Shown: positions 1 through 19,331 of the stretch, in pieces | Layout: every line of letters begins with the position of its first letter | How positions within the stretch are numbered: position 1 is the stretch's first letter | Origin: Promethearchaeota archaeon | GTDB lineage: Archaea > Asgardarchaeota > Lokiarchaeia > Sigyniarchaeales > SOKP01 | Reading direction: 5' to 3' | NCBI GenBank assembly: GCA_048938445.1 | Contig: JBHLME010000085.1 | Location: 1 to 19,331 of the forward strand | Length of the DNA: 19,331 nucleotides | Program-made: the position numbers and the translations under genes | The notes under the pieces: model-generated | What the model saw: the letters and a program-made list of their open reading frames with translations, nothing else | What the model was told of the DNA's origin: nothing | Databases searched by the model: none

Positions 1-711
1 TAGGATCATTATCAATCTTATCATATAGAGAAAATCAAGATGATTAGGAAATTCGAAAATAGGAATGATAGTTAATGATCCAAGTACAACTGTGTCTGCC
101 AAAATTCCCAACGCTACTAGAGGTGTCGCGAGGAGTAATAATGAGCTTCTGGTTTTTAATTCTCCTGTAGTATGAGATCTCATCTTAGTAAATCCAATAA
201 ACGTGATTATTGCCGTGATTATCACCAATATCCAAATGAAATAAAAGAATGGTACACCAAATCTAATCCAATCATCCCCTAATCCTGTATTAGCATCAAT
301 TTCTATTGCCACATTACTTTCTATATTGAAATATAAGAGGATGTAATATGCAATAAAAAGTATAACGTATAAACCATAAATTATTTTTTTACTTTTTTTT
401 GTTCCGACTAATTCCCAAACGATATATATAATGGCAAAACATCCGAGGGGAATTGTTGAGTATGCAAAGAACGGCATGAGAAATATTACCCAAGGTAAAG
501 TTGAACCTGCAAATTCAGTAGATAGAAATGATAACGTTATTCCCATCCACCCTAATCCGATTGCTGTAAAAAGGAGCATTCCACCTAGATAAGTCTTGTT
601 GTTTTCTAGCGTTCGAAAATAATACAAACAAACTATTACGAAATACCATGCTGCACTTACTAGTAATAATGCGCTAATTCCGTTTAACCAGGATACGAAA
701 ATATTTGTCAT
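1..711 (-). CDS. Multi-pass (about 7 TM) membrane protein, hypothetical; 3' end runs off the window
   Basis: Not in the ORF track. Translated by hand from ATG at 711: MTNIFVSWLNGISALLLVSAAWYFVIVCLYYFRTLENNKTYLGGMLLFTAIGLGWMGITLSF...RSSLLLLATPLVALGILADTVV...LYMIRLIMIL, open to base 1. About 7 hydrophobic segments; GAGGT motif just upstream of the ATG. Confidence 0.85.
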   Translation of the reverse strand, partial: MTNIFVSWLNGISALLLVSAAWYFVIVCLYYFRTLENNKTYLGGMLLFTAIGLGWMGITLSFLSTEFAGSTLPWVIFLMPFFAYSTIPLGCFAIIYIVWELVGTKKSKKIIYGLYVILFIAYYILLYFNIESNVAIEIDANTGLGDDWIRFGVPFFYFIWILVIITAIITFIGFTKMRSHTTGELKTRSSLLLLATPLVALGILADTVVLGSLTIIPIFEFPNHLDFLYMIRLIMIL

Positions 712-1032
712 TGTAGAACCTCTAAAATTGTAACATTTTTTTTATTTTTTATATTAGATGTATGAGTATTTAATAATTTTTTTATTAAAAACAAAAATGA
801 ATATTGATGAATTAAGATTCATTAAGGAAGATTACTTCTTTTTAAAATGCTATGATGCTTGATTCTTTAAATTTTCATCTATTTAAATGGTAAAATATTA
901 AAAAATTCTAATTTTTCAAGTCATATATTACGAATTTCGAAATATTCGTTATAAAGATTCATAATTGCATGGATTTATATTATAGTTTTATTATGACCAT
1001 ATTGAAAAGAACATTTTTAAAAATTGTTCCAC

Positions 1033-1317
1033 ATGATTGTACCAAAAATCGGTAGCATCTTAAAATTTGACGGGATTAACTGGATAGTAGTCGGAGCGGG
1101 GGATAATTTCTTTAAATATAAAGCAGAAAAGGGTATTTTTTCGCTCGTAAATCTAGACTTAATGGATTGTTTAGTTGTATTAATTAAAGGGAATGATGTC
1201 ATCATAACGGTTGATCCTACAATACCATCTGTAAAAGTCGATGATGAAGAACTTCTCATAGAATATGGAGATACAGGTACTTATTTATTATTGAAATATG
1301 AAAGAGAGAATAACTAG
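1033..1317 (+). CDS. Hypothetical protein (about 94 aa, beta-rich and acidic)
   Basis: ORF track 1024-1317 uses TTG; ATG at 1033 is preferred. Protein-like composition; no family recognised. Confidence 0.6.
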   Translation: MIVPKIGSILKFDGINWIVVGAGDNFFKYKAEKGIFSLVNLDLMDCLVVLIKGNDVIITVDPTIPSVKVDDEELLIEYGDTGTYLLLKYERENN

Positions 1318-1344
1318 ACTATTTTTCTAGAAAGAATGACTTTA

Positions 1345-1384
1345 AACAAATGGTTTAAATATCTATTATTCCTATTTTAAATAT
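1345..1384 (+). promoter_or_regulatory. Candidate archaeal promoter(s) for the trp leader
   Basis: TTTAAATA at 1354-1361, preceded by purine-rich AACAAATGG, would put the start near 1385. A second TTTAAATA at 1376-1383 would give a nearly leaderless start at the ATG at 1408. The AT-rich background weakens the call. Confidence 0.4.
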
Positions 1385-1407
1385 AACATAAAATATGATT
1401 TAAAAAA

Positions 1408-1464
1408 ATGGCACCTGAAAATAATAGTTTCTGGCGTTGGCAGTGGCCTTGGCGTTGGCAATAA
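1408..1464 (+). CDS. trpL: Putative trp operon leader peptide MAPENNSFWRWQWPWRWQ
   Basis: ATG GCA CCT GAA AAT AAT AGT TTC TGG CGT TGG CAG TGG CCT TGG CGT TGG CAA TAA. Five TGG codons among the last 10 sense codons, in a GC-rich patch within AT-rich intergenic DNA, directly upstream of and co-oriented with the trp operon. Confidence 0.85.
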   Translation: MAPENNSFWRWQWPWRWQ

Positions 1465-1490
1465 CGCCCTTATCATTGGTTCAAATCATA

Positions 1491-1552
1491 TTTTAATGCG
1501 CTCACTTTTCTACGCTTTTATTAAATTTTAAAACATTATTGTTATAGCTTTT
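1491..1552 (+). terminator. Candidate U-tract (archaeal-type) conditional terminator after the leader peptide
   Basis: TTTT runs at 1491, 1506, 1516, 1526 and 1549 in a pyrimidine-rich stretch (CTCACTTTTCTACGCTTTTATT). No classic GC hairpin immediately followed by a long U run. Confidence 0.4.
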
Positions 1553-1639
1553 AGATGTGCGTTATTAATATTGAATTCCAATAATTAAACGATACACATC
1601 AACAATGTGATGTAATAATAGAAAAAAATTATAAATGGA

Positions 1640-1912
1640 ATGAAGAAAATGTTAAAGGAAAAATTAAAGAATGATAAAATTAATAATATAATTGCAAATC
1701 ATAGGGAGAAAACACAATATATGAAAAAAGAACAGAATTCAGTTCGAAATTTTATATTTTCTGAGATGATAAGACTTATTAATAATAAAGACAAATTCAT
1801 GTTAGGGCCTGAAAAAACTAAAGCTGCAAGTTTTATTGCAGATAATTATCTTGATGTATATAAATATCTTAATAATCTATTAAAAAATAATATTTTTGAG
1901 GGATTAGATTAA
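1640..1912 (+). CDS. Hypothetical 90-aa basic protein, first gene of the trp operon
   Basis: Open ORF whose TAA (1910-1912) directly abuts the trpD ATG (1913). No family recognised. Confidence 0.7.
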   Translation: MKKMLKEKLKNDKINNIIANHREKTQYMKKEQNSVRNFIFSEMIRLINNKDKFMLGPEKTKAASFIADNYLDVYKYLNNLLKNNIFEGLD

Positions 1913-2968
1913 ATGTCTGAAGAAATTATTGTAAAAGGATTAAAAAAAATAACAAATAGGAAAAACTTAACAGTTCAAGAAGCAGAAAGTATAATGAGAG
2001 AAATCATGTCTGGAAATGTAAACGACTCTCAATTAGGAGCCCTATTAACTGCATTAAGCATGAAAGGGGAGTCAATCGAGGAAATCACCGGTTTTGCTAG
2101 GATAATGAGGGAATTTTCAAACAGAATTAAACCAAATGTCCAAGGAGAATTATTAGACACGTGCGGAACGGGTGGAGATATAATTAAAACTTTTAATATC
2201 AGTACCTTATCAGCATTAGTAGTTGCAGGAGCAGGAATCCCCGTAGCAAAACATGGAAATAGAGCTGTTACTAGTAAATGTGGAAGTGCTGACATTTTGG
2301 AAGGATTGGGCGTTAAAATAGATTTACCCCCTGAAGATGTTAAAAAATGTATAGAACAAGTAGGAATAGGATTCATGTTTGCACCACTTTTTCATCCTGC
2401 AATGAAGTATGCGATGCCTACGAGAAGGGCATTAAAATTAAGAACTGTCTTCAACATTCTTGGGCCATTAACCAACCCAGCATCTGCACGTTGCCATACT
2501 TTGGGTGTATTTCAGAAGGATTTGGCTCCTGTGATGGCAAAAGTGTTAAATGGTTTAGAAGCAAAACACGTATATACAGTTCATAATTCATGTGGTATAG
2601 ATGAAGTTGCCCCAGTAGGGATTAATTACATTACAGAGGTAATTAATGGCAATATCGAATCTTATGCGCTGACTAATGAGGATTTTGGTGTTCCAAATTG
2701 CGTGGTGGATGATATACTTTCAGGGAATTTAGACGATAATCTCAAAATCGCCATAGATATCCTAAAGAACAATAAAAAAGATGCTAAATATAATACTGTT
2801 TTGATGAATGCTTCACTTGCATTAAATTCCGTAAATAAGGCGAATAATTTTAAGGAAGGTATTGAAATAGCTAAAAATTCTATAGAATCAGGAAATGCAT
2901 TTAAAAAACTTTTACAATTTATTGAAGTCTCGGGTGGAAATTCAGAAAAATTGAATAATTTACTATAA
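1913..2968 (+). CDS. trpD: Anthranilate phosphoribosyltransferase
   Basis: Motifs DTCGTGGD, TFNIST, VAKHGNRAVTSKCGSAD, FHPAMK, RTVFNILGPLTNP, GIDE. Confidence 0.98.
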   Translation: MSEEIIVKGLKKITNRKNLTVQEAESIMREIMSGNVNDSQLGALLTALSMKGESIEEITGFARIMREFSNRIKPNVQGELLDTCGTGGDIIKTFNISTLSALVVAGAGIPVAKHGNRAVTSKCGSADILEGLGVKIDLPPEDVKKCIEQVGIGFMFAPLFHPAMKYAMPTRRALKLRTVFNILGPLTNPASARCHTLGVFQKDLAPVMAKVLNGLEAKHVYTVHNSCGIDEVAPVGINYITEVINGNIESYALTNEDFGVPNCVVDDILSGNLDDNLKIAIDILKNNKKDAKYNTVLMNASLALNSVNKANNFKEGIEIAKNSIESGNAFKKLLQFIEVSGGNSEKLNNLL

Positions 2969-2976
2969 TTAAAGAA

Positions 2977-3783
2977 ATGGTTTTCATGGTTTCAAATAAA
3001 ATAAAAGAAATAGTAGAAAAAAGAAGAAAGTCATTGGAAATCGATAAGAATTTAATAAATAGTTTAAATGATATTAATCTTAATAAAAATCGAACACCTT
3101 TAAGTGAAAAAATTAAAAATAATCTTGATATTTCTATAATTTCTGAAATTAAACCTTCTTCACCTACTCTGGGGGAAATTCGAAATGATATTGATGTAAA
3201 GAAGACTGCAATTGAAATGCAAGATGCAGGAGTAGTAGGTCTTAGTATTCTAACTGAACCAAATTATTTCAATGGTAGTTATGATAACCTCCGGTTAGCA
3301 GTTGAAAATACAAATCTGCCCTGTTTAATGAAAGATTTTGTCATTGACGAGATACAATTTAAAATCGCACGTCAAATAGGAGCCACAAATATATTATTAA
3401 TAAATTCCATTGTGGATCTACCTAAATTTTATTCATTAAGTCAAAATTATGATCTTGAACCTCTTATAGAAATTCATGATGCAGAAGAAATAAAAGATAT
3501 AAGAGGATTATTAGAAGTTGGTTTTAAACCAAAATTATTGGGTGTAAATAATAGAAACCTAAAGACCTTAGAAATTGATTTGAATACTTCAAGACAGATC
3601 ATTCCAAAATTAAAGGAAGAATTTGGAGAAAAGCTACAAGTCGTTAGCGAAAGTGGTATAAATTCCAAGGATGAGATTACTTTCGTTCAACCTAGTGGTG
3701 CTGATGCTTTTTTAATTGGCTCTTCAATAATGAAATCAAATAATATCAAAGAAAAGATCTTGGAGTTGCGGGGGATAAAATAA
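2977..3783 (+). CDS. trpC: Indole-3-glycerol phosphate synthase
   Basis: Motifs ISEIKPSSPT, SILTEPNYFNGS, LMKDF, LIEIH, GVNNRNLKT, VSESGI, FLIGSSIM. Alternative start at 2986. Confidence 0.97.
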   Translation: MVFMVSNKIKEIVEKRRKSLEIDKNLINSLNDINLNKNRTPLSEKIKNNLDISIISEIKPSSPTLGEIRNDIDVKKTAIEMQDAGVVGLSILTEPNYFNGSYDNLRLAVENTNLPCLMKDFVIDEIQFKIARQIGATNILLINSIVDLPKFYSLSQNYDLEPLIEIHDAEEIKDIRGLLEVGFKPKLLGVNNRNLKTLEIDLNTSRQIIPKLKEEFGEKLQVVSESGINSKDEITFVQPSGADAFLIGSSIMKSNNIKEKILELRGIK

Positions 3784-4439
3784 TGGAATACGTGAAGATA
3801 TGTGGGTTAAAAAAACACGAGCATGTGCAACTTTGCATTAATAATGGTGCAGATGCCATTGGTTTCATCTATAATGTTCCTACATCTCCAAGAAACATGT
3901 TAAAACATGAAATAAAAGATTTGTTAGAACAAATTAAGAACAAGATATTAACAGTAATAGTTCTTAAACCATCTAACTTAGTTGAATTAGAAAAAACCAT
4001 GAATGATTTCAATCCTTCCTACTTCCAGATTCATTGTGATTTCAATCTTCAAGAGTTAAAGAAACTTGATCTCAAGGAGAGAAGAAAGCTAATTGTCGCA
4101 TTAAAAGTAAATCATGAGAATAAAGAATCTATAATAAGACTAATCGAACAAAATCACGACCAGTTTTTCGCTTTCTTGATAGATAATAGTGAAGGACATG
4201 GGAATGTATTAAATATTGATTTTTTAGGGGATGTATTGAAAAAAACTAGTGGAACTAATTTAATTGTTGCTGGTGGAATCACCATAGAAAATATAGAAAA
4301 TATTATGAAGGTTTTAAAACCGTTTGGAATTGATGTCAGCAGTTCCTTAGAATCTGAAAAAGGAGTTAAAGATTCTTCAAAAATAATAGAATTTTTAAAT
4401 AAAGTTAGAGAAATAAGGAAAAAAATGAGAATGAATTAG
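3783..4439 (+). CDS. trpF: Phosphoribosylanthranilate isomerase
   Basis: Motifs [42 protein letters not shown] overlap with trpC. Confidence 0.95.
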
Positions 4440-4441
4440 AA

Positions 4442-5644
4442 ATGGATTATATTGACAAATACCCTGATAAATTAGGAAAGTTTGGAGAATTTGGAGGCAT
4501 GTTCGCTCCTGAAATTCTAATGCCCGCTCTTAACGAACTCACTGAAGCATATGAAAAATACATGAGTGATGAGAGTTTCATTGGGGAATTTACTCAAATT
4601 CTTGAAAATTATAGTGGAAGACCAACACCATTATATTTTGCTGAAAGATATAGTAAATATATTGGATGCAAGGTTTACTTAAAACGAGAAGATTTAAATC
4701 ATGGGGGTGCCCATAAAATTAATAATGTCATGGGACAAGCACTTCTAGCTAAAAAGATGGGTAAAACGAAACTTGTTGCCGAAACTGGAGCAGGGCAGCA
4801 TGGATTTGCTACTGCCATTGCTGGAGCTTATTTTGGCATGCCTACTAAAGTATTCATGGGGGAAATTGATATAAAACGTCAAGCTTACAATGTTTATAGA
4901 ATGCAAATTCTTGGCGCAGAAGTGATTCCCGTTAAATCAGGATCTAGGACATTAAAAGACGCCGTAAATGATGGGCTTAGATATTGGATTGCTAACTTAC
5001 ATGACACACATTATTTGATGGGAAGCGTGGTTGGACCACATCCTTATCCCTTAATAGTGAGGGAATTTCAGAGAGTTATTGGTAAGGAATTAAAAGGACA
5101 AATATTAAAGTTAGAAAAAAGGCTCCCAAATGCAATAATTGCATGTATTGGGGGAGGAAGCAATGCAATTGGCGCTTTTTATGACTTTATTAATAATATA
5201 GATGTTCAATTGATCGGTGTGGAAGCGGCTGGAGAAGGTAAAGACACAGATAAGCACTCTATAGCATTGGGATTAGGTCGTAAAGGAGTGTTACATGGTG
5301 CAATGCAATTTCTCCTACAAAATGAATATGGTAATATCAGTGAAACTCATTCAATAAGTGCGGGTCTAGATTACCCCGGAGTAGGTCCAGAGCATTGTTA
5401 TTTAAAAGAATTAAATCGATTGAGAGTTGGTGAAGCGACTGATCAAGAAACTTTAGAGGCATTTCAGAGATTATCTGAGTTAGAAGGAATAATTCCTGCA
5501 CTGGAAAGTTCTCACGCTTTAGCATATTTAGAAAAAATTAAAAATGAGTTCAATAACAACGATATCGTTGTAATTAATCTTTCTGGATCAGGTTCAAAAG
5601 ATCTTGATATAATTAAAGAACACGTGGAGTTTAAGATAAAATGA
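4442..5644 (+). CDS. trpB: Tryptophan synthase beta chain (TrpB1 type)
   Basis: Motifs [32 protein letters not shown] (PLP lysine), [42 protein letters not shown]. Confidence 0.99.
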
Positions 5645-5675
5645 ATAAATATGAAACAAAAGGTGAGAAAGAATA

Positions 5676-6518
5676 ATGGAAACTGAATCAAACAGACTTA
5701 TAAAATTATTTTCTGATGAGAATCGAAAAAATGAGAAGTTCTTCATGCCTTTCCTAGTTGCTGGAGATCCTAGTATAGATGAATTTAAGAATCTAGTAGA
5801 AAAAATTGAACCTTACGCTGATATACTTGAGATTGGAGTGCCCTTTAGTGACCCAATTGCGGATGGTCCAACAATACAGGAAGCTAACGTGAGAGCTTTC
5901 AGTGCTGGTATTAATACTTCAGTTGCCTTGGATGCGATCAGAGATATCCGTGCCAAAACAGAAAAACCAATCGTGATTCTAACATATTATAACATTTTAA
6001 TTCAAGGAGCAGATACGATTGAAGAATCTCTTGATATTACTTTTAAGAGATTAAAAGTAAGCGGCGTTGATGGTATCGTTGTTGGAGATCTACCCGTAGA
6101 AGAAGCGGGATTAGCATTAACCGCATGTGAAAAGCACGATATATGCTTAATCTTTTTGATTGCCCCCTCTACAACACCAGATAGATTAACGAAAATATTA
6201 AAGGTAGCAAGAGGTTTTATTTATCTCATATCAGTCATGGGAGTTACAGGAACGCGAACCACGGTGGCTCAAATTACTAAAGATACGATAAATAAGATAT
6301 TAGATAAAACTGAAAATATGATTCCCGTTTTAGTAGGTTTTGGGATTTCACAACCCGAGCATGCGAAAATGATTGTCGATGAGGGTGCTGATGGTGTCAT
6401 AATAGGCTCCGCAATGGTTAAAATCATCAAAGAAAATTTGAGTGATTTTAAAAAAATGGAAACTGAAATGGTCGAGTTCGTTTCTAGTATAAAAAATGCT
6501 ATAAAGAGGCCGATTTAA
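5676..6518 (+). CDS. trpA: Tryptophan synthase alpha chain
   Basis: Motifs AGDP, LEIGVPFSDPIADGPTIQ, LTYYN, DLPVEE, GVTG, VGFGIS, DGVIIGSA. GGTGA RBS upstream. Confidence 0.98.
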   Translation: METESNRLIKLFSDENRKNEKFFMPFLVAGDPSIDEFKNLVEKIEPYADILEIGVPFSDPIADGPTIQEANVRAFSAGINTSVALDAIRDIRAKTEKPIVILTYYNILIQGADTIEESLDITFKRLKVSGVDGIVVGDLPVEEAGLALTACEKHDICLIFLIAPSTTPDRLTKILKVARGFIYLISVMGVTGTRTTVAQITKDTINKILDKTENMIPVLVGFGISQPEHAKMIVDEGADGVIIGSAMVKIIKENLSDFKKMETEMVEFVSSIKNAIKRPI

Positions 6519-6519
6519 T

Positions 6520-7137
6520 TTGACTGCTCAAGAACCAGATAGATTTTATTATCAAGATCAGAGATTAGATCTTGTTGGAATCAAAGGCAATGATCTAACT
6601 GTTCCTTTTGATTTTGGAATTGAAACTTATAGCCGTTCCACAAATTGTTGGAGAGGATATGTAATGCGATATAAAATTATTGGAAAACAATTAGTCTTGG
6701 ATGGTTTTTGGTTTAATTCAAAAAACAACGATCTCCCTAAAATCAATGGGATAAAACCCAATAAACTAGAAAAACCTAAGCCAGAATCGGGAAATTGGAT
6801 GCATCACTTATTTGAATTTGAATATAATGAACTAAATAAGAAAATACAATTCACTGGGAGCATCTGGTTAGCAAAAGATTTTATAGATTCTGAGTATGTT
6901 CACATGGGTTTTCAGAGTCCAACAGCATATAAAACTGTCTTAAAATTTGATTTTAAAGAGGGAGTAATTGTAAATGTAGAAGACAAATCTAAGGCTGTTG
7001 AAATCGCCAGAGAGAAAGGTGCTTGTAAGGAGCCTCAACCAAAATCAATGGATTCCAGAGATATTGAAGAGTGGATCATGAAACGCTTCTCGTTGGATAT
7101 AGATTATTTTAAAAATCAAAGTAATGATGAAAAATGA
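6520..7137 (+). CDS. Conserved hypothetical protein (TAQxPD...STxCWRGY type)
   Basis: TTG start 1 nt after the trpA stop, with AAGAGG upstream. N-terminal MTAQEPD and STNCWRGY resemble a family of uncharacterised prokaryotic proteins; function unknown. Confidence 0.85.
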   Translation: MTAQEPDRFYYQDQRLDLVGIKGNDLTVPFDFGIETYSRSTNCWRGYVMRYKIIGKQLVLDGFWFNSKNNDLPKINGIKPNKLEKPKPESGNWMHHLFEFEYNELNKKIQFTGSIWLAKDFIDSEYVHMGFQSPTAYKTVLKFDFKEGVIVNVEDKSKAVEIAREKGACKEPQPKSMDSRDIEEWIMKRFSLDIDYFKNQSNDEK

Positions 7138-8111
7138 TTGAATATAATGGAATTAAAATAGAATTAACAGAAATCGACAATTATAGGGGTTTTAATCTTT
7201 CTAATAAAGGTTTAAAAAGCTTGAATGAAGTTTTAGGTTTAGAAGGTGAAATTGAAGTTGAATATCTTGATATTTCTTATAACGAGCTGACTTCCCTTTC
7301 TGATGTAATTTTCACCTTACCTAATTTAAAGGTACTTTATGCGAGAGAAAATAAAATATCTAACATTCCAGAATCGATAGGTAATATAAATTCTCTTGAA
7401 TTTATCGAGTTGAGAGAAAATCGATTGAGAACTCTCCCAGAATCCATCGGAGAGCTTAGAAACCTAGATTCTCTCCTTTTGGACGGAAATCCCCTGGAAA
7501 ATCTTCCAGAATCACTTGGAAATCTTATTTCGCTGGAAACTCTGGGATTATTTGATACGAAATTGGAATATTTTCCAGAATCGATGAAAAAATTACCTCA
7601 ATTTCATTTAGATTTCAGTAATCCTTTTCTGACTAGATTTCCCCAGAGTATATTAAATATTAAAAACCTTATAGGGTTGAGTTTAGTGGAAAGTAATTTA
7701 GCATTTATTCCCGAAAATATTGATATCTTAAAGGACCTTAATTTTCTCAGCCTTAAGAATAATCAATTAAATTCATTACCCGAAACAATAGGAAATATAA
7801 GTTCACTATATTATCTAGAAATCGCAAAAAATAAGTTAACTTCATTACCAGAATCCATAGGTAACCTAACCTCACTTAAAATTCTTGATGTGATGGACAA
7901 TGAACTTACAACCCTCCCAGTTTCAATTGGAAATCTCAAGTCTCTCAAAAGGTTATATTTGCATTCGAATAGGATCTCAAGCATTCCAAAATCTATCCTT
8001 AATCTTGATTCCCTGGAAGACTTGGAGTTAACCAATAATCCAATTATGAATGAGAAAAATAATCCAATTATTGAAAAATTAAAAGAAAGAAATGTATTAA
8101 TTAATAACTAA
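7134..8111 (+). CDS. Leucine-rich repeat protein
   Basis: About 12 repeats of mostly 23 aa, consensus LxxLxLxxNxLxxLPESIGNLxS. ATGA overlap with the upstream gene. No signal peptide or other domain evident. Confidence 0.95.
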   Translation: MIEYNGIKIELTEIDNYRGFNLSNKGLKSLNEVLGLEGEIEVEYLDISYNELTSLSDVIFTLPNLKVLYARENKISNIPESIGNINSLEFIELRENRLRTLPESIGELRNLDSLLLDGNPLENLPESLGNLISLETLGLFDTKLEYFPESMKKLPQFHLDFSNPFLTRFPQSILNIKNLIGLSLVESNLAFIPENIDILKDLNFLSLKNNQLNSLPETIGNISSLYYLEIAKNKLTSLPESIGNLTSLKILDVMDNELTTLPVSIGNLKSLKRLYLHSNRISSIPKSILNLDSLEDLELTNNPIMNEKNNPIIEKLKERNVLINN

Positions 8112-8130
8112 TTAAATTTGGAGAAAAAAA

Positions 8131-9627
8131 ATGGAATTTGACATACATATTGAAAAAATTGGAGAGCTGGATGACATATTCGGCTTTTATAAGTATTTAG
8201 TAAAAAAATATGACTTGAAAAAGCATGCACTATTAGAATCAGCTTCAGAGAATACAAAAGAAACATTATATAGTTTTATTGCTCTGGATCCAGATTTCAT
8301 GTTAGAAATTAATGAAGAAAAATTTAAAATCTACGATATCACTACTGCCAGAGGTGAAAATATCAAGGAGTATGTCGAATCTAAAGACCCTGCTGAGGAA
8401 AGACCCCATAATCCATTACCTTTTAAGGATAACGTGGACTATAACATGGTTGCTCTAGACACTCTTAGCCATCTCACGCCTTATTCGAACCTTCCTTTCA
8501 CGGAATTATTTCCAAGAAATATATTTTATGGGGGAATGCTTGGCTATATTGGATATGATGTAGTGGCACCATATGTAGGATATAAATCCACAAGCGAGTT
8601 TCCCGATGTTCTCATGGCACTCTATACAAAAGTTTTAGTCTATTCTCATAGCTCGAATGCATTATTTATGATCGATAACAGCATTGATGACTATTCAAAA
8701 GATAAAGATATTCGTTATCAACTGAGCCTATTTAATAGAAATAATAAAAATAATGGAATGAAAGACATTCCTCTTGATATCGAAGAAGTAGATGAATCAA
8801 GTTTTAGATCTAATACTTCTAAATCCGCTCATGAACGGATGGTTGAGAAAACTAAAGAACATATTTATGCAGGTGATATAATACAAGCGGTTATTTCCCG
8901 AAGGCTATATACGGAGAGTAAAATAGACCCAATGCAGATATATGAGGTGTTAAGGACGCTTAATCCTTCCCAATACATGTATAATTTGAATTTTGATAAG
9001 ATAAAAATCATTGGTAGCAGCCCAGAAGCATTGATTTCTAAGAATAAGGATGTTCTAAATACAGTTCCAATTGCAGGAACCATACGACGAGGGAAGACTG
9101 CCGAAGAAGATTTTAAATTGGAACAAGAATTACTTAGCGATCCCAAGGAACAAGCGGAACACATCATGTTGGTCGATTTAGCGAGAAATGATCTTGCTAA
9201 AGTCTCATATCCTGGCTCTGTTGAGACTTATGAACTCATGGTAGTTCAAAAATATCAAAAAGTCCAGCATATAGTAAGTAAAGTGAGAAGCAGAACTCCT
9301 TTAGATGGATATCAGGTGTTAAAAAGCGTTTTTCCTGCCGGAACTCTGTCTGGAGCACCTAAAAAACGCGCAATGGAAATAATTCAGGATTTAGAAACAG
9401 AAAGTCGTGGTCCTTATGGCGGAGGCGTTGGATATTTTTCATTTAATGGAGACATGGCTTTTGCCATCGCAATAAGAACTTTATTTGGAAGGAATGGTAA
9501 TTATTATGCTCAAGCGGGAGGAGGAATAGTTGCTGATAGCCAGCCCCACGAGGAATATATAGAAACTTATAACAAATTATATAGCGTCTTAAAATCAATC
9601 AAAATTGCAGAGGCGAGAGAAAAATGA
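8131..9627 (+). CDS. trpE: Anthranilate synthase component I
   Basis: Motifs LLES, GGMLGYIGYD, GDIIQAVISRR, NPSQYM, GSSPE, PIAGT (anthranilate synthase type; PabB has PIKGT), EHIMLVDLARND, PAGTLSGAPK, RGPYGG, AGGGIVADS. Confidence 0.96.
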   Translation: MEFDIHIEKIGELDDIFGFYKYLVKKYDLKKHALLESASENTKETLYSFIALDPDFMLEINEEKFKIYDITTARGENIKEYVESKDPAEERPHNPLPFKDNVDYNMVALDTLSHLTPYSNLPFTELFPRNIFYGGMLGYIGYDVVAPYVGYKSTSEFPDVLMALYTKVLVYSHSSNALFMIDNSIDDYSKDKDIRYQLSLFNRNNKNNGMKDIPLDIEEVDESSFRSNTSKSAHERMVEKTKEHIYAGDIIQAVISRRLYTESKIDPMQIYEVLRTLNPSQYMYNLNFDKIKIIGSSPEALISKNKDVLNTVPIAGTIRRGKTAEEDFKLEQELLSDPKEQAEHIMLVDLARNDLAKVSYPGSVETYELMVVQKYQKVQHIVSKVRSRTPLDGYQVLKSVFPAGTLSGAPKKRAMEIIQDLETESRGPYGGGVGYFSFNGDMAFAIAIRTLFGRNGNYYAQAGGGIVADSQPHEEYIETYNKLYSVLKSIKIAEAREK

Positions 9628-10217
9628 AAATCCTATTTATCAATAATTATGACAGTTTTGTCTATAATCTTGTTAATTACATCTGCCAATTACAACCTGA
9701 TGCGGAAATTATTGTCGAAGATAACCATATTGCTGTGGATAAAGTTAAAGAAATGAATGTTGACAAGATAATTATTTCTCCCGGTCCAGGACATCCAAAA
9801 TATGACACGGGTACAGTGATTCCAATAATCAAGGAGTTCTACTCAAAAGTTCCCATATTAGGTATCTGTTTAGGTCATCAAGCGATCGTGGAAGCCATTG
9901 GTGAAGATGAACAAGTTGAATACGTTAGTCGTGCTAAAGTAGGGCCCATGCATGGAAAGGAATCTAAGATATTTCATGATCAGGAAACTATATTTAAGGA
10001 CATTCCTAATCCATTACAAGTGATAAGATATCATTCATTAGCAGCGAAAGGTGATATTCTTCCTAAAGATCTTAAAATAACTGCAACTGCAGATGATGGT
10101 ACGATAATGGCCATACGCCATAAAAAATTTCCTATTGAAGGTGTTCAATTTCACCCAGAATCTATAAAAATGAAACCTGATGGAATGAAGATATTGAAGA
10201 ATTTCTTAGAATTATAG
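9624..10217 (+). CDS. trpG: Anthranilate synthase component II (class I glutamine amidotransferase)
   Basis: Motifs NNYDSFVYNL, ISPGPGHP, GICLGHQ, RYHSL, GVQFHPES. ATGA overlap with trpE. Confidence 0.97.
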   Translation: MKILFINNYDSFVYNLVNYICQLQPDAEIIVEDNHIAVDKVKEMNVDKIIISPGPGHPKYDTGTVIPIIKEFYSKVPILGICLGHQAIVEAIGEDEQVEYVSRAKVGPMHGKESKIFHDQETIFKDIPNPLQVIRYHSLAAKGDILPKDLKITATADDGTIMAIRHKKFPIEGVQFHPESIKMKPDGMKILKNFLEL

Positions 10218-10228
10218 GAATTAAAGCA

Positions 10229-10927
10229 ATGAAAGATAAAATCAACTTGGATAAAGTTGCATTAATCGGGAGGAGATTTAAAGAATATTATAAGATCTTC
10301 AGATTGAGTGATTTTAATTCAAATTATATCAAGATCTTAGATGTAGGTTCTGGAGTCAGCTCATTTTGTGCTGAAGCACAAAAGTTTGGAATGAATGTAA
10401 CAGCAATAGATCCTATTTATGAATATGATGCTCATCAACTTGAAGAAAAGTGTGCAAAGGATTTAGACTTAGTAATTAAGGAGCTTAATGGCGTTGAGCA
10501 CTTATATATTTGGAATATATTCAAGACTAAAGAAGATTTGAAGGATCAACGAAAAGAAGCTTATAAAATATTTATTCACCACTACAAAAATAATAGAAAA
10601 AAGTTCTATATATCTGAAACCTTGCCAAAAACTTCATTTGAAAACAAACAATTCGATGTTATAATATCATCTCATCTTTTATTTCTTTACGACCACTTGT
10701 TTGACTACTCGTTTCATGAAGATGCAATCAAGGAGATGTTAAGGATAGCTTCAAGAGAAATCCGGTTATTTCCTCTCGTCAATCTATATGGTAAGAGCTC
10801 CAGGCGTCTTGATGGTATCTTAGAATATTTAGATCTCAATGATATTGAATGGTTTATTGAAAAAGTTGATTATGAATTCATTCGAGGTGGAAATGAAATG
10901 ATGAGGATTATAAAAAATAGTGTATAA
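10229..10927 (+). CDS. Class I SAM-dependent methyltransferase (copy 1)
   Basis: ILDVGSGVSSF motif I, AIDPIY, FDVIISSHLLFLY, EMLRIA, EIRLFP, YEFIRGGN. Starts 11 nt after the trpG stop. Confidence 0.9.
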   Translation: MKDKINLDKVALIGRRFKEYYKIFRLSDFNSNYIKILDVGSGVSSFCAEAQKFGMNVTAIDPIYEYDAHQLEEKCAKDLDLVIKELNGVEHLYIWNIFKTKEDLKDQRKEAYKIFIHHYKNNRKKFYISETLPKTSFENKQFDVIISSHLLFLYDHLFDYSFHEDAIKEMLRIASREIRLFPLVNLYGKSSRRLDGILEYLDLNDIEWFIEKVDYEFIRGGNEMMRIIKNSV

Positions 10928-10940
10928 AAATTGGCTGATT

Positions 10941-11423
10941 CTAAATCTTATTTAGTGTTTTTTTTACCTCTTCAATTGACATCTGTGTTTTCTCAGCTAT
11001 TTCCTCTTCATTAAGACCTGCTTTCGCTAATCTCAAAATAACTTGATATATTGGTTCAGCTACTTCAATAATATAGCCATCAGGATCAAAAAATCTAAAA
11101 TTTCGCTGTCCCCAGGATTCCTCATTTAATCCGTGAATCAGGTCTATTGATTTATCAATTAATTTTTTCCAGATCTCTTCTAAATTAGTTGTTTCAAAGT
11201 ACAATTCAAGAGATTTAGGTTTAATTGAAGGAAATCTTTTCTCAGAGTTAAAAATAATTTTTTCAGCGGTTTTTGTTTGCCAAATAGAAATAGAATCTTT
11301 AAAGACTATGTTTTCTCCAAAATCATTTTCAATTTCCAAGGAAAGTGTATCTTGGTAAAATTTCTTAGAAACTGAGATGTCTTTCACCATTAGAACTGGC
11401 ATTTGAAAATTGATTGTTATCAT
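10941..11423 (-). CDS. VOC / glyoxalase-bleomycin resistance family protein with a short C-terminal helical tail
   Basis: VKDISVSKKFY, ELYFE, EESWGQRNFRFFDPDGYIIEV. Confidence 0.92.
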   Translation of the reverse strand: MITINFQMPVLMVKDISVSKKFYQDTLSLEIENDFGENIVFKDSISIWQTKTAEKIIFNSEKRFPSIKPKSLELYFETTNLEEIWKKLIDKSIDLIHGLNEESWGQRNFRFFDPDGYIIEVAEPIYQVILRLAKAGLNEEEIAEKTQMSIEEVKKTLNKI

Positions 11424-11545
11424 AATCTTTGAAAGGGTAGTATGGTATTTAAACAGTAAACCATCCTAATATTATTAATGTTTCAGACTTTCATCTTTAA
11501 AATACAAATTCACAGATTATTCTCCCAGTGTCCTATATGCGGAGA

Positions 11546-13042
11546 TTAATCTCTAACTTTAGAGAAAGTAATAAACTTCTTTTTGTCTTTTTTACACATA
11601 TATTCAATACTATCTCTACCTCCTTGTGCCGCACCAGATACACCTGTATTCCCTACCCATTGACCAATCATGAAAAAGTTTTTAAGCTTGGGCAATGTTC
11701 TCGATATTTTTACAGAAAAGGGATTAGCCCAGCCCATATAGGAGCCTTTCCAGTTATTTGTATAGCGAACAATCGTCAAAGGGGTTGCTATATCGATAAC
11801 TTCGATTTTATCTTTTATGCCAGGTATAATCTTCTCAAGTTGAGAAATAACAGCTCTTTCCACTTTTTTTTTTTCTTGTTGATAACTTACTCTATCATGA
11901 TAAAATTTTTCCCAATTTTCATAATTGCAACTAAAACCAACAACGAGGGTAGTTTTACCTTTAGGAGAGAATGTTGGATCAAAAGCATAATTTTTAAGGC
12001 TAAAGAATCTATGTTTTTTTCCAGCTATTTCAATTGGTTCGTCAAGTTTATAAAAATTATAAATTGAGTTATTAAGATTGGAATTCCTTGATAAGTCCAT
12101 ATCTACACCAATTGATACCTGTAAATAAGTAGGGAAAGTAGGTTGATTTTCGTAACAATCTTTAATTTTTTTATTAATAAATTTACCATCTAACATTTTG
12201 AAGATAGTGCTATAGCCGTCTGCTGCTGAAATAACTATATCTGCTTTAATTTCTTTACCATTCTCTAATCTTACACCCACAGCTTCATTATTTTTCACTA
12301 AAATCTTTTCAATTTTTGAATTATAATGAATTCTACCACCTAATTTAATATAATTCTGTTCTATACTCTTAGAGAAATTCAGAGAACCTCCTTCTGGGAA
12401 TCCACAACCTTGAGTTGCAATCATGAAAGGAATACCAAAAAACTGATCAAATTCAGTATCTGCCATTAGAGCTATTATAGCTTGCCTTAGAATAGGATTA
12501 TTAAACTTAGCTGCAAATTTATCTATCTTCATTCTCGCATATTTTATAAAGAATTTCATAAAGGGAATGAAACTCTTTACTATTTTAAGCTTATCAATTA
12601 CACCAGATAGTTCTTTAGCTTTTGTTAAAGGCATATTAAATAGTGAATATGCTTTTCTTATAGTATATACTAACTCGTCTATCATTTCACTATCTTCCGG
12701 AGCTATCTCTTTTAAATGTTTAGCTAATTTGTCAGGATCACAATAAAAATTAACAACCTGCCCATTTGAGAATAATCTTACAGAAACATCTTTATAATAG
12801 ATTTTCTTATCTTGAATAACACCTAATTCTTGCCAAATACTATGGAATGGTGAATTGGGAGAAGTCCCTTCCAGCCAATGTATGCAAACATCAAAGGTAT
12901 ATCCCTCTCTTTTCCATGCAGTGCAGAGACCTCCAGGAAGAGTATGCATTTCAAAAATATCAACATCATATCCATTTATTCTCGCATAGCAACCAGCTGA
13001 TAGCCCGGCAATACCACCACCAATTATAACTATTTTTTTCAT
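11546..13042 (-). CDS. FAD-dependent oxidoreductase, phytoene dehydrogenase-like (COG1233 type)
   Basis: N-terminal IIGGGIAGLSA dinucleotide fold, PGGLCTAWKREGYTFD, ADIVISAAD, IATPLT, NFFMIGQW. Confidence 0.9.
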   Translation of the reverse strand: MKKIVIIGGGIAGLSAGCYARINGYDVDIFEMHTLPGGLCTAWKREGYTFDVCIHWLEGTSPNSPFHSIWQELGVIQDKKIYYKDVSVRLFSNGQVVNFYCDPDKLAKHLKEIAPEDSEMIDELVYTIRKAYSLFNMPLTKAKELSGVIDKLKIVKSFIPFMKFFIKYARMKIDKFAAKFNNPILRQAIIALMADTEFDQFFGIPFMIATQGCGFPEGGSLNFSKSIEQNYIKLGGRIHYNSKIEKILVKNNEAVGVRLENGKEIKADIVISAADGYSTIFKMLDGKFINKKIKDCYENQPTFPTYLQVSIGVDMDLSRNSNLNNSIYNFYKLDEPIEIAGKKHRFFSLKNYAFDPTFSPKGKTTLVVGFSCNYENWEKFYHDRVSYQQEKKKVERAVISQLEKIIPGIKDKIEVIDIATPLTIVRYTNNWKGSYMGWANPFSVKISRTLPKLKNFFMIGQWVGNTGVSGAAQGGRDSIEYMCKKDKKKFITFSKVRD

Positions 13043-13407
13043 TAATATCTTGCTCCCTCTTGGGTGAATTTATTTTATTATAATTTTATCATTAAAGATC
13101 TAATTCATATTACTTTCATATTAGAAAATAGAAAGAAGTCATTAATAAAAAAAATGGAGTCCAATGACTAATAAAAATTGTTGGATCTATATAGTGAAAA
13201 ATAAAACCATTATACTTTTTTTAGTTATTTTTTTGATTAATTTATAGTAAGTTTCTTGATCTGGATAGAAATCAAGAGAAAGAATGACAACTTATTATAA
13301 AAAAATCGATGATGAATTCTATGGCTAGTTTAAAGTATTATATTAAAGTAAATATGATATAACAATATATTAATGTGGATCTTTTTTAACAAAAAATCTT
13401 TAGTGTA

Positions 13408-14196
13408 TTAAAGAATTTCGAGCATTACTTGAATGAATTTTAATAATCCTTTCGCTGAAAAAGGTTTGGGTAAAAATGCATCTGCTCCTAATTTTCGACC
13501 TTTTTGAACATCTTCATTATTATTACAAATTGTAAAAAGTACGACAGGAGTATCTTTATATTTATTTGTAGTTTTTAATTCTTTTAAAGTGTCATGACCA
13601 TTCAATACAGGCATCCTGACATCAAGAAGTATGAGGTCAATCTTATCATGCATTATTTCCATGGTCTCTAATAATTCCTTCCCATTACTACAAGTTACTG
13701 TGTTATATCCTCCCAAAATTAGGATTTTTTCAGCAAGATAAACAACATCACTTTCGTCATCACAAATCAAGATTGTCTGACATTCGTTGAGAACATTCTT
13801 AGATTGTTCTTGAACAAATTTCAATAACTTTTTACCAGAAAAAGGTCTCATTAGATATCCATCCGCGCCTAACTCTCGACCTTTTTTAATATCTTCATTA
13901 AAGTCTTTAACAGTGAATAAGATTACAAGGATGTTCTTGAATTTCTCATTACTTTTAATTTCACGCAATATATCATAACCACTTTTTCCGGGCATCATGA
14001 TGTCGAGTAAAACTAAACCAATTTCCTCGTGTTTTTCTTCAATTATTTTTAACGCTTCCTTTCCATTAATACAAGTAATTGTCTTAAATTTGCTTAAATT
14101 TAAAAATTTCTCAGTTAAATTAACAATATCAGGATCATCATCCACAATTAGGATTGATTTCTTCATAATACTACTTTCATTATCCTGTTTTATCAT
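13408..14196 (-). CDS. Response regulator with two tandem receiver domains and no output domain
   Basis: REC1: ILIVDDD...LLDIMMP...FT...GADGYLMRPF. REC2: ILICDDE...LLDVRMP...FT...GADAFLPKPF. Confidence 0.93.
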   Translation of the reverse strand: MIKQDNESSIMKKSILIVDDDPDIVNLTEKFLNLSKFKTITCINGKEALKIIEEKHEEIGLVLLDIMMPGKSGYDILREIKSNEKFKNILVILFTVKDFNEDIKKGRELGADGYLMRPFSGKKLLKFVQEQSKNVLNECQTILICDDESDVVYLAEKILILGGYNTVTCSNGKELLETMEIMHDKIDLILLDVRMPVLNGHDTLKELKTTNKYKDTPVVLFTICNNNEDVQKGRKLGADAFLPKPFSAKGLLKFIQVMLEIL

Positions 14197-14388
14197 TTCA
14201 AACCAAAACCCTTAATATTTCAAGAGTATACGTTAATTTTAATTAAATATATATTATATGTCTTTTATCCCATTAAAAATTATGTGGTATAATTACATAT
14301 AAAGATATTTTGATTTTTAAAGTCATTTTATCATAACGATAACTTGTACCATGTTAAAACAAATAATCATAGGTTACTCGGTATTGAT

Positions 14389-14790
14389 GTTATTCCAATA
14401 ATCAAGGAATTCTGCTCAAAAGTTCCCATATTAGGGATTTATTTGGATCATCAAGCGATTGTGGAAACATTCGGTGAAGATGAGCAAGTAGAACATATTG
14501 GTCGTGCTAAAGTAAGTCCCATACATAGAAAGCAATCTAAGATATTCCTTAATCAGGAAACCATATTTAAGGATATACCAAAACCATTACAATTCATAAG
14601 ATATCATTCCTTTGCTGCCAAGTCTGATATTCTGCCTCAATATCTAAAGATCAGCGCTACAGCAGATGATGGAGTGATAATGGGAGTGCGTCATAAGCAT
14701 TATCCCGTTGAAGTACTTCAATACCACCCCGAATCCATTAAGATGAAACCACATGGAATGATAATATTAAAAAGTTTCTAGGATTTATAA
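14389..14790 (+). pseudogene. trpG: 5'-truncated, degenerate trpG copy 2
   Basis: Collinear with 9816-10217 at a constant offset of 4573 with no net indel. Lacks the N-terminal 64 codons. Catalytic GICLGHQ has become GIYLDHQ. Premature TAG at 14779-14781, three codons before the ancestral stop position (TAA 14788-14790). Confidence 0.92.
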
Positions 14791-14838
14791 ATTCAACGCT
14801 TTTTCAGCTATAATCGTTTGGTTCTTGTTGAAATACCT

Positions 14839-15570
14839 CTAATAAAATGGGACATATCCAAAAATAGCTAACACTACAAGATAGCATGTAATTCCTAGCA
14901 TTAGAATCCAGAGAGTATTGTTGAAAAGTACATGAGGTACTTTTTTCTTGTATTGTTTAACTTTTTCTACTCCAAATGTTTTTTCAAGGTTTAACACAGA
15001 TTCAATCCATCCACTTAACCAATGAGAATAATAGAATATGGGCGTAAAAACTAGGCTATATACTGCTCCGAGGATTAAAGCCATTCCAATATATATTAAC
15101 AACAAACAAGTGTATATCGGATTCCTAACTTTCCCCCAATAACTGGTATCTATAATCTCTTTTGATTCAAAGTGTTGAAAACTTATAATCTTTAAAACCT
15201 TGTATGCTGCTATTATTAAAATAACACTTCCTAAAATTGTAAATCCAAATCCAATTATGCTTAAAATTAATCCTGGAAAGATACCAATATTAATGAATGG
15301 TTCAATAAGCATCTGGTTAGAGGGGGTTAAAAACATCCCAAGAGAGCCATATATTCTAGGTTGGATCGTAAAATGAATTGCAAAAACTAGAAATATACCA
15401 AAAACTGCTCCCATATTATTGATTATTTTAAAAAAAAGTAAATGTTTTTTAGGATTTCGTTGATGATATATGATAATAATACTATATATACCAATAAATG
15501 AGAAATATAAGAACAACCAAGCAATTGGATTGAATAAAAGGTTTAAAAACATATCCAGGAGTAAATTCAT
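14839..15570 (-). CDS. Membrane protein, phospholipid/isoprenylcysteine methyltransferase (PEMT/ICMT)-like
   Basis: Multiple TM segments and YWGKVRNPIY resembling the RHPxY motif, plus a C-terminal YKKKVP. ATG at 15570 is preferred over TTG at 15582. Confidence 0.75.
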   Translation of the reverse strand: MNLLLDMFLNLLFNPIAWLFLYFSFIGIYSIIIIYHQRNPKKHLLFFKIINNMGAVFGIFLVFAIHFTIQPRIYGSLGMFLTPSNQMLIEPFINIGIFPGLILSIIGFGFTILGSVILIIAAYKVLKIISFQHFESKEIIDTSYWGKVRNPIYTCLLLIYIGMALILGAVYSLVFTPIFYYSHWLSGWIESVLNLEKTFGVEKVKQYKKKVPHVLFNNTLWILMLGITCYLVVLAIFGYVPFY

Positions 15571-15671
15571 AATAAATACCAAAAAAATATAATTTTTTTG
15601 TTACTAGTATATGCAATTGTGAGAATTTATTTATTATATAATAATTTTAAATTTGATATTATGAGATGTAA

Positions 15672-16367
15672 ATGAAAGATAGAATAAATCTTGATAAAGC
15701 TGCATTGATTGGTAGGACATTCGAAGAATATTATAAGATCTTCAGATTAAGCGTTTTTAATTCAAATCAAATTAAAATCTTGGATGTAGGGTCAGGTGTT
15801 AGTTCTTTTTGTGCAGAAGCGTGTGAAAAAGGAATGAATGTAATTGCAATGGACCCTATCTATAACTTCGACCCTATTGAGCTACAGATGAAATGTGAAA
15901 TGGATTTAGAGCACGTTATTAACGAACTTGATGGCGTTGAACATTTATATATCTGGGATATTTTTCACGATAAAAATGATTTGAAAGAACAAAGAGAAAG
16001 AGCATATAAAACCTTTCTCAAGCATTATCAACACCATAAAGGGGAACGATATATTGCTGAAAAGATGCCAAAAACATCATTTAGGAATGCACAATTTGAT
16101 GCCATCATCTCATCTCATTTATTTTTCTTGTACGATCATATTTTTGACTATCGATTTTATGAAGATGCGATTAAGGAAATGCTCAGGATTGTTTTAAAGG
16201 AAATTCGCATATTTCCTCTTGTCAGTCTAAATGGTAAGAGATCCAAATATTTTGATAATTTTTTGGAATACCTTAACCTTCAGAATGTTAAGATTTCAAT
16301 TGAAAAGGTTGATTATGAATTCATTCGAGGAGGAAATGAGTTTTTAAGGATTAAAAAAATGAAATAG
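15672..16367 (+). CDS. Class I SAM-dependent methyltransferase (copy 2, paralog of 10229-10927)
   Basis: Same motifs as copy 1; 53 of the first 64 residues are identical by manual alignment. Confidence 0.9.
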   Translation: MKDRINLDKAALIGRTFEEYYKIFRLSVFNSNQIKILDVGSGVSSFCAEACEKGMNVIAMDPIYNFDPIELQMKCEMDLEHVINELDGVEHLYIWDIFHDKNDLKEQRERAYKTFLKHYQHHKGERYIAEKMPKTSFRNAQFDAIISSHLFFLYDHIFDYRFYEDAIKEMLRIVLKEIRIFPLVSLNGKRSKYFDNFLEYLNLQNVKISIEKVDYEFIRGGNEFLRIKKMK

Positions 16368-16413
16368 TTTTTATACAATTACTTTAAAAGAATCTAAATA
16401 TCAGACAAATAAA

Positions 16414-17241
16414 TTAATTGATTTTTGTTTTCTGAACTATTATCAGGTTTAGGACCGCAGTAAAGACCATTGTAAAAATCGAAGTAAGGAACATCGACCA
16501 ATAAATATCTAGATTAACGGTCTGGAAAAATGGTTCTATCAAAAATTCCAAAGAAAGTCCTAAATAAGCTATGGTAGGTAAAACCCAAAACAACTTTTTT
16601 TCACCTATCTCTTCATTTTCTTGGAATTTATAAAGATATAACGCATAAACTTGGTATATTAGATATACGGTAAGGTACCATCCAAAATAATTTGATATGG
16701 GAACACCCCAATAGTTACCACCATCTTCCCAAACCCAAGCATGATCGACATTCGCTCTTATTGGGTCAAAACAAAAGTCCCACATTGTCATAATAAAACC
16801 GGCGATAAAAGGGATAATAAATAAATTCTTTTTTTCAATACCTTTTCCAAAACTACCTAAAAAAGTTGAACTAATGGTCCATGCTAAATATCCAGTCATA
16901 AAATATGCTGGCATTATTAACAATGGAACAAGCCATAGTTTGGGTCCCAGCACATCGGTATAATAATAATTACCAAAAGGAAAACCTGTTAAAATGCTGA
17001 GAGTTTCGGTTGTCCATGAAATTATAAATGTAATAATAAAAAAGATTATCATATTTTTTCCTCCATATCGCAGCACTCCATGAATTATAATAAATATAAG
17101 TGGAATAAAACCCATTATAACTCCGATTATTCCTAAGTTATAAAAACCTATAAAAGGGTAAATTTCCGCAGATACTAGATACATAATTAGGATGATGATC
17201 AATAAAACTTCCGTTCTTTTTAAGTTAATAATAATTTTCAT
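16414..17241 (-). CDS. Carotenoid biosynthesis protein family (CruF/DUF422-like) membrane protein
   Basis: TGFPFGNYYYTDVLGPKLWLVPL, MTMWDFCFDP, WVWEDGGNYWGVPISNYFGW; multiple TM helices. Confidence 0.85.
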   Translation of the reverse strand: MKIIINLKRTEVLLIIILIMYLVSAEIYPFIGFYNLGIIGVIMGFIPLIFIIIHGVLRYGGKNMIIFFIITFIISWTTETLSILTGFPFGNYYYTDVLGPKLWLVPLLIMPAYFMTGYLAWTISSTFLGSFGKGIEKKNLFIIPFIAGFIMTMWDFCFDPIRANVDHAWVWEDGGNYWGVPISNYFGWYLTVYLIYQVYALYLYKFQENEEIGEKKLFWVLPTIAYLGLSLEFLIEPFFQTVNLDIYWSMFLTSIFTMVFTAVLNLIIVQKTKIN

Positions 17242-17312
17242 TTCTAATCATTTTCCTCGTATATTGTATAGTATTTGAATATGATTACTACTTCTTTTAA
17301 AATGATTTGTAT

Positions 17313-17690
17313 CTATTTTTTCTTATTAAGTTGTTCTTTAACTCTAAATTCTACAATTCTTTCCACTAAATCAAAAGGAATAGTTTTATTTAGTGGAAAT
17401 TGAACAGAACCTTTTGCTGATTTATATTGGGATAATTCTTTCTTGAAATTTTCGATACCTGAGGGGGTTGGATAAAATCCAATATGTTTTTCATAAGCCG
17501 CGAAATGGACTAAGTTTTTACCATTTAACTTAAAGGTAGGAATTTGATAACTAATTACTTCTTGCGCTTCTGGGGCAATATTTCGAATAATTTTTCTGAT
17601 TTTTTTTAGGATATTTTGAGTTTTTTCTGGGAAAGATTCAATATATTCATCAATATTATCAAATTTCTTTTTTTCAGACATATAAGTCAT
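17313..17690 (-). CDS. DUF1801 / YdhG-like protein
   Basis: IDEYI, APEAQEVISYQIPTF, LVHFAAYEKHIGFYP, KGSVQFP. Confidence 0.92.
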   Translation of the reverse strand: MTYMSEKKKFDNIDEYIESFPEKTQNILKKIRKIIRNIAPEAQEVISYQIPTFKLNGKNLVHFAAYEKHIGFYPTPSGIENFKKELSQYKSAKGSVQFPLNKTIPFDLVERIVEFRVKEQLNKKK

Positions 17691-17754
17691 CTAAATTTAG
17701 TATTGGTTTTGAAGTGCTTTTTAAAAGTCTTAAGGATCAAAATCTTCTTTTATT

Positions 17755-18630
17755 TTATTTATTGCTGTTTGCTATTATAGCATCAATTATTTTTTGCTGG
17801 ATCTCACGAGGTAAACTATGACCCATTCCATCTAGAATCAATAATTCTGCTCCAGGTATACCAGAAGCAATATCCTTCCCCGCATCAACAAGATAAAAAG
17901 GATCTTCACTGCCATGGATTACAATCGTAGGCGCCGTTATAGCAGAAATGAATGGTTTAATATTACCAGGAACCGCCATGGCTGCTAATTGGCGAGCTAT
18001 TCCTTCGGGATAATAGCACCTATCATATTCTCTTGTTCGATATGTTCTTGATTGATCCTCATCAAACGGAAACTTACCATTAATTAAACTATCGCGCTTG
18101 ACCATTTCTTCAATATATGCTTCCCGCTCAGATGGCACTGGTGCAAAGAATTGCATCAAAATTTCAGGTTTGGATGGGGGTAATTCAGGATTTCCCGTGG
18201 TGCTCATTATTACTTCAAGAGAGATAACACGAGAAGGATGTCTATATGCGATGATTTGCGCGATCATTCCGCCCATCGAAGCTCCACAAATGTGTGCTTT
18301 ATCAATATTCAATGTGTCTAAAATTCCAATAGCATCATCCGCCATATCTTCTAATGTGTATGGTAGCGTAGGTTTCTCTCCACGAGTATAAGCATTACTA
18401 ATCTCCATCATATCGGGAATACCTGCATCGTCAAACTTAGTTGAGAATCCCACATCTCGATTATCGAACCTGATAACGAAGAAACCATTTTCGGAAAATT
18501 TTTCACAAATCTCATTTGACCAAGCAAGGAGCTGACTTCCTAATCCTGCTATCAGTAGTAAGGGTTTTGAACTTGGATCACCAAATGTCTGATATTCAAT
18601 AAATACATTATTCACATTTGCTTTCGGCAT
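17755..18630 (-). CDS. Alpha/beta fold hydrolase
   Basis: VIRFDNRDVG, GASMGG nucleophile elbow, IHGSED, GMGH. Confidence 0.94.
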   Translation of the reverse strand: MPKANVNNVFIEYQTFGDPSSKPLLLIAGLGSQLLAWSNEICEKFSENGFFVIRFDNRDVGFSTKFDDAGIPDMMEISNAYTRGEKPTLPYTLEDMADDAIGILDTLNIDKAHICGASMGGMIAQIIAYRHPSRVISLEVIMSTTGNPELPPSKPEILMQFFAPVPSEREAYIEEMVKRDSLINGKFPFDEDQSRTYRTREYDRCYYPEGIARQLAAMAVPGNIKPFISAITAPTIVIHGSEDPFYLVDAGKDIASGIPGAELLILDGMGHSLPREIQQKIIDAIIANSNK

Positions 18631-18689
18631 ATTTTAGTTTACCTATTATTATTCTATTGTATATATAAAGAAATACTCAATAAATAAAA

Positions 18690-18971
18690 TTACCCTTCTT
18701 TTTCTATTTTATCCTCAATGAGATTGTATTTCCGTGTGCCCAATCCTAGTTCTTTAGCAATTTTCATTTGAAGTTCCCAATGTTTAAAATTTTTTGCGTT
18801 GAGGTTATTTTCATATTTCCCAGTATCAGGATCAAACCGAGGGGTATAAGAAAAGCATTCATTTTCATTTATCTCTAATAATTTAATATCTCCAAGAGCA
18901 GAATGTGGATTCATTGAGTATTTATAAACTAAATCTACACATGCTTGGTCTAAGGCGACGGGATCTTGTGA
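18690..18971 (-). pseudogene. C-terminal fragment of a DUF362-like (Fe-S associated) protein
   Basis: SQDPVALDQACVDLV and AKELGLGTRKYNL match the C-terminal part of DUF362-type proteins. The ORF-track ATG at 18995 lies in the antisense of the trpG fragment, so it is not the native start. Confidence 0.7.
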
Positions 18972-19241
18972 GGAAAGGAATCTAAGATAATTCATGATCA
19001 GGAAACTATATTTAAGGACATCCCTAATCTATTGCAAGTCATAAGAGATCATTCATTAGCAGCGAAAGGAGATACTCTCTCTCAAGACCTTAAAATTACT
19101 GCGACTACGGATGATGGTACGATAATGGCCGTGTGTCATAAACAATATCCCATTGAAGGTGTTCAATTCCATCCAGAATCTATTAAAATGAAGTTCCACG
19201 GCATTCAAATCTTAAAAAATTTCTTAGAGCTTTACTTTTAA
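18972..19241 (+). pseudogene. trpG: 5'-truncated trpG copy 3
   Basis: Collinear with 9954-10217 at offset 9018. Reads GKESKIIHDQETIFKDIPNLLQVIRDHSL...GVQFHPES...NFLELYF. First 50 nt are 49/50 identical to trpG. Preceded in frame by TGA, lacks the catalytic Cys region, RYHS is RDHS, and the ancestral stop TAG is TAC. Confidence 0.92.
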
Positions 19242-19264
19242 TCTAAAAAAAAATAAAAAAAAGA

Positions 19265-19331
19265 TTAAATAGGATTAGTGTCTTGATCATCTGCAAAGAG
19301 AAATACCTCATCGATTTTAGAGTTTAATGCT
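19265..19331 (-). CDS. 3' end of a gene entering from the right edge, possibly an XRE/Cro-C1 HTH regulator
   Basis: Minus strand reads ...ALNSKIDEVFLFADDQDTNPI*, resembling the C-terminus of small XRE regulators. Followed by a long T-tract on that strand (A-run 19245-19262). Confidence 0.45.
   Translation of the reverse strand, partial: ALNSKIDEVFLFADDQDTNPI

Follow-up and report, generated by a model that had tools for sequence, protein, structure and literature searches.

Does the Trp-rich short open reading frame that precedes the trp genes of a Loki-type Asgard (Promethearchaeota) archaeon belong to a leader that senses tryptophan by way of the ribosome? The question arises from a stretch of 19,331 nt (the window; 31% GC), in which an earlier note had pointed to a long inverted repeat that encloses this ORF and covers its start codon. 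That note had proposed that the repeat closes into a helix once the ribosome finishes the peptide, which would block re-initiation and leave the downstream RNA bare and open to termination. Leader-peptide attenuation is a textbook outcome of coupled transcription and translation. As far as the literature searched shows, it has been described only in bacteria, and we found no archaeal case in the full-text literature searched. TrpY, a DNA-binding repressor at archaeal trp promoters, works with no leader peptide and no RNA structure; it resembles the element considered here in that it controls archaeal trp genes, and differs in being a protein that acts at promoter DNA. Table 1 gives the coordinates of the features.

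Table 1. Features of the leader region and the genes that follow it, in window coordinates.
Feature	Position	Strand	Remarks
Candidate archaeal BRE/TATA, TTTAAATA at 1355-1362	1352-1363	+	Kept in the closest relative, L002
P1 5' arm (outer)	1389-1401	+	Predicted 5' UTR; exact complement of 1483-1495; columns covary with the 3' arm
P1 inner 5' strand, including AUG 1408-1410	1403-1411	+	Partner 1473-1481
Leader ORF MAPENNSFWRWQWPWRWQ, 18 codons, 5 Trp	1408-1464	+	Stop TAA 1462-1464
Five Trp codons alternating with CGT, CAG, CCT, CGT	1432-1458	+	Trp codons start at 1432, 1438, 1444, 1450, 1456
Hairpin GGCGTTG / TAACGCC over last Trp codon and stop	1451-1468	+	Paired cells 89.1% (29 leaders), 86.2% (100 leaders)
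P1 inner 3' strand, conserved CATTGG (1474-1479), CAU opposite AUG	1473-1481	+	Median 9 nt past the stop codon
P1 3' arm (outer)	1483-1495	+	Complement of 1389-1401
U-rich, G-poor linker, four U4 runs (1506-1509, 1516-1519, 1526-1529, 1549-1552)	1506-1552	+	Candidate termination signals
P4 hairpin (ATGTGCGTTATTAAT ATTG AATTC CAAT AATTAAACGATACACAT)	1554-1600	+	Second conserved hairpin
P5 small hairpin CACAT / ATGTG	1595-1609	+	CAC common with P4 base; by eye
90-aa ORF, no known family	1640-1912	+	First ORF past the leader
trpD, trpC, trpF, trpB, trpA, two unrelated ORFs, trpE, trpG	1913-10217	+	Pfam matches above curated cut-offs

Homologous leaders were found by DNA search of 40 relatives. 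The leader set excludes two false pattern matches (L040 and L081) and the duplicates L030 and L059; the model search from 100 sources was run without L176, L178, L180, L187, L196, L201 and L235, which are duplicates or near-duplicates, and also without L167-L170. Across these leaders the ORF is conserved as a reading frame: an in-frame ATG followed by an open frame was kept in 82 of 90 leaders, compared to 1 and 3 of 90 for two control frames. The peptides themselves vary (96 distinct ones among 100 leaders), and a W-rich small ORF was present in all 72 further loci that we fetched, with 2-5 Trp within the last 14 residues. Five of the 100 leaders scored no Trp in the geometry count, for which the model-aligned start column is wrong in these five. 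The leader AUG has no Shine-Dalgarno sequence before it.

The ORF also lies where an attenuator would be expected, enriched in Trp codons and directly upstream of the cognate trp genes. In 100 loci, the next gene after the leader was TrpB2-like in 86, trpD in 9 and a small ORF of 80-90 aa in 4, the one remaining locus being cut; the TrpB2 identity was verified on two of the 86 (NF009057, 638 and 643 bits). Between 125 and 230 nt separate the leader ORF from the next start codon. The window's own trpB matches TIGR00263 with 596 bits. Its 90-aa ORF gave no lead in Pfam, NCBIfam or Atlas, and small ORFs similar to it also follow the leader in L004, L213 and L222.

Codon choice in the leaders differs from that in the trp genes. 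Arg is encoded by CGT in 90 of 118 leader codons, compared to 8 of 74 in the window's trp genes, where AGA is preferred (40 of 74); for Gln, CAG accounts for 91 of 124 leader codons and for 14 of 55 in the trp genes, which prefer CAA (41 of 55). This constraint on synonymous sites within the Trp run argues that the RNA sequence itself matters. Part of the constrained RNA makes the hairpin over the stop codon at 1451-1468.

Whether the left arm of the repeat is transcribed at all depends on where the RNA starts. Archaeal transcription usually starts about 23-25 nt from the TATA box. TATA-like motifs in the 100 leaders peak at -60 to -51 from the AUG, with 66 matches in those two bins, and the left arm begins at a median of -19. 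From these positions we infer an RNA 5' end about 25 nt before the AUG, at about 1382-1387 in the window; the TATA position and the usual spacing thus place the left arm inside the predicted RNA. A start downstream of about 1401, which according to the earlier note would have left this arm out of the transcript, is not what the promoter prediction gives. The closest relative, L002, has not kept a further TATA-like run that the window shows at 1377-1384. If this run set the start, the mRNA would be leaderless and the left arm missing from it.

The repeat itself can be read directly from the letters: 1389-1401 (TAAAATATGATTT) is the exact reverse complement of 1483-1495 (AAATCATATTTTA). A repeat search extended the pairing to 1389-1410 and 1474-1495, that is, over 22 nt with 86% complementarity and 63 nt between the arms. 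The inner pairs that had been proposed, AA 1403-1404 with TT 1480-1481 and AATGG 1407-1411 with TCATT 1473-1477, hold, and the AUG at 1408-1410 pairs with a CAU at 1474-1476. The outward extension (CA 1387-1388 with TG 1497-1498) fared less well; it is present in one fold and requires one bulged A. The helix, which we call P1, encloses the leader ORF, as the note had it, and takes the AUG itself into a pair; the ORF is Trp-rich, real and conserved, and in the predicted structure the whole of it is in the P1 loop.

How much weight can the window sequence bear on its own? The 13-nt match is the longest exact inverted repeat in the window for loops of up to 120 nt. Only 5 of 500 first-order Markov resamples drawn from the intergenic sequence 1318-1640 (26% GC) contained an exact repeat of that length. 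Folding of 1380-1640 placed the helix in both the minimum-free-energy and the centroid folds, and P1 is dominant in the predicted folds of the window. The z-score of these 261 nt is no better than -1.41, however, and shuffled sequences equalled the fold in 18 of 200 cases. Because of these two values, the window alone is weak evidence, and it is the relatives that carry the weight.

In the relatives, the pairing is kept by compensatory changes, well above slid and shuffled controls, so that P1 passes the covariation check for which the earlier note had asked. For 29 leaders aligned by MAFFT alone, P1 has 72.6% of its cells paired, compared to 38-47% when the partners are slid by 1-3 columns. 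The same 72.6%, with 35-44% after sliding, was obtained for 100 leaders in a covariance-model alignment; the alignments fitted to the model (A2 and A3) lean towards its structure. In this 100-leader alignment, double-sided changes occur in 327 cells where 172 are expected, and the covariation score of 0.291 (0.170 when shuffled) was reached by none of 500 shuffles. Single pairs show how far the bases have moved: one occurs as AU in 36, GC in 34 and GU in 9 leaders, another as AU in 45 and UA in 31, a third as GC in 48, AU in 18 and GU in 7. By eye, we read at least 10 types of P1 arm that have changed in sequence and are still complementary, among them AAATAGTCC/GGACTATTT, TGGTTTAG/CTAAACCA, ATTAAGGAA/TTCCTTAAT and GATTTGGTTTA/TAAACCAAATC. 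The pairs between AUG and CAU are near invariant (U:A in 99 and G:C in 96 of 100 leaders) and hence do not covary. The CAU is found at a median of 21 nt from the last Trp codon.

We also tested each leader alone. The duplex of the 5' region with the region after the ORF was more stable than 60 shuffles (p<=0.05) in 49 of 100 leaders. Significance was low in genus g11 (13 of 41), nil in g10 (0 of 2) and g5 (0 of 1), and reached in 2 of 4 leaders from the genus to which the window belongs. So P1 is real, yet not a feature of every member of the family. A comparison of cognate with non-cognate arms in the 29 leaders gave mean energies of -14.0 and -11.9 kcal/mol; this test discriminated poorly because many leaders share arm types, and shuffle controls were used in its place.

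These data also bear on whether there is an RNA helix at all. The two arms could instead be half-sites of a DNA operator, bound by a Trp-responsive repressor and flanking the leader, or a chance match in AT-rich DNA. The low GC content of the region and the Markov resamples that yield a repeat of this length are in keeping with such a view, as is the known regulation of archaeal trp genes by DNA-binding proteins such as TrpY. Operators would be expected to keep their sequence, however, and the arms here change and stay complementary. The G.U pairs can be read on the + strand only and would be C.A on the other strand, the position of the arms relative to the AUG and the length of the arms vary by lineage, and cognate pairing exceeded shuffles in 49 of 100 leaders compared to 3-8 of 100 for controls. 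Arms that change and remain complementary, together with G.U pairs of one strand, argue for an RNA helix and not an operator pair, and we consider the operator or chance explanation highly improbable.

In a classical attenuator, one arm of such a helix would have a second partner. Against the next 75 nt, the right arm of P1 paired significantly (p<=0.05) in 8 of 100 leaders, which is near chance and indicates no conserved alternative partner; for the left arm and the same stretch the number was 3 of 100, at chance level. Mutually exclusive antiterminator and terminator helices, a hallmark of attenuators, were thus not found at more than chance level, and the layout differs, as had been noted, from the 1:2/2:3/3:4 scheme of E. 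coli. A candidate antiterminator of the classical kind in the window (1484-1496 with 1528-1540) was rejected, since its pairing is not conserved.

With no conserved alternative partner for either arm, the simplest switch is between an open and a closed P1. We favor, at about an even chance of its being right, the reading that the element is a Trp-sensing leader-peptide attenuator of the trp operon mRNA, read by a ribosome, in which P1 closes only after the ribosome has left. P1 would tie the beginning of the mRNA, AUG included (1389-1411), to 1473-1495, and a ribosome on the 3' part of the ORF would keep it from closing; at the stop codon, a ribosome of the usual footprint size would reach about to the CAUUGG motif. 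With abundant charged tRNA-Trp, the ribosome would finish and depart and P1 would close. The closed helix would bury the start codon along with the 5' end and shut out new ribosomes, and together with the U-runs that follow it would favor premature termination. When tRNA-Trp is scarce, the ribosome would stall on the Trp run, P1 would stay open, and RNA polymerase would read through into trpD and the following genes (in most relatives, trpB2).

The steps of this model differ in how firmly they can be stated. Masking of the 5' end and the AUG in a closed P1 follows directly from the sequence, with the 5' end itself a predicted one. What we infer is the start of transcription, the stalling of the ribosome and, most of all, the step from a closed P1 to termination. 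The re-initiation block proposed earlier, which would leave bare RNA downstream, is compatible with the structure. As a switch its logic is incomplete, because a stalled ribosome also leaves the downstream RNA bare. In an attenuator of this kind, the state of the switch must reside in the helix, open or closed, and not in ribosome cover downstream. A rough estimate of the geometry speaks against the model, since the tethers are long and the outer 13 bp of P1 might perhaps still pair while a ribosome is halted on the last Trp codon.

What would a closed P1 act upon? In the relatives, P1 or P3 hairpins (P3 being a hairpin in the linker) precede U-runs in the stretch that leads from the leader ORF up to the first gene. 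T makes up 51% of the linker and G 5%. T4+ runs number 184 and A4+ runs 48, and T5+ runs occur in 67 of 85 leaders, compared to A5+ runs in 16; these counts cover 85 leaders, as 15 of the 100 were dropped when the P4 apex was not recognised by the regular expression. Past the 3' end of P1, a T4+ run follows at a median of 4 nt in 48 of the 49 P1-positive leaders and a T5+ run at a median of 12 nt in 41 of them. The window is less favorable to the model, its runs after P1 being no longer than U4 and beginning at least 11 nt downstream of it. The available passages of PMC8716108 describe archaeal terminators as U-tracts of four to seven U for which a hairpin is not strictly needed, and aCPSF1/FttA as binding such tracts; in those of PMC11616081, FttA is hypothesised to act on polymerase that is uncoupled from the ribosome.

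A leader that acts after transcription could also be fitted to this region. Ribosome stalling and refolding of P1 would then govern how well the first gene is translated or how stable the mRNA is, with no regulated termination, and in one variant P1 might shield the 5' end or mark off a stable leader RNA that could act in trans. Such a leader would give a place to P5 and an A-rich stretch, which are found shortly before a GGTGA/GGTAA-like motif and the start of the downstream gene, and to the window's fold, where the U-rich linker is base-paired to the A-rich stretch ahead of the next start codon; small RNAs derived from attenuators are known in bacteria, according to the abstracts of PMC7968998 and PMC7298713. 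The excess of T over A runs after P1, however, is predicted by a termination signal and is not required by a translational switch. The distance between the leader ORF and the next start codon and the lack of conserved pairing of the P1 arms with downstream sequence also speak against it, and we regard a purely post-transcriptional role as quite improbable.

P3 was more stable than shuffles in 32 of 77 leaders, and in 13 of these 32 a U4+ run is found no more than 12 nt behind the hairpin; the P3 counts leave out 23 of the 100 leaders. Among the 77, P1 alone was significant in 27, P3 alone in 24, both in 8 and neither in 18, giving an odds ratio of 0.22, which is descriptive only as related leaders are not independent. 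P1 and P3 tend to replace each other.

P4 is the most conserved part of the leader, more so than P1. Counted from a structure drawn by hand on alignment A4 (MAFFT, fitted to no structure, and without L189, L237 and L241, which are too short), 83.6% of P4 cells are paired, compared to 31-48% when slid, and its covariation score of 0.243 (0.126 when shuffled) was reached by none of 500 shuffles; G.U pairs are present. RNAalifold predicted no pairs on A4, the downstream alignment of 96 sequences. The G.U pairs and compensatory changes favor P4 as an RNA hairpin rather than a second promoter with a palindromic operator. By eye, P5 occurs in relatives with other sequences, such as CACATC/GATGTG and CATCATAT/ATATGATG. 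Two further ideas about P4 were dropped. In some relatives its apex resembles the anticodon arm of the genome's tRNA-Trp, but the P4 of the window matches tRNA-Gln best (10 of 14, compared to 9 of 14 for tRNA-Trp). The bulge in P4 was also viewed by eye as a K-turn or box C/D motif, for which its elements come in the wrong order.

Given these downstream hairpins, P1 could do no more than restrict the leader to one round of co-transcriptional translation, with termination decided elsewhere, by P3 and its U-run, by P4/P5 or by aCPSF1/FttA acting on RNA from which the ribosome has gone. Of the readings considered, this one comes near to what the earlier note proposed. The near invariance of AUG:CAU and the left arm at the predicted 5' end would suit this role, and the E. 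coli trp leader reportedly likewise hides its own ribosome-binding site after one round. The P3 hairpins that exceed shuffles, some with a U-run close behind, and the strong conservation of P4 relative to P1 would supply the other site of decision. A polymerase without its ribosome is, moreover, the target proposed for FttA in the available part of PMC11616081. A stalled and a released ribosome would both leave the RNA bare, however, so that an extra switch would be needed, and neither arm of P1 has a conserved downstream partner to serve as one. The tendency of P1 and P3 to exclude each other also fits the substitution of one for the other in a single job better than two separate jobs. We think it unlikely, if by no means negligible, that P1 has this restricted role.

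The preferred reading, of P1 as the attenuator helix, has observations against it as well. P1 is not significant in 51 of the 100 leaders, and if P1 is the core of the mechanism, the lineages in which it is weak (much of g11, together with g10 and g5) must work otherwise. The fold energy of 1380-1640, unexceptional next to shuffles, also counts against it. An aid to termination from an upstream helix has no precedent in the passages on archaeal termination in PMC8716108 and PMC11616081. The strongly conserved P4 and P5 have no role in the model.

How does this element compare with known systems? With the E. coli trpL-type attenuator it shares a short ORF that carries Trp codons and directly precedes trp biosynthesis genes, a set of conserved RNA helices and U-runs placed between this ORF and the first gene, and a logic that would be based on coupled transcription and translation. 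It differs in that the host is an archaeon, in that 3-6 Trp codons alternate with Arg, Gln or Pro where E. coli has two adjacent ones, and in that the complete ORF, AUG included, is enclosed by the main helix, whereas in E. coli the helices lie inside and after the ORF. Sequence and context are thus those of something that looks like a bacterial attenuator in its ORF and its surroundings, but in a new domain and with a new architecture. Rfam 15 gave no match at gathering thresholds in the whole window. At E<=10 over 1340-1920 the sole match was S15 leader noise (E 0.52), and Trp_leader, the family of bacterial trp attenuators, was not matched.

Also related is the finding, reportedly from work of the Yanofsky lab, that the E. 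coli trp leader self-limits its translation by pairing a distal segment with the leader's ribosome-binding site. There, as here, a segment transcribed later would pair with the initiation region of the leader, so that only an early ribosome translates it; here it is the AUG and the extreme 5' end that are paired, there is no Shine-Dalgarno sequence, and the helix is the dominant structure. Mycobacteria use leaderless short poly-Cys ORFs as Cys-responsive attenuators, according to the abstract portion of bioRxiv 10.1101/834739. These share with our leader a short ORF, rich in one residue and located at the mRNA's 5' end or close to it, that controls the downstream operon; they are bacterial, and an ORF-enclosing helix is not reported in that portion. 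The archaeal U-tract terminators and FttA resemble the present element in the U4-U7 signal and in a factor proposed for uncoupled polymerase. In the available passages of PMC8716108 and PMC11616081 they are general terminators at gene ends, and neither a conditional use in a 5' leader nor a dependence on an upstream helix is described.

It is tempting to see here the first ribosome-mediated amino-acid attenuator in archaea, belonging to one Asgard (Promethearchaeia) family and working in two states, in which a ribosome in the loop holds the helix open and no antiterminator is involved. We put this forward tentatively, as possible rather than probable. In such a two-state reading, the terminator-like stem would be made of the mRNA 5' end and the segment just past the leader ORF. 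If this is true, the closest prokaryotic relatives of eukaryotes would likewise have the translating ribosome govern transcription or mRNA fate, and would do so with a different architecture, in which the ORF lies within the helix. It would also offer a natural cis-element with which to probe coupling and U-tract/FttA termination in archaea, for which the approximately 100 natural leader variants are ready compensatory mutants.

The distribution of the leader is narrow. A pattern scan of species-representative genomes yielded, among the matches listed, mostly GC-rich chance ones, together with loci of low GC content that carry this leader. A covariance model, R1, with 135 positions and 27 base pairs, matched 102 of 131 other genomes of the window's family (f1) in an order-level sample, with all 13 genera represented, and none of 19 genomes from the order's three other families. 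In a phylum-level sample, 20 of 25 genomes of f1 were matched, and by this model none of 125 genomes in 26 families outside it.

For other amino acids, a crude scan of the same genome for short ORFs rich in a single residue, insensitive for Leu, Ile, Phe and Lys, gave 573 candidates that are mostly noise, and the six inspected had no same-strand ORF of at least 80 aa within 600 nt. The window's genome carries one copy of the leader by R1; its trpB2, on another contig, has a plain promoter-like upstream region without a leader. Seven genomes have two copies of the leader, and in those that we read, one copy precedes trpD and the other a trpB2-like gene.

In the alignment of related leaders, 83.6% of the cells in P4, a hairpin downstream of the helix that encloses the Trp-rich leader ORF (P1), were paired, compared to 31–48% when the partners were slid. 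P4 and the small hairpin P5 may together form a second regulatory layer. The coordinates of both are listed in the table with those of the further ORFs.

Hairpins and additional ORFs in the window
Feature	Position	Strand	Remarks
P4 hairpin	1554-1600	+	Second hairpin; more conserved than P1; compensatory and G.U changes
P5 small hairpin	1595-1609	+	Rivals P4 for CAC at the P4 base
90-aa ORF	1640-1912	+	Between leader and trpD
145-aa ORF	14344-14781	+	Resembles, by eye, C-terminal part of TrpG (9624-10217)
231-aa ORF	15672-16367	+	Closely resembles, by eye, ORF at 10229-10927

Between P1 and P4, related loci such as L209, L212 and L223 carry a variable hairpin, P3. It folded significantly better than shuffles in 32 of 77 leaders, and a CUCUUUUU-like run often follows it. 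Leaders with a weak P1 tend to carry P3, with an odds ratio of 0.22 that is descriptive only, the leaders being kin rather than independent. P3 may be a lineage-specific replacement for P1.

The Trp run of the leader (1432-1461 in the window) contains CGT and CAG, both of them minor codons in the adjoining trp genes, and two copies of TGGCGTTGGCA, at 1432-1442 and 1450-1460. Judging from the sequence, either copy could pair with AACGCC at 1463-1468. In ten related loci (L085, L174, L200, L053, L227, L228, L231, L238, L239 and L241), the leader ORF does not end at the customary stop but extends into, or all the way across, the region of CAUUGG, the conserved motif of the P1 inner 3' strand, and some of these variants have fewer Trp codons. 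The read-on variants look like small indels within the Trp run.

The leader itself appears to shift from one trp transcription unit to another. In 86 of 100 related leaders, trpB2 follows the leader, unlike trpB2 in the window's own genome (contig C67, 5416-6813, minus strand), which is 88.6% identical to the trpB2 of locus L116 and lies behind a plain promoter-like region that has no Trp leader. In the window, the 90-aa ORF gave no Pfam, NCBIfam or Atlas lead; it shares an FGPEK(S/T)K motif with similar small post-leader ORFs in L004, L213 and L222.

Because the 145-aa ORF resembles part of TrpG and the 231-aa ORF the one at 10229-10927, their sequences suggest that the two are a degraded segmental duplication of the operon's trpG end. 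Two ORFs unrelated to Trp synthesis lie between trpA and trpE (6520-8111, plus strand): one, of 205 aa, matched no Pfam family, and the other encodes a 325-aa protein that appears leucine-rich-repeat-like by eye.

What the first reader, a model, noticed from the sequence alone, without database searches (positions are those of the whole stretch)
1408..1464. Trp-rich leader peptide upstream of an apparently archaeal (Asgard-like) trp operon: candidate ribosome-mediated attenuation
Seen: an unannotated 18-codon ORF, MAPENNSFWRWQWPWRWQ*, with five Trp codons in an alternating W-x pattern, 175 nt before the first operon gene. The seven Trp enzymes downstream hold only one Trp between them. Established: Trp-codon leader peptides sense charged tRNA-Trp in bacterial trp attenuation, archaea couple transcription and translation, and the best-characterised archaeal trp control is the TrpY repressor. 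Inference: this is a TrpL-type sensor in an archaeal lineage where I know of no demonstrated leader-peptide attenuator. The archaeal assignment is itself inferred from gene style.
Basis: partly seen in the sequence, partly recalled or inferred. Interest (0 to 1): 0.95.

Follow-up and report, generated by a model that had tools for sequence, protein, structure and literature searches.

The report
Tryptophan-sensing leader peptide in Asgard archaea
A tiny gene packed with tryptophan codons sits in front of the tryptophan-synthesis genes of an Asgard archaeon and its relatives, which suggests that these archaea sense amino-acid supply with a stalling ribosome, a trick so far known from bacteria.

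Summary
The ORF is real: 1408-1464(+) encodes MAPENNSFWRWQWPWRWQ*, 175 nt before orf90-trpDCFBA...trpEG. The seven Trp enzymes hold one Trp. Five TGG at 6-nt spacing occurred in 0 of 200 shuffles. The genome is Asgard: archaeal S3Ae, actin homologues, and closest TrpD loci titled Promethearchaeota.

A short ORF ending in a Trp cluster (mostly W-x-W-x-W-R..*) lies upstream of trpD in 16 of 16 relatives with upstream DNA. It was seen in 2 of 58 non-Asgard loci.

The same genome and its relatives carry Leu-rich, Phe-rich and Ala/Ile/Val-rich leader ORFs before leuA, pheS-pheT-pheA and a branched-chain aminotransferase. In the Trp, Phe and Leu classes the sensing codons lie in or just before the 5' arm of a hairpin that spans or abuts the stop codon. 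In the Trp leaders a U-rich stretch follows.

Best reading: a ribosome-stalling amino-acid sensor, that is, leader-peptide attenuation, in Archaea. Conservation is shown. Translation, Trp response and the regulated step are inferred. I found no prior description.

The parts
1354..1361 (+). TATA-like box TTTAAATA, the candidate promoter of the leader transcript. A second copy lies at 1376-1383.
   Evidence: One search gives the coordinates. AT-rich TATA-like boxes lie about 40-60 nt upstream of the leader ATG in many relatives, including the GC-richer L024. Promoter function and the start site (about 1384-1388) are inferred.
1387..1401 (+). 5' arm of long-range helix P0 (CATAAAATATGATTT) in the leader's 5' UTR.
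   Evidence: It pairs with 1483-1495. Duplex z-scores against shuffles are -2 to -4.3 in 12 of 28 loci, some with quite different sequences (L015, L016). On alignment A2 the helix is 88.8% paired, with many A-U to G-U one-sided changes.
1408..1464 (+). Leader ORF MAPENNSFWRWQWPWRWQ* (18 codons, 5 Trp).
   Evidence: Conserved in 16 of 16 relatives with upstream DNA, giving 28 distinct Asgard loci in all.
1432..1458 (+). Five in-frame TGG codons at 6-nt spacing, the proposed sensing codons.
   Evidence: 1 match in the window; 0 of 200 shuffles.
1451..1468 (+). Hairpin P1. The 5' arm GGCGTTG covers the Trp15-Arg16-Trp17 codons, the loop is GCAA, and the 3' arm TAACGCC contains the stop codon.
   Evidence: Predicted. 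The consensus is kept in class A alignments A1 and A2. Class B uses other sequences (GCACGC/GCGTGC) in the same place.
1483..1495 (+). 3' arm of P0 (AAATCATATTTTA), ending in the first U4 run.
   Evidence: The whole leader 1385-1498 folds at -30.5 kcal/mol, z -2.83; 1 of 200 shuffles folds as well.
1491..1552 (+). U-rich stretch with five T4 runs (1491, 1506, 1516, 1526, 1549), the candidate archaeal termination zone.
   Evidence: In the 24 AT-rich loci the stretch from +15 to +110 after the stop is mostly 37-53% T, against 24-45% A (28-29% T in the three loci above 40% GC). The last 50 nt before the gene are A-rich.
1557..1597 (+). Distal hairpin P3 (GTGCGTTATTAATATTG / CAATAATTAAACGATACAC). 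Role unknown: RNA element or palindromic operator.
   Evidence: Consensus hairpin in class A. One pair varies UA 5, GC 3, UG 2. No further copies in the genome beyond chance.
1640..1912 (+). orf90, a small all-helical protein of unknown function between the leader and trpD.
   Evidence: No Pfam hit. Found in 5 of 41 genomes, G000 included. AlphaFold model pLDDT 75.9. No PDB fold match at E <= 0.001.
1913..2968 (+). trpD (anthranilate phosphoribosyltransferase).
   Evidence: Pfam Glycos_transf_3, 295 bits.
2977..6518 (+). trpC, trpF, trpB, trpA.
   Evidence: Pfam IGPS, PRAI, PALP, Trp_syntA.
8131..10217 (+). trpE, trpG.
   Evidence: Pfam Chorismate_bind, GATase.

Best explanation
The 18-codon ORF is a cis-acting regulatory leader peptide that reports the supply of charged tRNA-Trp. 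When Trp is plentiful, a ribosome runs through the five Trp codons, terminates at 1462-1464 and leaves. The leader RNA then closes on itself: the Trp/Arg codons pair with the segment just after the stop (P1), and the 5' UTR pairs with 1483-1495 (P0). Transcription ends, or the transcript is cut, in the U-rich stretch 1491-1552, so little of the operon is made. When Trp is scarce, the ribosome stalls on the Trp codons, which form the 5' arm of P1. The fold cannot close, and RNA polymerase reads on into orf90-trpDCFBA...EG.

Shown: the ORF, its conservation and position, the conserved fold, the U-rich stretch, and parallel leaders for Leu, Phe and Ala/Ile/Val.

Inferred: that the ORF is translated, that stalling occurs, and that the output is premature termination. 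My odds are about 0.6 that this is a ribosome-stalling Trp sensor controlling the operon, and about 0.35-0.4 that the controlled step is transcription termination.
For: (1) Conservation at one place. A short ORF ending in a Trp cluster lies 144-506 nt upstream of trpD in 16 of 16 relatives (same genus, family or order) that have upstream DNA. It is in 20 of 21 Asgard-like loci of the named collection and in further families (f8, f14, f20/Borrarchaeum). Only 2 of 58 non-Asgard TrpD loci have a W-dense short ORF within 600 nt.

(2) Only the Trp cluster and the following Arg and stop are kept. N-termini and lengths (16-40 aa) vary.

(3) The spacer to the first gene, whether orf90 or trpD, is 132-272 nt in 26 of 28 loci. 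One of the two exceptions (L037, 33 nt) is a spurious ORF call over a broken orf90.

(4) The same genome has other leaders. A Leu-rich ORF (...LLGLLLLLL*) lies 95 nt before leuA. A Phe-rich ORF (...DLFFFKFFILPRE*) lies 200 nt before pheS-pheT-pheA. An Ala/Ile/Val-rich ORF lies before a class IV aminotransferase. The Leu leader recurs in 19 of 25 relatives, the Phe leader in 15 of 18 family members, and the aminotransferase leader in 6 relatives. The Leu runs use five synonymous codons (TTA 96, CTT 28, CTC 5, TTG 5, CTA 2), so the amino acid is what is conserved.

(5) Common geometry. The sensing codons lie in, or no more than about 15 nt before, the 5' arm of a hairpin that spans or abuts the stop codon. 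Trp: P1. Phe: CCAAGGGAA/TTCYCTTGG. Leu: a hairpin starting 1-6 nt after the stop, with a 70-nt MFE of -10.7 to -27.9 kcal/mol against -7.0 +/- 3.7 for 400 random short ORFs; 19 of 20 fall below the control 5th percentile, and the stems covary.

(6) The leader 1385-1498 folds with z -2.83. On alignment A2 the P0+P1+P3 structure has 87.2% of cells paired, against 36-57% with slid partners.

(7) T4 runs after the leader stop average 2.43 per 100 nt against 1.14 A4 runs. Control upstream windows show 1.82 and 1.87. [quoted passage not shown]

(8) The seven enzymes hold 1 Trp, so the operon can be translated while the leader stalls.
Against: Folding with a ribosome footprint masked at a Trp codon or at the stop removes only P1. 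Downstream structure is unchanged in the 11 loci modelled, so no classical antiterminator/terminator switch was found.

The stop-spanning hairpin is only modestly better than shuffles: mean z -1.04, with 7 of 28 below -2. At least 5 stop-spanning pairs occur in 24 of 28 leaders, but also in 62.5% of 400 random short ORFs.

The excess of T4 runs is modest: 2.43 against 1.82 in control upstream windows and 2.12 in gene 3' flanks.

Archaeal termination does not generally need hairpins (PMC13675443 passages).

A ribosome sitting at the stop codon would also cover P1, so the model needs fast release or a paused polymerase.

Some lineages have only 2 Trp codons (L008, L013, L021, L022, L043, L049).

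The distal palindromic hairpin P3 and the A-rich 50 nt before the first gene could hold a separate promoter and operator.

hisG and ilvC of this genome show no cognate leader.

Val/Leu-rich short ORFs also precede catabolic-looking genes (acyl-CoA dehydrogenase/ETF, methylmalonyl-CoA mutase). For those, induction by starvation is not the obvious logic.
Confidence: 0.6

Rival explanations
1. The sensor is the same but the output differs. The stalled ribosome controls translation or stability of the downstream message, for example by remodelling P0/P3 or protecting the RNA from cleavage, and not transcription termination.
For: No terminator/antiterminator alternative was found. Hairpins after the Leu and Ala/Ile/Val leaders are often followed by only U3-5 or by no U run. 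Polycysteine short ORFs in mycobacteria act as cysteine-responsive attenuators of operon expression (abstract of 10.1101/834739 as shown in the listings).
Against: The hairpins lie 40-170 nt from the start codon of the next gene and do not cover it. The T-over-A asymmetry after the Trp leader looks like a termination zone.
Confidence: 0.2
2. The leader is a separate short transcription unit. The operon is driven by its own promoter, with an operator at the P3 palindrome (1557-1597) bound by a repressor in the manner of TrpY. The leader adds little or nothing.
For: P3 is palindromic and conserved in class A. A related palindrome (ATTAGAAATTCTAAT) stands at the same place in class B. A-rich DNA follows both.
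Against: One P3 pair varies through U-G and U-A/G-C, which fits RNA better than a DNA half-site. No further copies of the motif occur in the genome beyond chance. The GC-rich relative L022 shows no clear TATA box between leader and gene (judged by eye). This reading does not explain why a Trp-codon ORF, and Leu and Phe counterparts, are kept before the matching genes.
Confidence: 0.1
3. The UGG repeats (UGGCNN x5, 6-nt period) are a binding site for an oligomeric RNA-binding protein, in the manner of TRAP in Bacillus, and the ORF is incidental.
For: The strict 6-nt period of UGG recalls the spaced triplets bound by TRAP (recalled, not from a call).
Against: No TRAP family (PF02081) match in the 96.5%-complete genome, while the control found Bacillus subtilis. 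The UGGs are in an open frame with a start codon, and with a stop 1-3 codons after the last one in most of the 28 loci. The Leu leaders use synonymous codons, and the Phe leaders follow the same layout. orf90, the only candidate neighbour, is present in 5 of 41 genomes.
Confidence: 0.04
4. The ORF encodes a Trp-rich micropeptide that acts in trans (signal, membrane peptide or modified-peptide precursor).
For: A bacterial trp leader peptide, peTrpL of Sinorhizobium, has a trans function (abstract of PMC7298713 as listed).
Against: Only the Trp cluster and the hairpin-forming codons are conserved. Length and N-terminus vary, and Trp is replaced by Cys in some lineages. Four different amino-acid-rich ORFs each sit before genes for that amino acid.
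Confidence: 0.04

Closest known systems
Escherichia coli trpL leader-peptide attenuator (Rfam Trp_leader)
   Same: A short ORF with clustered Trp codons near its end, followed by Arg, lies upstream of the trp operon. The Trp codons pair with the segment after the stop codon, as in the bacterial 1:2 hairpin. The enzymes are poor in Trp. (E. coli features are recalled; window features come.)
   Different: The host is an archaeon with a eukaryote-like RNA polymerase. There are five alternating Trp codons (W-x-W-x-W) rather than a tandem pair. No 2:3 antiterminator or 3:4 GC-hairpin terminator was found; a 5' UTR-to-post-stop helix and several U4 runs stand there instead. No Rfam match at E <= 10.
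E. coli pheM/pheL and leuL leader peptides (pheST, pheA and leu operon attenuation)
   Same: Phe-rich and Leu-rich leader ORFs stand before pheS-pheT-pheA and leuA in this genome and its relatives. The bacterial cases are recalled.
   Different: Here the hairpin directly spans or abuts the stop codon, and the sensing codons lie in or next to its 5' arm. Sequence homology to the bacterial leaders was not tested for these loci.
Polycysteine leaderless short ORFs of mycobacteria (10.1101/834739)
   Same: Short ORFs rich in one amino acid act as sensors of that amino acid for downstream operon genes (abstract as listed).
   Different: Those are bacterial, sense Cys, and are leaderless. I read only the start of the abstract.
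TrpY repressor of Methanothermobacter thermautotrophicus
   Same: It is the best-described archaeal control of trp genes (recalled).
   Different: It is a DNA-binding protein acting at the promoter, with no leader ORF. Whether this genome has a TrpY-like factor was not tested.
TnaC arrest peptide of the E. coli tna operon, and TRAP of Bacillus
   Same: Both link Trp to transcription read-through in a leader (recalled).
   Different: TnaC senses free Trp at a single conserved Trp and controls a catabolic operon. TRAP is a protein that binds spaced triplets; no TRAP family match was found here.

Membership tests
Leader-peptide (ribosome-mediated) attenuator, TrpL type | A short ORF upstream of, and co-oriented with, the trp operon, with clustered Trp codons. 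| tested here: met
   ORF 1408-1464 has 5 Trp in its last 10 codons and lies 175 nt before the first gene. 0 of 200 shuffles match.
Leader-peptide (ribosome-mediated) attenuator, TrpL type | The leader ORF and its regulatory codons are conserved in relatives while the rest of the peptide drifts. | tested here: met
   16 of 16 relatives with upstream DNA. 28 distinct loci. 2 of 58 non-Asgard loci.
Leader-peptide (ribosome-mediated) attenuator, TrpL type | Mutually exclusive terminator and antiterminator RNA structures chosen by ribosome position. | tested here: inconclusive
   A hairpin built from the Trp codons and the post-stop segment is present. Masking a ribosome footprint changed nothing downstream in 11 loci.
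Leader-peptide (ribosome-mediated) attenuator, TrpL type | A transcription terminator between the leader and the first structural gene. | tested here: inconclusive
   A U-rich stretch holds five T4 runs. The enrichment over controls is modest. There is no bacterial-type GC hairpin with a U run.
Leader-peptide (ribosome-mediated) attenuator, TrpL type | The leader is translated, and downstream expression responds to Trp. | not testable with these tools
   This needs ribosome profiling, 3'-end mapping or reporters.
Rfam Trp_leader and other curated RNA leader families | A match to the covariance model. | tested here: not met
   Window 1200-2000 searched at E <= 10 gave only two chance-level hits to unrelated families.
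TRAP-type protein-mediated attenuation | A TRAP (TrpBP, PF02081) protein is encoded in the genome. | tested here: not met
   0 matches in G000. The control found Bacillus subtilis.
TnaC-type arrest peptide | A single conserved Trp at fixed spacing from the stop, controlling a Trp-catabolic operon. | tested here: not met
   The leaders have 2-5 Trp codons, and the downstream genes are biosynthetic.
TrpY-type repressor control | A TrpY homologue, with its operator boxes at the trp promoter. | not tested
   No TrpY query was available from a tool. The P3 palindrome is the only operator-like element seen.

The most novel reading that the evidence does not exclude
Asgard archaea of the Promethearchaeota run a whole family of amino-acid-specific leader peptides (Trp, Leu, Phe, Ala/Ile/Val) that couple ribosome stalling to read-through of a stop-codon hairpin and a U-tract zone. 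This would be the first leader-peptide transcription attenuation in Archaea. It would also be evidence that the closest prokaryotic relatives of eukaryotes rely on tight coupling of transcription and translation, and that RNA structure can modulate termination by an archaeal RNA polymerase or by aCPSF1/FttA.
Probability: 0.4. Interest if true: 0.92.

Novelty: new variant of a known kind. Interest (0 to 1): 0.86.

Why it matters
Leader-peptide attenuation is a textbook bacterial mechanism that depends on a ribosome following RNA polymerase closely. My eight full-text searches found no description of it in Archaea, and I recall none.

A conserved set of Trp, Leu, Phe and branched-chain leaders in Asgard archaea would show three things. 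The logic exists with a eukaryote-like transcription machinery. RNA folding next to a stop codon can decide the fate of an archaeal transcript. Transcription-translation coupling is put to regulatory use in the lineage closest to eukaryotes.

It also gives concrete, mutable test objects (TGG codons, ATG, P1, P0, U4 runs) for studying archaeal termination, and a simple rule for annotating regulation in uncultured Asgard genomes.

Tried and rejected
Expression data. The look-up of sequencing runs listed 18 DNA-type holders and no RNA holder, so nothing can be said about expression.

Classical switch. Constrained folding of 11 leaders with ribosome footprints gave no alternative downstream structure.

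A possible pairing of the conserved CATTGG with the CCAAT of the P3 loop was dropped, because variants in L014, L037 and L041/L042 do not compensate (by eye).

A regulon search with the P3 motif found only chance-level AT-rich matches.

orf90 as a regulator. It is present in only 5 of 41 genomes, has no Pfam hit and has no PDB fold match.

A His-rich ORF on contig C60 (MKFKRYHIHHIHHIH*) was dropped because no co-oriented gene follows it.

hisG and ilvC upstream regions show no cognate leader.

Operons that start with trpE in other Asgard families gave no convincing Trp leader. Weak candidates exist in L131/L132, L141 and L151.

The '>= 5 pairs spanning the stop' measure is a poor discriminator, because 62.5% of random short ORFs meet it.

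Literature. Eight full-text searches and passages of six papers contained no archaeal leader-peptide attenuator. Subscription journals are not covered, and supplements were not opened.

Not used: complex prediction, the protein-database searches, the covariance-model tools and the viral and metagenome scans.

Full report
OBSERVATION. Window 1408-1464 (+) encodes MAPENNSFWRWQWPWRWQ*. Downstream lie orf90 (1640-1912, no Pfam hit), trpD, trpC, trpF, trpB and trpA. Then come an unknown ORF (6520-7137) and a leucine-rich-repeat protein (7134-8111), followed by trpE and trpG. The seven Trp enzymes hold a single Trp, in TrpB; eight other ORFs of the window hold 0-3.6% Trp. Five TGG at 6-nt spacing occur once in the window and in 0 of 200 dinucleotide-preserving shuffles. 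Genome-wide, four TGG at this spacing give 8 overlapping hits on 6 contigs. In the scan for Met-started short ORFs in uncovered DNA, this is the one that ends in a W-x-W run; three other W-flagged ORFs have scattered Trp and were not followed up. Five further W-cluster segments that I inspected lie in or against longer ORFs.

WHOSE DNA. The window is contig C239 of a 4.63-Mb, 256-contig genome (96.5% complete, 8.2% contamination). No 16S rRNA gene was found. The genome has the archaeal ribosomal protein S3Ae, for which the control hit only the four archaea. It also has actin-family genes scoring up to 424 bits. TrpD orthologues at 45-80% identity lie in 17 of 40 genomes that the tool ranks as same genus, family or order. 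In the named collection the closest loci (63-85%) are mostly titled 'Promethearchaeota archaeon'; a few carry other labels (Hodarchaeota, Odinarchaeota, 'uncultured archaeon'). Promethearchaeota is a phylum of the kingdom Promethearchaeati. Contig GC (31.5%) is within the genome's range. A contaminant contig would not recur with the same neighbours in bins from many assemblies. The Asgard assignment stands.

CONSERVATION. In all 16 relatives with DNA upstream of trpD, a short ORF ending in a Trp cluster lies 144-506 nt upstream. With the named loci this makes 28 distinct loci. Peptides are 16-40 aa with 2-5 Trp, all in the last dozen or so codons. Most follow the pattern W-x-W-x-W-R-(W)-x-stop, for example MATENNCFWSWQWPWRWQ..TWFWAWRWHA..GWQWPWRFE and ..IAWSWRG. 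N-termini are unrelated. The distance from the leader stop to the first gene, whether orf90 or trpD, is 132-272 nt in 26 of 28 loci. Of the two exceptions, L037 (33 nt) is a spurious ORF call over a broken orf90.

As a control, 58 non-Asgard TrpD loci (methanogens, Bathyarchaeia, Omnitrophota and others) gave 2 W-dense short ORFs within 600 nt. The two are homologous to each other and look like out-of-frame coding sequence. This control is weak for bacteria, where trpD is rarely the first gene.

In a sample of 301 genomes of the phylum, 39 have trpD. Operons that start with trpD in three further families also carry Trp-rich short ORFs..RSWWWI* and ..CGVFLWWF*..TWFCWLFWYW*, and ..LPWWHWF* in a Borrarchaeum record. 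Operons that start with trpE gave nothing convincing.

THE SAME DEVICE FOR OTHER AMINO ACIDS. A scan of the genome for Met-started short ORFs in uncovered DNA that are rich in one residue gave ORFs placed directly before matching genes:
- ..SSLGLLLNLLGLLLLLL* lies 95 nt before 2-isopropylmalate synthase.
- MISSINNTRKNAIAVNAFARSIIAAAIAAVAAVLL* lies 169 nt before a class IV (branched-chain) aminotransferase.
- Val/Leu-rich ORFs lie before an acyl-CoA dehydrogenase/ETF cluster and before methylmalonyl-CoA mutase.
- ..DLFFFKFFILPRE* lies 200 nt before pheS-pheT-pheA.

The Leu leader recurs 83-116 nt before leuA in 18 relatives, and 363 nt before it, across an assembly gap, in a nineteenth (L169). 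That makes 19 of 25 relatives with upstream DNA; one more is doubtful and five have none. The Phe leader recurs 133-226 nt before pheS in 15 of 18 family members with upstream DNA. It is not clearly present in 7 loci of the other families. The aminotransferase leader recurs in 6 relatives that carry the same paralogue. The Leu runs use five synonymous codons, so the amino acid is what is kept, not an RNA word. hisG and ilvC have no such leader, so the device is not universal.

RNA ANATOMY. In the window the Trp15-Arg16-Trp17 codons (1451-1457) pair with 1462-1468, which includes the stop codon. The loop is GCAA (P1). The 5' UTR segment 1387-1401 pairs with 1483-1495 (P0). Region 1385-1498 folds at -30.5 kcal/mol, z -2.83.

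P0 is supported by duplex energies well below shuffles (z <= -2) in 12 of 28 loci, including loci with different sequences (L015, L016). It is weak in L008, L011, L012, L017, L048 and L049. On an 11-sequence class A alignment, P0+P1+P3 has 87.2% of cells paired, against 36-57% with slid partners, and P0 shows many A-U to G-U changes. True two-sided changes are few (7 cells), because the sequences are close. In the second sequence class the 5' UTR pairs with the first Trp codons instead, and the stop lies in the loop of a GCACGC/GCGTGC hairpin.

After the leader stop, the stretch from +15 to +110 is T-rich with T4-T7 runs: mostly 37-53% T in the 24 AT-rich loci, and 28-29% in the three loci above 40% GC. 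The last 50 nt before the gene are A-rich. T4 runs outnumber A4 runs 2.43 to 1.14 per 100 nt, against 1.82 to 1.87 in control upstream windows and 2.12 T4 runs in gene 3' flanks.

A distal hairpin, P3 (1557-1597), is conserved in class A, with one pair varying UA/GC/UG. Its role is open.

The Leu leaders are followed, 1-6 nt after the stop, by a strong covarying hairpin; 19 of 20 fall below the 5th percentile of 400 random short ORFs. The Phe leaders end in codons CCA AGG GAA, which pair with TTCYCTTGG after the stop. A U4-6 run follows in about 6 of 10.

MECHANISM. The common design in the Trp, Phe and Leu classes is this: the sensing codons lie in, or no more than about 15 nt before, the 5' arm of a hairpin that spans or abuts the stop codon. 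A ribosome waiting for the scarce aminoacyl-tRNA would therefore hold that hairpin open, and a ribosome that has finished and left would let it form. I propose that the closed leader, together with the U-rich stretch, ends transcription early. This could happen intrinsically or through aCPSF1/FttA, which recognises U4 tracts. A Lokiarchaeota aCPSF1 works in Methanococcus, and hairpins can enhance archaeal termination (passages of review PMC13675443).

This is a two-state 'occlusion' design, not the four-segment E. coli design. I found no antiterminator. The statistics for the Trp hairpin alone are modest. A ribosome at the stop would also cover P1, so timing matters. The regulated step is therefore inference.

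Rivals are an output at translation or stability, a separate promoter/operator at P3, a TRAP-like protein on the UGG repeats (no TRAP gene), and a trans-acting peptide. Each is scored in its own section.

COMPARISON AND NOVELTY. Functionally this is closest to the bacterial trpL, pheM/pheL and leuL leaders (recalled). It does not match any Rfam leader family. It differs in its alternating Trp codons, its fold and its host. Eight full-text searches and six papers read in passages gave no archaeal leader-peptide attenuator. Subscription journals and supplements were not covered. I rate it a new variant of a known kind, of high interest because of the host lineage and because it comes as a conserved family of four leader types.

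LIMITS. There are no expression data (see Tried and rejected). All structures are predictions. Relatives are not independent samples. The promoter assignment (1354-1361) rests on position and resemblance only.

Noticed in passing
G000 contig C157:15957-16082 (+); locus L117:258-383: A Leu-rich leader ORF (..SSLGLLLNLLGLLLLLL*) lies 95 nt before leuA. It is conserved in 19 of 25 relatives and is followed 1-6 nt after its stop by a strong covarying hairpin.
   Followed up: yes
G000 contig C76:9322-9417 (+); locus L214:323-418: A Phe-rich leader ORF (..DLFFFKFFILPRE*) lies 200 nt before pheS-pheT-pheA. It is conserved in 15 of 18 family members. Its last codons form a hairpin across the stop, and a U6 run follows.
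   Followed up: yes
G000 contigs C71:17141-17248 (-), C117:18788-18862 (-), C206:14462-14563 (+), C141:32913-33002 (+): This is a family of Ala/Ile/Val/Leu-rich short ORFs that share an N-terminal NNT.KN motif (except the C206 ORF) and a C-terminal VLL*/LLL*. They lie before a branched-chain aminotransferase, an acyl-CoA dehydrogenase/ETF cluster and methylmalonyl-CoA mutase. Only the aminotransferase one was checked in relatives (6 hits). The logic for the catabolic-looking genes is unexplained.
   Followed up: partly
window 1640-1912 (+): orf90 is a small all-helical protein with the conserved motif GPEK..A.FIA. It sits between the leader and trpD in 4 of the 5 genomes (of 41) that have it, and is broken by stops in L037. 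It has no family or fold match.
   Followed up: partly
window 6520-8111 (+): An unknown 205-aa ORF (5 Trp) and a leucine-rich-repeat protein are inserted between trpA and trpE, inside the otherwise Trp-poor operon.
   Followed up: no
L008/L039 and L049 (leader ..TWFCICCWHA*), L048 (..AWFCCWRWHA*): In one lineage several TGG codons of the leader have become TGT (Cys) while the stop-codon hairpin is kept. This may be a weakened or retuned sensor.
   Followed up: no
G000 contig C60:29420-29467 (-): A His-rich short ORF, MKFKRYHIHHIHHIH*, has no co-oriented gene downstream. hisG on contig C73 has no His leader.
   Followed up: partly
phylum-level sample: Only 39 of 301 sampled genomes of the phylum gave a TrpD match at E <= 1e-40, so Trp synthesis appears patchy among these archaea.
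   Followed up: no
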